This document shows positions 1 through 64,000 of a DNA stretch of 64,000 bases, piece after piece (within the stretch, counting starts at the first letter, position 1; each line of letters begins with the position of its first letter). The translations under genes and the position numbers were made by a program. Origin of the DNA: an uncultured Trueperaceae bacterium (GTDB taxonomy: Bacteria > Deinococcota > Deinococci > Deinococcales > Trueperaceae); the NCBI GenBank assembly GCA_963799485.1, contig CAWCXJ010000012.1, positions 96,001 to 160,000 of the forward strand. Reading direction: 5' to 3'. The notes under the pieces were generated by a model that had not been told where the DNA came from, made no database searches, and was given only the letters and a program-made list of their open reading frames with translations.

Positions 1-801
1 GCCCGGGGTGTATACCCTTCTGACTTGACGGGTTACCTCCCTCGCCATCCGTTCGGCCTCGCTGTAGTAGCTCGCCTCGCCGGTCAACTTGTACATGTAG
101 AGTTGATAACGAATAAATTGCACATAGGGATGCATGAGGTCACGAGTCAAAAACGGAAAGCCGAACGGTACGTTGTTGCGTTTACGCCACTTGGCCTCGA
201 AATCGTTTTTTAGATAGTCTTCCCAAAATATCGCGTGTTCGCGGTAGCGCGGATTAAACGCAGCATTTTCGCGAAGTGCGGCGGCAGCGGCGGCGACGAC
301 GGAGTGAGTTAGAATCTCTTCCATCGTGTACTCGTCGTCGCCGTAGAGCGACGGGTTGCTGCCTCTTGCAAGGTAACGCCAGTTTCTAAAGCCGTCGCCG
401 TTGTAGTCGGCTAGTTCAGCGCGGGCCAACTCCATCAACCGGTCGATTTCATCGAGCAGCGCCAGGTCTTTGGTAACCCGCAGCGCAGTCAGCAGGCTCG
501 TAAGGTAGTTGTTGAACTTTCTGCCTAAATCGTTGAGGTCACCGCTGGCAGCGAGCCGTTCGGGATTAAAATCGCTGTCGCTGTTATTGACGTATCTGAT
601 ACCGTCCCAAAGGCGGGCGTGCCACACCTTCATCTCACCGGGAAGCTGGTTCGGGCTGAAGTTCGGGTCGCCTTTTAAGCTGTAGGTGCCTACCGGCTTA
701 AGGGGTGGGCTCACACGGGAAACAGCCTGGGATTTTACACCGGGGAGGGTACAGCTCGTTAGGAGCAGCGCAAACAAACAGGTTAAAACGCGAGTTATCA
801 C
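1..801 (-). CDS. Lipoprotein of unknown function (runs off window edge)
   Basis: Not in the ORF track. Hand translation from GTG 801 gives VITRVLTCLFALLLTSC-TLPG...DYNGDGFRNWRY..., open to position 1, with lipobox LTSC. Confidence 0.75.
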   Translation of the reverse strand, partial: MITRVLTCLFALLLTSCTLPGVKSQAVSRVSPPLKPVGTYSLKGDPNFSPNQLPGEMKVWHARLWDGIRYVNNSDSDFNPERLAASGDLNDLGRKFNNYLTSLLTALRVTKDLALLDEIDRLMELARAELADYNGDGFRNWRYLARGSNPSLYGDDEYTMEEILTHSVVAAAAAALRENAAFNPRYREHAIFWEDYLKNDFEAKWRKRNNVPFGFPFLTRDLMHPYVQFIRYQLYMYKLTGEASYYSEAERMAREVTRQVRRVYTPG

Positions 802-949
802 GGTTTACATCGTACCGAGGAAACGTGAAGTCCATGTGACGCTTGTCTCCCGGCTGCAAGTCGGCGTCGAAAAAGGTCTGGGAATCCGGTAGCGTCTTTA
901 GGCCCCAATCGTCCAAATCACGCCCTGGACGCCTTTAAGCGCGTACGAG

Positions 950-1753
950 TTAAGTAAACCACTCGAGCGACCCCTGTTTCTCCCGCACCGTAAAACCCAC
1001 CGCGCCGTAAATATTTTTGGCGAAGTAATGCTCGTCGGCAACGATCACGAGCGTTTTGGCCCCCAAGGTTGAGAGCGCAAAACGTCCTACTTCGTAAAGC
1101 AGGGTGCTGCAAATCCCGCGCCGCCGCAAGTCCGGGTGCGTTACGACCGACTGATAGCGGGCCAAGTTGCCCACGTGCAAGTCGGCAAAAATGCCCATAT
1201 CGGCGACCAGCTTCCCGTCCAAAAAGGCTCCGAACCACCTTCCTAGACCCGCCGCAATCATCTTCCGGTAAGACTCGGTACTCGCTTCGTAAAACCTTCG
1301 GTAGCTTGCCTCGTCGTCTTTTTCCTGACGGCAGAGGACGTGCAGCTCGACGTGTTCGGCAAACTCGGCGTCGGTCGTAAGCGCCCGGATGTCAAGTTCA
1401 TGGTGGTAACGGCGCGGCAGCACGAGTGTATCGGTTGCCATGACGACCTCTTCGCCCAGCGCGAAACCGGCGGCGAGAAAGTCGGCGGTGTCGCCGTGCC
1501 GCCCGTCTACCGTGTCCCACGCGAAAAGCTTGTGTGTGATGCGCGGCGGCGTGCCGACCTCACGGGCAAAAAGCTCGTTCCAGCGCCTGAAATCTCCCGG
1601 CTCGGGTGGCGCGCCGAAGATAAGAAAGTTACCCCAGCGGTAGCTTGGATTGCTCGGTGTGCGGATAACCAGGTAACGGCCCCGGTCTACGACTTCGCCT
1701 TCAAAACGGTGAAAAATCAGGTCGGTACGGTAGCCGAGTGAGGTCGGTTGCAT
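950..1753 (-). CDS. GNAT family N-acetyltransferase
   Basis: Acetyl-CoA motif VVTHPDLRRRGIC and C-terminal YGAVGF; TAGCTT 7 nt before ATG (leaderless). Confidence 0.85.
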   Translation of the reverse strand: MQPTSLGYRTDLIFHRFEGEVVDRGRYLVIRTPSNPSYRWGNFLIFGAPPEPGDFRRWNELFAREVGTPPRITHKLFAWDTVDGRHGDTADFLAAGFALGEEVVMATDTLVLPRRYHHELDIRALTTDAEFAEHVELHVLCRQEKDDEASYRRFYEASTESYRKMIAAGLGRWFGAFLDGKLVADMGIFADLHVGNLARYQSVVTHPDLRRRGICSTLLYEVGRFALSTLGAKTLVIVADEHYFAKNIYGAVGFTVREKQGSLEWFT

Positions 1754-1953
1754 AGCGCTTAAGCTACCATTCAGGAGAGCAGCAGGACTCGAGCCTCCTC
1801 CAACAAACTACGTCCCACAAACAATTTAGGAACTATTCCGAGTAAGCTGCTCGGGTATTGACGTGGCGTTGGCAGGGCGCTAGACTACCCCTAAATCCGA
1901 CCTCGGCGCTAGGTTTTCGTCGTTTCGACGCGGGTGGTGCCAGAAGGAGCTTT

Positions 1954-3000
1954 ATGCTCAGCAAAGCCAAACTTGCCGGTTATCTCGGTCTCGCCCTGAC
2001 TTTTTCGGGGGTTGTCCTCGCCCAAAACGACCTCGGCGCTATCAAAACCTATCTGCTGGGTAAAACCGCGGCGCTCGTCGCCTCAACCGACGAACTCGCG
2101 GTGCTCAGCCGGCAGTATTACGAGTTGGCAAAAGCCGCCGATTTCGACTACGAAGCGCTCTGGGCCGATCGTCGGGCCGAAGTCTCGCGGCTTCTTCTAG
2201 ACGCCAGAGACGCCTGGACGACTGCCAGCCCGCTTTATGAACAGATGGAAGGTATCGTGGCCGGGACGCCCGGCTTGGCTCAGTTCGACGTTGACCTCGA
2301 TGCGGGCGCTGCCGCTGCCGAAGACCCCGAGAACGCGGTTTCGTTCGATATCACCCTCCCCGACGGGCAGGTGCTCGAGAAACCCGGCAACCTCATGGGC
2401 GTCACCGAGAGTACGCTTTACGGCACCTTTGCGGCCTACTCGAGCGGTGTCGGGGCCGACCTCGGCGGCGATGGCAAGCTGGCCTTCAGCGACCTTTTAC
2501 CCGACGCCAACGTGCTCCTCGGCGGGGCGCAAAAGATGGCGGCGACGGCCCGCGACCTCGCGACCTCGGCCAAAGCCTGGGAGCCCAGCGCGTCCGACGC
2601 CTTTACCGCGCTCATCGTGATGGTTCCGACCATGAACGAGTATTTTGCGTCGTGGCGCGACTCGAGGTTCGTCGCAGGGGAAGACTCGGGCCAGCGCGAT
2701 TTCGTAGCAATCTCACGGCTTGCCGACGTTCAAGATATTCTGGGCGGGTTGCAAATCGTGCTGAAAAGCGTCAGCCCGCAAATCAGCACCGTCGACGCCG
2801 CCCAGAGCGAGCAGTTAGCGGCGCGCCTAGACGGTCTCAAGGCTTACGTCGGTAAAGTTTACGCCCAGGAGCGGTCCGGCAAACGGTTCAGCCCGGAAGA
2901 GGCCGACCTCTTGGGCGTCGAGGCGCAAGACCGCGCGACCGCGATTACCGGGCAGTTGGCTCAGGTTGCCGGTGTGCTCGGCGTTACGGTCGAAAACTAA
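1954..3000 (+). CDS. Imelysin/EfeO-like periplasmic iron-uptake protein
   Basis: RBS AAGGAG before ATG 1954; signal peptide; ARDAW...YEQMEG helix typical of imelysin/M75-like proteins; adjacent to an FTR1 permease. Confidence 0.7.
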   Translation: MLSKAKLAGYLGLALTFSGVVLAQNDLGAIKTYLLGKTAALVASTDELAVLSRQYYELAKAADFDYEALWADRRAEVSRLLLDARDAWTTASPLYEQMEGIVAGTPGLAQFDVDLDAGAAAAEDPENAVSFDITLPDGQVLEKPGNLMGVTESTLYGTFAAYSSGVGADLGGDGKLAFSDLLPDANVLLGGAQKMAATARDLATSAKAWEPSASDAFTALIVMVPTMNEYFASWRDSRFVAGEDSGQRDFVAISRLADVQDILGGLQIVLKSVSPQISTVDAAQSEQLAARLDGLKAYVGKVYAQERSGKRFSPEEADLLGVEAQDRATAITGQLAQVAGVLGVTVEN

Positions 3001-3001
3001 G

Positions 3002-5326
3002 ATGAGACGTTTTACGGCTCTTTTTACGGTGCTCGCTGTTTTCGGCGTTGCTGTTTTTGTCTCTGCCTTTTCGGTGGCGCTGGCGGCGTCACCTGCCCAA
3101 CTTGCCGAGACCGTGCGGAGCAGTCTGGCAGCGGCGCAGCTCGAGCTGATGCTTTCGCCCGAAGCTGCCCGTGCGCCGCTGCAAAAAGCGAGAGCGGCTT
3201 ACGCAAAGCTGGGGTTAGCGGGGCTCGAGCCCACTAATACCCGCGCCGAAGCCGCCTTGACCCGGGCGGAAAGGGCCGTAAAACAGGGTGACGGGGCCGC
3301 CTTTGCCGCTGCCAAAGCCCAGCTCTGGACGGCCCTGTTGGGTGCCGGTTTTAAGCGCACGGTGACGGCGATTCAGCAGGCTAAACCAGAAACAGCCGCG
3401 TCGTGGCTCGTGTTACGGGAGTTTCGTCAAGCGACCCGGTTTTCTCGCCCCGACGCCGACGCGACGCTCGCCTTGCGGCGCTGGGGAGCCGGCGAACTGT
3501 CGCAGGAAAAAGCTCTGGCGGCGGTGCGCGCCGACCTGCTCGATACTTACGGGGCGAGGCTCGAGGAGACCCTGGCGGACGTCAACGCGGCCAGTGCGCA
3601 GAACTTTTCAGTACGCACCGCCGAAGCCGCCGCGCTAGCTAGAGGCTACTTTGCGATTTTGGCACCGAGTTTTCGTGAACAGCGCGGCGCAGCCGCGTTG
3701 CGAGAAGCTGAACAGGCGTTTGCGGGGTTGGCGCGCGGTGACGTTGCACCGGTTCAGGCGGCGCTCGCCGGGTTTCGCGCGGCCCCCCTCAGCCCCGACG
3801 AACAGGCCAGCCGCGCCGGTCAGCTCTTCCGCTTCCTGCTGCTTGTCCCGGTCGAGTACGGGCGCGGCGTTCGTAGAGGCGAGGTTACAGTTGACCTCGA
3901 GATTCGTGAAGCCATCAGCTTCCTGGAAGCCGCGACTGCCGCCTTTGCCGACATTCAGGGCGAACTGACGACGCGCGACGCCGCCGCCACCGCACGCGCC
4001 GCCGAGCTTTTCGCCGGACTGACGCAAACCTTGGACGACGCCAGCAAAAACACTGCCGTCGCCGCACCGGACGCGGTGAAAGGCAACGTTCAGACGCTGA
4101 CTGCAACGCTTCAGGGCGTGATGCCCGCCGCGTGGCTTCGGCAAAACAGCAGCGCCGACTTCGACGTGATTGAAGAAGCGCTGTCGCAGCTCGAGGCTGC
4201 CGTCGCTACCGGCGCCTACGCGCAGGCCGAATCTGCCCGCATCGGAGCCTACGCGATTTTAGAAAGTGGCCCTGAAGCGAAACTAACCGCGTTTGCGCCG
4301 CGCTTTGTCCCGGAAATCGAGAACCTGTTCTGGTACGGCTCGGAACCCAAGGGTCTGGCGTACCTGCTCAGCCGTCACGCACCTTTGGCCGAAGTTCAGG
4401 CGACCCGAGCCGCGCTTTCAGCAAAGCTCGCCGAGGCGAAAACCGCAATTGGCGGCTCCAAAGCGCCGGGTTCGGTGGCGACCAACGCCGCGATCATCGT
4501 CTTTCGGGAGGGGCTCGAGGCCGTCCTTATCTTGGCCTCGCTCCTCGGCAGCCTCAAAATGGCGTCGATGCAGCGCTTTCGCCGTCCGCTCTGGGTCGGC
4601 GTCTGGAGCGCTTTAGTCGCTAGCGCCGTAACATTTACGGTGATACGCGGGGCGCTCTTGGCCTTTGCCCAGTTCGGCGAGAAGCTCGAGGCCGTCGTTT
4701 CGGTTGTCGCTATCGGTGTGCTTTTGGTCATCACCAACTGGTTTTTTCACGACACCTACTGGACGGACTGGATGGCCGGGTTTCACAAAAAGAAAGCGCG
4801 CATCATCGGCGCAGGGGTCGGGCAGTTTGTCGGGCTAGCCCTTTTAGGTTTTACCAGCGTCTACCGCGAAGGTTTTGAAACCGCCTTGTTCTTGCAGGCG
4901 CTCATGCTCGAGGCGGGTAGCCTCAGCGTGCTGGCGGGCGTCGCCTTAGGCCTCGCCGCGACGTTTGCAGTCGGTTTTATCGTCTTTCAGGTGCAGACCA
5001 AACTGCCGTACAAAAAGATGCTCGTCGTGACGGCGGTCATGCTCGGCGCAGTTTTGCTGGTGATGGTCGGCAATACCGCGCACGCCCTGCAGGTGGTCGG
5101 CTGGTTGCCGACGCATCCGCTGCGTTTTCTCGAGTTTCCCTACTGGGCGGGGCTCTGGTTTGGACTTTACGCGACGTGGGAAGGGCTTGCCTTACAAGCC
5201 GTTGCCGGGACTTTTGTCACTGGGAGCTACTTCTTGGCTGAGCGGCTCAAAGAGCGCAGACGCCGCACACCAGCTAAAACGTCTAAGCCTGTGTCTGAAA
5301 AGGCGCTGCAAACGGCTGAACGCTAA
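3002..5326 (+). CDS. FTR1-family iron permease with long N-terminal periplasmic region
   Basis: Two RExxE motifs (REGLEA, REGFET) in a C-terminal multi-TM domain; signal peptide. Confidence 0.88.
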   Translation: MRRFTALFTVLAVFGVAVFVSAFSVALAASPAQLAETVRSSLAAAQLELMLSPEAARAPLQKARAAYAKLGLAGLEPTNTRAEAALTRAERAVKQGDGAAFAAAKAQLWTALLGAGFKRTVTAIQQAKPETAASWLVLREFRQATRFSRPDADATLALRRWGAGELSQEKALAAVRADLLDTYGARLEETLADVNAASAQNFSVRTAEAAALARGYFAILAPSFREQRGAAALREAEQAFAGLARGDVAPVQAALAGFRAAPLSPDEQASRAGQLFRFLLLVPVEYGRGVRRGEVTVDLEIREAISFLEAATAAFADIQGELTTRDAAATARAAELFAGLTQTLDDASKNTAVAAPDAVKGNVQTLTATLQGVMPAAWLRQNSSADFDVIEEALSQLEAAVATGAYAQAESARIGAYAILESGPEAKLTAFAPRFVPEIENLFWYGSEPKGLAYLLSRHAPLAEVQATRAALSAKLAEAKTAIGGSKAPGSVATNAAIIVFREGLEAVLILASLLGSLKMASMQRFRRPLWVGVWSALVASAVTFTVIRGALLAFAQFGEKLEAVVSVVAIGVLLVITNWFFHDTYWTDWMAGFHKKKARIIGAGVGQFVGLALLGFTSVYREGFETALFLQALMLEAGSLSVLAGVALGLAATFAVGFIVFQVQTKLPYKKMLVVTAVMLGAVLLVMVGNTAHALQVVGWLPTHPLRFLEFPYWAGLWFGLYATWEGLALQAVAGTFVTGSYFLAERLKERRRRTPAKTSKPVSEKALQTAER

Positions 5327-5390
5327 ACTGGTTGAAAACAGCGTTATAGGTTCCAAAGGTCCTCCTCTGGAACTTTTTAGCTGGGCTCGT

Positions 5391-6233
5391 CTAGTCCACG
5401 AGCGATTTAGTTTTCTGGACGAGACTACCTAAACGCTTATGGTTGTGTCCTAATTCTTCCGCTGTCCGGCCCACACAGCCCAAGATATCCGTCACTTCGT
5501 CGGCAAACGCTTCCGGACTTTTCTCAAAGGTGCGCGTCTCGGCGACCGCACCTTTTTCGTTGACGAAGTAGCGTTCGTTAAGGGCAAAAAGCACCTGCAC
5601 GAGGCTATAGACACACTCAAAGAAGCATCCGGCAACGTAAGAACTTTCTGCGCGTTTGACAGGCTTTTCACTAATTGCCAAGGCAAACTCGGCTACTTGT
5701 AAAAAGGTAGGAATCAGCGCCGCTTTAAGCTTAGGCGGGTAGATAGCAAGCTGCGTTTGCAGCGCGCGCAACTCTCCTGCGGGGTCGTAGAGAATCCGAG
5801 CATAGTGGACTTCTCCTAAGTAGATAGGGCTGTGAAACCCATGCGGATGACCGCCGTGAAGATGTCGTTCCGGCTGACCCACGCGGCACTGCTCTAGCAC
5901 TTTTGTGACCCTATCCAGATCGCGGTAGATAAAGTCAACGCGCTGACCACCGATGGTGAGCCATGCGCCGCCGTTGACCCAAGTCCCCCAACCGCCGTAA
6001 CCTGTGACCGTCTCGTCGGAACCGCTGTCATCAACCGCCTTGGCCAACGCCTTGAACGTCCAAATGTCGGGGGGCGTGTCCGCGTGGTAGTACACGCCTA
6101 AATCGATGTCGCTCTCCGGATGCCCGCGGCCCCTTGCCAACGAGCCGCCTAACGTAACTGCCTGAACGCCGGAAATCCAACCTAAACGTTCGGCTAGTTC
6201 TTCAGCTAGAGCATACTGCGCTGCTGCGTCCAT
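5391..6233 (-). CDS. Nucleotidyltransferase-domain protein (DUF4037-like)
   Basis: GGSLARG...SDIDL Pol-beta NTase motif; WGTWVNGGAWL. Confidence 0.8.
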   Translation of the reverse strand: MDAAAQYALAEELAERLGWISGVQAVTLGGSLARGRGHPESDIDLGVYYHADTPPDIWTFKALAKAVDDSGSDETVTGYGGWGTWVNGGAWLTIGGQRVDFIYRDLDRVTKVLEQCRVGQPERHLHGGHPHGFHSPIYLGEVHYARILYDPAGELRALQTQLAIYPPKLKAALIPTFLQVAEFALAISEKPVKRAESSYVAGCFFECVYSLVQVLFALNERYFVNEKGAVAETRTFEKSPEAFADEVTDILGCVGRTAEELGHNHKRLGSLVQKTKSLVD

Positions 6234-6244
6234 ATCGCCTCATT

Positions 6245-6270
6245 AAAAAGAGCGGCTTCGGAGCCGCTCT
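6245..6270 (-). terminator. Rho-independent terminator after pruA
   Basis: AGAGCGGCT-TCGG-AGCCGCTCT hairpin followed by a T-run on the minus strand. Confidence 0.75.
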
Positions 6271-6286
6271 CGTAAACTTGAAGTCT

Positions 6287-7840
6287 CTAGTACCGCTCGG
6301 CAACGGTTTTCATCTCCATAAAGAGCCGCAGGTAGTCCGGCCCCCCCGCTTTCGCGTTTGAGCCCGAGAGGTTAAACCCGCCGAACGGCTGCACCCCGAC
6401 GAGCGCCCCGGTAATTTTACGGTTTAAGTACAAGTTCCCGACGTGAAACTCGCGCCGTGCCCGCTCCAAACGTGAACGGTCTTTGCTGATAACACCGCCC
6501 GTGAGCCCGTAAACCGTCGCGTTCGCCAGCTCGAGCGCGTGGTCGAAGTCTCGCGCCCGCATAACCGACAAGACCGGCCCGAAAATCTCTTCACAGGCAA
6601 TCGATGCGCTCTGCGGCACCTCGGCAAAGATGGTGGGTTCGATAAAAAAGCCTGTTTCGTCGCCCCGGTTGCCGCCCAACACGAGCTTCGCCTCGGTTTT
6701 ACCGTTTTCGATATAGCCCATGATCTTATCGACCGCTTTTTGATTGATGACCGCGCCCACATCGCTATTTTCTTCCGCTGGGCCGAACGAGAGCCGTTTA
6801 GCACGCTCCACGACCTTCCCCAGCAACGCGTCGTAAACCTCATCGACGACGATTAAGCGGCTCAGCGCCGAACATTTCTGCCCTTGAAAGCCGAAGGCGC
6901 TGGCGACGGCAGCGCCTGCTGCCATGTCCAGATCAGCCGTCTCATCGACAATCAGCGCGTCTTTGCCGCCCAACTCGGCGTAAACTTTTTTCAGCCACTT
7001 CTGCCCCGGTTGGAGTTTGGCGGCGCGTTCATGGATGCGCAGGCCCGTCGTAAGCGACCCCGTAAAGTTGATAAACCGGGTGCGCGGATGGTCGACCAAA
7101 AGGTCGCCGATGTCGGCGTCTGCGCCCGTAACCAGGTTGATGACGCCCGCCGGAAAACCTGCCTCGGCAACGCATTCCATAAATTTTTGCGCGATAATCG
7201 GCGTGTCGGGCGAGGGTTTGACGATGACGGTGTTGCCGACGACGACCGGCCCGACGGCGGTACCGACTAAAATCGCCAGCAAAAAGTTCCATGGCGGAAT
7301 GACCACACCGACGCCGATAGGGACTAAAAACGAGGTGTTCTCTTCACCGGGGTAGTCGTAGGTCTCGAGCGGCCCGTCGAGTTTAAGTGCCTGCCGCGCG
7401 TAGTATTCGCAAAAGTCAATCGCCTCGGCAACGTCGGCTTCGGCCTCGGCAAAGCTCTTACTCGCTTCGAAGGTTTCCCACGCCGAGAGTTCGAATTTGC
7501 GGCGGCGCATCACGGCGGCGAGTTTGACGAGTGCCCGCGCCCGGGCGCTCATCGGCAGCTGCGACCAGCTTGCGTAAGCGTCCCAGGCCGCGTTCAGCGC
7601 CCGCTCCACCTCTTTGCGTTTAGCTTTGGCGCTGCGCCCGACAAGCTGCTCTTGGTTACACGGGTTGACGGACTCGAGCCACCCGTGCGCCGTTTCGACC
7701 CGTTCACCGCCGATGATAAGCGGGTAGTCTTGCCCGAGCTGACCGCGAACAGTCTCTAAAGCCTCTTTGTAGGCGTCCTGCACACTTCTTTGTGAAAAAT
7801 CCGAGTACGGCTCGACTTGGTAAGGCTCAAATAAATCCAT
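6287..7840 (-). CDS. pruA: L-glutamate gamma-semialdehyde (P5C) dehydrogenase
   Basis: ALDH motifs FTGS, ELGGK, GQKCSA, EEIFGP, GALVGVQPFGG; next to proline dehydrogenase. Confidence 0.93.
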   Translation of the reverse strand: MDLFEPYQVEPYSDFSQRSVQDAYKEALETVRGQLGQDYPLIIGGERVETAHGWLESVNPCNQEQLVGRSAKAKRKEVERALNAAWDAYASWSQLPMSARARALVKLAAVMRRRKFELSAWETFEASKSFAEAEADVAEAIDFCEYYARQALKLDGPLETYDYPGEENTSFLVPIGVGVVIPPWNFLLAILVGTAVGPVVVGNTVIVKPSPDTPIIAQKFMECVAEAGFPAGVINLVTGADADIGDLLVDHPRTRFINFTGSLTTGLRIHERAAKLQPGQKWLKKVYAELGGKDALIVDETADLDMAAGAAVASAFGFQGQKCSALSRLIVVDEVYDALLGKVVERAKRLSFGPAEENSDVGAVINQKAVDKIMGYIENGKTEAKLVLGGNRGDETGFFIEPTIFAEVPQSASIACEEIFGPVLSVMRARDFDHALELANATVYGLTGGVISKDRSRLERARREFHVGNLYLNRKITGALVGVQPFGGFNLSGSNAKAGGPDYLRLFMEMKTVAERY

Positions 7841-7964
7841 AAAGCGTATCCTTTGGGCAGTAAAGCGTATATATACATCACTGTAATCAGGGACGTGAGC
7901 GTTCGGGTGTCGGCTGTAAGACGCTTCTCAGAAGTCAGGATACAGCACTGAAGAGCCGCAAAAC

Positions 7965-8897
7965 CTAACCGAAAAGTCCGCGCACGACGAAGAACAAGTT
8001 GGCGGGTCGCTCGGCTAAGCGGCGGCTGAAGTAGCCGTACCAGTCGTGACCGTAGGGGATATAAATCCTGACCTTGTGGCCTCTAGCAACCAGGCGGCGC
8101 TGCAAAGCGGGTTTGACGCCATACAAAAACTGAAACTCGTAACGCTCCGGCCCGAGTCCGGCCCCGCGTACAAACGCCAGGGCTTCGCGGAGGATGCTCT
8201 CGTCGTGGGTGGCGACGCCGATAGTCGCCCCGGCCTCGAGCCCCCGGTAGACCAAATCGCGGTAATTCTGGTCGACTTTGGCCTTGTCTTGAAACGCGAC
8301 CGCTTCGCTTTCGCGGTACGCACCCTTGACAATTCGCAGCGTGGGGTTCGGGGTGCGTTCCAAGAGCCCGTTCAGGTCGTCCATCGTCCGGTACAAGTAG
8401 CTCTGCAACACGGTACCGACGTGCGTGTGACCGGCGTCTTGGAGCGCGCTGAAAAGTTCGAGCGTCCCGTTAACGTGCGGCACGTTTTCCATGTCCAAAC
8501 AGAGCTGCGCGTTTACGTCACGAGCTTTTTCGGCGATTTTCAGGGCGTTTTGCAGAGCCAGGTCGAAACTTACGCCGAGCCCCAGCTGCGTCGGCTTGAC
8601 ACTCATGTATCCTTCGCCGGGTACGTCTTTAAGCGCCTCTAGCGTCATCAAAATCTCGCTTGTCATCGCCGCCGCGCCCGCCTCGGTATCGATGAACTCA
8701 CCCAACAGGTCGAGGATGCTCTCGAGCCCGTCCTGACGCAGTGCCCGCACCGCTTCTAAAACCTCGGGCAGCTGTTCACCGGCAACAAACCTCGAGACGC
8801 CCAGATTAAACCCCCGCTGTTTGATAAACGTCGTTATCGGCGGCGCGTCGGCAACAGAAAGCACCGTGCGGCGGTAGAGATTATCGATAGCTTGCAC
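7965..8897 (-). CDS. Monofunctional proline dehydrogenase
   Basis: RFVAGE, LDME, RIVKGAY, ATHD, YIPYG...RRLAERP motifs. Confidence 0.92.
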   Translation of the reverse strand: MQAIDNLYRRTVLSVADAPPITTFIKQRGFNLGVSRFVAGEQLPEVLEAVRALRQDGLESILDLLGEFIDTEAGAAAMTSEILMTLEALKDVPGEGYMSVKPTQLGLGVSFDLALQNALKIAEKARDVNAQLCLDMENVPHVNGTLELFSALQDAGHTHVGTVLQSYLYRTMDDLNGLLERTPNPTLRIVKGAYRESEAVAFQDKAKVDQNYRDLVYRGLEAGATIGVATHDESILREALAFVRGAGLGPERYEFQFLYGVKPALQRRLVARGHKVRIYIPYGHDWYGYFSRRLAERPANLFFVVRGLFG

Positions 8898-9284
8898 GCT
8901 TTATACTACAAGATACCCGGAAGCAGATACCTAAAAGGCTTGACGTACCGCGCGCCGACTAGCAGGTAGCCGTCTTACCTGCGGCCCGAAAGTTAAGCAT
9001 CGCATACTCAACCTCTGACGTACTCTGCTAGGCTACGGATGTCCGTTGCCTGAGCCCTATTTTGTCAGGCTGCACCACTCATCTTGACGACTGCGAAGGG
9101 GAGACGCCGGGGCCTCTCGAGACGCAATGCACACTTTCATGTACGCGCTACCTAACACTCCAGCTCAGCACACTTTAGCCTGTTGTAACTACCGCCGTAA
9201 AAGCACTTGTGCTACCCTGAACCATGTCGGCGTCGCCTGCCATCAGTTCTGCCGAGGTACTTGCCAAAGGCGTGTGAGCTGCGT

Positions 9285-9971
9285 ATGAAGCTCTTTTTTA
9301 TCCGCCACGGTGAGACCGACTGGGGGGCCTTAGAGTCGCGCGGGGTACGCGGCTGGGCCCGCTCGTTTGCGCCACTTACGCCCAAAGGCCGTGTCCAGAT
9401 CGATGTGATTGCCAACGATTACCGCCTCGAGGCGGCCCAGGGCATTCTCAGCTCGTCGTATGCGCGGGCTTTAGAGTCGGCGGCGCGCCTGTCACGGGCA
9501 CTCGACAAACCCTTGCACGTCGAATACGATCTGCACGAATGGCTGCCGCAAAAAGACTCGCTCGGCGCGATGGACGACGCCATCATCCGCGACGCCAATC
9601 AGCAGCTCTCATACTACACGGGGTTTATTCCCTTCGCCGAGCGGCGTGTGCGGGCCGCTTCAGATTCGGCAACGCAAAAACCTGAGGTCGACCGGCGCGT
9701 TCCGGTGTCCGAGCGGCAGCCGCCGCCGCCCGAAGCGCGGAGTTGGGAGAGTGTCGAAGAGGTGCGTGCGCGCGTCGTGAATGTACTGCGGCGCTACGAA
9801 CACCTCGACAGCCTGATCGTCGTGTCGCACGCGGTGGTGATCAGCAGTATGCTCGGGGTGCAGCGCGCTATCGATTACGCCGAAATCGTCCCGCTCGAGC
9901 TCGACCTCTCGGCGCAGCCTTTAGCGTCTCCTCAAGCGACGCTCCCCGACGTGGATTTGCAGGTTGGTTGA
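9285..9971 (+). CDS. Histidine phosphatase (phosphoglycerate mutase-like) family protein
   Basis: MKLFFIRHGET...SS..RA...VSH. Confidence 0.85.
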   Translation: MKLFFIRHGETDWGALESRGVRGWARSFAPLTPKGRVQIDVIANDYRLEAAQGILSSSYARALESAARLSRALDKPLHVEYDLHEWLPQKDSLGAMDDAIIRDANQQLSYYTGFIPFAERRVRAASDSATQKPEVDRRVPVSERQPPPPEARSWESVEEVRARVVNVLRRYEHLDSLIVVSHAVVISSMLGVQRAIDYAEIVPLELDLSAQPLASPQATLPDVDLQVG

Positions 9972-10575
9972 GGCCGGCTTGCAGATTCAGCATCCGCTCG
10001 TCTTAACGGGCCACTTGGTGACGCTCGAGCCGCTTACCGAGCAGCATACGGGGCCGCTCCTGGAGATTGCCCGGAGGTCGCCGGAGCACTACCGCTACAC
10101 CTCGACCCCGACGACGCCCGCCGAAGCCGCAGCGTACTTCAGCCGCGCCTTTCGGGAACGAGACGAGGGCGCGGCCTATCCGTTTGCACTGCTTGTAGGC
10201 GGCAACGTCGTCGGGACGAGCCGTTACTCGCGCCTCGATTACAGTAGCCGCAACTGCGAGTTGGGATTTACCTGGCTCGAGCCGTCGGTGCAGGGAACCG
10301 GCGTCAACCGCGAGAGCAAATATCTGCTGCTTACCCACGCCTTTGAAGCTCTGAACTTCTTGCGCGTTTACTTCTACACCGACGCCCGCAACGTCCGCTC
10401 GGAAAAAGCGATTCGCAAACTAGGCGCAGTTTACGAAGGGACGCTGCGCGCCGAGCGCGTGTTAAAAGATGGTCACATCAGAGATTCGCTGCTCTTCTCA
10501 ATTATCTATACCGACTGGCCCGAGGTGAAGCGGGGGCTCGAGGCGCGTCTTGGCTCGGTGCCCGCGCAACCCTGA
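9964..10575 (+). CDS. RimJ/RimL-type GNAT acetyltransferase
   Basis: ELGFTWL...QGTGVN, TDARNVRS..AIRKLGAVYEGTLR. Confidence 0.88.
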   Translation: MVEAGLQIQHPLVLTGHLVTLEPLTEQHTGPLLEIARRSPEHYRYTSTPTTPAEAAAYFSRAFRERDEGAAYPFALLVGGNVVGTSRYSRLDYSSRNCELGFTWLEPSVQGTGVNRESKYLLLTHAFEALNFLRVYFYTDARNVRSEKAIRKLGAVYEGTLRAERVLKDGHIRDSLLFSIIYTDWPEVKRGLEARLGSVPAQP

Positions 10576-11827
10576 CCGGCAGACCGCCGCGCGGGTGCAG
10601 CGTGTTGCCCGCCTCTGCGACCGGTTCGGCCCACAGCGGCGTCAGCGTGTAATCCCGTAAAAGATGTTTAAGCCCCAAAGTCAACACCCGCGTTGCCAGT
10701 CCTGAGCCGATACAGTAACGCGCGCCGCTGCCGAAGGGTAGATAGCTGTAGGGCGGCGGCGTAAACGTCTCCCAGCGTTTCGGGTCGAACCGTAAAGGCT
10801 CGGGGTAGCTAGCGGCTGAGCGGTGCGCCGCGTAGATTGAAAACGCCGCCGGGTGCCCTGCCGGGATGTGGTAGCCGCCGAAGGTAAGGTCGCGTGACGC
10901 CCGCCGCAAGCCTGCCGGGGCGGGTGGGTAAAGGCGCAAGGTCTCTTTGATGACCTGGGCGAGCAGGGGCGGTTCATCCGAGGTCGAAAGCTCGGCGCGC
11001 AGCTCGGCGAGCAGCTCGGGTTGCCGGTGCAGCTCCAAAACCGCCCACGTCAACGCCGCGCTCGTCGTGTCGAAGCCTGCCGACACCAGGCTGATGGCCT
11101 GGTCGCGCATCTCGAGTTCGTTCAGACCCTGCCCGTCCTCGTCTTTCGTCTCTAAAAGAAGTCCGAGTACATCGTCGCCGAAGTCGCCGGTCTCTCGCCG
11201 CCGCCGGATTTCACGGTAAAGCGCAGCGTCGGCCCGCTCCCGCGCCGCCAAAAACCGCGCCCACGGGCTACCGGGAACGCGCAGCTTGACGAGTTGATAC
11301 TGAAAGGGCAGGTTGGCAAACCGCATCATCCGATTGATGTCGGCGGTGAGCGGGGTCGTAAGCGCCGCCCGGCCTAAAAGCACCTCACAGATAACCTCGA
11401 GCACACGCCCCTGCACCTCTTTGTAAAGGTCTACGGTGCGCCCGACCCAACTTCCGAACAGCTCCGTCAGGCGCGTCTCTAAAAGGGTCTCGAGCGACGC
11501 CAGCCGTGAACGGTGAAACGCCGGCTGCACGAGCCGCCGCCGCCGTAAATGCTCGGGTTCGTCGGAGGTGATAAGCGCAGCGCTGCCGCCGATGGTACGC
11601 AAAAAGCCGTAGGCGGGGCCGAGCTGAAAGTGCGTGGCAGCGTCCTCCAGCACGAACTTGTTCGCCTCCGGCCCGACAAACCAGATAAAACGCACCGGCC
11701 CGACACCGAACGCGAACACCGGGCCGTAAACCCCGTAAAGCGCCGTAACCGCCCGGTTGATGTCGCGGCCTGCGAGCCGCATCGCAGCGAGGTGCTCCTG
11801 ACCTTTTGGGGATGGAACAGCTTTCAT
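10502..11827 (-). CDS. Cytochrome P450
   Basis: AGFDTT (I-helix), ETLR (K-helix), heme ligand loop FGSGARYCIG. Confidence 0.95.
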   Translation of the reverse strand: MKAVPSPKGQEHLAAMRLAGRDINRAVTALYGVYGPVFAFGVGPVRFIWFVGPEANKFVLEDAATHFQLGPAYGFLRTIGGSAALITSDEPEHLRRRRLVQPAFHRSRLASLETLLETRLTELFGSWVGRTVDLYKEVQGRVLEVICEVLLGRAALTTPLTADINRMMRFANLPFQYQLVKLRVPGSPWARFLAARERADAALYREIRRRRETGDFGDDVLGLLLETKDEDGQGLNELEMRDQAISLVSAGFDTTSAALTWAVLELHRQPELLAELRAELSTSDEPPLLAQVIKETLRLYPPAPAGLRRASRDLTFGGYHIPAGHPAAFSIYAAHRSAASYPEPLRFDPKRWETFTPPPYSYLPFGSGARYCIGSGLATRVLTLGLKHLLRDYTLTPLWAEPVAEAGNTLHPRGGLPVRVARAPSQDAPRAPASPRASRYR

Positions 11828-11843
11828 AGCTGAGGTTGCCTGG

Positions 11844-12536
11844 TCAGCGAATGCCGTGCAAAATCTCCTCTAAACCCTCGGGGTCTTGAATCAAGACCTC
11901 TTTGGGACGGGTGCTGATGACGCGCTCTTCCTCCAGCGCCTTGAGCGCCCGCGTGACCGTCTCGCGGCTCGTCCCGGCGAGGCTCGCCAGCTCTTGGTGC
12001 GTAAGCCGTAAAAGCGCCTTACCCTCGTCGTTAAAGTCAATCAGGCCGCCCCAGTAGAGCCGCAAAATCACATAGGCGACGCGGCCCTGTGCGTCTTTGT
12101 AAGAGAGCACCTGCGCCTCGTCGTTGGCGCCGTAAAGCCGCTGTGAGAGCGTGTTGGCGACGTTTAGGCTGATGCTCGGATAATCTTTTAAGAGCCTCTG
12201 AAAGTCGTCCTTGAAGAGCAGGTAGACGAGCGTTTCGCGGATAGAAAGCGCCGTCGCACTCCGGCCCTGCTCGCCTAAAAGCGCCATCTCACCGAAAAAT
12301 TCGGGCGGTTTAAGAATAGCGAGCGTTTTTTCGTGACCCTCCAAATCGATTTTGAAGAGCTTGACGATGCCTTTGTTGAGAATATACAAAACTTCGCCCT
12401 TGTCACCTTCTTGAAAAAGCACGGTGTCGGGGGCGAAAGTGCGGGGTTGCAGGGCTTGCGCGGCAATCTCGAGGGCGCGCTCCGGCGCACCCTTAAAGAG
12501 CGGGACTTGCGCGAGGAACGGCTCGAGTTCAGCCAT
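11844..12536 (-). CDS. Crp/Fnr family transcriptional regulator
   Basis: cNMP-binding FGEMALL...RSATA; HTH LTHQELASLAGTSRETVTR. Confidence 0.93.
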   Translation of the reverse strand: MAELEPFLAQVPLFKGAPERALEIAAQALQPRTFAPDTVLFQEGDKGEVLYILNKGIVKLFKIDLEGHEKTLAILKPPEFFGEMALLGEQGRSATALSIRETLVYLLFKDDFQRLLKDYPSISLNVANTLSQRLYGANDEAQVLSYKDAQGRVAYVILRLYWGGLIDFNDEGKALLRLTHQELASLAGTSRETVTRALKALEEERVISTRPKEVLIQDPEGLEEILHGIR

Positions 12537-12826
12537 GAGCGGTTCCAGAAGAGGCGGTTCCGGGGCAGAGGTGAACAGAGAGCTTCATTAGAAAAAGCCT
12601 ACCACAGAGCGTGAGAAATTTTGCAGCCATGATAGATGCTTTGGCAGGAGGCTCGAGCACAACGCGCGTAGTTCAACTTCAGCGTTCTGCGGAGCCAAAA
12701 AGGGGTGCCCCACACCGTTCATCGCCAGAGTCACGGTGCGGGGCGTAAAGCGCATGGTCCGGATGCGCTTTATGAACACAGGATAAAACTCGGACTCTTA
12801 CAAGATTCTTACTCGAGGATGGGCAC

Positions 12827-12850
12827 AAAAAAGAGCTGCCCGAAGGCAGC
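12827..12850 (-). terminator. Rho-independent terminator
   Basis: Minus strand reads GCTGCC-TTCG-GGCAGC-TCTTTTTT. Confidence 0.85.
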
Positions 12851-12896
12851 AAGAAAGTAGACTGCATTTCTTTCGGTCTGCTGCAGTGCTATGGAA

Positions 12897-12941
12897 TTAA
12901 GCGTTGACTCTGACGCCTTCGCAAACGATTTTCCGGACCAT
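12897..12941 (-). CDS. Putative 14-aa peptide MVRKIVCEGVRVNA
   Basis: SD-like AAGGGGTGA just upstream of ATG; lies between a near-consensus promoter and a terminator. Confidence 0.45.
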   Translation of the reverse strand: MVRKIVCEGVRVNA

Positions 12942-13025
12942 TTTTCACCCCTTTTAACTATCGATGAAACGCTAAAAGTAACGCTCTTCGAATGAAGACG
13001 CTCTGGCGTTCGCCTCCTAATAACA

Positions 13026-13054
13026 ATCTTATATTGATGCGAAGTGAGCGTCAA
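13026..13054 (-). promoter_or_regulatory. Sigma70-type promoter
   Basis: TTGACG-N17-TAAGAT on the minus strand. Confidence 0.7.
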
Positions 13055-13155
13055 CATTAGAAAGATTAAAGTGGTTTATTTCACAGCGCCCGACTACTTT
13101 TTCATAACCAACCTCTTTAGGTAAAATAGCGTTGATGGAAACAGAACGTCTATTT

Positions 13156-14100
13156 TTACTTTAATTTTCCTGCCTTTAGTGCCGTGCAAAAAGCCTTGAC
13201 AACTTCCTTCGGGTAGTGAATACCGGCATATTTACGAAGTTCGGCGAGTGCTTCGGCTTGGGATGACGCTTTGCGGTATGGGCGGTCTGTCGTCATGGCA
13301 TCAAAAGTGTCTGCTACGGCGACAATAGAAGATTCAATCAGTATCTCATCGCCAGACAACCCGTAAGGATAGCCGCTGCCATCAGAACGTTCGTGGTGTT
13401 GCTCGACAATTACCCCTGCTTCTTTCATAAACGTTTGGTCTAAGAGTTCACGACCATGAGTTGGGTGTTTTTTGATAACTTCCCACTCTTCAGGAGTCAA
13501 CTTGGCAGGTTTGTTCAAAATAGCAAGAGGTACACGTATCTTGCCTACATCGTGAAGATAGGCTCCATAATCTAGAAGATGTAATCTTCCAGCCTTCAAG
13601 CCAAGCTCTTGACCGATGAAATAAGACAGGGTTTGTAAACGCAAACAATGGTCTGCTGTGTAGCCATCTTTAAGCTCTATTTCGACAGCCAGTTTTCTAA
13701 GCTCATTCAGGTCTTCACTAATTGTATGGAACTGCGCTTGTTCTGTGACATAAAGTAAACTCGTCCTATTTAAGGCAGTGAGAATCGCAGGTTCTATGAG
13801 TGATTTCGTGACTACATAGTCACCTTTTGAAAGAACTTGCTGACCTTTGCCCAAATCGCAGACAAGCTTTCCAGAAAGGACAAAAAATGTTTCAGTGATC
13901 GAGCCAGCAGGAGTTAGCGTCAGACGAGCGTCCGGCTTAAGGTCTATCTGAGTTATCTCAAAATTTGCATGGTTGTTTAGAAGCTTGAAGTCCCCGAGTT
14001 TTGAACTCACCGTCTCCAAAGACTCACCCTGACGCCGGATAATCAAACCCTCAGGTGTCTGAACGTTCTCTTTGCCAGTTTTACTCATGACCCCGTTCAC
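13156..14100 (-). CDS. Cupin-like + HD-GYP domain protein (putative cyclic dinucleotide phosphodiesterase)
   Basis: HDVGK, HHERSDGSGYP, ADTFDAMTTDRPY; N-terminal cupin-like ETFFVLSG; RBS AGGAGG; AT-rich. Confidence 0.9.
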   Translation of the reverse strand: MNGVMSKTGKENVQTPEGLIIRRQGESLETVSSKLGDFKLLNNHANFEITQIDLKPDARLTLTPAGSITETFFVLSGKLVCDLGKGQQVLSKGDYVVTKSLIEPAILTALNRTSLLYVTEQAQFHTISEDLNELRKLAVEIELKDGYTADHCLRLQTLSYFIGQELGLKAGRLHLLDYGAYLHDVGKIRVPLAILNKPAKLTPEEWEVIKKHPTHGRELLDQTFMKEAGVIVEQHHERSDGSGYPYGLSGDEILIESSIVAVADTFDAMTTDRPYRKASSQAEALAELRKYAGIHYPKEVVKAFCTALKAGKLK

Positions 14101-14141
14101 AAGAGACCTCCTGGTAGCTCATGACCACTATGACGCCTCCT

Positions 14142-14205
14142 CTCTGACAAAAGTCTTACAACCGTCTTACAAGCTGCAAGCGGCGGTCTTACCAAGGGCT
14201 TTACA
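14142..14205. promoter_or_regulatory. 11-bp-period direct repeat array (GTCTTACA)
   Basis: CTCTGACA 14142, GTCTTACA 14153 and 14164, GTCTTACC 14186, GCTTTACA 14198, between divergent genes. Confidence 0.5.
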
Positions 14206-14320
14206 GTAGACGTTCGGGCGCGCGTCGCAGGTGACTTTTTCGACGTTTGCCCGACTGACTACGCGTTGCTGCCGCCGGACTCGGTACGAAAAGTCGGGGG
14301 TCAGCGGTTATAGTAGCGGC

Positions 14321-15031
14321 GTGACCCGCTCCGAAGCTGCTAAAGCGTCACCCTCGCCGTCTCTTGGGGTGGCGCTCTCTTGTACCGGGCTGACCCGCAC
14401 TTTTGCGACGCCGGGGGGGAGCTTGGAGATTCTTAAGGGGCTCGAGCTGAAGGTCTACCCCGCGCAAATCATCGCTATTCTAGGGCCTTCGGGGTCGGGC
14501 AAGAGTACGCTTTTACACCTCTTGGGCGGGCTCGACCGACCTACTTCGGGTGAAATCTATTGGGGCGAGCGGCGTATTGACGCTTTGCCGCAGCGGGTAT
14601 TGGCGGCGCTGCGGGCAGAGCGTTTGGGTCTGGTGTTTCAGCAGCATTATCTGCTCGAGGATTTAACCGTACTGGAAAACGTGACCCTGCCGGGGCGTAT
14701 CGGGGGCCGTCCGGACGCGGCGCGCGGGGCCGAACTGCTCGCACGCGTGGGGCTGTCAAAGCGGGCGACGTTTTTGCCGAAGCGCCTGTCGGGGGGCGAG
14801 CGGCAGCGCGTCGCGGTAGCGCGCTCCTTGTACAGCCGTCCGCAGGTGATTTTGGCGGACGAACCGACCGGGAGTCTAGACCGCGCCTCGGCTGCCGCTG
14901 TTTACGCGTTGTTGGCGCAGCTTGCCCGCGAGGAGGGGAGCGCGGTGGTCATGGTCACGCATGATGAAGGACTGGTGCGGGGCGTAGACGCACGCTTCCA
15001 CCTTGAAGGGGGCGTTTTGGTTCCTGTCTGA
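14321..15031 (+). CDS. LolD-like ABC transporter ATP-binding protein
   Basis: GPSGSGKST, LSGGERQR, ADEPTGSLD; TATAGT 6 nt before GTG 14321. Confidence 0.88.
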   Translation: MTRSEAAKASPSPSLGVALSCTGLTRTFATPGGSLEILKGLELKVYPAQIIAILGPSGSGKSTLLHLLGGLDRPTSGEIYWGERRIDALPQRVLAALRAERLGLVFQQHYLLEDLTVLENVTLPGRIGGRPDAARGAELLARVGLSKRATFLPKRLSGGERQRVAVARSLYSRPQVILADEPTGSLDRASAAAVYALLAQLAREEGSAVVMVTHDEGLVRGVDARFHLEGGVLVPV

Positions 15032-15270
15032 AGCAGTCTGAGGCACCGCAGCAACGCTTTATGCAGCTTTCGTGCCAAGTTTTCAAGCTTGTGTTTTGTA
15101 TTCCGTTTTTGTCCAGTGCAAAGCTCTACAGAAAGCACAAGCCCTCGAGAGTCTTCCTCACGAGCTTGCCGCAGCCTTGTGTTAAGCTTTGATGAGCATT
15201 GCGCGGTGTTTGGCTGGAGTTGGGTTCTTAAAAGACCGGACGCCGCCCCGATGTACTTTCTGGAGGTGAC

Positions 15271-16839
15271 ATGAAAAAACTGCTTATCGTAACAGCGCTG
15301 CTTTTAACGCTGGGTCTGGGGAGCGCGCAGACGCTCGTGTTCGGCGGCAGCGGCTTGCCGGTCAGTCTCAACGACGCGACCGACGGCAACTCGCTGACGG
15401 TCGCCTATCAGATTCTGGAAAACCTCGTTTTTGTCGAACCCGGCGGCACCGAACTGCAACCCGGTTTAGCGACCGAGTGGTCTTCGAACGACGACGGCAC
15501 CGTCTGGACGTTTACGCTCCGCGAAGGGGTGACGTTTCAAGACGGCACGCCCTTTAACGCCGAAGCCGTCAAGTTCAACATCGACCGCTGGAACGACCCC
15601 AACTTCGAGTACGGCTTCCGCGACCAGGGCCCGACCTACGAAGCCTGGGGTTATGTGTTCGGCGGCTTTTTGGGCGATGAGTCGGCGATTTTGAGTGAAG
15701 CTACGGTTATTGACGAGTACACCCTCGAGCTCACCCTGAACAACCCGATGGGCTTTTTGCCTGCCGCGCTCTCATCGTCGTACTTCGGGATTCACAGCCC
15801 CACCGCCGTTCGTGAAGCGGGCGCAGACTACGGCACGCCGTCGGTCGGCGCAGTCGGTACCGGCCCTTTTCAGTTCGTCGAGTGGGTGGACGGGTCGCAG
15901 GTCGTTTTGGAGCGCTACGAAAACTACTGGGGTGAACCCGCCGCAGTCGAGCGGCTCGTCTTTCGCGGTATCGAAGACCCGACCGCGCGCCTCGCCGAAC
16001 TCCAAGCAGGTAGCATCGACATCGCCGTAAGCCTTTCGCCCGACGATGTTCAGACCATCGAGAACGACCCGAACCTCGAGGTCGTCACCGCAGATTCAAA
16101 CCTGAATATCGGCTACATCGGCTTTCACCAGTCGAACGCGCCGCTTGAAAACCTCAAAGTTCGGCAGGCCATCGCCCACGCCGTCGACTGGAACGAGGTC
16201 GTCACCGCCTTTTTCGGTGAAGGCGCGCAGGTCGCCTCGCAGTTCATCCCGCCCGGTCTGATCGGCTACAGCGAAGACCTGGAGCCCTACAGCTACGACC
16301 CCGAGATGGCGCGGCAACTCCTCAGCGAAGCGGGCGTAGAGGGTGGCTTCTCGACCGAGTTCTGGTATATGCCCGTCTCACGCCCCTACTTCCCCTCACC
16401 CGAGCCGGTCGCGTCCGCCGTGGCGTCGTACCTGGCCGACATCGGGATTCAGGCCGAGCTTCAAACCGAAGACTGGGGCACGTACCTGGACGACAACAAC
16501 ACCGGCAAGTTCCCCATCTATATGCTCGGCTGGAGCGCCGACTACGCCGACCCGGACAACTTCGTCTACACCTTTTTCGGGGCTCAAGAGGGGATTCGCA
16601 ACTTCGGTTGGGACAACGCCGAGGTGCGTAACCTGCTCGACCAGGCCCGTCAGGAACCCGACGAAGCGACCCGCGCCGAGCTCTATCAGCAGGTCAACCA
16701 GATCATCTACGACGAGGTTCCCGCTATTCCGGTCGACCACAATCCCGTTTTGAACGCGGTGCGCGTCGGTATCGAAGGTTTTACGCCGAGCCCGCTCGGC
16801 AGTACCGTACCCTTCAGCACGATTAGCAAAGCCGAGTAA
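15271..16839 (+). CDS. Peptide ABC transporter substrate-binding protein (family 5)
   Basis: Signal peptide; LREGVTFQDGTPFNAEAVKF; GTGPF; MPVSRPY. Confidence 0.92.
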   Translation: MKKLLIVTALLLTLGLGSAQTLVFGGSGLPVSLNDATDGNSLTVAYQILENLVFVEPGGTELQPGLATEWSSNDDGTVWTFTLREGVTFQDGTPFNAEAVKFNIDRWNDPNFEYGFRDQGPTYEAWGYVFGGFLGDESAILSEATVIDEYTLELTLNNPMGFLPAALSSSYFGIHSPTAVREAGADYGTPSVGAVGTGPFQFVEWVDGSQVVLERYENYWGEPAAVERLVFRGIEDPTARLAELQAGSIDIAVSLSPDDVQTIENDPNLEVVTADSNLNIGYIGFHQSNAPLENLKVRQAIAHAVDWNEVVTAFFGEGAQVASQFIPPGLIGYSEDLEPYSYDPEMARQLLSEAGVEGGFSTEFWYMPVSRPYFPSPEPVASAVASYLADIGIQAELQTEDWGTYLDDNNTGKFPIYMLGWSADYADPDNFVYTFFGAQEGIRNFGWDNAEVRNLLDQARQEPDEATRAELYQQVNQIIYDEVPAIPVDHNPVLNAVRVGIEGFTPSPLGSTVPFSTISKAE

Positions 16840-16846
16840 ACCCGTA

Positions 16847-16877
16847 GGGGCCGGGTTTAGTCCGGCCCCGTATTTTT
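16847..16877 (+). terminator. Hairpin/terminator after substrate-binding gene
   Basis: GGGGCCGG...CCGGCCCC followed by TATTTTT. Confidence 0.65.
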
Positions 16878-16909
16878 AGCCCTATCAGTTCTATTACAGG
16901 AGCGCACCT

Positions 16910-17965
16910 TTGACCCAGTATATCTTCAGGCGCATTTTGGGTCTTATCCCGGTTCTGATCGGTATCAGCTTGATGGTTTTCACCCTGACGCGAATTATTC
17001 CCGCCGACCCGGCGCTCCTCATCTTGGGCGAACGTGCAACTCCCGAAGCGCAGGCGCGGCTCCGCGAACAGCTTGGGCTCAACGAACCGCTCTTTTTCAA
17101 TACGGCGGCGGTTGCCGAAACCGGTAGCCCGCTCGCGCTCTTCGACGCTCAATATTTCAATTTTGTCGGCGGCGCGCTGACCGGCGACCTGGGGCGCTCG
17201 TATTTTACCCGTATCGATGTTCGCGACGGCCTCATCCAGCGTTTTCCGGCGACCTTCGAGCTGGCTGTCACCGCGATGATTTTTGCGCTCGTGATCGGTA
17301 TTCCTGCCGGGGTGTTTGCGTCGCTCTACCGCGGCACGGCGATAGACACCGTGCTGATGATCGGCGCACTTTCCGGCGTGTCGTTCCCGGTATTTTGGCT
17401 GGCGATTATCCTGATCTATATCTTTTCGATCAATCTGGGCTGGTTGCCCCCGTCGCAGCGCTTAGACGTGTCGCTGAGTTTGCAGCCTGTCACCGGGCTT
17501 TACGTCCTCGACGGACTTTTACGCGGGAACCTCGAGGTCTCGTGGAATGCGCTTAAGCACCTGATTTTGCCGGGGATCGCGCTCGGAACGATTCCGCTGG
17601 CAATCGTCGTGCGGATGACCCGGAGCTCGATGCTGGAGGTTTTGGGTCAGGATTATGTCCGCACCGCCAAAGCCAAAGGGCTCGCGCGAAGTCTGGTCGT
17701 GAATAAACACGCGCTTAGAAACGCGCTCTTGCCGGTCGTGACAGTCGTCGGGTTGTCGTTCGGGTCGCTGCTTTCAGGCGCGATTTTGACCGAAACGGTC
17801 TTTTCCTGGCCGGGTATCGGCAAATGGGTTTACGACGCGATTTCGTCTCGAGACTACCCCATCATCCAGGGCGGCGTTGTCTTCGTCGCGTTCGTCTTCG
17901 TCGTCGTCAATCTGCTCGTCGACCTTTCCTACGCGGTGATCGACCCAAGGATTCAGTACACATGA
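16910..17965 (+). CDS. Peptide ABC transporter permease (DppB/OppB-like)
   Basis: GDLGRS, DYVRTAKAKGL, HALRNA, IDPRI. Confidence 0.93.
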   Translation: MTQYIFRRILGLIPVLIGISLMVFTLTRIIPADPALLILGERATPEAQARLREQLGLNEPLFFNTAAVAETGSPLALFDAQYFNFVGGALTGDLGRSYFTRIDVRDGLIQRFPATFELAVTAMIFALVIGIPAGVFASLYRGTAIDTVLMIGALSGVSFPVFWLAIILIYIFSINLGWLPPSQRLDVSLSLQPVTGLYVLDGLLRGNLEVSWNALKHLILPGIALGTIPLAIVVRMTRSSMLEVLGQDYVRTAKAKGLARSLVVNKHALRNALLPVVTVVGLSFGSLLSGAILTETVFSWPGIGKWVYDAISSRDYPIIQGGVVFVAFVFVVVNLLVDLSYAVIDPRIQYT

Positions 17966-17972
17966 GGCCAAT

Positions 17973-18965
17973 ATGACCTCAGGGGGCGCAGACCTAGGGG
18001 GGGGCACGGGCGCAGTCGCCGATACGCTGACGGACACCGACGCCGTGCGCAGCCGCTCGCTTTTACGCGATTCGTTGCGGCGCTTTTTTCGCAACCCGAC
18101 CGGCGTTGTGGGTCTTGCGGTCGTGGTTTTTTTCGTTGTGATGTCGCTGCTCGCGCCGGTTTTGCGCCCCTACGACGCGACGACCGACCGTAACTTGCGG
18201 CTCCGGCTCGAGCCGCCGTCGTGGACGCTGAGCCCGGCTGAGCGCACCGAACTCGGCGACGACGCAAATATGGACATTACACGCTGGACGCTCCCTTTCG
18301 GTACCGACGAAAATGGACGCGACCTGCTGGTGAGGGTTTGGCACGGCGGGCGCATCAGCCTCCGTATCGGGATTGCCGCCGTTGCGATCTCATCTGTTAT
18401 CGGGGTGCTGTTGGGGCTTTTAGCCGGTTACCTGGGCGGTTGGTTCGACCTCGTGGTCGTCTGGCTGATGGACATCTTGCAGGCGTTTCCAGGGATTTTG
18501 CTGGCGATTGCCATCGTTGCGACGCTCGGCCCGAGTCTGACGAACGCGCTGATTGCCATTAGCATCACGCAGATTCCCAGCTACGTCCGGATTACCCGTT
18601 CGGTGGTGCTGGGGTTGCGGGAGTCCGAATACGTGCAGGCGGCCAGGGCGCTCGGTTCGGGCGGTTCACGGATTATCTTTAGGCATATCTTTCCAAACAG
18701 CTTGTCGCCTATTATGGTGCAGCTGACGCTTTCTATCGGGGTGGCGATTCTAGACGTGGCAGCACTTGGATTTTTAGGACTCGGCGCACAACCCCCCGAC
18801 CCCGAGTGGGGGGTGATGATCCGTGACGGCTACCGGCAGTTTTTACGGGCCCCGTGGATGAGCATCTTTCCGGGGCTAGCCATCTTTTTCTCGGTCGTCG
18901 GCTTTAACCTTTTAGGTGACGCGATTCGTGATGTGCTCGACCCGAGGCTCAAAAACGTGCCCTGA
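17973..18965 (+). CDS. Peptide ABC transporter permease (DppC/OppC-like)
   Basis: FGTDENGRD, EYVQAARALG, GDAIRDVLDPR. Confidence 0.93.
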   Translation: MTSGGADLGGGTGAVADTLTDTDAVRSRSLLRDSLRRFFRNPTGVVGLAVVVFFVVMSLLAPVLRPYDATTDRNLRLRLEPPSWTLSPAERTELGDDANMDITRWTLPFGTDENGRDLLVRVWHGGRISLRIGIAAVAISSVIGVLLGLLAGYLGGWFDLVVVWLMDILQAFPGILLAIAIVATLGPSLTNALIAISITQIPSYVRITRSVVLGLRESEYVQAARALGSGGSRIIFRHIFPNSLSPIMVQLTLSIGVAILDVAALGFLGLGAQPPDPEWGVMIRDGYRQFLRAPWMSIFPGLAIFFSVVGFNLLGDAIRDVLDPRLKNVP

Positions 18966-19060
18966 GTCGATTGCGGCCTCAACAACAGCTCGAAGGCGTT
19001 TGCTATGCTAACCTACTGAAATCGAGAGATGGATTTTACATCGCCCGAGGAGCTACTTAT

Positions 19061-19273
19061 ATGAATGGAAACGGTTACAAGACAGATTTCTTATTTGCGA
19101 GCCCGTCACTACTTTCAGGCGCGGCGAGAGCTCTAGACATGTTCGCTGTTTTTGATGAATACAACACCAGTAACAGCGTTGAGGAAGCTGATAGACGCGC
19201 AATAGAAAGTGACTGGGGTATTGTCGGACAGGATATGGCAGCCGCCATTCAGAAGTACGTAAAAGAAAAGTAG
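19061..19273 (+). CDS. Small hypothetical protein
   Basis: RBS GAGGAG; AT-rich; GAARALDMF...AIESDWGIVGQDM. Confidence 0.65.
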   Translation: MNGNGYKTDFLFASPSLLSGAARALDMFAVFDEYNTSNSVEEADRRAIESDWGIVGQDMAAAIQKYVKEK

Positions 19274-19277
19274 CTGC

Positions 19278-19782
19278 ATGGGGAGAAAGTCTAGATTTAG
19301 CAGGCAGGCAACAGCTACCCCAAAAGCAAAGAGACGAGCAGAAGCAGCAAAGGAAAGAGGCACCGCAAGGTGTCCTTCCTTTTGATGTAGAAAGAACTGA
19401 AATTACTGCAGAATATTTTCAAGGCCCTTATCCACATCCTAGATTGCTAGCGGAATATGACCAAGTGAAACCCGGTTTAGCAGAAGAGATAGCAGTAGGT
19501 GTCAGAGAACAGAGGCGACATAGACAGCAACTTGAACGTTGGAAGTTGTTGAACGATATAATCCAATCGTACATAGGTCAGGTCTCAGCTTTCGCTATAG
19601 CTGCTCTAGCTCTCTTTTTTGGATACAGAATTGTGATTTCCGGCAATGAAGTAGCAGGGTTTTTTACAGGCTTCTTCGGTCTTACTTCTTTGGTGACAGT
19701 TTTTATAGTGGGAAAAAACCAGCAGAGGAGAGATCTACAGAGTAAATCACTCCCCTCAAAAGAAATAGAGAGACCCAAGTAA
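19278..19782 (+). pseudogene. DUF2335-like membrane protein with frameshift near N-terminus
   Basis: EYFQGPYPHPRLLAEYDQVKPGLAEEI plus two TM helices. That frame has no start codon before the motif; ATG 19278 (MGRKSR) is one base out of frame. Confidence 0.6.
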
Positions 19783-19931
19783 GGTGATTTCCGTTTCCTG
19801 AAATGTTGGGTATGGCAGGTATTGTCCAGTTTGAAACGTTCTCGGTACGAGGTTTGTCCTATAGCATGTGCGCTCCCAGATGAGACCTGAGTCAGCCCTT
19901 AGTAGATGTGCCAAAAGCTACCAACATTTCG

Positions 19932-21035
19932 TCAGGTGACTTGGCGGCCTGCAACGTAAACCGCCTGTACCTGCAGGTCGCTGTCTAGAACAACTAAATC
20001 GGCACGTTTGCCCTCACTCAGGCTGCCCCGGTCGGTCAGGCCCATATAGCGTGCGGGAATTTCTGAAAGCATCCGGCTTGTCTGCGCCAACCCCACGCCC
20101 AAAGAAACTGCGTTGCGTAGGGCCTGCCCCAGCGTCAGGGTACTTCCAGCAATCGTCCCGTCGGCGAGCGTCGCCGCGCCGTTTTGAACTTTGACCCGTT
20201 GTCCACCGAGTTCGGTGTCACCGTCGCCTAAACCGCCCGCACGGATACAGTCGGTCATCAGGTGAAGCCTGCCCGGTTTGGCCTGGAGCGCCGCTAGAAA
20301 ACTGCCCGGATGGACGTGATGCAGGTCTAGAATCAACTCGCTGTAGGCTTCTCTATCGGCGAGTGCTGCGCCGACGATACCGGGTTCGCGGCCCGAAAGC
20401 CCGCCCATCGCGTTGTAAAGGTGTGTAATACCGAGCGTCCCACCGGCGTTTCTGACGGTCTCGGCAAACGTCCCGACCGTTTCGTAAGTTGCTACAGTAT
20501 GCCCGACACTGACGCGGACACCCGCCCGTGCAAAACGGCGAGCGGCTTCGGTTGCGCCCGCAATTTCGGGGGCAAGCGTCACGAGGCGGATAACGTCAGG
20601 AGCCAACAACGCGTCTAGGTGTTCGGGGGTAGGGAGAAGCGTCAGCGGCGGTTGTGCGCCGAGCCGGTACGGGCTGATAAACGGCCCCTCGAGATGTACA
20701 CCGGGGAGGTCGGGAAGCGCCCGGTCAGCCTCGCGCTGCACCTCTTTAACACCCTCCAGGGCCCCGATAATCTTCTCCCAGGGGTTTGTGATCGTCGCCG
20801 GATAGAGCGTCGTGGTGCCGTGCTGTACGTGAAAGCGGGCGAGAGTGCGGACGCCCCCCGCGCCGTCCATGGTGTCGCCGCCGCCGCCGCCGTGAACATG
20901 GGTGTCGATAAAACCGGGCAAGATATAGCGTTCTGCGCCGCTGGCGTCCGTGATTTCGGTGATGTGGGTGTCGAACTCGAGCGCTCCCGTTCTCACCCCC
21001 TGCGGCGTGACAAGCTGTCCGCAGAGCCGGGTCAT
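19932..21035 (-). CDS. nagA: N-acetylglucosamine-6-phosphate deacetylase
   Basis: PGFIDTHVHG, HLEGPF, TLAPE, THLYNAM, GTIAGS. Confidence 0.93.
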   Translation of the reverse strand: MTRLCGQLVTPQGVRTGALEFDTHITEITDASGAERYILPGFIDTHVHGGGGGDTMDGAGGVRTLARFHVQHGTTTLYPATITNPWEKIIGALEGVKEVQREADRALPDLPGVHLEGPFISPYRLGAQPPLTLLPTPEHLDALLAPDVIRLVTLAPEIAGATEAARRFARAGVRVSVGHTVATYETVGTFAETVRNAGGTLGITHLYNAMGGLSGREPGIVGAALADREAYSELILDLHHVHPGSFLAALQAKPGRLHLMTDCIRAGGLGDGDTELGGQRVKVQNGAATLADGTIAGSTLTLGQALRNAVSLGVGLAQTSRMLSEIPARYMGLTDRGSLSEGKRADLVVLDSDLQVQAVYVAGRQVT

Positions 21036-21079
21036 GTGAGGCGGGTTTTAGGCGTAGAGAAGGACGACATGCGTCTACT

Positions 21080-22195
21080 TTAACCCGGTGCGTCCGGCGC
21101 AATTTGGCGACCCGGAAACGCGAGGCGAATCCTGTCCGCTTGAAACATAAAGAGCCCATCCCGCCGGGCTGCAAGCAGTAAAACGACTACGCGGTCGTAA
21201 TCGTCGATTCCAGCCCCGACACGCTGGGTGCGGAGGTAACCATCATACAAACGCGTTTGTAACAAGGTGACGAAGTTGGGTGCGAGGTAGCGCCTGTAAG
21301 TACGGCTAAAGGCAGTGAGATCCGTTTTCGCTCTAGGCGACAACCCGTTGAAAAGTGTTTCGTAGCGCTCCGGTGGCAGCGCCCGACCAACCCGTAAAAA
21401 GAGAACCAGCGCCGCGCCGTAACGCACGGACGCGCGCTTTGCGCTGAGGCCCGCGAGGGCGGCGATAAAGTCGGCTTCGGCTTCGCCTGCGTACCCCGCG
21501 ACGTGGGCGGTTTCGTGAAGCGCTGTTGCCAGCGCCACCGGGTAGGGGAGAGCGCGGTCGAGATACGCCTCGAGCGTCCACGGTACGGTAATGCCGGTGG
21601 CTTGTCCGGTGAATATCAAAAATCCGGGCGGGGTGTACTTGATAAAGCGCGGCAGCGTGACGGGGTGAGCCTCGAGCCCTTCGACAAGACCTTTTAACGA
21701 CGTTTTGCCCGCGTTCAGGTCGGCTGTCCAGTTTTGCGAAGCGCCACTATCTTGACGTAGTACCCGACTTAAAGCTTCGGCTAACGTAAACGTCTCAGTG
21801 GCGGTCGGCGCGTCGGTTGAGAGACCCAAGCGGGTCTCGAGCGGTGTTTTGCCGTAGTTCGCACCCCATAAGACGATGAAAAGTGTGTAGAGCGTTGCAG
21901 CGGTAACCAGACCCCGCCAGAGCCAGCGCCAGAAGGCTTGCGGCCCACGCAGACGATTTTTATTCAGGGCAATGCTGAGGACGAGCCAGACCAGCAAAGC
22001 TGCCAGCAAAAGCGGCGTTACCGGGAGCGGCAGGCTGCCGGTGAGCGGGACGAGCACGCCGGCAATCGCGGGGTAGATGACGCCGCCGTAAACTCGCCCC
22101 ACCCACCCCGACGGGGGCGGGAACAAAACCCACCAGACGATGAGCGCGGTACAAAAGAGGAACCAGCAAAAGATAAACCAGCGGGTGCGGCGCAT
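21080..22195 (-). CDS. DUF3810-like membrane protein with HExxH motif
   Basis: N-terminal TM helices, WGANY, HETAHVAGYAGEAEADF. Confidence 0.7.
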   Translation of the reverse strand: MRRTRWFIFCWFLFCTALIVWWVLFPPPSGWVGRVYGGVIYPAIAGVLVPLTGSLPLPVTPLLLAALLVWLVLSIALNKNRLRGPQAFWRWLWRGLVTAATLYTLFIVLWGANYGKTPLETRLGLSTDAPTATETFTLAEALSRVLRQDSGASQNWTADLNAGKTSLKGLVEGLEAHPVTLPRFIKYTPPGFLIFTGQATGITVPWTLEAYLDRALPYPVALATALHETAHVAGYAGEAEADFIAALAGLSAKRASVRYGAALVLFLRVGRALPPERYETLFNGLSPRAKTDLTAFSRTYRRYLAPNFVTLLQTRLYDGYLRTQRVGAGIDDYDRVVVLLLAARRDGLFMFQADRIRLAFPGRQIAPDAPG

Positions 22196-22233
22196 AGGCT
22201 TTAGTCTACCGTCAGATTTTGCTTCGGTTCAGG

Positions 22234-24483
22234 TCAGGTTTTGTTGCGCTGTCGCCGCCGTTCGGCCCATTCCGACGGGTTCGGGTAACGCAAGCTGCGC
22301 CGTTCGGCCCCTGCTTTGGCCTGTGTCTGTTTGGCTTTTGCTTGTTTTACGGGCCGTAAAAATCTTTCTTGCAGCGCGTAATGTTCGCGGTCTTGCACCC
22401 ACCAGTCGTTTCCGGCAGGGCTGAAGCCGGCGGTGCCGAGGTCGCCTTCATGTTGCAGCTGCAAGGCGTGCACGCCGAAAACCTCGAAGGCGAGACGCGC
22501 GGCCCCGCGCACGAGTGCCTGCTCCGCTTTGGGGAGCAGGCAGCTTTTACCATCATGACGTAGCCGCAAATGACCTATTCGTGTGCTTTCGTCGAAAAAG
22601 AGGAGTACGTCAAAACCTGTGTCGCTGCAAATTACAACCGGGACTGTGTCGCCATCTGTAGTCAGGGTGAGGCCCCCCCCCTGTACCCGGTAGCGCGGAG
22701 CCGGAGGTGCTAAACGGGCGTCGTAACGTTCTGAAAGAAGGTCAACGAGTTCGTAAAGACGTTTTTCGAGCCGCAGTTTGTCGCGTCCCGAAAGCCGCAG
22801 CGGGTCGGCGAGCAGCGTTTCGGTGTTCATGGTTTCGTCTTCCAAAGCCTCGAGTTCGGCTTCAGGGTCGGGTGCGGTTTCGTCGATTTCTACCCTGTTT
22901 ACGGGCAGGTCGGGCTCGAGCCGCAGTTTTCCGGCGTAGTATCCGGCCAAGCCGCCACGGTACTCTTTAAGTTCACCGCCGTCAAGCCCTACGACCCGCG
23001 TCGCTACGGCGTCTATGAGCGCGGCGTCGTGTGAAACGAGAATCAGCGTGGCTGAAGTGTCTTGCAGGGCGGCCTCGAGCTTTTCGACCGTCTCGACATC
23101 GAGCCCTTCACTCGGTTCGTCGAGCAGCAGCAGATTCGCCTCGGTCGCCAGGAGCAGCGCAATGCCGGCGCGGGCGCGTTGTCCGCCGGAAAGCGTTTCA
23201 GGCGGTTTATCGAACGCTTCAGAAAGGCCGACGAGCGCCAGCAGCGAGCGGGCACGGGGTTCGGAGACGCTCCGCAGCTGTTCACCAAGCGGCACGCCGT
23301 CTTCCAGACCCCGGCCCTGCTGGTCGCATGCCGCAAGCCTGACGCCTTGACCAAACTGCACCGACGCTTCAGGGTCTTCGGACTCGAGCCCCCCGCTCAA
23401 CAGCTCCAGCAGGCTCGTTTTGCCGCTTCCGTTGGGGCCGACCAAGGCGAGCTTGTCGCCCGCGTAAAGGTTGAGTGAAACGTCTTGTAAAAGCGGTTCG
23501 CCGTTTTGCGTTACGGTTAGATGCTGTGCGTCCAGAACGATACTACCCGGTTTCGTATCCGCTGCGTTTAGCATGAGCGTTACGGTGTTTTTTGCCGCTG
23601 TGACTTTAGGCGCGGCAGGGAGCCGGGCGAGACGACGTTCCAACCCTCGCCGGGTCGAAAGCGTCGGTTGACTCCGCAGACGGGTCTCGAGACTTCGCCG
23701 CTCATGCCCCAAACGCATGTTTTCCCGCAATCCGCGCGCCGCTACGTGCTCGCTCTGTACCCGAAAACGGCTGTACGCGCCCCGGTACCCCGTTACGGTG
23801 CCGTTTTTGAGGTGCAGTGTCCGCGTCGTTACGGCGTCGAGCAGCGCCCGGTCGTGCGAGGCCAGCAGGAGCGCCCCCGGATAGTCTTTAAGCGCGTCTC
23901 CCAGCCACCGCTTGCCGGGCAGGTCGAGGTAGCTGCTCGGTTCATCGAGTAGCAGCAGGTCGGCTCGCCCTGCAAGGGCGCGGGCCAGAGCCAGCCGTGA
24001 ACGCTCACCCCCGGAAAGGGTCAGCACGTCGCGTTCCAGATCACCCCCGGAAAATCCCAACCGGCTCAGCGTCGCCCGCAAAGCGGTTTCGGCTTCGTAG
24101 CCGCCCGCCGCTTCAAAGAGGGCGCTCAGGTCGCCGTAAAACTCCAGACCAAGCTTATCCAAGCGGGTTTCGGCGTCTCGCAGCTCGGCCTCGAGCCGCC
24201 GCACCTCCGCCAAACCCGCTTCAGCCACCGCCCAAACCGTCCCGCGCCAGCGCTCGGTGTGCTGCTCGGCGTAGGCCAGCCGTAAACCCGGCGGTTTGAC
24301 GATGCGCCCTTCAGTCGGCGTCAGGTTTCCGGCGAGCAGCCCCAACAGCGTCGTTTTCCCTGCCCCGTTCGCGCCGACCAGACCGACCTTTTCACCCCGT
24401 TTTAGCGAAAAGCCGACATTTTGCAAAACCGTGTGTTCAAGGCGCGTAAACCCTACGGCCCCCAGCCTGACAACCTCATCCAC
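22234..24483 (-). CDS. ABC-F family ATPase with C-terminal extension
   Basis: Two NBDs (GANGAGKT/LSGGE/DEP and GPNGSGKT/LSGGQ/DEP); no TM segments. Confidence 0.88.
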   Translation of the reverse strand: MDEVVRLGAVGFTRLEHTVLQNVGFSLKRGEKVGLVGANGAGKTTLLGLLAGNLTPTEGRIVKPPGLRLAYAEQHTERWRGTVWAVAEAGLAEVRRLEAELRDAETRLDKLGLEFYGDLSALFEAAGGYEAETALRATLSRLGFSGGDLERDVLTLSGGERSRLALARALAGRADLLLLDEPSSYLDLPGKRWLGDALKDYPGALLLASHDRALLDAVTTRTLHLKNGTVTGYRGAYSRFRVQSEHVAARGLRENMRLGHERRSLETRLRSQPTLSTRRGLERRLARLPAAPKVTAAKNTVTLMLNAADTKPGSIVLDAQHLTVTQNGEPLLQDVSLNLYAGDKLALVGPNGSGKTSLLELLSGGLESEDPEASVQFGQGVRLAACDQQGRGLEDGVPLGEQLRSVSEPRARSLLALVGLSEAFDKPPETLSGGQRARAGIALLLATEANLLLLDEPSEGLDVETVEKLEAALQDTSATLILVSHDAALIDAVATRVVGLDGGELKEYRGGLAGYYAGKLRLEPDLPVNRVEIDETAPDPEAELEALEDETMNTETLLADPLRLSGRDKLRLEKRLYELVDLLSERYDARLAPPAPRYRVQGGGLTLTTDGDTVPVVICSDTGFDVLLFFDESTRIGHLRLRHDGKSCLLPKAEQALVRGAARLAFEVFGVHALQLQHEGDLGTAGFSPAGNDWWVQDREHYALQERFLRPVKQAKAKQTQAKAGAERRSLRYPNPSEWAERRRQRNKT

Positions 24484-24503
24484 TTAACTATGAACGCGCA
24501 GGT

Positions 24504-25010
24504 CTACCAGCCCCACGTTCCGGCCTCACCCTTAAACGGCCCCTTGACTTCGCGGGTAATCCAGCCGCCGTAAAAGTCTCCAGCTTGCGCCTGTACGCGC
24601 TCCCGGTCTACAAAACACGCTTCGACCCGGCCCGGATAAAACGCCAGGTAAGCTTTTATGGCTTCAAAACCCTCCGTCGGATTGGGGTAACTCCAGGCGA
24701 CGTTTTGCGACTCTTGTCCGTTTAGAGCAAGCGTCCAGTACACCGCGCCGCCCTTGAACTCACAAAAGCTCTTCTGCGCGGTCTGCGTCAAAAGCTCCGT
24801 CCGAACGTCCTCCGGCGGGACGTAAAAAACAGGTGGGTGCGACGTTTCCAGAATCCGCAGGGTGCGCCTCGAGTCCGCAATCAGTTCTCCGGCGAAGTAG
24901 ACCTGAACGTGTTTGGGGCTCGCCTCGAGCCTCGGCGGGCGCGGGTAATCCCAGACCGATTCCTCGCCAGTGCCGTGCGGTTCACGTGTTTTCGTCGGTT
25001 TACGCGTCAT
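24504..25010 (-). CDS. DUF427 domain protein
   Basis: ESVWDYPRPP, LETSHPP, CEFKG, AWSYP. Confidence 0.85.
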   Translation of the reverse strand: MTRKPTKTREPHGTGEESVWDYPRPPRLEASPKHVQVYFAGELIADSRRTLRILETSHPPVFYVPPEDVRTELLTQTAQKSFCEFKGGAVYWTLALNGQESQNVAWSYPNPTEGFEAIKAYLAFYPGRVEACFVDRERVQAQAGDFYGGWITREVKGPFKGEAGTWGW

Positions 25011-25469
25011 AAATCAAGTTTACGCGCCCCTCAGGGTGTGAGGCGTGTTTTGCGCTGTCCCCGGCAGCGGTCGGTATCGTCACCGAACAAGCGGTCGGCG
25101 AGCGCCGTAAGCCCGACACCCAAAGCAGCTTCAACCAAAAACGGAATGTAAGAAATCCTACTCGAGCGGTTTGTTTATACCGCTTTTTTCGTTACGAATA
25201 CCGTTCAGAACGTCTTAACCTTTGTTCTCGCGCACGACCGGGCCGCGCGCGGTCGTGGGAGAATTCACGCGGAAAACCTGCGACCTGTAGTCATGATGAG
25301 TTCAGCGTGTGTACCCGGTCGGCTGTCGGCCCAAAGGTACCAGCAGTCAGGGAGAGGACTACATCATGATGAGAGCTTATTGCGCGCAAGGGGCAGGTTT
25401 GACTACACGGTTCGTGGCGGGAAGGGGCTCGAGGCTCCCCCTCAAGACTCCGGCAAGTTGGGGGTTTTA

Positions 25470-28256
25470 GTGAAATCTTTTGGTGCCGCATTTATTTTGC
25501 TATTTTTGAGCCTATTGGGATTTGCCTTTGCCCAAACACCGGTCAACACGGCAATTCAAAACACGGCGACGGCGACCTACACGAACGCCGCCAATCAGTC
25601 GCTGACGGCAACGTCGAATACCGTTACGACGACGGTTTTGCCGATCTACCGCTTTGAGATTACCCCCAACGGAACCGACGCACCTTTTGTTTCAGGTAGC
25701 GGAACCGGGGCCGGTCAGAGCCAGACAGGTGCAGCGGGCGGTACGGTCGTCTTTACCTATCAGCTCGAGAACCAGGGCAACACGGCGAACAACACCATCA
25801 ACCTCTCAGCCCTCGACTCTGCTACCGACGATTTTCAGTTCGGTACCAAAACGATCTATCTGGACAATCCGACCGCCGGGATTCAGGGCCAACTCGACCC
25901 GCAAGACTCCCCGGTAACCTCGGTGACGCTGCCGTACAACAGCACGCCGGTCACGCTTTTCGTCGAAGCGGCCATTCCCGGTACTGCGGTGGACAACCAG
26001 GTCGGCAGGCTCAACCTCTCAGGCGCTTCAGCTACCGGCGGCGAAACCGATGCGAACAACTGGGCCGAACTCGCCGCGTTTACCAACGCAGCCTTGACCT
26101 TGAACAAAACCGCGACCGGCAACGTGATTCCGGGCGGCACCATCAGCTACACGGTTTCAGGTGCGAATACGGGTGGGACGAACCCCTACGCGGTAACAGG
26201 CGTTGCAAATATCTCCAGCGGGGGCGTCACTGCGCCTCGAGACGGCATCCTTGTTTCGGACGTGATTCCTGCGGGCCTCAGCTACGTACCGGGATCGCTT
26301 ACGTTCTCGGGTTCCAATACGGCGTCTACAACCGTTGTCCTCTACTCGACCAACGGCGGGACGACCTGGGTTACGGCGCAACCAGCGAGCGGCGTCAATG
26401 CGGTTGGGGTCTATATCGGCGGTACTGCCGGTCAACGCGTCTCGACAACGGGCGGCGCGCCGCTCTCCTACAGCTTTACCTTTAATGCAACAGCTCCGGC
26501 AGGCGCAACCGCCGGAACGGTCTATAACAACACCGGTACCATCCGCTACGACAGCAACGGCGACAGCGACGGCGCAGACGCCGGTGAAGTGGTAACGACT
26601 ACGCCCGCACCGACGACCGTCGATCCGTCGGGTACCTTTGCCGTCGGGCCGTACACCTTCCCGACCGCCGGAGCCTCCGGCAGCTACACCGTTACGGGCG
26701 AGGGTTACACCGTCTCCCGCACCGACGACGCCCAGACGATTGCCTCGGCGCCTAACGAACGCGAGGTCAGCTTCCGGCACACGCTGGGGAACGCTACGAA
26801 CTTTGGCGACACCTTTACGCTCAGCAGCACTTTACCCACATCACTCGCCAACAACACGCCTCCCGGTTCAGTGAGCTTTTATGCGGTCAACGGCGACGGC
26901 TCGCGGGGTGCACTCATCACCGCGCCGCTGGCAGTAGCCGCCGGTGCTACCGCAGACTTCTATACGGTCGTAACGTTGCCCGCCGACTATACAAGCGCCA
27001 CACCGCTCGACTTTACCGTCACAGCGACCTCCACCCAGACCGGCAACACCGATACGACGATAGACACCATCAGCGAAGTGACCGAGGCCCAGGCCGTCGA
27101 TATCGGCAACTACGCCGGAAACGGCACGCCGAACAACGCTTCGATCGACTTTCCGGCGCAACCCGGCAGCACCGTCAGCATCCCGCTGATCGTCCGTAAC
27201 AACGGTGCTGACCCCGACACCTTCGGTCTCAGCGCCGTCATCGCGCCGCCCGGTTACACCGTGACCATCTACGGGGATGATAATTGTAACGGACGTATCG
27301 ATGGCCCCGACACAGAAGTCAGCAGCAGCAACGAACTCGAGCCCGGTACCTTCGAGTGCTTTATCCTTCAGGTCACCATCCCTACCGGAGCCGCGCCCGC
27401 GACCTACGACGTCACGGTTACGGCGACGAGCCAAAATGACCCGAATATCAGCGATTTCATCACCGATACCGTCACTGTAGGACTGCTCGAGAACTTTACC
27501 TTTACGCCTACCCCGCAAGCTCAGGCGACCAGCTCGACCGTACCTGTCGTCTACACCCACACGATCACCAATAACTCGAACGAGGTCGCCTCGGTAGACC
27601 TGACCTTTACCGAAGAAGATGCGACGGCTTGGACTTACGAGTACTCACTTACGGGTGCTGACGGCTCCTACACGACTACCTTGCCGACGGGTATCTCGGT
27701 CGCAGCCAACGGCGGCACGCAAGCCATCTACGTCCGGGTAACGCCTGACCCGGCTGCAACCGAGGGCACGACCGACGCTTTTACCCTGACCGCGACGCCG
27801 ACCTACGGCGCAACCACGGGCGCGGCAGCCTCCGTGACCGACACGACCACCATCGACCAGGAGTACTTCGGTCAGCTCGACCTGGACAAAACCGTCAGCG
27901 TCAACGGTGGAACTGCAGGTACGGACAACGACGCCGAACCCGGCGACACCCTGACCTACACCGTTACCGCGACCAACCTCGGGGCGGGTGCGCTCAACAA
28001 TGTTCAGCTTACAGACGCCGTCCCTGCAAACACGACTTTCGTCTCCGCTACGGCGACTGCCGGCGGCGGCCTCGCCGGACAAACGGTGCTTTACTCCACG
28101 AACGGTACGACCTGGAGTACGACGCCGCCTAGTACGCTCGCTACCGGCAGCATCTATGTGGGCGTCAGTACAAACGGCGACAACAACGTCAACGCCAACG
28201 ACAGCTTCCCGGCAGACGGCGTGCTGACCCTGACGCTGGTTGTCACCATCGACTAA
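25470..28256 (+). CDS. Secreted multi-Ig/DUF11 protein A (candidate fibre shaft subunit), 928 aa
   Basis: GTG 25470; signal peptide ending AFA-Q; Thr-rich Ig-like repeats; DUF11 motifs L.KT...PG.T..YT...N.G...D..P. Confidence 0.85.
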   Translation: MKSFGAAFILLFLSLLGFAFAQTPVNTAIQNTATATYTNAANQSLTATSNTVTTTVLPIYRFEITPNGTDAPFVSGSGTGAGQSQTGAAGGTVVFTYQLENQGNTANNTINLSALDSATDDFQFGTKTIYLDNPTAGIQGQLDPQDSPVTSVTLPYNSTPVTLFVEAAIPGTAVDNQVGRLNLSGASATGGETDANNWAELAAFTNAALTLNKTATGNVIPGGTISYTVSGANTGGTNPYAVTGVANISSGGVTAPRDGILVSDVIPAGLSYVPGSLTFSGSNTASTTVVLYSTNGGTTWVTAQPASGVNAVGVYIGGTAGQRVSTTGGAPLSYSFTFNATAPAGATAGTVYNNTGTIRYDSNGDSDGADAGEVVTTTPAPTTVDPSGTFAVGPYTFPTAGASGSYTVTGEGYTVSRTDDAQTIASAPNEREVSFRHTLGNATNFGDTFTLSSTLPTSLANNTPPGSVSFYAVNGDGSRGALITAPLAVAAGATADFYTVVTLPADYTSATPLDFTVTATSTQTGNTDTTIDTISEVTEAQAVDIGNYAGNGTPNNASIDFPAQPGSTVSIPLIVRNNGADPDTFGLSAVIAPPGYTVTIYGDDNCNGRIDGPDTEVSSSNELEPGTFECFILQVTIPTGAAPATYDVTVTATSQNDPNISDFITDTVTVGLLENFTFTPTPQAQATSSTVPVVYTHTITNNSNEVASVDLTFTEEDATAWTYEYSLTGADGSYTTTLPTGISVAANGGTQAIYVRVTPDPAATEGTTDAFTLTATPTYGATTGAAASVTDTTTIDQEYFGQLDLDKTVSVNGGTAGTDNDAEPGDTLTYTVTATNLGAGALNNVQLTDAVPANTTFVSATATAGGGLAGQTVLYSTNGTTWSTTPPSTLATGSIYVGVSTNGDNNVNANDSFPADGVLTLTLVVTID

Positions 28257-28267
28257 GACTCTTTTGG

Positions 28268-28304
28268 GCTGCTCCTCCGGTCGCCAGCGGAGGAGCAGCG
28301 TTTT
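28268..28304 (+). terminator. Intra-operon hairpin/terminator after gene A
   Basis: GCTGCTCCTCCG-N8-CGGAGGAGCAGC-GTTTT (perfect 12-bp stem). Confidence 0.75.
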
Positions 28305-28426
28305 ACCCAAACGCCTACAAGCCCGGTTCAAACACGACGCCCAGCCGAACCCACTCGGCTCTACTGCTCGACCTTAAGTCGTCCGCCTGCTTGGTATCAG
28401 TCGCCGGAGACTGGTGAGGATGAAAC

Positions 28427-31400
28427 GTGAAGTTAATACACAGTTTATTTTTTTTGCTGCTCTTGGGGGGAGCTTTCGCTGCGGGGACGCCTGCCGGAAC
28501 GGAGATTAAAAACCGGGCCGAGGCGACCTACATAAACCCGGATGGTAACGTTCAAACGGTCGCTTCAGACGAGGTTGTTACGACCGTTTTACCCGTTTAT
28601 GATTTCGTCATTTTGCCGAACGGGGCCAGCCCCGACGCGCCCGGTCAGACCGTTACGGCAGTAGCCGGAAGCGCGGCGCAGTTTTTTTATACCGTTACAA
28701 ACCAAGGCAATATAACAGACACCATCACCCTGACGCTCGCTCAAGCCGGGGACGACTTTAATCTGAGCAATGTTCGTATTTATCTGGACGAAGACGGCAA
28801 CGGCGTTTTAGACGCGGGTGAACCGCTCGTGACTGAAGTCCAACTCGGTGCGGGCGAATCCGCCCAGCTTATCGTTATCGGAACCGTGCCGGAGGGCACG
28901 GTGTCCGGGGCAACTGCCAATGTCAACCTCGAGGGTGTTTCAGTCGGGGTTCCGGACAATACCGATACCGACAACTGGGCCAGAGCCGTCCTCGGCAATG
29001 ATAACGGCGGTGGTGGGAACGTTGCGGGCGTCAACATCGGCAACAGCGACGGCGACCCGGACACCGCGCCGAACGACGGGGGCCTTACCGAGTCGGCGCA
29101 ACCCGGCAAAGCGGTGAGTTTCCCGCTCGAGCTAACCAATACCGGCAGCGCACCCGACACCTTCGACCTGAGTATCGTCAACCTGCCCGACGGCTGGACG
29201 GCAGCGCTTTTTGCCGATGCGGATTGCGACGGCGAAGCCGACAACGAAGAACCTGTTACAACGGTAGGGCCGCTCGAGCCCGGTGAAAACATCTGCTTCA
29301 TCCTTACGGTGACGCCCGCAGCGGACGCACAACCCGGTTCGGTGCCGGTTACAGCCACCGCCGTAAGCCAAAGCGACCCTTCAAAACGGGACAGCATCAC
29401 CAACCTCGTCATCATCGGCGATAACGGCGGCGGTCAGGCGGGCGCGGAAATCGTCCTCGAGAAGTCCGTTTCGCCGGCGGGTTCGGTCGTGTCCGGCGCG
29501 ACCCTGACCTATACGGTTACGGCGATCAGTACCGGCGACGCGGCGGCGACAGGCGTCAGCGTGAGCGACCCGTTGCCCGCCAATACCGCGTTCGTTTCGG
29601 CTTCGGCGAGTACGACGCTGGACGGCGCAACCCTTTATTCGGCGGACGGCTCGAGCTGGTCTACTGCGCCCCCGAGCAGCCTAGAGCCCGGGGCGAGCCT
29701 TTACGTCGGCGTCGATACGAACGGCGACGCCACCCTCACGGACGCCGACACTTTCGGGCCGAACGAGACCTTGACCCTGACGCTCACCGTGCAGGTTACG
29801 GGCGGCCCGGAGGTGAGCAATCAGGCTGAGGCAACTTACGGCGACGGCTCGGCCTCGTCGGAAACGGTGACGACACCTGTAGACAACGCTGCGCCGGAAC
29901 CCGAACCCGCCCGCTGCGCCGTCTCGGTCACACCCGACGGCACCGAAGAAGTGCCCGGTCAGCTCGTTCAGGCACTGCCCGGCAGCACCGTCTACCTGCC
30001 CTATACGCTGCAAAATACGACACCGCAAAACATCGCTGAACCGGGTGACGCGGACAGCACCTTTATTCTGAGTGCAGACACGCTTACGGGCGAAGTCGCA
30101 GGTCTCCGGATTATTGCCGACAGCAATGCCGACGGTGTACCGGACGAAGGCGAAGAGGTTGTAAGTCGGCTAGACCTCGCTGAAGGGGAGAGCGCGGCGC
30201 TGCTCTTAGAGGTCACGCTGACCCCAACCCCCGGCACTTACCTCGTCAACCTCGCCGCTAGTTGCGAAGGTGCGGACGAAGACGCCGTAGACTCGAGCGA
30301 TACGGTCAACGTCTCACAGATCGATGTTCCGGCCCTAAACCTGGCAGCCCCCCAAAAAACTGCCGTCCCACCCGCAGGCACGGCGCTCTACGCGGGCGCG
30401 GCGGTGTCTTACGTCGTCACCTTTACCGCGCCGGAACTGCCTCTAGAAAACGTCGTCGTGCGCGACGTTTTAGACCCCAAACTGGCGCTGCCGACGACGT
30501 ATACGACCGGCACCGTCACCGACCCGGCGACCGGACTCAGCACCGAAGCGGTCGCTACCTTAGAGAACCGCACACTGCGCTGGACGTTTACCGAAGTTCC
30601 GGCAGGAATGACCGTGACGTTAGCTATCGAGACGCAAGTCGCCGCTGACGCCGCCGTTACCGAAACCGTGGACAACACCGCGTGCATCGCGGCTTTGAGC
30701 TTGAGCGAAGTGTGCAGCGCCCCGGTCACGCACCCGCTCGCGCCGGTTGAGCTGAGCTTAAGCAAAACCGCGCTCTCGCCGAGTGTCACCGTCGGCGACA
30801 CCTTGACCTACGAACTCGTAGCGACGAACCTTTCAGATGTTGTCCCGGTCACAGAAGGGACGCTGACCGACACCTTGCCGGAGGGTCTCGAGTACCTCCC
30901 GGACAGCGCCGTACGGCTGGACTCGGCGGGAACGACCGAACCCTTTGAACCCACCCAAACAGGTCTCCTCGTCTGGAATCTGCCCGACCTCGCGCCCAGC
31001 ACGTCGCTGACGCTGCGTTTCGATGTCCGCGTGACGGCGGCGGCGCTCGGGCAAGAGACGCTTCTTAACCGCGCCGAGTTCGACGCGCTCGGCAGTGACG
31101 GCGGGGTCGTCGCCTCGCAAGAAGATGAAGCGGCGGTCGCGGTCGAAGCGGGGTTTTTCGTACCCGGAGCGTGCTGCTCGGACACCTTTATATCGACAAG
31201 GACGACAGCGGTGATTTCAACCGAGGCGATAAGCCTGTGAAAGACGCGCGGCTGTATCTCTCCAACGGGCTTTCAGTCGTAACAGACGCGTTCGGACGCT
31301 ACACCGTCACCGATTTACCTGCGGGTCTGCTCGCGCTCCGGCTCGACAGCACGACGACGCGGGGGCTCGAGCCAGCCCGCAACGAACGTACCGCTGCCAA

Positions 31401-34400
31401 AGACGGCCTCTGGCGTGTGCGCTTGCAGCCCGGTCTGCTGACCCGCCAAGACATCGGCTTCGTGCCGCCCCCCGTAAAACCCACAGAAAGTACCGTAAAA
31501 CCGACACCTCAGGCGGCAGAAACGCCGACGCCGAATCTAAATACAGACACGTCAGACCCCGACCTGCCCGAAAGCCCGGTCGAGACCCTGAGCGGCGTCA
31601 ATATCATCGCCCCGGAACCGGGTACCTTGCTCCGGGGCCGGAGCAGCGTCCCGATTGTCGTCGAAACGCCGCTCGGCGACGTGGTGAGCTTGAGCGTCAA
31701 CGGTCAGCTCATCCCTACGTCGCTGCTCGGCAAACGCGTGCTGGACGAAGTGCGGCAGCGGCAGCGCTTTGAATACGCCGGAGTGCGGTTCGAGCCCGGT
31801 GAGAGTGAAATCGTGGTGCAAAGTCAAGCTGCCGGGGGCGCGGTGACCGAAACGCGCGTGACGATTGCCACCGCCGGCCCGCCTGAACGCATCGTAATCA
31901 GGCCGCTTGAAGCATTGACGGCTGACAGTGCCGCGCCGCTGGCGTTTACGCTGCGCCTCGAGGACAAAAACGGTTACGCGCCGCAAGATACATTTGTCAC
32001 CCTTAGCGTTGACAGGGCCGAATTCGCTTCGGAAGATGCGAACAAACGCGCCCTCGGGATGCAGGTTCGCACCCGTGAGGGGCGCGCCCGCTTTACCCTC
32101 AAACCCTTGCCGGTTCCGGCGACGATTGTCGTGCGCGCCGAGTTGGGCGCTTTGGAAAGCAAACAAGATTTTGCGGTACGCTCCGCCAAGCGGCCCTGGA
32201 TTGCGGCGGCGGCGGGCAGCGTCGGCGCGTCGCTCGCGCCCGGTGAGCCGCTGCAAAGTGCCGATTTCGGCGCGTCGGGCACGTTGTTCGCTCGGGGCAG
32301 CGCGTACGGACAATTGTTGACCTTCAGCGTGCGCTATCCGCAGTCGGTTTACGGCGACCCCACGGACCCGTTTAACGTCCTGCCGGGTGACACCCTCGTC
32401 GAACCCGAAGTGATCACCGGTTCGGGCCGCGACCCCACCGCCGAAGCGAGAAGTCGGGACGGCTTTTACGCCCGCGTGGAAAACGACCTCTCCTTCGTTC
32501 AGTACGGCGATTTCGCCACCGACCTGCTCGGGCCGCTCTTGGGCGGTTCCCGCGAGCTGACCGGTTTGAGCGGACGTTACGCCCGTTTCGGCGGCGGCTT
32601 TGAAGCGCGTGCTTACGCCTCGTACCGCCCACAAGGCGAAGAGGTTACCAGCCGCGACGTTCCGTCGAACGGGACGAGCCTTTACCTTTTACCGGCGGGG
32701 CTCGAGTCCTTGGTCGTTTACGCCGTCACCAAAGATGATTTCGGTTCTCTGACAGGCCAAGAAGAGCTGGTGCGGGGCGCGGACTATACCTATACGCCCG
32801 CCACCGGACAGCTCTTGTTAAACGACCCGCTGCCGCTACAAAACAACCTCGGCGACCGCGCCTTTTTACGGCTGAGCTACCGTTTTCCTGCCGACGTGGG
32901 CGCACCGAGAGTGTTAGAAGCCGGAGCCCAAGTAGCTTACGACGCAGGCGACCTCAAACCACGCCTCGGCGCGGCGCAATCCCAAGACGGGGTGAGCACG
33001 GCTCGAGCCGTCTCTGCCGGTATGTGCTTTGAGCGCGACGAGCTGAGCGCTGAAGCCGACGTCGCTTACGGTGGCGATGAGAGCAGCAGCGGTTTTGCAG
33101 CGACCGCGCGGGCGAGTCTCGACAGCGAACAGCTCGACGCCTCGGCAACCTACCGCTACACCGCCCCCGGCTACCGCTCGCCCGCTTTGGGCGTCAGCAG
33201 CAGCGCCGGACACGAGGCGAGTTTCGGCGTGTCGTACAACGTTACCGACGCCCTCAACCTTTCGGCAAGTGGAACGGCGGCGCAGGCGTTACGCGCCACC
33301 GGGCAAGACCTGAACTTCAGCGCCGACGTGCTGGGCCGCTACCGCGTCGGCAGCGAAGCCGCACTCGGGTCGTTCGTGTTGGGCAGCAATCCCGAACTGC
33401 AACTCGGGGCCGAAGTCGATACCAGCCTCAGCGATACCCGGAACGACTGGGTGCCGCGTGCGCTGGCAGGCTTTAGAGTCCAAACACCGCTGGGCCTTTC
33501 CGACGCCGAGCTCAGCGTGTTGCACCGGCAAGGGCTGTTAAGCACGCTCCCCAGCGAGACCGATTTCGGCGTGCGCTACCGCCTTTTGGAGAACCTCTCG
33601 CTAACCGTCACCGAACGCTTGACCTGGGGTATAGAAAGCGACCTGCTGGTGGGCCTCGAGACCGGTTTCGACAACGCCTCACTCTTGGGCGGCACCCGCT
33701 ACCGGGGTCAGACGACCCTCAGCACGCAGTACGAGCTGCCGGGCGGCGTGAGCGCCGACGCGGGCCGCGCCCGTTTGGGCCTGCGGACGCAGTACCCGCT
33801 TAGTAATGCGTGGAGTATCGACGGGTCTTTGGAGCAGCTTCTGGACTTTTCCGACGGTGGCAGCCGCAGCGCCGCCTCGTTCGGGACAACTTACGACACC
33901 GACGATGTAGACGCGCAGGCGAGCTATCAGTTTAGTTTGGCAGACAGTCTGACCCGGCAGCTGCTGAGCGCGGGCAGCAACTTCCGCGTCAACGACCATC
34001 TTTTCGGCGGGGTAAGCGCGCTTTACAGCCTCGAGCTTGGCGGCGCGGACACCGAAGGGTCGCTGCAAGGCTTTTCTTTCAACATTGCCGGTGCCTACCG
34101 GGGCGCTGTTATCGACGTATTGATGAGCCACACCGCGCTGTTCGGTTCGCTCGCGCCCGGCGGCGCAGAGCTGACCGGCGACGTGCGCGCCGCCGTTCCC
34201 CTAACTGACCTGTTCGACCTGCGCGGCTCTTACTTGTACCGCAGCGAAGCTGCGACCGGGCTTCAGGACGTAGCGGCGCTCGGCGTCGGTGTCTATCCGT
34301 GGAACGGTGGCAGCGTTGCCCTGTACGGACAACTGTTTCACCTCTGGACGCCCGGAACGTACCTGCCGGGGGTGAGTCTCGAGGTGTCCCAAGAGGTCTT

Positions 34401-34542
34401 TTGCGGTATTTACGCGGTAGGCGGTTACAACTACGGCGGGCTGACCGATCCGCTCGGGCCGGGGTACGGCGGCGAAGGTTTCTTTATCCGGGTGGATGTA
34501 ATTGCCGACGAGCGGTTTAGTTGCGCGGGGGCAGGGCAGTGA
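28427..34542 (+). CDS. DUF11/Ig repeats + SdrD-B-like domain + outer-membrane beta-barrel-like region (protein B, about 2038 aa; one frameshift near 31160)
   Basis: ORFs 28427-31240 and 31171-34542 join with one added base (EAGFF-x-TRSVLLGHLYIDKDDSG). The C-terminal part is amphipathic beta strands rich in G/Y/S. Confidence 0.75.
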
Positions 34543-37500
34543 ACGGGTTTGTGAAACGCATGGTGCGGACAGTTGTGCTGCTCCCCCTATTTTTCAGCTG
34601 GGGATTTGCACAGACACCGGCCTGTTCGACGCTTTATGGCGGGGGCGTTGCAGCTACGAGTACCAACGCCGGGCCGATTTTTTCGATCAACACGGCGACC
34701 GGGGCCAGAATTTCAAACGTGTTTACGCCACCTTACGGAACTGCCGCATTTGCGCGGAGTCCGGTAAACGGTCGCATTTACTTCATCGAGTATACGAGCG
34801 GCACGACCTCTTCCAGAGTCGGGTATTACGACCCCGCTACCGGAACTACCACCACAGCAGCGGCGACGATCAATAAGGGAACGGATTCAGGACTATTCCT
34901 TCGTTTTGGCTTCAACGCCGATGGGGTAGGTTACGCGTCGATTGCCGACAACAATTCCGTCTATACGATTACCCCTTCGGGCAACACCGCTACGGTTGCG
35001 CGCCTCGGGACGATTACGGGTTTGCCAACAGGTTTAAGCGGCGATTTTGCTATTACTGCCGCAAACCGGGCGTGGCTAAGCGGCAACGGTGAAGTCTACC
35101 GGATCGACCTCAATAAACCTACCTTGCCAGCAGTCGTAATCTACGACTCGAATAATGTCAACATCAACGGGGTCGCGTTCGACACCAACAGCGATCTGTT
35201 GCTTTCCGATACGACGCAGCTTTTTCGCATCGATCCGGGAACCCTGCAAAAGACAACTGTCGGTACGGGCTTTAACATCACGACGCGCAGCGCCGACCTT
35301 GCCAACTGCGTGATTCCGACGCTCGAGCCCAACCTCACCATCATCAAGTCTGTTGCTCCAGCAGGGCCGGTCGCGCCGGGAACGGTGCTGACCTACACCA
35401 TCACCACGACCAATAGCGGGAACGCGGTCGCGGTCAACACGACGTTTCAAGACAGCATTCCGGCAAACACGACCTACGTCGCCGGTTCGACGACCAAGAA
35501 CGGCGTAGCGGAGCCCGACGCTGCAGGTGGCGTCATGCCCTTTGTCACTGCCGCGACGATTACGAGCCCCAGCACGCAGTTCGGGCCGGGGATTGTCGGC
35601 ACCGGCACCGCAAACCAAGCGACTGTAAGCTTTAAGGTCAGGGTCAACAATCCTTTTCCTTCAACTGTAGCAGCAGTAACCAACAGGGGCTTCGTCGAGT
35701 ACGATTCGGGTGCTGGCGATACACGCGTCATTCAGCCCACCACGCCTCCCGGCGGCGGCGATAGCGCGACACCTATCACCATCGGCAACCGCGACTTCGG
35801 TGACGCCCCCGACGCAGCGACCGGCACCGGGACGGGCAACTATCAAACGACCGGCAGCGGACAACGGCCCGAGTCACGCCATCGTTTCGGGTTTACGGCT
35901 CGGCTCGGTTGTCGCCGACGCCGATGACGGCACCTTGCAAAATGTGGGCGCAACAGCTGATAACACGACCGGAACGAACGACGAGGAGGGTGTAAGCAGT
36001 TTCCCGGTCTTTACCACAACGTCCGGACAAACGGTAACCGTGCCGGTAGCAGTCACCAACACGACAAGCGCGGCGGCATCTTTGGTCGGCTATCTCGACT
36101 TTAACAAAGACGGTGACTTTCTAGATACCGGCGAACAGTCGGCGCTTGTACCGGTGGCAGTAAATCAAACGTCGGCCAACGTCGTTTTTACGACCCCTAC
36201 AGGACTCACGGCGGGGACGACCTACGCGCGTTTTCGTATCGGCGGCGTTGCGGGCGAGGTGACGTCATCGGTTGGGGGAGCCTCGAGCGGTGAGGTCGAA
36301 GATTACCGAGTCACAATTGGTTCACCTGATTTGACGATAAGCAAAACGCACACTCCGGCAACTTTTGTGCGGGGCAGGAGCGGTACCTACACCCTGACAG
36401 TCGGTAACATAGCGGCAATCAACCGACCTCCGGAACTATCACCTTGACCGATACCCTGCCCGCAGGCTTAAGCGTCAACGGTGGCGCTACCGGAACGGTG
36501 ACGCCGGGCGGGACGAACGCCGCCAACTGGACGTGTTCTTCAAATGCAGCGTCGCCGCAGGTCATCACCTGCTCGAGTACCACAGTCATAGCAGCGAGTG
36601 GGAGCAGCGTGTTTAATTTGGGCGTCAGCGTGGCCCCCGGTGCCGGAACCCCGGTGGTCAACAACGTAGCAGTGTCCGGTGGGGGCGAGGCAGCGGCAAA
36701 TAACGGGAACAATACAGCGAGCGATTCGGCGGTTACGGTTGCACCGACCGACCTTACGCTTAGCAAATCGCACAGCGGCGACTTTACAGTCGGCGGCGCA
36801 GGAACGTACAACTTTACGGTCAATAACAGCGGCGGGGTCGCGAGTTCCGGCACCATAACCGTGACCGACACGCTACCTACAGGTCTGAGCTTTGTCACCG
36901 GTTCGACGACCGGGACAGGCTGGAGCTGTTCAGCCTCGGGCCAAACCGTCACCTGTACAAGCAGCACGGCAATTGCCGCAGCCGGGAGCAGCACCTTTGC
37001 TTTTAACGTCAACGTCGGCGTAGCCACCGCGCCGGGAACGAACAGCGTGACCAACACAGCGAGCGTTTCAGGTGGCAGCGACAGCAACACGGCAAATAAC
37101 AGCGCTAACAACGGTGAACGGCGACCCGACGACCGTGCTTTCACCTGATCTGACTGTAACCAAATCGCACACACCGAGCAGCTTTGTTCAGGGTGGCGTA
37201 GGGAATTACCGAATCAGGGTGTATAACGACACCGTAAACGCGACGGCCTCGACTACCGGCACGATCACCGTCACCGACACCCTGCCGGTTGGTTTGAGTG
37301 TCCCAGCCGGTGCCGTGACGCTTACGGCGGGCGGGACGGTCTGGAGCTGTACGGCGTCCGGGCAAGTCATCACCTGCAGCTACACGAAACCGATTCCGGT
37401 AGGCAGCGGCAGCATATTCAGGTTTAATGTCAACGTCGCATCACCGGCCCCGGCGAGTGTAACCAATAACGTGACGGTTTCAGGTGGTACTGAGGCGACC

Positions 37501-37920
37501 GCAAACACAGGCAACAACACGGACTCTGACCCGACCACAATCGTTGATGCGGGCAACCTCACGCTCGTTAAAAGCGTCCGTAACGTCACGACGAACTCAG
37601 CGTTTAGCAGCGCCGGGAGCGGGGAACCGGGAGACGTGCTCGAGTACTGCGTCGGCTACAGCAACCCCGGTCAGAGTCCGGTGACGGGTACGGTCGTAAG
37701 CGACAGTATTCCGACAACGACCACGCCGCTCACCTCGGTCGGCGACTACGGCAATCAGGCGATTCGCTGGCGGATAACCCAGCCGAGCGCCGGCACGCAA
37801 AACCTCAGTGCGGTCTCAGGCGACGACGACGGTGAGCTGGGCGCGGTGCTGACGGTGCGGGTCGGCGCGGTTCCGGCGGGCGGCGCAGGCGACGTCTGTT
37901 TTCGGGCGCAGATCAAATAG
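34539..37920 (+). CDS. Secreted adhesin-like protein C (propeller-like N-terminus, DUF11 repeats, GEVED domain; about 1126 aa; three frameshifts)
   Basis: GTGA overlap with the stop of B; signal peptide GFA-Q; DFGDAP...GEVEDY. Four track ORFs join through single-base indels near 35853, 36409 and 37107. Confidence 0.75.
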
Positions 37921-37981
37921 CCTTACGCTTAACCGTGAGAGGGATTGCGGCAAACCTGTCGCGGTCCTCTTAACGTAAGGC

Positions 37982-39376
37982 ATGTCCGACACAAAAATCC
38001 GCAAACAGATTCAAGACGAACGCGTTCAAGAGCTTAACGATAAGGAGACTCAAGAAGGGGAGTACGTCCTCTACTGGCTGCAAAGTTCGCAGCGGAGCGA
38101 GTACAACCACGCCCTCGAGTACGCCGCTCTCAAGGCCAACGAACTGGACAAACCCCTGCTCGTCGCATTTGGCCTCACCGACGACTACCCCGAAGCAAGC
38201 CTGCGGCACTACCACTTTATGCTGCAAGGCTTGCAAGATGTTGCGAAAGCTTTAGAGAAGCGCAAGGTCAAGTTTGCCCTGCAACGCGGCGCACCCGATG
38301 ATATTGCCGTAAAACTCGCCGAAGACGCGGCGCTGGTCGTGTGTGACCGCGATTATCTGCGGCTTCAGCGCAAATGGCGTGAGCGCCTCGCCAAAAAAGC
38401 GCCGTGCCGGGTCGTGCAGGTCGAAACCAACGTCGTGGTGCCGGTCGAGCTGGCGTCGGGTAAAAAAGAACACGCCGCCCGCACCTTGCGGCCCCGGCTC
38501 AGCAAGCATCTGGACAAATTTCTGATTCCGTTAGACGAGGTAAAGCTTAAAGTAGATTCTCTTGACCTGAACATCAAAGGTGAAGACATCTCCGAGCTCG
38601 ACACGTTTTTGGGGAAACTGACGCTCGAGCCCGACCCCCCGCCCGTCAAACTCTTTAGGGGCGGCACCGAAGCCGCGAAAAAAGTCCTGAGTAATTTTCT
38701 CAAAAACGACTTTGCCGACTATACCGAAACCCGCAATCAGCCGCAGACGAGCCATGTGTCGCACATGAGCAAATATCTGCACTACGGGCAGATTTCGCCG
38801 GTGTATATCGCCCTAGAGGTCGAGTCCGCCGGAGCGTCTAAGGAGAATGTGGACAGCTACCTTGAAGAACTCATCATCCGCCGTGAACTGCCGATGAACT
38901 TTGTGTTTTACGAACCCGACTACGACCAATACCGCGCCCTGCCCGCGTGGGCGCAAAAGAGTCTGGCAGAACATAAAGACGACAAGCGCAACCCTGAGTA
39001 CACCCGCAACGAGCTCGAGGCCGCTGAAACCGACGACCCCTACTGGAACGCCGCCATGAATGAGATGAAGGTTACCGGGTATATGCACAACTATATGCGG
39101 ATGTACTGGGGCAAAAAGATTCTCGAGTGGTCAGCCAGCCCCGAATACGCCTTCGAGACGACGCTTTACCTGAACAACAAGTACTTTTTAGACGGGCGCG
39201 ACGCCAACTCCTACGCCAACGTCGCCTGGGTTTTCGGACAGCACGACCGGGGTTGGAAGGAGCGGGCGGTGTTCGGCAAGGTGCGCTATATGTCGGCGGG
39301 CGGACTGAAACGCAAAGCCGACCCGGACGCGTACGTCGAAAAGGTGGCGGGGTTCATCGAAGAAGCCCGGACCTAA
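37982..39376 (+). CDS. Class II CPD (deoxyribodipyrimidine) photolyase
   Basis: SKYLHYGQIS, EELIIRREL, GYMHNYMRMYWGKKILEW, DGRDAN, FGKVRYM. Confidence 0.9.
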   Translation: MSDTKIRKQIQDERVQELNDKETQEGEYVLYWLQSSQRSEYNHALEYAALKANELDKPLLVAFGLTDDYPEASLRHYHFMLQGLQDVAKALEKRKVKFALQRGAPDDIAVKLAEDAALVVCDRDYLRLQRKWRERLAKKAPCRVVQVETNVVVPVELASGKKEHAARTLRPRLSKHLDKFLIPLDEVKLKVDSLDLNIKGEDISELDTFLGKLTLEPDPPPVKLFRGGTEAAKKVLSNFLKNDFADYTETRNQPQTSHVSHMSKYLHYGQISPVYIALEVESAGASKENVDSYLEELIIRRELPMNFVFYEPDYDQYRALPAWAQKSLAEHKDDKRNPEYTRNELEAAETDDPYWNAAMNEMKVTGYMHNYMRMYWGKKILEWSASPEYAFETTLYLNNKYFLDGRDANSYANVAWVFGQHDRGWKERAVFGKVRYMSAGGLKRKADPDAYVEKVAGFIEEART

Positions 39377-39634
39377 GCAACGAGCTATGAGCAGTAAGTA
39401 AAAGCGTTTGGCTTACTCGCTGCTCATGGCCGGGTACTCATTGCTCGTTCATCGTCCCCTATAAAAAACCTCACACCTCACGCAAATCCTGTGCGAAAGT
39501 GCATCTGCGCTTGACGAAAGTTAGAAAAAGTAAATCCAAATGGGCGTGGGCTGCGTATACCTAATACAAGAGGCTCACAATTTCTACCGCCCTCGAGGTG
39601 AGTCGCTTTTTACTCAGGGCCAGGAGGCAAGTGT

Positions 39635-40741
39635 ATGAACGTCAACAAGGTGCTTAATGGCAAAGTAGACCGCCGCCGACTACTCGGCAACCTGGGGCTG
39701 CTCAGTGCCGGTGCAGTCCTGACCGCGTGCGGCGGTTCCGTCGTCGGGCAAGTCGGTGCGCAGCAGTCCGGTGACGATTACGACGCCGCGATTCTGAACT
39801 TCGCGCTCAACTTGGAGTATCTAGAAGCCGCCTACTACCTCGCCGCTGTGGGCCGCCTGAACGAGCTGCCCGGTTACGATCCCGAAAAGGTCATCTTGCC
39901 CGACGGTTATACCGGCACCGACCCGAGCACCTCGCTCTACGCCTCGATGTACACGGGCGGTATGAGCACCCAGACGGTGACGAAAGTTACCGAACTTGTC
40001 GGCGCACTCGCCAACGAAATCGCCCAGGACGAACTCTCGCACGTCGTCTTTTTACGCACGGCGCTTGACAGCGTCGGTGCGCCCGTTGCCGACTTGCCGG
40101 TCGTCAACTTAAACAGCTCGTTTAAGGCCGCTGCGACTGCCGCCGCCAGCTTTACCGCCAACGGTCTCGGTTTCGACCCGAACGCGTTCAATCCCTTTGC
40201 CAACGACACCTTCTTCCTCTTCGGTTCGTACATCTTTGAAGACGTCGGCGTTACCGCTTACAAGGGTGCAGCCAAGTACATCACCAGTCCCGACTACTTA
40301 GAGGCCGCCGCCGGCATTCTGGCAGTCGAGGCGTACCATGCGGGCAACGTTCGCAGTTTCCTCTACACCTCGGACATGCGCGCCGACTACCGTTACGGCG
40401 GCGTCGATATCTGGACGATTGCGCGCGCCATCTCGGACGCCCGCGATTCGCTCGACGGCAGCACCGACTTAGACCAGGGCATCGTCGGCAACCCCACCTA
40501 CGATACCGTCAAACCCGCCGGACACGCCGGCCCCGACGGACTTGTCGCCAACATCATCCCGGCAGACAAAAACGCCATCGCCTTTAGCCGCACCCCGCTG
40601 CAAGTTGCCAAAATCGTTTACTTGAGCCCCGACGCCGTCGTTTCCGACGCGAGCTTTTTCCCGCAGGGTATCAGCATTCCTGCAAGCCTCACCGACCAGT
40701 TCGGCGCGCTGCTCGACCCGAACTTCCCGAACAACCTCTAA
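39635..40741 (+). CDS. Ferritin-like desiccation-related protein, Tat/lipoprotein signal
   Basis: DRRRLL...LTAC; LNFALNLEYLEA, DELSH, FEDVGVTAYKG, VEAYHAG. Confidence 0.85.
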   Translation: MNVNKVLNGKVDRRRLLGNLGLLSAGAVLTACGGSVVGQVGAQQSGDDYDAAILNFALNLEYLEAAYYLAAVGRLNELPGYDPEKVILPDGYTGTDPSTSLYASMYTGGMSTQTVTKVTELVGALANEIAQDELSHVVFLRTALDSVGAPVADLPVVNLNSSFKAAATAAASFTANGLGFDPNAFNPFANDTFFLFGSYIFEDVGVTAYKGAAKYITSPDYLEAAAGILAVEAYHAGNVRSFLYTSDMRADYRYGGVDIWTIARAISDARDSLDGSTDLDQGIVGNPTYDTVKPAGHAGPDGLVANIIPADKNAIAFSRTPLQVAKIVYLSPDAVVSDASFFPQGISIPASLTDQFGALLDPNFPNNL

Positions 40742-40757
40742 ACGTATTGCAACCTGG

Positions 40758-40785
40758 AAGGGGCTTGTTACAAAGTCCCTTTTTT
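40758..40785 (+). terminator. Rho-independent terminator
   Basis: AAGGGGCTT...AAGTCCCTT followed by a T-run. Confidence 0.65.
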
Positions 40786-40820
40786 CGTATTTTTGCTCCC
40801 ACATCTTTATAGTGAGTAAC

Positions 40821-41678
40821 ATGAAATATCTTTTGCTTATCCTCTCCCTGACCCTAACGGCTTGCGACCTGTTCGGCGGTGTTACACCTCAACCTGCGCC
40901 GCAACGCGTCACGCTGAGCGCGTCTCAAACCGAGGGCGAAATCCCCTTCACCGTAACCTTCACCGCCGAAGCGAATCCTGCTGGTGTGTTTAACTGGGCG
41001 GTCGGTGGCGAGCCGCAAGCGGAAACGTCCGACACCTTTACCAGGGTGTTCGACAGCTCCGGCCTTTACGTTGTAAGTGTGTCGGCAAACGGGGCGTCGG
41101 ACAGCGTAACGGTCACGGCAAATGCGCCCGACACCCCTAATACGGGGCCGAATATCGGCAAGCTCGAGCTGTCTCAAACCCCCGGCGGCCCTGCGCCGTG
41201 GGCCGTGCGGTATACGGTCACTGCCGATGTTGAACTAGGCGCTTCTGTCACCGGGCTCGAGGCCCGTTGTGGTGAAAACCGGGCGTACCGACAGCTCGTT
41301 TCAGGAAGTTTTGCCTGTGTGCATAACAGCGCCGATACGGTGAAGGTCAGGTTCGTGGTCGCCGGCGAGACCGCCGCGAGCGCCGAAGCTGTCCCGGACA
41401 TCACCGAAAATAGCGGCGTAGCGTTCGCCGGGCGCTGGCGCTACAGCTCACGCGGCGTGACCGAAACCTTTGCCATCGTTAAGGGCAGCGAAACCGCAGG
41501 GGAGAGCGCCGACGGGCGTTTCAAGCTCTTTACCGTCGGGCTGCGCGAAGGACTCGTCGCCGAATTTACGGTAGACGGGCGCACCGTCGTATTGACCCCG
41601 ACGCCGGCTGACGACGGAAAACAGCTCTTTGAGGGCCGTGTATACGGGCTGGTGCTCGCGCCCCTACCCACCAACTAA
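40821..41678 (+). CDS. Lipoprotein with PKD-like domain
   Basis: Lipobox LTAC; GEIPFTVTF...W...GLYVVS; TATAGT upstream of ATG. Confidence 0.7.
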   Translation: MKYLLLILSLTLTACDLFGGVTPQPAPQRVTLSASQTEGEIPFTVTFTAEANPAGVFNWAVGGEPQAETSDTFTRVFDSSGLYVVSVSANGASDSVTVTANAPDTPNTGPNIGKLELSQTPGGPAPWAVRYTVTADVELGASVTGLEARCGENRAYRQLVSGSFACVHNSADTVKVRFVVAGETAASAEAVPDITENSGVAFAGRWRYSSRGVTETFAIVKGSETAGESADGRFKLFTVGLREGLVAEFTVDGRTVVLTPTPADDGKQLFEGRVYGLVLAPLPTN

Positions 41679-41734
41679 AGGACAGCCGAGCGGGTCACAT
41701 TATCGTTCTTACAGGCGTGTCACAATAACGTCAC

Positions 41735-42085
41735 GTGACAGACAATCCCGCCTCGCTCAGCGTAATTCTGGCTCTAGGCGGCTGCATAATTTTGTGGCTG
41801 GTGGCTCGAGACGCTCTGCCGCTGCCACATGTTTCTAAAGAGCGAATCGTCGTCGTTTTGCTCTGGGCCGGTCTGATAGGTCTTTTGTGGGTCTCGGATT
41901 ATCCGGCGGCGTGGCGCGTCCCTGAAATGGTCGAATACTTGGCGGAAACGACGCTTTCGGTGTTTCGTATCCTCCTCGTGACCGCGACCGGTACGGTACT
42001 TTTCGGCAGCATGGTTGCGATGCTCTTTTTTACCCGGCCCAAATCTCGCCGCCGTACCAAGCTGGACCAACCCAAGCTAGACTAA
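41735..42085 (+). CDS. Small membrane hypothetical protein
   Basis: Three hydrophobic segments; operon-like spacing. Confidence 0.6.
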   Translation: MTDNPASLSVILALGGCIILWLVARDALPLPHVSKERIVVVLLWAGLIGLLWVSDYPAAWRVPEMVEYLAETTLSVFRILLVTATGTVLFGSMVAMLFFTRPKSRRRTKLDQPKLD

Positions 42086-42089
42086 TCAG

Positions 42090-42668
42090 GTGAAACCTAA
42101 CCGCGCAGAGAAAACACAAGCGAAAACACACGAGAAAACACATCAGACTGCCGTCGTCATCATTCCGCCCAAAAGGGTGTGGGAACCCGTTCAAGCGATT
42201 CGCCGAGTACACGACAAGCAGTTTCGGCGCTGGATGCCGCATCTGACGCTGCTCTATCCGTTTGCGCCCAAACGCGACTTTACCCGCATTTTACCCGAGC
42301 TTGCCGAAGCAGGTTGGGCGCAGGGACCGTTCGAACTGACGCTGGCGCGCTTTGATTCGTTTCGGCACGGACGCAATTACACGGTGTGGTTGGAACCTGC
42401 GCCCGCCGAACCCCTCAGCAAGCTCTACCGGGCGCTGACGAAAGCTTTGCCGCAGTTTTCCGACACCGGCTCGTTTAGAGACGGCTTTACGCCGCACCTG
42501 AGCGTCGGACAAGTCGAAGGCGCAGGCAAGCTTAAAAAGCTTTTGGCAGAACTGAACGGGAACTGGGAACCGCAGCGGTTCTCTGTTACCGAGCTGTCTT
42601 TAATCTCGCGTAAGGGGCCGCCCAACGATATTTTTCAGGTTGACCGGCAGATTACCCTGGGGGGATAG
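42090..42668 (+). CDS. 2H phosphoesterase (2'-5' RNA ligase superfamily)
   Basis: Two HxT/S motifs: PHLTL and PHLSV. Confidence 0.85.
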   Translation: MKPNRAEKTQAKTHEKTHQTAVVIIPPKRVWEPVQAIRRVHDKQFRRWMPHLTLLYPFAPKRDFTRILPELAEAGWAQGPFELTLARFDSFRHGRNYTVWLEPAPAEPLSKLYRALTKALPQFSDTGSFRDGFTPHLSVGQVEGAGKLKKLLAELNGNWEPQRFSVTELSLISRKGPPNDIFQVDRQITLGG

Positions 42669-42895
42669 GTCACAGCGAGCTGGTGTGGCACTTGTCCCGG
42701 TAACTGCCCACGAAGCTCGCCAGTATCACTTCAGAGTGCGTGTCCCGGACTGGTTTCATGCTCTAGAGCCGGCTTAAACAAAAGGGTAACTGCCAAAAGT
42801 GGCAAGTATCCTTATGGTCAGATACACGCTCTGTCCGATATTCGCCCGGTAGCATGCAAATTATAAAAATGCCGTACAGCGCCGCTTCCGGCAAA

Positions 42896-42929
42896 GGCCC
42901 GCCCGACCGGTCAAACCGTCGGGCGGGCC
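42896..42929 (-). terminator. Hairpin after citrate synthase
   Basis: GGCCCGCCCGAC...GTCGGGCGGGCC 12-bp stem. Confidence 0.65.
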
Positions 42930-42961
42930 AAAATCCTGACTCCAACTAGCGCATCAGAGAC

Positions 42962-44104
42962 CTAACGCGACTCCAGCGGCGTAAACGTCTTGCCTTTTTC
43001 GCCCTCGTAAGAAAGTTTAGGCCGCATCAGGCGGTTGTCGGCGTACTGCTCTAAAAGGTGCGCCATCCAACCCGGCGTCCGGGAGACGGTAAAGATGGGT
43101 GTGTACATCTCGCCGGGAAACCCGAGCATCCGGTAGACCGACGCGGAGAAAAAATCGACGTTGGGCCTGACCTGTTTGCCTTTTTTGTCCATCTCGCGCT
43201 CCATGACCCGCTCCATCTCCTGCGACATCTCGAACCACTTCGAATCGCCGGACTCTTCGGCGAGTTTTTCGGAGACGCCCTCCAAAATCGCTGCGCGCGG
43301 GTCGAGCACGCGGTAGACGCGGTGCCCGAAACCGGGGATGCGGGCTTTGGGTTCCGAGAGTTTTTTCATCACGAAGTCTTCGACCGCTTCGACGCTGCCG
43401 ATTTCTTCTAACATCTGCATCACTGCCGTATTCGCGCCCCCGTGAAGCGGCCCCTTGAGTGAGCCAATGGCGGCGGTGATAGCGCTGTACACGTCGGTCA
43501 GGGTCGAAGCGGTCGCCCGCGCCACGAAGGTACTCGCGTTCGAGCCGTGTTCGGCGTGCAGCACGAGCGCCACGTCCATCACGCGCACGGCGGCCTCGGA
43601 AGGCTCTTCACCGCTGGTCATATAAAGAAAGTTCGCGGCGAGCGGCAGGTCGGGGTGCGGCGCGACGGGTTCTCGAGCTTCGCGGATACGCTGCAAGGCG
43701 GCGGTCAGGGTAACGATTTGCGCGGTCAGCCGGAGTCCGATGCGGCGCACGTTCTCGAGGTCAACGCCGTCGCTCTCTGTGTCCGACGCGGCAAGGAACG
43801 AAACGGCGGTGCGTAGGGCGTGCATCGGGCTTTCTTCTCTGGGGAAGTGCCGCAACACGTCGATGGCGTCATCAGGTACGGTGAAGTGAGGTTTGAGCGA
43901 CGTATGAAAATCGGAAAGCTCGCTCTCGGTGGGCAGCGAACCGTTCCACAACAAGTAGACCACCTCTTCAAACGAGGCTTTGTCGGCCAACTCGCGGATG
44001 TCGTAGCCGCGGTAGATGAGTTCGCCCTTCATCCCGTCGATGCTGCAGATTTCGCTGGTGTCGATAACTACCCCGTCGAGTCCGCGCTGAATCGTTTCGT
44101 CCAT
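42962..44104 (-). CDS. gltA: Citrate synthase
   Basis: GPLHGGAN, GFGHRVY, DPRA, PNVDF; RBS GGAGGA before ATG 44104. Confidence 0.9.
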   Translation of the reverse strand: MDETIQRGLDGVVIDTSEICSIDGMKGELIYRGYDIRELADKASFEEVVYLLWNGSLPTESELSDFHTSLKPHFTVPDDAIDVLRHFPREESPMHALRTAVSFLAASDTESDGVDLENVRRIGLRLTAQIVTLTAALQRIREAREPVAPHPDLPLAANFLYMTSGEEPSEAAVRVMDVALVLHAEHGSNASTFVARATASTLTDVYSAITAAIGSLKGPLHGGANTAVMQMLEEIGSVEAVEDFVMKKLSEPKARIPGFGHRVYRVLDPRAAILEGVSEKLAEESGDSKWFEMSQEMERVMEREMDKKGKQVRPNVDFFSASVYRMLGFPGEMYTPIFTVSRTPGWMAHLLEQYADNRLMRPKLSYEGEKGKTFTPLESR

Positions 44105-44210
44105 AAATTCCTCCATTAGGTCGCTTTTTTGCTGTTGCTTTTCTGCTATTACTCTAGTGTAGCTGCCCGCCGCGCAGGTCATGGTAAGGTCTGTGGGCTT
44201 TTGCGGGTTT

Positions 44211-45134
44211 CTAGCTTGCCGCGCTCTCCGGGTCGCTGTTTTTATCCCCGTCCGGCTCACGGTCACCGCGTAAAACGCTCAAGACGGTTTCACCGTAGCG
44301 CGAACGCTTGATCGGCCCGACCCCCTTGACGGTGCCGAGTTCGCCTAACGTTTGGGGATTTGCAGCAGCAAGCTGGGTGAGCGTGTCGTTGGTAAAGACG
44401 ATATAGGCCGGGACACCCTCGGCCTTGGCAGTTTCGCGCCGCCACGCCTCGAGCCGCTTGAGCCGAGTATCGGCCTCTACTGAGAGTGCGGTTTGCGGTT
44501 GCGGCTGAGCGGCGACAGCAGGTGCTTCGGTATGGGTCGGGGTGTCCGTTTGCGCTACGCGCTCAGGTTCGGCTGCGGGTGTAAAGGGCGGGGCAGACTC
44601 GCTCGCCGGTGTAGGTGCGCCGTCCGTGCCGTCTGAAAACGCCGGGCTAGCTGTTTGGACGGGTGTCTGAGCGGGTGTGTAGCTACCTGAAGCGGGTGTT
44701 TCGGGCGTATCCGTGTTCCCTTCGCGGTAGAGCAAATAGGCCCCGGCAGCCACCAGCACGAGCGCAAACGCCACCGAACCGAGGAGCCCGAACGAGCCCA
44801 ACGCGACAAGCGCGCCCAGCACTGCAAAGATACCCGCGCTGTAGAGCGCCCAGCGGTTGGGCTTGGGTTCGGTGCGGTCGATGGCGAAAAACCCGGCTGC
44901 CAAACTCAAGAGCATCCCGCTGTCGGTGCCTATAAGTGTGCCGACGGCGATACCCATCAAGACGCCGCCTGCGACCAGAAAATTGTAATTTTGACGCGAC
45001 ACATAGCCGACCAGAAAGATCGCGCTGATAAGCGCCAGCCAGAGCCAGTCCGCGCCGCCGATGCGTGAGAGCAGCATAATGACGCCGATAGTGATAAGCG
45101 CGTAGGCCAGTAGGCGCTGTGGTCTCGTTTTCAT
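44211..45134 (-). CDS. Multi-TM protein with C-terminal HRDC domain
   Basis: About 5 TM helices, P/T/A-rich linker, LEAWRRETAKAEGVPAYIVFTNDTL...VKGVGPIKRSRYG. Confidence 0.82.
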   Translation of the reverse strand: MKTRPQRLLAYALITIGVIMLLSRIGGADWLWLALISAIFLVGYVSRQNYNFLVAGGVLMGIAVGTLIGTDSGMLLSLAAGFFAIDRTEPKPNRWALYSAGIFAVLGALVALGSFGLLGSVAFALVLVAAGAYLLYREGNTDTPETPASGSYTPAQTPVQTASPAFSDGTDGAPTPASESAPPFTPAAEPERVAQTDTPTHTEAPAVAAQPQPQTALSVEADTRLKRLEAWRRETAKAEGVPAYIVFTNDTLTQLAAANPQTLGELGTVKGVGPIKRSRYGETVLSVLRGDREPDGDKNSDPESAAS

Positions 45135-45425
45135 CCGGGCCTCCTCGTCCGCCCATGATAGCGCACCCCGGCCATGTAACGAACCTTCCGTCTTTGCGTG
45201 TTTGCCGCATAGCTATCTGTCCTATAGGTATACGCGAATGTATTACATGTATGTACAAAGTGTAACCATGTAAGGAACGTGAGGTTTTCACACGCGCAGA
45301 GTGCTAGCATATACCCAACATGTGTGACATCCGCTCGAGGGGACGATGAAACCGCCGGAACAGCCACTACGACGCGTTACCAGCATCACACGGCTGTTCA
45401 CGCTGCTGTTTACGCCGCCTCTTGA

Positions 45426-46607
<1,182 letters not shown>

Positions 46608-46621
46608 TGGAGAGGGTTTAG

Positions 46622-47596
46622 GTGGCGCAGCTCAACTTTGTACAGACGGTCGCGCATACCCTGAGCTTTGAAATGGCCCTCGACGATAACGTCGTGCTGC
46701 TCGGCGAAGATGTCGGCAAACGCGGCGGCGTCTTTCTAGCCACTGAAGGGCTTTTTGAGCGTTACGGCCCCGACCGGGTCATCGACACACCCTTGTCCGA
46801 AGCGGCGATTATCGGCGCGGCGGTCGGCATGGCGGCGCACGGCCTCCGGCCCGTCGCCGAAATCCAGTTTTCGGATTACGTCTATCCGGGTTTCGACCAA
46901 CTGGTCTCGCAGGCCGCCAAGCTCCGTTACCGTTCCGGTGGACAGTTTTTCGCGCCGATGGTCGTGCGGATGCCTGCCGGGGGCGGCGTCAAAGGCGGTC
47001 ATCACCACTCGCAAAACCCCGAAACGCACTTTGTTCACACGCCCGGCCTCAAGGTGGTTTATCCGTCGTCGCCCGCCGACGCCAAAGGACTCTTGAGTAC
47101 CGCCATCCGCGACGACGACCCGGTGATTTTTATGGAACCCAAACGCCTCTACCGGGCCTTCAAAGAAGAGGTGCCGGACGGCGAACACCTGATTCCGCTC
47201 GGGCAGGCGCGTGTCAAACGCGAAGGCGACGACGTGGTGCTCATTTCTTACGGTGCCAGCGTTGCGGAAACCCTTAAAGCTGCCGACGCGCTCTCCAAAC
47301 AGGGGATTTCAGCTAAGGTTATCGATTTGCGTTCGCTGTTGCCGTGGGACAAGGGGGTGGTTTTGGAGGCCGTCGCAAAGCTCGGACGCGTCGTGCTGGT
47401 CTCCGAAGCGCCCAGAACCGGCGGCTTTGTGAGCGAAGTTGCCGCGACCATTTCCGAAGAGGTTTTGGATATGCTGCTCGCGCCGCCCGTTCGCGTCACG
47501 GGTTTTGATACACCGTATCCCTACGCTCAAGACAGGCTCTATCTGCCGGGGGTAAACCGCATTTTGAAGGCGGTGCAGCGGGTACTCGAGTACTGA
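46622..47596 (+). CDS. 2-oxoacid dehydrogenase E1 beta
   Basis: [25 protein letters not shown]. Confidence 0.92.
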
Positions 47597-47787
47597 TGCT
47601 CCCCGTAAACCTGTTTGTTTCACCGGATACTGCCGCAGCTTACGCCCAGGGCCATCCGTATTTTCATCCGCCGGTTGTTTTGAAACGTAAGCTGACCGAA
47701 CAACTTAAACCCTTCTTTTACGGCGAAGAAACCTTCCCTTTCGCCGGTTTTATCTGGCTACTTAGGAGAGATTCGCGTCATGCCTAG
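47596..47787 (+). pseudogene. 63-aa ORF, probable internally deleted SAM methyltransferase remnant
   Basis: N-terminus AAAYAQGHPYFHP joined directly to a C-terminus-like LKPFFYGEETFPFAGFIWLL; coupled to both neighbours. Confidence 0.4.
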
Positions 47788-49144
47788 AGAACTCGTACTC
47801 CCCGAACTCGCCGAGTCGGTCGTCGAAGGTGAAATCGTCAAATGGCTCGTCGCCGAGGGCGAGCGCGTCGAGGAAGACCAACCGGTTGTCGAGGTCATGA
47901 CCGATAAAGTCACCGTCGAACTGCCGAGCCCGTTTGCCGGAGTGCTGGAAACGCAGCTTGTCGCCGAGGGGGATGTGGTCGCGGTTCACGCGCCGATTGC
48001 CCGCTTTGCCGACGAAGCGGTCGGCGAACAAGCGGCGGGCGCAACCGAAACACCGTCACCGACAGCCGATTTGGTTCAAGTTGAAGCGGCAGACGACACA
48101 GAAGACGATACGGCTGAAGACACAGAAGGTACAGACGACGGCGACGCGCGCAGTTTGTTCCGGGCATCCAAAGATGACGACGCTGAACCGGTCTATCAGG
48201 TTTTACGGCAAGAAACAGCCCGTGAGCCTGAACGTACGGGGCCTTACGGTCGCCCGGTGGCGGTTCCGGCAGCGCGTAAACTCGCCCGTGAGTTGGGCGT
48301 AGAGCTGAGCGCCGTTTCCGGGAGTGGCCCGAACGGGCGTATCCGCGTAGACGACGTGCGGCGTGCTGCCGAGCAAGGTGAGACTCAAACGCCGACTACG
48401 CCCAAAGCGCCCGCGTACAAAACGCCTGCGGGCTACGAAGGTCGTGAGGAGCGCGTCCCCGTCCGGGGTTTACGGCGCGCCATTTCAAACCAGATGGTCG
48501 CCTCGCACTTGCAGACCGTCCGGACACTGCATGTTGACGAAGTAGACGCTACCGAGTTGGTCGCGCTGCGATCACGCCTCAAACCGCTTGCCGAAAAACG
48601 CGGGGTCAAGCTCTCGTATCTGCCGTTTATCATGAAGGCGACGGTGGCGGCGCTGAAAGCCTTTCCGGTGGTGAACTCGAGCCTCGACGAAGCCGCGAGT
48701 GAGGTCGTGCTCAAGCGGTTTTATAACCTGGGTTTAGCGGTCGCCACCGACGTCGGTCTAGTCGTGCCGGTCATCAAAGACGTCGATAAAAAGAGCGTGC
48801 TCGAGGTCGCCCAAGAGGTCGGTACACTCGCCGTAAAAGCGAGGGACGGCAAACTCGCGCCCGAAGACGTGAAGGGCGGCACCTTTAGCGTCACCAACAT
48901 CGGCTCACTCGGCGGACTTTTCAGCTTTCCGATTATCAATGTTCCCGAAGCTGCCATTTTAGGCGTCCACAGCATCAAAAAACGTCCGGCGGTGATGCCG
49001 GACGATTCGGTTCAGGCGCGGCAGATGCTCTATCTGTCCCTGTCGTTCGACCACCGCATCATCGACGGGGCGGAGGCAGCGCAGTTTACGAGCTACTTGA
49101 TCGAACTGCTCACGACGCCCGAAGCGCTCCTGCTAGAAAGCTGA
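47780..49144 (+). CDS. Dihydrolipoamide acyltransferase E2
   Basis: Lipoyl motif VMTDKVTVELPSP, E3-binding GSGPNGRI, catalytic DHRIIDG. Confidence 0.93.
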   Translation: MPRELVLPELAESVVEGEIVKWLVAEGERVEEDQPVVEVMTDKVTVELPSPFAGVLETQLVAEGDVVAVHAPIARFADEAVGEQAAGATETPSPTADLVQVEAADDTEDDTAEDTEGTDDGDARSLFRASKDDDAEPVYQVLRQETAREPERTGPYGRPVAVPAARKLARELGVELSAVSGSGPNGRIRVDDVRRAAEQGETQTPTTPKAPAYKTPAGYEGREERVPVRGLRRAISNQMVASHLQTVRTLHVDEVDATELVALRSRLKPLAEKRGVKLSYLPFIMKATVAALKAFPVVNSSLDEAASEVVLKRFYNLGLAVATDVGLVVPVIKDVDKKSVLEVAQEVGTLAVKARDGKLAPEDVKGGTFSVTNIGSLGGLFSFPIINVPEAAILGVHSIKKRPAVMPDDSVQARQMLYLSLSFDHRIIDGAEAAQFTSYLIELLTTPEALLLES

Positions 49145-49276
49145 GCTGCGTAGCCGGATGTTCCCGGTACTCCAGGCGGGCGGACGCACCAGCAGGGTGT
49201 CGATCAACCAAAACAGAGCATAACCAAGACGGAGCATAACCAAAGACAGAGAGGCGCGCCGCTGGGCCGCGCCCAG

Positions 49277-50554
49277 CTAAAAACTGGCAAACCCCCGCTC
49301 CCGCGCCCAGATCACCGCTTCAGTCCGGGAGTGCACCCCGAGCTTGTCGTAGAGGTTGGTAATGTAGTTGCGTACCGTTTGCTCGGCGAGCCCCAAGTCG
49401 GCGGCGATGGCGTCGTTGCTCCGGCCACTCGCGATATGCTCCAACACCTGCTTTTCACGTTTGGTCAGCGCGGCGACCTCCGCCGTATTAACGCGCTTGC
49501 CCGAACGTTTGGCCCGCGCCTGCGCAAGTTTTTCCATCAAGGAGCGGCTGAACCAGGCGGCGTCTTGCATCACCTCGCCTATCGCCTGTGTCAGCTCTTC
49601 TTCGGACTGTTTGCGTTCGGTAATATCGAAAAACATCTGCAGCAAACAGGGTGCGCCGCCCATCTCGACGGTCTCGGCGGACGCCAGGATGTCGCGGACG
49701 CCGCCCGCTTTCGTCCGAAACTGGAGTTCCAGGTCGTGATAACCCTGAGCGTCCCGTAAGGCTGCCGCTATTGCCCTTTGGTCTTCAGGTGAGGCCCACA
49801 TCCCCAGGGTTCGGTTCGTCTGACCGACGGCTTCGGCAGCGGTGTAACCGGTCAGCTTTTCAAAGCTCAGGTTGACGTCGAGAAAGCGCCCCTCACCGAG
49901 GGTCGTCAGGCAGGTTGCCACCGGGCCGACGCGAAACGCCTGTTCAAACCGCCTTTCGCTGTTCAGCAGCTGCTCCTTGGCCTTTTCGTGTTCGGCAACT
50001 TCCGCTTGAAGTTGCGTGTTGGCGGTGCGAAGGTCCAGAGTCCTTTCGCCGACCCGCGTCTCGAGCTGTTCGTTTGCCGTGTCTTGTGCGAGGAGCAAGT
50101 CGCGTACCTGATACTGCCGTTTGCGGGCAGTTAGCGCCGCGCGCACGACCGTGATGAGCGTCGGGACGCGGAGGGGGCGCTCGAGCACCGTCGCGGCGCT
50201 CAAGTTCCCCAAACCGCCCAGCCCCGACCATGACGCGCCGACCAAGAGCACGAGCGGCAGGTCCGACCAGCCCGGTTGCGTTTCGGCGGCGCGCTTTACG
50301 GCGGCGAGCGTCGCCGCCGTAAGCGCCTCTTCGGTGAGTAGTAGCACCCCCACGCCCGCGCTCAGCTGCGCCGCGAGGTCGCCGCCGGAGACTGTATCAA
50401 AGGCCGCGCACGGCAGACCGGCTGCTGAGAGCGCCCGGCATAACAGCAGGGCGTCTCGTCCCAGCGGAGCCAAAACCAAAACGCGCTCCGCCGGACTCGT
50501 TACCGGCTCCGTTACAGAAGCGGTTCCGGGGCCGGTTGGCGGTTCAGTCGTCAT
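49277..50554 (-). CDS. Receiver-like + PAS + LuxR-HTH transcriptional regulator
   Basis: RVLVLAPLGRDA...QPGWSDLP...LERP; PAS (VNLSFEKLTGY...DITERK); LTKREKQVL...TVRNYITNLYDKLGV. Confidence 0.88.
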   Translation of the reverse strand: MTTEPPTGPGTASVTEPVTSPAERVLVLAPLGRDALLLCRALSAAGLPCAAFDTVSGGDLAAQLSAGVGVLLLTEEALTAATLAAVKRAAETQPGWSDLPLVLLVGASWSGLGGLGNLSAATVLERPLRVPTLITVVRAALTARKRQYQVRDLLLAQDTANEQLETRVGERTLDLRTANTQLQAEVAEHEKAKEQLLNSERRFEQAFRVGPVATCLTTLGEGRFLDVNLSFEKLTGYTAAEAVGQTNRTLGMWASPEDQRAIAAALRDAQGYHDLELQFRTKAGGVRDILASAETVEMGGAPCLLQMFFDITERKQSEEELTQAIGEVMQDAAWFSRSLMEKLAQARAKRSGKRVNTAEVAALTKREKQVLEHIASGRSNDAIAADLGLAEQTVRNYITNLYDKLGVHSRTEAVIWARERGFASF

Positions 50555-52058
50555 CTTGAGCGCGCCGCGTCAGCAAGTCTTCAGCGCGGCCCTGGTAGGT
50601 CGGCGTGCCCGTCAGGACGCCGCTAAACATGGTGATGGGGTCGCCGACCTGAATCCCGGCAGGGGTAATCCGCAGCTCCCGAATGGTATCTTCGTGCGGC
50701 CCGTAACGTTTTTTGATGACCGAAACCGCGAGCCGGAGGTGGCCTTCGGCCTCGAAGTGCCGCAACAGCAGCACCGTGTCGGCTAGGTAACTGATGTCTA
50801 GGGGCTCGAGTTCACCGCTCCCGAGCACGCCCCGTTCGGCCATAATCAAAAACGTCAGGACGCCCTTCCAGCTCAGGTAGGTGAGCAGCTCGTGAAGTTG
50901 CGCGACGAGCAGCGTTTCTTGCGGCATGGCGTTCAAGTAGCCCGTCAAGCTGTCGATGACCACCACCTTGGCCCCGCCTTTGCCCACGGCCTCCCGGACG
51001 ATGTGCGCAAACTCGCCGGGTGACAGCTCCCCGGCGTCCACTTGTTGCAGCCGCACTGTGCCCGCCTCGAGCTGCGGCCTCAGGTCGAGCCCCATTCCCT
51101 GCGAGCGCACGTGAAAAGTTTCGGGGCGCTCGTCGAACAAAAACACCGCCGCGCGTTCGCCACGGGCAGCGGCGGTGTGGGCGTAAAGCGTGGCGAGCGA
51201 GCTTTTGCCGGTGCCGGTCGGGCCGACCAGCAAACAGGCGGTGCCGAACTCGAGGCCGCCCCCCAACAGGTGGTCGAGTTCGCCGACGCCGCTCTCGGCG
51301 ACCGTCCGCTGCCTCGCGCCGTCGTCAGAAGACGCGGGCGTCTCGAGGCGCGGAAAAACCTCCAGCCCGCCCGTGCGGATACGAAAGCTGTGGTAGCCGC
51401 CGTGGTAGGTCATCCCGCGCCCCTTGTCGAGTTTGAGCCGCCGCCGCACGTCGCCGTAGTCGGGCGCGCGCTGCTCGAGCAGCAGCGCCCCGTGCGCCAC
51501 GGTCGCGAGCTGCCGGTCGCCCTGCTCGACCGGTTCACCGGTTAAAAAGAGCGAGGTACACTCGAGGTCGCTTAAAACCTGCTTGAACATCAGGAGCTGC
51601 GAGCGGTAGCGCAGCGGGTTGTCGGTCAGCAGCCGAATCTGCTCGATGGGGTCAAAGACCAGGCGCTCGGGTTTGGTTCGGGTGATGACCGCCATAATCG
51701 CCTCGGTCGTCTCTTTAAGCTCGACCTCGGCGGTGTGAAAGACCGTCTGCTCGGCAGTGATGTAAAGGGCCGCTTCACCTGCTGAAAACTCGTGGACGGG
51801 CATCCCGCCAAGCGACCAGCCGTGCGACGCGGCAATCTCGCGGAGCTCCCGTTCGGTGTGCGACAGCGTGATGTAAAGGACGCGCTCGCCGCGCCGTAAA
51901 CCCTCCAGGAGAAACTGCAAGCCGAGGGTCGTCTTGCCGGTACCGGGCGTACCCTGAACCAGGTACAGCCAGCCGCGCGGCAAGCCGCCGTTCAGCACCG
52001 TGTCGAGCCCGGTCACGCCGGTCGCGGCTTTTTCCGGGCCCGTCTCCATCCGGTTCAT
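50544..52058 (-). CDS. KaiC-like double-domain ATPase
   Basis: Two RecA-like domains: GTPGTGKT and GPTGTGKS, VVIDS, ISYLADT, VIKKR. Confidence 0.9.
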   Translation of the reverse strand: MNRMETGPEKAATGVTGLDTVLNGGLPRGWLYLVQGTPGTGKTTLGLQFLLEGLRRGERVLYITLSHTERELREIAASHGWSLGGMPVHEFSAGEAALYITAEQTVFHTAEVELKETTEAIMAVITRTKPERLVFDPIEQIRLLTDNPLRYRSQLLMFKQVLSDLECTSLFLTGEPVEQGDRQLATVAHGALLLEQRAPDYGDVRRRLKLDKGRGMTYHGGYHSFRIRTGGLEVFPRLETPASSDDGARQRTVAESGVGELDHLLGGGLEFGTACLLVGPTGTGKSSLATLYAHTAAARGERAAVFLFDERPETFHVRSQGMGLDLRPQLEAGTVRLQQVDAGELSPGEFAHIVREAVGKGGAKVVVIDSLTGYLNAMPQETLLVAQLHELLTYLSWKGVLTFLIMAERGVLGSGELEPLDISYLADTVLLLRHFEAEGHLRLAVSVIKKRYGPHEDTIRELRITPAGIQVGDPITMFSGVLTGTPTYQGRAEDLLTRRAQDDD

Positions 52059-52223
52059 CAGGGTCGCCCGGGCCGAAGGCAGGTTGGTCGGCCCGGATCG
52101 GGTGACGTTCGTACTGCTTTTCTGGTGTTTTGGCGTCTAGTATCTAAGTAACTCATCTGTCGGTATGATATACCTAACCGTGTAATTCAAATTGTTATCT
52201 TCCCGCAAAGCTGAACCCGTGTC

Positions 52224-52241
52224 TAGGGGTTGAAACCCTTA
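52224..52241. promoter_or_regulatory. Palindromic operator candidate, copy 1
   Basis: TAGGGGT-TGAA-ACCCTTA between the divergent KaiC-like and GGDEF genes. Confidence 0.55.
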
Positions 52242-52329
52242 GAGAACTGGTACTCGGGCCTCTGTAAGCGTCTTGGAAGGTTTGTTTTAATAACGCGGTA
52301 ACACTCCGTTGGGGGCGGACCGGCAATAG

Positions 52330-52360
52330 ACGACCTGCAAACGACCTGCAAACGACCTGC
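52330..52360. repeat. 11-bp tandem repeat ACGACCTGCAA (about 2.8 copies)
   Basis: Read directly. Confidence 0.8.
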
Positions 52361-52387
52361 GCCTAGCGCCGCCGTCTGCAGTTTGTT

Positions 52388-53368
52388 TTGTCGGAGGCCC
52401 CGGCGAGCGCTCAACGTGTCAAGGCGCAGAGATTTAGGGAGGGTGTAACTATCAACCGAGCTGTTCTCGAGGCCACCCTCAACACCCTGAGCGAACCGCT
52501 GCTGGTTATCGGTTCCGACCGGCGGGTGACGTTTGTCAACGCGGCGTGGCGACGTTTGCGGGAGCAGCTAGGGGAACCGGACGGGGATAAGGCGTGGCTC
52601 GAGCCGGTTTACGGCACCGCTTACCAAGCCGGGTGCGGAAACCTGCTCAGTAACGAGGCAGCAAGGGGTGTCGAGGCTGTTCTGGGCGGAACTCTGCCCC
52701 GTTACGAGACTGTTTTTAAGTGCGCCGCCGGGTACGAAAGCCGTACCCTCAAACTCGAGGTGTTGCCGCTGGCACTAGGCTGCCCCGGCGCGCTGCTCAG
52801 CTACCATGACCTCACCGAACAGACGCGGCGTGAAACGGAAATCTACAACCTGGCGAACTTAGACCCGCTGACCGGACTATTTAACCGGCGTTTGTTCTTC
52901 GCCGAGGCCGAACGGGTGCTGGCGCTTGCCGAGCGGCACGGGCACCCTTTTACGCTCCTCTACCTAGACCTCGACGGTTTCAAGGCGGTAAACGACTCGA
53001 GCGGTCATGAAGTCGGCGACGAGGTGCTCTGCAGGGTGGCGGCGAGGTTGGGCGGGTGCCTGCGTAAAAGCGACCTGTTGGCACGTCTGGGCGGTGACGA
53101 GTTTTTGCTGCTGTTGCCGGAAACGGATGAACGGGAGAGTTTGGTAACGGTCAAGCGCTGCTTGGAGAGCCTTACCCGACCTTTTACGGTTGACGGTCAT
53201 ACCATCACGCTTACGGGCAGTTTCGGGGTTGCCCACTATCCGACTCATGCCCGCACGATTGACGAACTGGTGCGGCTGGCGGATAAGGCTATGTACCAGG
53301 CCAAAGCGAACGGCGGCGGCGTCCGGGTCGTCCCTAGAGCGACTGTTCACCGCAGCGCTTACCACTAA
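52388..53368 (+). CDS. PAS-GGDEF diguanylate cyclase (start uncertain)
   Basis: DPLTGLFNRR, DLDGFK.VND..GH, I-site RKSD, GGDEF, ADKAMY.AK. Confidence 0.9.
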   Translation: MSEAPASAQRVKAQRFREGVTINRAVLEATLNTLSEPLLVIGSDRRVTFVNAAWRRLREQLGEPDGDKAWLEPVYGTAYQAGCGNLLSNEAARGVEAVLGGTLPRYETVFKCAAGYESRTLKLEVLPLALGCPGALLSYHDLTEQTRRETEIYNLANLDPLTGLFNRRLFFAEAERVLALAERHGHPFTLLYLDLDGFKAVNDSSGHEVGDEVLCRVAARLGGCLRKSDLLARLGGDEFLLLLPETDERESLVTVKRCLESLTRPFTVDGHTITLTGSFGVAHYPTHARTIDELVRLADKAMYQAKANGGGVRVVPRATVHRSAYH

Positions 53369-53390
53369 AGGAAAGACACGTTAGGCCGAA

Positions 53391-53408
53391 CCGGGGTTAA
53401 AACCCCTA
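53391..53408. promoter_or_regulatory. Palindromic operator candidate, copy 2
   Basis: CCGGGGT-TAAA-ACCCCTA upstream of the desaturase. Confidence 0.55.
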
Positions 53409-53622
53409 ACGTTTTAGTCTATGTACCTCTGGCTGCGGCGCAACCTTCTTGTTAGGGTTGTAGCTGTAGACAGGTGTTTTATACGCTTTCCAACTGAGCT
53501 GTGCGCACGAAACCGTAAATGCCACCATAAATGTCACCGTTTCAAACAGTTTTAGTACCCGGCCTTGTCCGGTCGTAACGACCCAGCAGACCGCTACTTA
53601 CTTTCAAGCAAAGGAGCCCTCC

Positions 53623-54708
53623 TTGTCGAGCCTGACCATCCCCCCCGCGAGCATCCTAGACGACCTCCGCAGCCGCACGCCCGCCGGTATGCTGAGCCGC
53701 CAGGAAAAAGACCGGCTGATCGAACGCGGCTTTTTGGGTCTTTACCGCTGGTACACCGCCCGCAGCCAGGAGACGCGCAACTGGAACCCGGACAAATCGT
53801 TCGCCTGGCGCAACCTGCGCAAAGACTTCTCCGAACCGCTGATGCAGATTTTGCAGGGCTTCTTTGCCGTCGAGTACTACACCCCCGACTACGTCGACGA
53901 AATCCTGAACCTGGTACGCCGCTCTCACGGGCGCAGCCACTTCCAGCTCCGCTGGGGTTCCGAAGAAGAAAAACACGCCGACACCTGGGAGAACTCGCTT
54001 TTGTTCTCGCAGCAGCGCACGCCCGGCTTTATCGAGTCGTATAAAGAAGACCTGCGCGCCAGCGTCCACCGCAGTTTATGGGAAGGCGACGCGCTGCGTA
54101 ACCTCGTCTACACGGTGTTTCAAGAACGCGCCACCCAGCTCAACTACCTCAACCTGCTCAAGATCGCCAACGGCAAGTCGGACAAACCGCAGCACCAGAA
54201 CGACGCCGACCCGGTGCTAGCGCGTGTGGCCCAGACGATTGCCACCGACGAAGCCGCGCACTACAACTTCTTTCTAGAAGGCGTCAGACTTTTCTTGTAC
54301 TACTACCCGCAGCGCACTTTAGAGGCCATCCAAGACGTGATCACGCACTTTACGATGCCGGCGAACAACATCGTGCCGGATTGGGACAAGTTCAACTACG
54401 CGGTCTACAAAGCCGGGATTTACGGCCCCCGTGAATACGCCCGCGACGTGGTGCAGGTGGTGTTTCGCAACCTGGGGATCGAGAGCCGGAAAAAGCTCGA
54501 GGAGGGCATCAAAAAAGGCCGCATCGTCCCGAGCAAAGCAGACGACGGCACGCAGCTGACCGCCATCTGGGACTCGTTCGATTACGGGCTGGTCGAGGGC
54601 GACGTGCAGCGGATTTACGGCAAGATTACCAGGCACGAGCGTGACTTCGGGCGTTATGAGCTTGACCCCACCGACTTTGTACCAAATCCCGAGTGGCCGG
54701 GGAAGTAA
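53623..54708 (+). CDS. Acyl-ACP desaturase-like di-iron (ferritin-like) protein
   Basis: RBS AAGGAG; WGSEEEKH, FQERATQLNY, IATDEAAH, FTMP. Confidence 0.82.
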   Translation: MSSLTIPPASILDDLRSRTPAGMLSRQEKDRLIERGFLGLYRWYTARSQETRNWNPDKSFAWRNLRKDFSEPLMQILQGFFAVEYYTPDYVDEILNLVRRSHGRSHFQLRWGSEEEKHADTWENSLLFSQQRTPGFIESYKEDLRASVHRSLWEGDALRNLVYTVFQERATQLNYLNLLKIANGKSDKPQHQNDADPVLARVAQTIATDEAAHYNFFLEGVRLFLYYYPQRTLEAIQDVITHFTMPANNIVPDWDKFNYAVYKAGIYGPREYARDVVQVVFRNLGIESRKKLEEGIKKGRIVPSKADDGTQLTAIWDSFDYGLVEGDVQRIYGKITRHERDFGRYELDPTDFVPNPEWPGK

Positions 54709-54745
54709 CGCCTCCAAAGGCCTGCGTGTCAGATTACAGTAAAAA

Positions 54746-54781
54746 GGCCTGAACGTAGAGGGGGGGTAGTACGTTCAGGCC
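54746..54781. terminator. Terminator hairpin between convergent genes
   Basis: GGCCTGAACGTA...TACGTTCAGGCC with an A-tract on its left. Confidence 0.7.
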
Positions 54782-54934
54782 GCAAAACGTTCACGAAACC
54801 GTGGTACTTGCTCCCCCAGCAACCGTTTTTCGCAACTCTGCCCGTCGCCCCTGCGGTTGTTGGGCGCATCCCGGTTTCACCCATCATTAAACAAAACGGT
54901 GTCGGGCTGGAACAGAGGTGGCTGTCAAATATAT

Positions 54935-54952
54935 AAGGGGTTTTTACCCCGG
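54935..54952. promoter_or_regulatory. Palindromic operator candidate, copy 3
   Basis: AAGGGGT-TTTT-ACCCCGG. Confidence 0.45.
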
Positions 54953-55039
54953 TTTTCTACCTTTACCGGAACCGGCACATGGAGCCTGGTCGGGCCGGTT
55001 CGCTTCACCGTTTTACGGCGGGTGAACGCAAGCAACCTT

Positions 55040-55390
55040 TTACCCGACCCTCTCAGCCGAGCAAAAACACATACGCCGCAACATCAGCAGATGGGCGTGC
55101 AGCACCTCTAACGCCGTCACGCTGAGGATGTTGGTTTCGTAGCAGGTGGCGAGGGTCTCGAGGTTCTCTCTTACCAGACCGTAGGCCCTACTGCTCGCGT
55201 GGTCGCGGTAGCCGGGTAGACGTGCGTAAAGTTCATCAATCGTTCTCTGAATCTCCTCGTGGTAGCCGCGCGCCGAGGTAAACTCCCAAGGCCGTTCAAA
55301 GTGCCCCTCGAGGCTGGGTTCTGGAAAACTGTCTGTAAGGCAATCTGTGTTACGCACCGCCACCTCCACGCCTGTAATAGCCTGTTGCAC
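55040..55390 (-). CDS. Hypothetical protein
   Basis: 116-aa ORF starting 10 nt after the upstream stop; no recognised motif. Confidence 0.45.
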   Translation of the reverse strand: MQQAITGVEVAVRNTDCLTDSFPEPSLEGHFERPWEFTSARGYHEEIQRTIDELYARLPGYRDHASSRAYGLVRENLETLATCYETNILSVTALEVLHAHLLMLRRMCFCSAERVG

Positions 55391-55400
55391 CGAAGGGCAC

Positions 55401-55708
55401 TTAAAAGGTACTCCCCAAGTCGGTTTTGTCTTTATCCGCAGTTTCGGTTCGTTCGACCGCTATTTTTTCACGCCTGAACGTGACCTGCGGTGCGTCCGTA
55501 TGTTCCGAGCGCTGCGTCGTCACCCGCACCTCTGCGACGAGCATCAGCTGTTTGCCGACGACCGGCACCGCTTCGTAACGGAACACAATCACCGTGTCGC
55601 TCTCATAACGCTTTACGGCGTCTCTGCTAAAGCCGCTGCTGGTCAGCTCGCCAACCACCTGTCGGACGTAGCGAGACTGCCAAAAACACCGATTACACTG
55701 TTCATCAT
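55401..55708 (-). pseudogene. Degenerate YsnF/AvaK (DUF2382)-like stress protein
   Basis: RBS AAGGAG + MMNSVIGVFGS, then a frameshift into RQVVGELTSSGFSRD...PVVGKQLMLVAEVRV...VTFRREKIAVER. Confidence 0.55.
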
Positions 55709-55813
55709 GGTTTTCTCCTTTGCGCTAATTACAGCTGCTTCAACCGCAAATTTGAAGAGGTTCTTACCCCTGCTCGCTAGGTGTTTGAACCCTACGGCTT
55801 GCGCTTTACGGCC

Positions 55814-55863
55814 TGAACCGGCTACTTTGAACCCGGTACTTTTGAACCCGGTACTTTTGAACC
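55814..55863. repeat. 15-bp tandem repeat TGAACCCGGTACTTT (about 3.4 copies, first degenerate)
   Basis: Read directly. Confidence 0.8.
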
Positions 55864-56402
55864 ATCATCCACTCGAGGTCACCGGCGCGAAGTTCTAGTG
55901 AGCTGATGGTCGCCTTCCGGGGTTTGTTTGCCGCGTCAGCGCCACATTACGGCAAAAACCGATGCGTTTATTCCCGGCTATGCGCGCTGGACTGGAAGCT
56001 CATACAGAAAACTCACACAGACGGTTGTGCTTCTCCGAGTTTCGCACCCGTCAACCCGGCAATGACCGTTTGAGGGTTTGCAAGCTTGGCCTGTAAACAT
56101 GCATAAATACCAGAAGTCGGTGTTTTAAGCCTAGTACTCCCACCCAGATACATCTGTTGTGTGCCGCTTGCGTCTGCTAGATTGCAACTGAAGCGTCGTG
56201 CTCGGCACACCGCAGCTCAACACACCGCAAAAGCAACTTCATAGAACACGACAAACAAGCACGACAAGCCGCGTAGCCGGATCGGCTTTTTAGAAAAGCA
56301 CCGGATTTTGGGCTCGAGCGTCCTTCAGGCGCACATAACATTCAGGCGCACATAAGCTGTCGGCAACACGAGCAGGAGCCAAAGTTAGGAGTCGGGGTAG
56401 TT

Positions 56403-57096
56403 ATGACGGATTGGCACGGCACACAAGCTGAACTCGGGGCGGTTCTTGACTGCTATTACCGACGGGCTTTTCGTGCTCGATAGCGACTGGCGTTTTACTT
56501 TCCTAAACGCACCGGCGGAGCAGTGGTGGCGCGCGCACGAGGAAAAACCGGGCCAAGCAAACCTCGCCGGCGCAAATGCCTGGGAGACATTCCCGGAAAC
56601 CGTCGGTAGCGACCTCTACGAAGCTTGCCACCACGCGTCCCGGGCACAGACCCCCGGCAAGCTCGAGCTTTACGCCGCGTCCCGCAAGCAGTGGCTTATG
56701 CTGCGCCTTTATCCGTTCCCTGACGGGCTTTGTGTTTATTTTGTGGACGTAAGTGACTACAAGCAGCTAGAACACGAGCTGCTCGGGGCACTTCAAGAGA
56801 TAGCTAGCGAAACCCTGTGGTTTAACCATTCACTCACCGATAAGCTGGCGCAAACTGCCGCCAAGACGCGCAGGGCCGCCGCAAAAGCCGCCGCGCCGCC
56901 GCTGACCCGGCGCGAAAAGCAGGTTTTAGAACATATCGCCAGAGGGCACGATGACCGCTACATCGCCGCCGCTCTGGGCCTTGTCGAGCAGACTGTGCGT
57001 AACTACATCACGCGTCTTTACGCAAAACTGGGGGTTCATTCACGCGCTGAAGCCGTCGTCTGGGCGCGTGAACGCGGGCTTGGCAGAACCGAATAG
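56403..57096 (+). CDS. PAS + LuxR-HTH regulator (one extra base near 56445)
   Basis: ATG 56403 with upstream AGGAG is one base out of frame with LTAITDGLFVLDSDWRFTFLN; C-terminal LTRREKQVL...HSRAEAVVWARERG. Confidence 0.82.
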
Positions 57097-57226
57097 AGCA
57101 GCGAACCCTGTACAGGCGAATTACAGACTGCACCTCTACGTTCCCGACCACAATTTTTCGGTAAATATGTTTGACAAATAGTTGACAGCGCGCGCGAGTA
57201 GCCGGTGACGCACCCGTAATCCCTAT

Positions 57227-57244
57227 TAGGGGTAGCTACCCCTA
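57227..57244. promoter_or_regulatory. Perfect 18-bp palindrome, operator candidate copy 4
   Basis: TAGGGGTAGCTACCCCTA. Confidence 0.65.
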
Positions 57245-57284
57245 CGTAACCGGTCTTTACTTCTCTGGTGTGCCCTTTTAGAAA

Positions 57285-57515
57285 TTGCTAACTTTGAAAG
57301 GCACGTTAACGGCTCGAGCTCGCTTTTTGTCTGAGAGTTACATGGGGTGGGAGTGGCTAAAATTAGATGTTTTGTAAGACGCAGCAAGGTTCAAAGCTTT
57401 GGGGCTTGCTAAGTTTCAAGGGTACAAGGTGACTCGAGTCTACCTTTTGTCTGGGGGTTACAGGGGGTAACTGAGGCTGGATGTTTTGTAGGGAGCCGTA
57501 CAGGTCTAAACGGTT
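57285..57515. repeat. Degenerate about 120-bp direct repeat, 2 copies
   Basis: Shared blocks TTGCTAA, CTCGAG, TTTTGTCTG.G.GTTACA.GGGGT and GATGTTTTGTA in the same order. Confidence 0.7.
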
Positions 57516-57768
57516 AGGTAACCAAAAGGAGAAATGTGCAGGCCGGTGAACACGCCTCGAGCTTTCAGTGGACAGCCGTCGGCGCGAGCAGCGGTACCGA
57601 CTACGAAAACTCGGGTTCGGAACCGACGACGGTCATCACGCAGTAATAGCGACAGCAACAACGACAGTAAGGCAACCGTAAAGCGCTAAACGAACTACCA
57701 AAACCGCTGGGCAGGTGAGCTCACCTGCCCAGCCGCAATCCCCACCTTTTCCAGCAAAGGAGCAGCAC

Positions 57769-58338
57769 ATGAATATCCGTAACGGGTGGCGCACCGCCGT
57801 CACCGACACTACCGGTAACACCTCACGACGTTTTCCTCGAGCCTTACGCAGTTATCTACTCGCCTTCGGCGCGCTTCTCCTTTTGACGACGGCCTGCAAC
57901 AACCCGGCGCAAACCCAGGACCCGACGCTCAACGAAGAACTGACGGCGCTTCAGGCCCAGGTCGGCGACTTCGAGTCGCAAGTGACCGAACAGACCCAGG
58001 CGCTGCAAGACGCACGTGCGCGTGTCAACGAATTAGAGGCCCGGCTCGCCGAACAGCAGCAGCAGGTCGCAGAGGCCGAAACGGTGGTGCAGGAGCGTGA
58101 CCAGTTCAGGCAACAACTTGCGGCGCGGCAGACTGCCTTGCAGAGAGCGCAGGCGCGGATTCGGAACCTGGAACAGCGGCGCGAGCTGACGCTCGAGGAG
58201 CGCTTAGCGTCGATCAACCAGCGGATCGATATTCTTCAGCAGGAGCGCGCCCAGCTCAATGGTCAGGCCGGGGGTCAGGCCGGGCCGGGAACGCAAGCTC
58301 CGGCAACGAACGAGGTTGGGGCCGACTCCACCCCGTAA
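57769..58338 (+). CDS. Coiled-coil lipoprotein
   Basis: RBS AAGGAG; LLLLTTAC lipobox; Q/E/R-rich heptads. Confidence 0.72.
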   Translation: MNIRNGWRTAVTDTTGNTSRRFPRALRSYLLAFGALLLLTTACNNPAQTQDPTLNEELTALQAQVGDFESQVTEQTQALQDARARVNELEARLAEQQQQVAEAETVVQERDQFRQQLAARQTALQRAQARIRNLEQRRELTLEERLASINQRIDILQQERAQLNGQAGGQAGPGTQAPATNEVGADSTP

Positions 58339-58452
58339 AGCTTATTGATTGAGCGCGCGGCGCACTTCGCCGCGCTTCAACCAACATTTTTTACGCGGCG
58401 CTTGTCAAACAACCGTTACAGGATATGGGCTACCCAGAGGAGAGCCTAGAAA

Positions 58453-58608
58453 ATGTCAACGACAACAGCAAACCCAAAAGGCTCGAGCACCGCTACCGGA
58501 CTGTCTGATGCTGTGAGTACAGGTCGTCAGGTCGCGGCTGAACTCGTCAACCGTGGCTTTGACTGGGGCGTGGTGACGCTCGGGCGCGAAGTGTTTACTG
58601 CGCTGTGA
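58453..58608 (+). CDS. 51-aa ORF resembling the N-terminal segment of YsnF/general stress proteins
   Basis: RBS GAGGAG; MSTTTANPKG...TGLSDAVSTGRQVAAELVNRGFDW. Confidence 0.4.
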   Translation: MSTTTANPKGSSTATGLSDAVSTGRQVAAELVNRGFDWGVVTLGREVFTAL

Positions 58609-59629
58609 CAGGCCGAACGTTACGCACGAGCAGCACCGCGTCGTTAAAGTCGTTGAGCCGGTTCGACTCGTCGGTAGCGAGGACAAACCCGCCGTCCCCC
58701 AGCGGATAGGCCCGGACGTGATGCGGCGAGGTATCGAAGGTATTGCGCGCGTCTTCGGTATAGACGGTGCGCTGCTCGAAAAAGCGGGTCGTCGGCCACA
58801 CGGAATAAAAACCGAAAGGCTCAGCGGGCGGCGTAAAGCTCACGACCCCCGCTGCAACCTCTGTGGCTACGGGCGTAATGACGGGCTCGAGCCTTTGACC
58901 GTTAAGCGTCGGGAAGATGGGAAGGCTTAAAAGCGGTTGCAACGATTCGGCGTTACTCGCGCCGTAAAAACCAAACTCGAATACCGGCGCGACGTCCGGA
59001 ACGGCGAACGTGGCGAGCACCTGAACCGTAACCGGCTGTGCGGGGTCGGCGCGGACGAATGTTTGCGCGGAAACCTCGTCGCCCAGGGGATAATTTGCCG
59101 GTTCATCGACCAGCGGAGAGGTTGCGGGGTCTTGGTCGCCGGTTTGCAAGCCGAAACCGTAGGTGTCGAAAATCCACTGCAGGGAAGGCTCGAGGGTCCC
59201 GTTCTGGCCCTGAACGTGGAGGCCGCCCAAAGCGACCTGCACCGTGTTACTACCGGCTGCGTTACCACCGGCTGCGTTACTGCCCGCAAGGTTGAGCAAA
59301 GCTTGTTGGGGGCCGAGATTACCTGCAACCGGCGTAAACGTCACGGTAAGCTCTCGGCTCTGACCGGCGCTGAGGCTAAAAGTTGACGTGCCTTGGAGCG
59401 CAAACTGCGCCGCATCTTCACCGGTCACGGTAGCTGAAACCTTGAGCACACCCGTCCCGGTATTTGTTACTTCTACGGTACGCGCGTCGTTTGAGATGTC
59501 GCCACCCGCGTTAAAAACCACTACGTCGCGGCTTGGCGTCAAACCTCCGGTTACAGTACCTCCCGGCACGCCACAACTCGCTAAAACTACGCCCAGCACG
59601 AGCGTTAAAGGTAAAGCTGGATATTTCAA
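58595..59629 (-). CDS. Lipoprotein with Ig-like (ASH/choice-of-anchor D-like) domain
   Basis: VLASC lipobox; VTNTGTGVLKV...LSAGQSRELTVTFTP; C-terminal DFNDAVLLV. Confidence 0.72.
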   Translation of the reverse strand: MKYPALPLTLVLGVVLASCGVPGGTVTGGLTPSRDVVVFNAGGDISNDARTVEVTNTGTGVLKVSATVTGEDAAQFALQGTSTFSLSAGQSRELTVTFTPVAGNLGPQQALLNLAGSNAAGGNAAGSNTVQVALGGLHVQGQNGTLEPSLQWIFDTYGFGLQTGDQDPATSPLVDEPANYPLGDEVSAQTFVRADPAQPVTVQVLATFAVPDVAPVFEFGFYGASNAESLQPLLSLPIFPTLNGQRLEPVITPVATEVAAGVVSFTPPAEPFGFYSVWPTTRFFEQRTVYTEDARNTFDTSPHHVRAYPLGDGGFVLATDESNRLNDFNDAVLLVRNVRPVTAQ

Positions 59630-59804
59630 GGTAACCCACCCCTTTCAGAAGGCGACCTTAGCACAAGCGGATGAGGGTGCCGCTGGGCAAATGCACCTGC
59701 ACGTTGGCGAGTAGGTTGGCGCGGGCCGACCGTAAGCTGTAGCGGCGACGGCTCCGAAACCCCTAGCTCACGCTTCTCCCGAAAAACACTTTAGAATATC
59801 TTTT

Positions 59805-60014
59805 ATGAGGCGTTATGCGTTACTACGACCTACCGAACTCGCACAGCTCGCAGAGCTCAGCGAACGGCACGAAGAGCTGATGCGGCGGCTCGAGACCGGC
59901 GAACCCGACCCGCTACTAGGGCCCCGCGACGTGCAGCTTGAAATCCGGCAGCTCCGCCAGGAGGCGCTTAAGGTGCTGAAAAGCGTGTCGCAAAATATCG
60001 AACAGCTCCCTTGA
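59805..60014 (+). CDS. Small helical hypothetical protein
   Basis: TAGAAT 7 nt before ATG; 9 nt from the next gene. Confidence 0.6.
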   Translation: MRRYALLRPTELAQLAELSERHEELMRRLETGEPDPLLGPRDVQLEIRQLRQEALKVLKSVSQNIEQLP

Positions 60015-60023
60015 GCCCTTGTT

Positions 60024-60935
60024 ATGAACCCTAGCGCCACCCTGATCCACAACGCGCACGCCGCCGGTCGATTGCGTCTTTCGACCGCGCGCATCATCGA
60101 GCTTTTGGCGGAAGCCGGTTACGACGCCGAGCACATTCCGACCGAGAGTGAAGCCGAACTTGCTAACGTCCTTACGAACCCCGGCGAACTCGTCGTGGCA
60201 GCGGGCGGCGACGGCACGATTCGCGGCGTCGCGCTGGCTTTAGCTGCGTCAGGGTCAGCCGTCCCTTTAGCCCTCGCACCTTTAGGCACCGCTAACAATA
60301 TCGCGCACACGCTGGGGCTGACCGACGTGACCGAAAACTTGTTGCGTGGCCTCGCTACCCCTTACGCGCGCCCCTTCGACCTCGGTCTGATTCGCGCGCC
60401 GTGGGGTCAGGCGCGGTTTCTCGAGGCGTTCGGGGTCGGCTTGTTCGCGCACGGCATGGAGAAATACAACCCAGGCGAGGGCAAAAGCCTCTTTCGGGCG
60501 GCACAAGCGGCGATTGAAACCCTGACGCAGTACGAGGCGCGCGAGTGGCAGCTCGAGCTCGACGGGCGCGACCTCTCGGGCCGTTACCTGCTGCTCGAGG
60601 TGATGAACACCACGTCGATGGGGCTGCGCCTGCGCCTCGCACCTGACGCCGACCCGAGCGACGGTCTGTTCGACGTCGTGCGAGTGCGCGAAGACAAGCG
60701 GATCAGCTTCCAGACGTACTTCCGCAAACTTACGGCGGGTGACTTGGAGACCCTGCCCAACATCGACATCGTTCGGGGGCGGCGGCTCAAGCTTCTTTGG
60801 GACGGGCAGCCCCTGCACTTCGACGAAGAGGTGCGCGGCGACGACCCGGCGCGTGTTCCCGGTGGTGAAATCGACATCGAGCTGCAGCCGGGCGCGCTCA
60901 CGTTGTGGCTGCCCGAGCAGGCTCGAGCCCCGTAA
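60024..60935 (+). CDS. Diacylglycerol/lipid kinase family protein
   Basis: AAGGDGTI, PLGTANN, PDADPSDGLFDV. Confidence 0.9.
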   Translation: MNPSATLIHNAHAAGRLRLSTARIIELLAEAGYDAEHIPTESEAELANVLTNPGELVVAAGGDGTIRGVALALAASGSAVPLALAPLGTANNIAHTLGLTDVTENLLRGLATPYARPFDLGLIRAPWGQARFLEAFGVGLFAHGMEKYNPGEGKSLFRAAQAAIETLTQYEAREWQLELDGRDLSGRYLLLEVMNTTSMGLRLRLAPDADPSDGLFDVVRVREDKRISFQTYFRKLTAGDLETLPNIDIVRGRRLKLLWDGQPLHFDEEVRGDDPARVPGGEIDIELQPGALTLWLPEQARAP

Positions 60936-60951
60936 ACGTACACTTAACTTT

Positions 60952-61653
60952 ATGAAAATCGACCTCCACCTCCACACCGAAGCTTCGTTCGATTGCGTGG
61001 TGCCGCTGCCGCAACTTTTACTGCAGGTCGGGCGCGCGGGTATCGATGTTCAGGCCGTGACCGACCACAACGAAATCTGGGGCGCAGAAAAGCTTAGGGC
61101 GTTGGCCGCTGCGCGCCGTAAAACCCACCCTGAAACGCCGCAGATTATCGTCGGCGAAGAGGTCAGTACCCGCGAGGGCGAAATTATCGGGCTCTTTTTA
61201 ACCGAGCGAATTCCCCGTGACCTGAGCCCCGAGGAAACAGTCGCCCGTATCCGGGCGCAGGGCGGGCTGGTGCTCTTGCCGCACGGCTTCGACCCGCTGA
61301 AAAAGAAACGGCTCAAACCCGAGGCTTTGGCGCGTATTGCCGGTGACGTCGATATCGTCGAGAGTTTTAACGCGCGTATCTCGAGGCCGCGCTGGAACCG
61401 CGCCGGGGCTGTGTGGGCGGACGCGCGCGGCCTCCCGAAAAGCGGCGGCTCGGACGCGCACACCCTCGCCGACGTAGGCGACGCCTGGACTGAAACGCCG
61501 CAACGCGACGTGAGCACGCCGGAGGGACTGCTCGAGGCGGTGCGCGCAGGTGAGGTGGCGGGCCGCTGGACGCATCCGCTTCTAGCGTTTGGCTACAAGC
61601 TGTGGGATTCGGGCTTTGCCATTTCAAAGCGTTACGTTTCCGGCAGACGTTAG
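60952..61653 (+). CDS. PHP-domain metallophosphoesterase
   Basis: DLHLHT.AS.D, VTDHN, GEEV, GGSDAH. Confidence 0.88.
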   Translation: MKIDLHLHTEASFDCVVPLPQLLLQVGRAGIDVQAVTDHNEIWGAEKLRALAAARRKTHPETPQIIVGEEVSTREGEIIGLFLTERIPRDLSPEETVARIRAQGGLVLLPHGFDPLKKKRLKPEALARIAGDVDIVESFNARISRPRWNRAGAVWADARGLPKSGGSDAHTLADVGDAWTETPQRDVSTPEGLLEAVRAGEVAGRWTHPLLAFGYKLWDSGFAISKRYVSGRR

Positions 61654-61907
61654 GTTTAGGCTCCGCGTCCCCGAGTTTCGCGTCTAAAGCGCCGTAAAAG
61701 GCGCGCTCAGGTTGTATTACGGTATTTGGTCGATCACTGTAACCGTTGTGAAAACCCCAACTCGCACACGCGGCGTTCGCAACCTCTCGTATTACTTCCC
61801 ATGTTACCGCCTATATCCTGTCCTGGACGACGCTTTTTCATATGTAGCTTTCATATGTGGCGTAGCCGGGTCGCTAGTCCCTGCGCTATACTCGCTCAAG
61901 GAGGGTT

Positions 61908-63371
61908 GTGTCCCATCTAGACGAGGCGCTCGAGCTGCTGCTGGCGCGCACCCACAGAGACCCCGAACTCGCTGCGGCGCTGCGAACCCTCTTGGAGGGT
62001 GTTTTGGCGCGTTTACCCGAGCCCGGGCCGGTCGCTGGGCCCGTACCCGAATCTGCGCCGGTCGCAGTAGCCCCCGCAGAACCGGCGTCTGCTCCTGAAG
62101 CCGAGTTAAACGGTGAGACAACCGGTGCGCTAACCGACGAGATAACCTTCGTCGAGTGGCCCGAGTTGGGAGCCGTAGGCAGAAATCTGCAGCTCAAGGC
62201 GGGTGCGTGCCGCTGGGTAGCGGCCTACGGCTACACCGAAGAACCCGCGGCCCTCGGCGAACGCTACGCGCTGCTCGACCACGCGAAAGCGGCAGGGTGT
62301 TTTTTGTGGATGTTTGACCGCGTCCGCGTCAATCCCTACAACACGGCCGGGCTCACCACCCTGGCTGAACTGTTCGAGTTGACGGCGCAGGCGCTGAACT
62401 TCTGGCGCGACGCCGGCGACACGCCCGAGGAGCGGGCAGCCGATCACCTCCTGGCGGACGCGCAGGCGGCGGTGCGCGCCGCTGCCTGGACGCTGGCCGG
62501 CTATAGCGACCCCGATCAGTACGACCTCTACAAAGCGCTAAAACTGAGCGCGCAAGCCTCGAGAACCTATTTGCCGCAGCTCAGTCTGGGCTACCGCCCC
62601 CCGGCGCTGGGCGAACTCACGGTGCGGCTGGCAGCGCTTGGCGAGGCCAGGCAAGCGCGCGAGGCGCGGGCGCGGGCAAGCAAAAAACTTTACGGCAAGG
62701 CGCACTATCACATCAAGCTGGTTGCTAAAAACCCGGCCGACATGGCCCAGTGGCGCAAGGTCGATGAGGCCGTGCGCGAGCTGCTGGCGCAGGGCGAAGC
62801 GGTCGCGGGTCTCCTCGAGCCGCTCCGGGGGCGCGCCGTACCCCCGGATTTGTCCCGGCTCGCCGCGCTGCTGAGGTTGCCTTTAGCCGCGCCGCCCGCA
62901 CCCGTGGGGCAAACCTCGTTCGTCCCCGCCGCGCCGCAACTGCCGGAAAGCGCGAGCGAGGCGGTGAGGCGCGTCGGGCAGCTTTTGGCAGGGCGTGAAA
63001 TCCTGATCGTCGGCGGCGACGAACGCAAAGAGGCGGTCGCGGGGCTTGCCGCGGCGTTCGGTTGCCGCGTGCGGTGGCTCGAGACCGCGCCGCACACCTC
63101 GCTGTCGCTGCTCGAGCCTGCCGTGACCGAAAGTGTCGCGGTCGTCTTGCTGCTGATCCGCTGGTCGAGCCATGTTTACGGCGAACTCGCGCACGTCTGC
63201 AAGGCGCGGGGCGTGCCGCTGGTCAGGCTCGCGGGGGGCTATAACCCCAACCGGGTCGCGCACGACGTGCTGGGGCAAGCGGCGGCGCGGCTCAGCCCGG
63301 ATAGTAGACCTGACAACAAACTTGACGACGCTGACGATACCGACGACAAAGCGCTCGAGCACACGGCCTGA
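61908..63371 (+). CDS. Helical protein with C-terminal DUF2325-like domain
   Basis: RBS GGAGG; ILIVGG...LLIRWSSH...CKARGVPLV. Confidence 0.65.
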   Translation: MSHLDEALELLLARTHRDPELAAALRTLLEGVLARLPEPGPVAGPVPESAPVAVAPAEPASAPEAELNGETTGALTDEITFVEWPELGAVGRNLQLKAGACRWVAAYGYTEEPAALGERYALLDHAKAAGCFLWMFDRVRVNPYNTAGLTTLAELFELTAQALNFWRDAGDTPEERAADHLLADAQAAVRAAAWTLAGYSDPDQYDLYKALKLSAQASRTYLPQLSLGYRPPALGELTVRLAALGEARQAREARARASKKLYGKAHYHIKLVAKNPADMAQWRKVDEAVRELLAQGEAVAGLLEPLRGRAVPPDLSRLAALLRLPLAAPPAPVGQTSFVPAAPQLPESASEAVRRVGQLLAGREILIVGGDERKEAVAGLAAAFGCRVRWLETAPHTSLSLLEPAVTESVAVVLLLIRWSSHVYGELAHVCKARGVPLVRLAGGYNPNRVAHDVLGQAAARLSPDSRPDNKLDDADDTDDKALEHTA

Positions 63372-63581
63372 AGGCCCAGGCTCGTGAAAAAACGCCCGCC
63401 GAATTGTTCACCTGCCGCCGCGCCACGTCACCGTAAACCCGGTCGAGAAGTCGGGACGGGGCACGGTGTCGGCGTCGATGTCTCGGTAACTGAACGCCCC
63501 CTTGGGGGCGGCCCAGCCCCCGCAGCCGCTATATCCGACTGGTGCGGTAAACGCGTCACTGTGAACTTTCGGCGCAGCTAA

Positions 63582-64000
63582 ATGGATTTTTATCTGCTCG
63601 TCGCCAGCCTGCTCGTCGTCGCCGCCGTTCTGAGTACCCGCGCCACCCAGCGTTTCGGTTTACCGGCGCTCGTACTTTTTGTCGCTATCGGGATGCTGGC
63701 CGGGAGCAGCGGGCTCGGACGGATTCGTTTCGACGACTACGCGCTCAGCCTCGAGGTCGGTCTGGTCGCGCTGGCGATCATCTTGTTCAGCGGCGGTCTA
63801 GACACCCGGATGCGGCTCTTTCGGGCGTCTTTGGCACCGGCTCTCAGCCTTTCGACGGTAGGTGTCGTGATTACGATGGGGGTGGTGGGCGGCGCGGCCT
63901 GGCTGCTCACGCCGCTCGGCTTCGTGCAGAGCCTTTTGCTGGGCGCGGTACTCGCCCCGACCGACGCCGCCGCCACCTTCAGCGTCTTAAAAGGGCGCGG
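63582..64000 (+). CDS. K+/H+ antiporter, NhaP2/CvrA type (runs off window edge)
   Basis: Hand translation: RFGLPALVLFVAIGMLAG...ALAIILFSGGL...PTDAAATFSVL. Confidence 0.85.
   Translation, partial: MDFYLLVASLLVVAAVLSTRATQRFGLPALVLFVAIGMLAGSSGLGRIRFDDYALSLEVGLVALAIILFSGGLDTRMRLFRASLAPALSLSTVGVVITMGVVGGAAWLLTPLGFVQSLLLGAVLAPTDAAATFSVLKGR

Follow-up and report, generated by a model that had tools for sequence, protein, structure and literature searches.

Three neighbouring genes, here called A, B and C, raise the question of what is built from proteins whose domains appear to have been divided between chains. They lie on the forward strand of a 64,000-nucleotide stretch of DNA from an uncultured Trueperaceae bacterium (the window). 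The initial annotation had read them as parts of one surface fibre in which DUF11 domains, cut before their closing strand pair in A and C, are completed by the N-terminal strands of A and B. The sequences that it had quoted for the three proteins were all found where it had placed them.

Gene A (25470..28256, 928 codons) starts with GTG at 25470, as fixed by alignment of its homologues. Behind a signal peptide that ends in AFA, residues 22-56 read QTPVNTAIQNTATATY...SNTVTTTV, and this putative donor segment (residues 22-62, 25533..25655) comprises two strands with Asn31 at 25560-25562. The C-terminal acceptor (27837..28253) is a DUF11/CLIPPER domain without its last two strands, which holds Lys807 (27888-27890) and Asp849 (28014-28016) and stops after ...LTLTLVVTID at 28256. 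The frame of gene B (28427..31159) encodes a signal peptide, a donor (28481-28606; Asn29 at 28511-28513) that reads AGTPAGTEIKNRAEATY...SDEVVTTV, and Ig-like domains including one complete DUF11 domain (residues 336-487, 29432-29887) with the closing stretch VSNQAEATYGDGSASSETVTTPV. It is followed by the barrel part, a 1123-codon frame (31171..34542) composed of an SdrD_B-like region (1-100), two Ig-like domains (140-338) and a predicted giant outer-membrane barrel of about 40 long strands (32188-34509). Gene C (34521..37920) runs through four frames (34521-35927, 35710-36447, 36444-37148 and 37072-37920) in the order signal peptide, unassigned head, DUF11, GEVED plus DUF11-type repeats and acceptor, the latter being a truncated DUF11 domain (37525..37917; Lys 37570-37572, Asp 37702-37704) that ends in ...VCFRAQIK.

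That the terminal domain of A is cut before the closing pair is borne out by comparison with the complete domain of B. Alignment of the C-terminal 127 residues of A with this domain gives 46% identity (E 2e-26) and ends at position 122 of 152, from where B continues for another 30 residues. The point of the cut is common to both protein types: in an alignment of eight A-type and eight C-type C-termini (from the window and seven relatives), all 16 end one residue past the same strand, with Asp in 16/16 and Lys in 15/16. The acceptor profile covers positions 2-140 of 141 in A, ending at residue 927 of 928, and positions 3-141 of 141 in C, where it reaches the last residue (i-E 8e-43). Pfam DUF11 scores 37.4 bits in A, 117.8 in B and 44.4 in the last piece of C (cut-off 24.6), and TIGR01451 matches as well. 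The triad of CLIPPER domains is complete in the internal domain of B (Lys, Asp and Asn). In the domains with which A and C end, it is not assembled within a single domain of one chain: Lys and Asp are there, but the polypeptide stops short of the Asn hairpin.

The complementary half was traced with a profile of the N-termini of A homologues. Of all ORFs in the genome that are 150 aa or longer (5158), it matched A and B only, with i-E values of 5e-20 for A, which is itself part of the profile, and of 1.7e-14 for B, whose 28427..31159 frame has a donor-profile i-E of 2.3e-17. No donor match below i-E 0.01 was found in the four C pieces, and no truncated acceptor at the end of B. The donor segment corresponds to the closing strand pair of the complete DUF11 domains that these proteins contain; its profile finds the complete domain of B at i-E 0.0014, and BLASTP of the 41-residue donor against that domain gave no alignment. 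In searches of the PDB, phmmer with the complete DUF11 domain of B retrieved nothing at E ≤ 0.1, the A1 profile only a weak dockerin-loop match (E 0.099), and the A2 profile 9IFR (E 1e-4) and a KdgM porin (0.009). Judged from the genome-wide profile search, the pattern is not a product of chance.

Structure prediction of the two pieces, the check that the initial annotation had put forward, turned out in its favour: the C-terminal domain of A combined with the N-terminal 43 residues of A gave an ipSAE of 0.66 (0.67, 0.66 and 0.66 in three runs), and the best of three controls 0.00. Solved complexes reach this mark in 116 of 157 cases, mismatched pairs in 2 of 215. At least 96% of contacts are shared between the runs, and the partner pLDDT is at least 72. 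The donor in the predicted complex rests on acceptor strands 799-809 and 840-850 with its residues 29-41 and 47-57, while K807 contacts residues 33 and 52, and D849 residues 33 and 34. As a complete CLIPPER domain has been solved (9IFR), this outcome may reflect likeness to that fold. The model shows the two pieces forming one domain and has no bearing on whether they meet in trans. Full-length A is all beta-sandwich in its AF2 model (mean pLDDT 85.7, pTM 0.40).

The residues expected to form a bond are strongly conserved. N31, K807 and D849 are invariant in 24/24 A homologues, down to 32% identity, as are T23, I29, S49, N50 and V56 of the donor. At other loci, 14 of 15 further acceptors have the Lys, with Asp in 13 and Glu in 1, and 14 of 15 further donors have the Asn; in the barrel-fused donor of locus L027, Ser replaces Asn. 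A conserved donor Asn together with an acceptor Lys and acid, as expected of isopeptide-locked donor-strand fibres such as archaeal threads and BsaA (a mechanism class, not a sequence family), is found here. A small secreted protein (contig C6, 251826-252332), whose homologues adjoin A in Thermus and other Trueperaceae, ends in a truncated domain without Lys or Asp. Its existence suggests that a truncated domain may be stable, or may be complemented without a bond.

A survey of homologous operons, likewise envisaged by the annotation, found the donor/acceptor pattern kept over several phyla. The same split of roles (donor plus acceptor; donor-only, tied to a barrel of about 40 strands; acceptor-only, behind an adhesin head) recurs in Trueperaceae, Thermus, Meiothermus, Deinococcus-like genomes, Armatimonadota, Gemmatimonadota and Latescibacterota. 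The operon is also present, unbroken, on plasmid pTT27 of Thermus thermophilus HB8 (TTH_RS10905, TTH_RS10910, TTH_RS11750, TTH_RS10920 and TTH_RS10925), which makes the model directly testable in a tractable and harmless thermophile. The A-type architecture was found in 7/7 first relatives, in 3/3 selected Thermaceae/Deinococcus-type loci and in 7/18 further loci, many of them cut contigs. L022 of Armatimonadota and L027 of Latescibacterota are among these further loci; at L012 and L013, the profiles gave no ORF with both donor and terminal acceptor. Shorter A-types have 545-654 codons (L023, L027). In every operon read, the B-type protein has a donor without terminal acceptor and the C-type protein an acceptor without donor. 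In all members, the donor segment follows the signal peptide immediately, and in every operon the barrel is either fused or adjacent to a donor. The heads of C vary and are adhesin-like, with CshA_NR2 (E 5e-49) in a genome of the same genus (G005) and DUF3344 in genome G039; for the head in the window, the Atlas gave leads only, below 0.9 (DUF4394/DUF6923, beta-propeller-like).

The barrel itself belongs to no Pfam family. Its AF2 model (pLDDT 84.0, pTM 0.75) has about 40 strands across roughly 770 residues. In VIA-align, the nearest structure is SlpA of D. radiodurans (7zgx_A; Z 12.8, 425 residues aligned, rmsd 9.9); porins match too, and the match to FimD (Z 12.3, rmsd 15.4, 359 residues aligned) is the likeness of any large barrel. 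Foldseek against the PDB returned low TM-scores only (≤ 0.17 on query), with SprA, LptD and MtrB among the matches, and the closest Atlas clusters are unnamed 'outer membrane protein' clusters (0.96). The family comprises 761 representatives of 50% identity clusters (E ≤ 1e-3), and 45 among the best 150 of these have a donor-profile match at their start. Of 201 Deinococcota genomes, 144 have a match to the A profile, 151 to the barrel profile and 143 to both. This co-occurrence was set aside as evidence because both profiles contain DUF11-type parts, the genomes are kin, and many A-profile matches cover 7-517 only, as in B-type proteins.

Taken together, the locus probably encodes a chaperone-free fibre complemented by donor hairpins, with B/barrel as base, A as shaft and C as tip, and a probable isopeptide lock. 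A CLIPPER (DUF11) domain would thus have been cut in two to yield a self-assembling surface fibre. The acceptor would be the C-terminal domain of A or C, with Lys and the catalytic Asp and without the last two strands, and the donor the first approximately 40 mature residues of A or B, that is, the missing hairpin with its Asn. In a first step, which the in silico complex supports, the donor hairpin of one chain would complete the acceptor of another; a Lys-Asn isopeptide bond could then form as in ordinary CLIPPER domains, a step suggested by the conserved triad. The base would be provided by B, which is fused to the giant outer-membrane barrel here and encoded beside it in other genera, an arrangement that agrees with the role given to B by the annotation. 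Subunits of A would be joined head to tail as the shaft, and the C-terminus of every subunit of the fibre would face the cell. C would form the tip, since it lacks a donor and its N-terminal head is variable, and adhesin-type heads such as CshA_NR2 and DUF3344 are in keeping with the capping role proposed for it. Assembly would require no chaperone, usher or sortase, and the barrel is an obvious candidate route for A and C across the outer membrane.

Other readings of the split domain have to be weighed against this fibre. Both halves are present in A, and its hairpin could in principle complete its own C-terminal domain, yielding a ring or a self-capped monomer. Only the orphans would then pair in trans (B-C or B-A-C), and the product would be an adhesin stalk anchored by the barrel and made of one to three proteins, in place of a long polymer. 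The predicted complex is compatible with cis and trans pairing alike, and the N-terminal strands have pLDDT values of 79-88 in the A monomer model, which suggests that they are packed on something. However, the last strand of the donor continues without interruption into the domain that follows (V56 to F62), so that pairing in cis would presumably force a chain of about six beta-sandwich domains to curve round into a ring, and the shorter A-types of L023 and L027 would close less easily still. A set of one donor-plus-acceptor, one donor-only and one acceptor-only protein moreover follows the logic of a polymerising pilus. On sequence grounds, the orphan donor and the orphan acceptor would argue for pairing in trans, and we regard closure in cis as rather unlikely. 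It is highly improbable that no complementation takes place at all and that A, B and C are separate adhesins, with the N-terminal segment as a barrel-targeting signal in the style of two-partner secretion and the truncated domain as a sorting or anchoring module. The position of the segment, which comes right after the signal peptide in every member, and its co-occurrence with the barrel would suit such a signal. Yet the segment matches the two strands with which complete DUF11 domains of these proteins close, A and C are cut exactly where those two strands would start, and the pieces form one domain in silico with controls at 0.00; C-types lack the segment and nevertheless lie in the same operons.

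Strands might also be complemented without a covalent bond, as in chaperone-usher or TasA fibres, with Lys, Asp and Asn being merely structural. The small acceptor-like proteins without Lys and Asp and the Ser in place of Asn in one donor would agree with this, as would BsaA, whose N35A oligomers, according to the available part of PMC11580942, are still SDS-resistant without heating. Given that the three residues are invariant in all 24 A homologues, and that the same triad (Lys715, Asp748, Asn806) is bonded in the solved CLIPPER domain 9IFR (PMC12617251, available part), a purely non-covalent fibre appears improbable.

The copy in the window is interrupted. In the same-genus genome G005, B/barrel and C are unbroken (2742 and 2223 codons), and compared with it the window carries one single-base frameshift in B/barrel and three in C. 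The former lies at 31153..31159, with GGGG-TTTTT here versus GGGGATTTT in G005, and the latter near 35857-35909, 36408-36414 and 37082-37127. The description of B as donor plus barrel consequently stands if the shift is read through and fails for the separate frames found here. That of C as acceptor only is right in that the acceptor is present and the donor absent, but C consists of four frames instead of one. With B/barrel and C frameshifted, the fibre may not be made in this genome. The copy could be a decaying pseudogene cluster in which all four frameshifts truly exist and A alone is still intact, whatever the mechanism, a reading that we consider a serious contender, if not quite an even one. 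Four single-base indels in about 6 kb of B/barrel plus C relative to a same-genus genome point in this direction, as does the unsplit state of all 16 family matches (16/16) among the other window ORFs scanned, such as citrate synthase (1-357 of 357). On the other hand, the frames run on cleanly without in-frame stops, their identity to G005 (64-84%) is close to that of intact A (67%), and one of the shifts falls at a G4/T5 junction; assembly errors in a repeat-rich, strain-variable gene would be an equally good reading. Contigs from a sequence run (X1), which contained 16% of the sampled words, gave eight pieces that reach 0/4 frameshift sites.

SpyTag/SpyCatcher is an engineered split CnaB2 domain whose small reactive piece and larger catcher reconstitute and bond spontaneously. 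The locus resembles it in dividing an isopeptide domain into pieces of these two kinds, but SpyTag/SpyCatcher is man-made and derived from CnaB, whereas the split here would be natural, CnaA-like and in the service of polymerisation. The order of passenger and then barrel recalls type Va autotransporters, although no Autotransporter Pfam match was found here and the barrel has about 40 strands versus their 12. CLIPPER domains (DUF11, PF01345) are described as intramolecular isopeptide domains of fibrillar adhesins, with 9IFR as crystal structure (PMC12617251). Family, order of Lys, Asp and Asn, and tandem Ig-like stalks of secreted surface proteins are shared with the present locus. The available part of that report deals with intramolecular bonds only, with 0 occurrences of the word 'split'; in contrast to such bonds within one chain, the terminal domain here is cut before the Asn hairpin, and the hairpin stands at the N-terminus of other chains.

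In chaperone-usher pili (Fim, Pap), the N-terminal extension of the next subunit completes an Ig-like fold, the tip adhesin is acceptor-only, the terminator donor-only, and an outer-membrane barrel stands at the base (PMC11821415, available part), all of which would have its counterpart in the proposed fibre. The PapD chaperone and Usher-family protein are, however, absent from this genome. The annotation had noted that no sortase, chaperone or usher gene is in the locus, and family searches extend this to the whole of the organism's own genome (99.99% complete), with 0 matches each for PapD_N (PF00345; none in the locus by Pfam, E. coli control positive), Usher (PF00577) and Sortase (PF04203); the ends of A (...LVVTID) and C (...FRAQIK) have neither LPXTG nor a hydrophobic tail. 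As the barrel may act as a translocon, the lack of an usher is perhaps true by family name only. Further differences are that the donor here is a two-strand hairpin at one end of multi-domain subunits of about 900 residues, that the base is fused to a barrel of about 40 strands, and that a covalent lock is probable. Threads of the archaeon Sulfolobus acidocaldarius (PMC9715654) are likewise built by donor-strand complementation, their subunits are linked by isopeptide bonds, and no enzyme is known to assemble them, just as proposed here. They differ in a host without outer membrane, small single-domain subunits and the lack of a barrel anchor, and a DUF11 match is not reported for them in the available part of that source. 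Clostridium perfringens BsaA of the TasA family employs a 'donor-strand exchange and lock', in which an N-terminal segment enters the sheet of its neighbour and an Asn-Lys bond forms by acidic-residue catalysis, with the N-E-K triad kept in >100 homologues (PMC11580942). An N-terminal donor with Asn and an acceptor with Lys plus an acidic residue are thus common to both systems, while BsaA, as presented in the available part, belongs to another fold family, comes from a Gram-positive host, donates a single strand, uses Glu instead of Asp and relies on SipW/T4P-associated secretion, with no barrel or separate tip or base subunit. In the literature outside subscription journals, no split DUF11 domain or diderm fibre of this kind was found described.

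More tentatively, and with somewhat less than balanced confidence, the locus could represent a distinct class of enzyme-free bacterial pili in many two-membrane phyla, including Thermus thermophilus HB8, with large multi-domain subunits, a naturally split CLIPPER domain, an inter-chain Lys-Asn lock and a giant barrel as translocon and anchor. The small protein without Lys and Asp may then hold or cap donor hairpins non-covalently. If true, the proposed fibre would be a new diderm pilus type needing no chaperone, usher, sortase or ATPase, and the unexplained giant 'DUF11 plus barrel' genes, a large family with 761 representative clusters, would gain a function. The finding also bears on the way in which Deinococcota, with their unusual outer membranes, bring folded proteins to the surface, and protein engineers could draw on the split domains as a natural source of thermostable Tag/Catcher-like pairs.

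Within the locus, a GC-rich hairpin (28269..28298) lies 13 bases past the stop of A. It is absent from a consensus terminator scan, which requires five T, and the sites found in the promoter/terminator consensus scan were no commoner than in shuffles. With a stem of 11 pairs, a loop of eight bases and a following GTTTT, the hairpin appears in centroid and MFE folds alike, and it is possibly a partial terminator.

The split-domain pattern claimed in the initial annotation, in which the terminal domains of A and C end before a closing strand pair and the N-termini of A and B carry this pair, is confirmed by alignment and profile. A complete DUF11 (now CLIPPER) domain in B (residues 336-487) closes with ...TLTLTVQV TGGPEVSNQAEATYGDGSASSETVTTPV. 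Over 127 positions, the terminal domain of A is 46% identical to it (E 2e-26), with the A chain stopping at position 122 of the 152, and all 16 aligned C-termini (8 A-type and 8 C-type) end one residue past the same strand. The mature N-termini of A and B share the motif TP.(G/N)T.I.N.A.ATY...S(N/D).V.TTV, which, as judged from alignment and profile, is the hairpin missing from the truncated DUF11 domain. BLASTP alone gave no alignment of so short a donor segment to the complete domain; the donor profile matches A and B only, among 5158 ORFs genome-wide.

The three genes are co-directional on the plus strand. For A (25470-28256, +), the GTG at 25470 was taken as the start, since 24 homologues begin there with a signal peptide. 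The longest ORF begins at an ATG 59 codons upstream, and this N-terminal extension (25293-25469) is probably not translated, since it lacks a counterpart in the homologues and lies ahead of the signal peptide, which begins at 25470. Located 13 bases past the A stop is a GC-rich hairpin (28269-28298) with a perfect 11-pair stem, followed by GTTTT; it may terminate transcription in part and so increase shaft relative to base and tip subunits. Gene B (+) starts at 28427 and, after a one-base frame break near 31153-31159, is continued by a barrel frame of 1123 codons (31171-34542, +), while gene C (+) extends from near 34521 to 37920 with three more single-base shifts (near 35857-35909, 36408-36414 and 37082-37127). 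In the same-genus genome G005, A, B/barrel and C each occupy one open frame, of 936, 2742 and 2223 codons respectively, followed as in the window by a photolyase gene (class-II-like; 37982-39376, 62 bases after C). Compared with G005, each of the four frameshifts is a clean single-base indel; protein identity holds at 64-84%, and no in-frame stops occur. Public contigs span none of these sites, and 16 other ORFs of the window appear whole. Real decay rather than assembly error is a possible, if somewhat doubtful, origin of the frameshifts.

Pfam and NCBIfam assign to the trio DUF11, RrgB-type isopeptide D2, NEW3/CARDB-like, SdrD_B-like and GEVED domains. A D.NCDG..D loop in the NEW3/CARDB-like domains of A (~27170-27260, residues ~570-600) and B (~29160-29220) may be a calcium site; the A-family profile has a match to a dockerin calcium loop at this place (E 0.099, 5m2s_B). 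The model of full-length A (pLDDT 85.7, pTM 0.40) shows beta-sandwich domains one after another, with the N-terminal strands at pLDDT 79-88. When the acceptor (residues 790-928) and donor (residues 22-64) of A were predicted as a complex, as the initial annotation had proposed, each with its own alignment, the ipSAE score was 0.66 (median of three runs) versus 0.00 for the best of three controls, a mark that 116 of 157 solved complexes attained, compared with 2 of 215 mismatched pairs. Contact agreement between runs was at least 96% and partner pLDDT at least 72, with donor residues 29-41 and 47-57 placed against acceptor strands 799-809 and 840-850. This pass may stem from likeness, because a complete domain of the family is already solved. 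The model shows that the two pieces of A are predicted to make one domain, and says nothing of a meeting in trans.

In the solved CLIPPER domain 9IFR, Lys715 and Asn806 are bonded with Asp748 as catalyst (PMC12617251). The equivalents in A are Lys807 and Asp849 of the acceptor and Asn31 of the donor, invariant in 24/24 A homologues with identity to A down to 32%. At further loci outside profile building, acceptors carry Lys in 14/15 and Asp in 13/15 cases (Glu in one more) and donors Asn in 14/15, the deviating sequences being a small protein in which both Lys and Asp are missing and a barrel-fused donor that has Ser instead. This Ser stands in a Latescibacterota protein (L027:5636-12988), in whose lineage the base joint may be non-covalent.

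Whether a donor completes the acceptor of its own chain or of another is addressed most directly by comparison. In every operon read, B-types have a donor and no terminal acceptor, and C-types an acceptor and no donor. Where a chain has an acceptor but no donor, completion has to come from another chain, or the acceptor stays open; this comparative pattern is the strongest argument for trans over cis. The three types follow the grammar of polymerising pili, with one subunit bearing both halves, one membrane-tied with a donor only, and one with an acceptor only and a variable head. A survey of homologous operons found the donor/acceptor pattern to recur: A-types, with donor and terminal acceptor, occur in 7/7 first relatives, in 7/18 further loci from the barrel search (8 of the 18 being short contigs; no A-type protein was found in L012 and L013) and in 3/3 loci picked from a phylum search. 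The pattern is present in Armatimonadota (L022) and Latescibacterota (L027), and in Gemmatimonadaceae (L023) with an unclear frame. The fibre of A shaft, B base and C tip put forward initially is supported as far as computation reaches, and we regard this split-CLIPPER model as fairly likely.

The acceptor-like fold also occurs in a small secreted single-domain protein of ~135 mature residues, encoded in the same genome on another contig than A (C6, 251826-252332, +; L032:142-633). Its C-terminus is formed by the same truncated DUF11-like domain (acceptor profile i-E 5.5e-9, match to the last residue), here devoid of the triad Lys and Asp. Similar proteins are encoded at L015:3237-3851, L016:3083-3688 and L031:2363-2857, and a homologue lies directly upstream of A in Thermus thermophilus HB8 and two Trueperaceae genomes. 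On pTT27 of HB8, small protein, A, B, barrel and C correspond to TTH_RS10905 to TTH_RS10925; the C6 protein is 32% identical to TTH_RS10905 over 74 residues (E 2e-7). It may hold or cap donor hairpins non-covalently, or else indicate that the truncated fold needs no partner for stability.

The barrel frame was modelled (pLDDT 84.0, pTM 0.75) as an SdrD_B-like domain (residues 1-100), two Ig-like domains (140-338) and ~40 long strands (340-1113); Pfam and NCBIfam gave no match to its last ~800 residues. The structures nearest to the strand region are the 30-strand barrel SlpA of D. radiodurans (7zgx_A: Z 12.8, rmsd 9.9 over 425 aligned residues) and porins; the usher FimD gives no better an alignment (Z 12.3, rmsd 15.4). 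At E <= 1e-3 the family has 761 representatives, at <= 1e-10 it has 465. Names attached to its members include Gemmatimonadota and Spirochaetales MAGs, and nearly all members form the C-terminal portion of proteins 1100-2700 residues long. A donor-profile match stands at the start of at least 45 of the best 150 representatives, a lower bound because the profile misses short Deinococcus-type donors. In Thermaceae and some Trueperaceae, B and barrel are separate adjoining genes, and the end of the separate B matches the first 100 residues of the window barrel frame. At four loci with a separate B (L002:15553-17160, L003:14340-17078, L007:3073-5910 and L028:4640-7345), the C-terminus of B is conserved (DP.VRWRYP* in three, DPYLRWRLP* in one), and the barrel protein opens with a signal peptide of its own, followed by a domain LPLV(T/S)(V/A)G...W...(Y/F)SP..D; these two elements may form the contact between base subunit and barrel. 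By position only, the barrel is the candidate path by which A and C would cross the outer membrane. The absence of sortase, chaperone and usher, initially claimed for the locus, extends to the whole 99.99%-complete genome, in which searches for the PapD_N, Usher and Sortase families gave 0 matches; control genomes gave matches.

Two systems are already known in which donor-strand complementation is combined with an isopeptide lock between chains, archaeal threads (PMC9715654) and BsaA of C. perfringens (PMC11580942), and further donor-strand pili are still being described, e.g. the Pam pili of CPR bacteria (PMC13278184). The present case differs in its fold family (CLIPPER), a donor of two strands, a subunit size of ~900 residues, a diderm host and a base subunit linked to a giant barrel. 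A literature search for a fibre or operon of this kind found no description.

The heads of C vary within the genus. That of the window (34600-35330) is unassigned and gave only weak beta-propeller-like leads, G039, another relative, has DUF3344, and G005 has CshA_NR2 (E 5e-49). The first 576 residues of the G005 protein, with CshA_NR2 (L001:11635-13360), have no match in the window, and this difference between two same-genus genomes looks like a swapped tip binding module.
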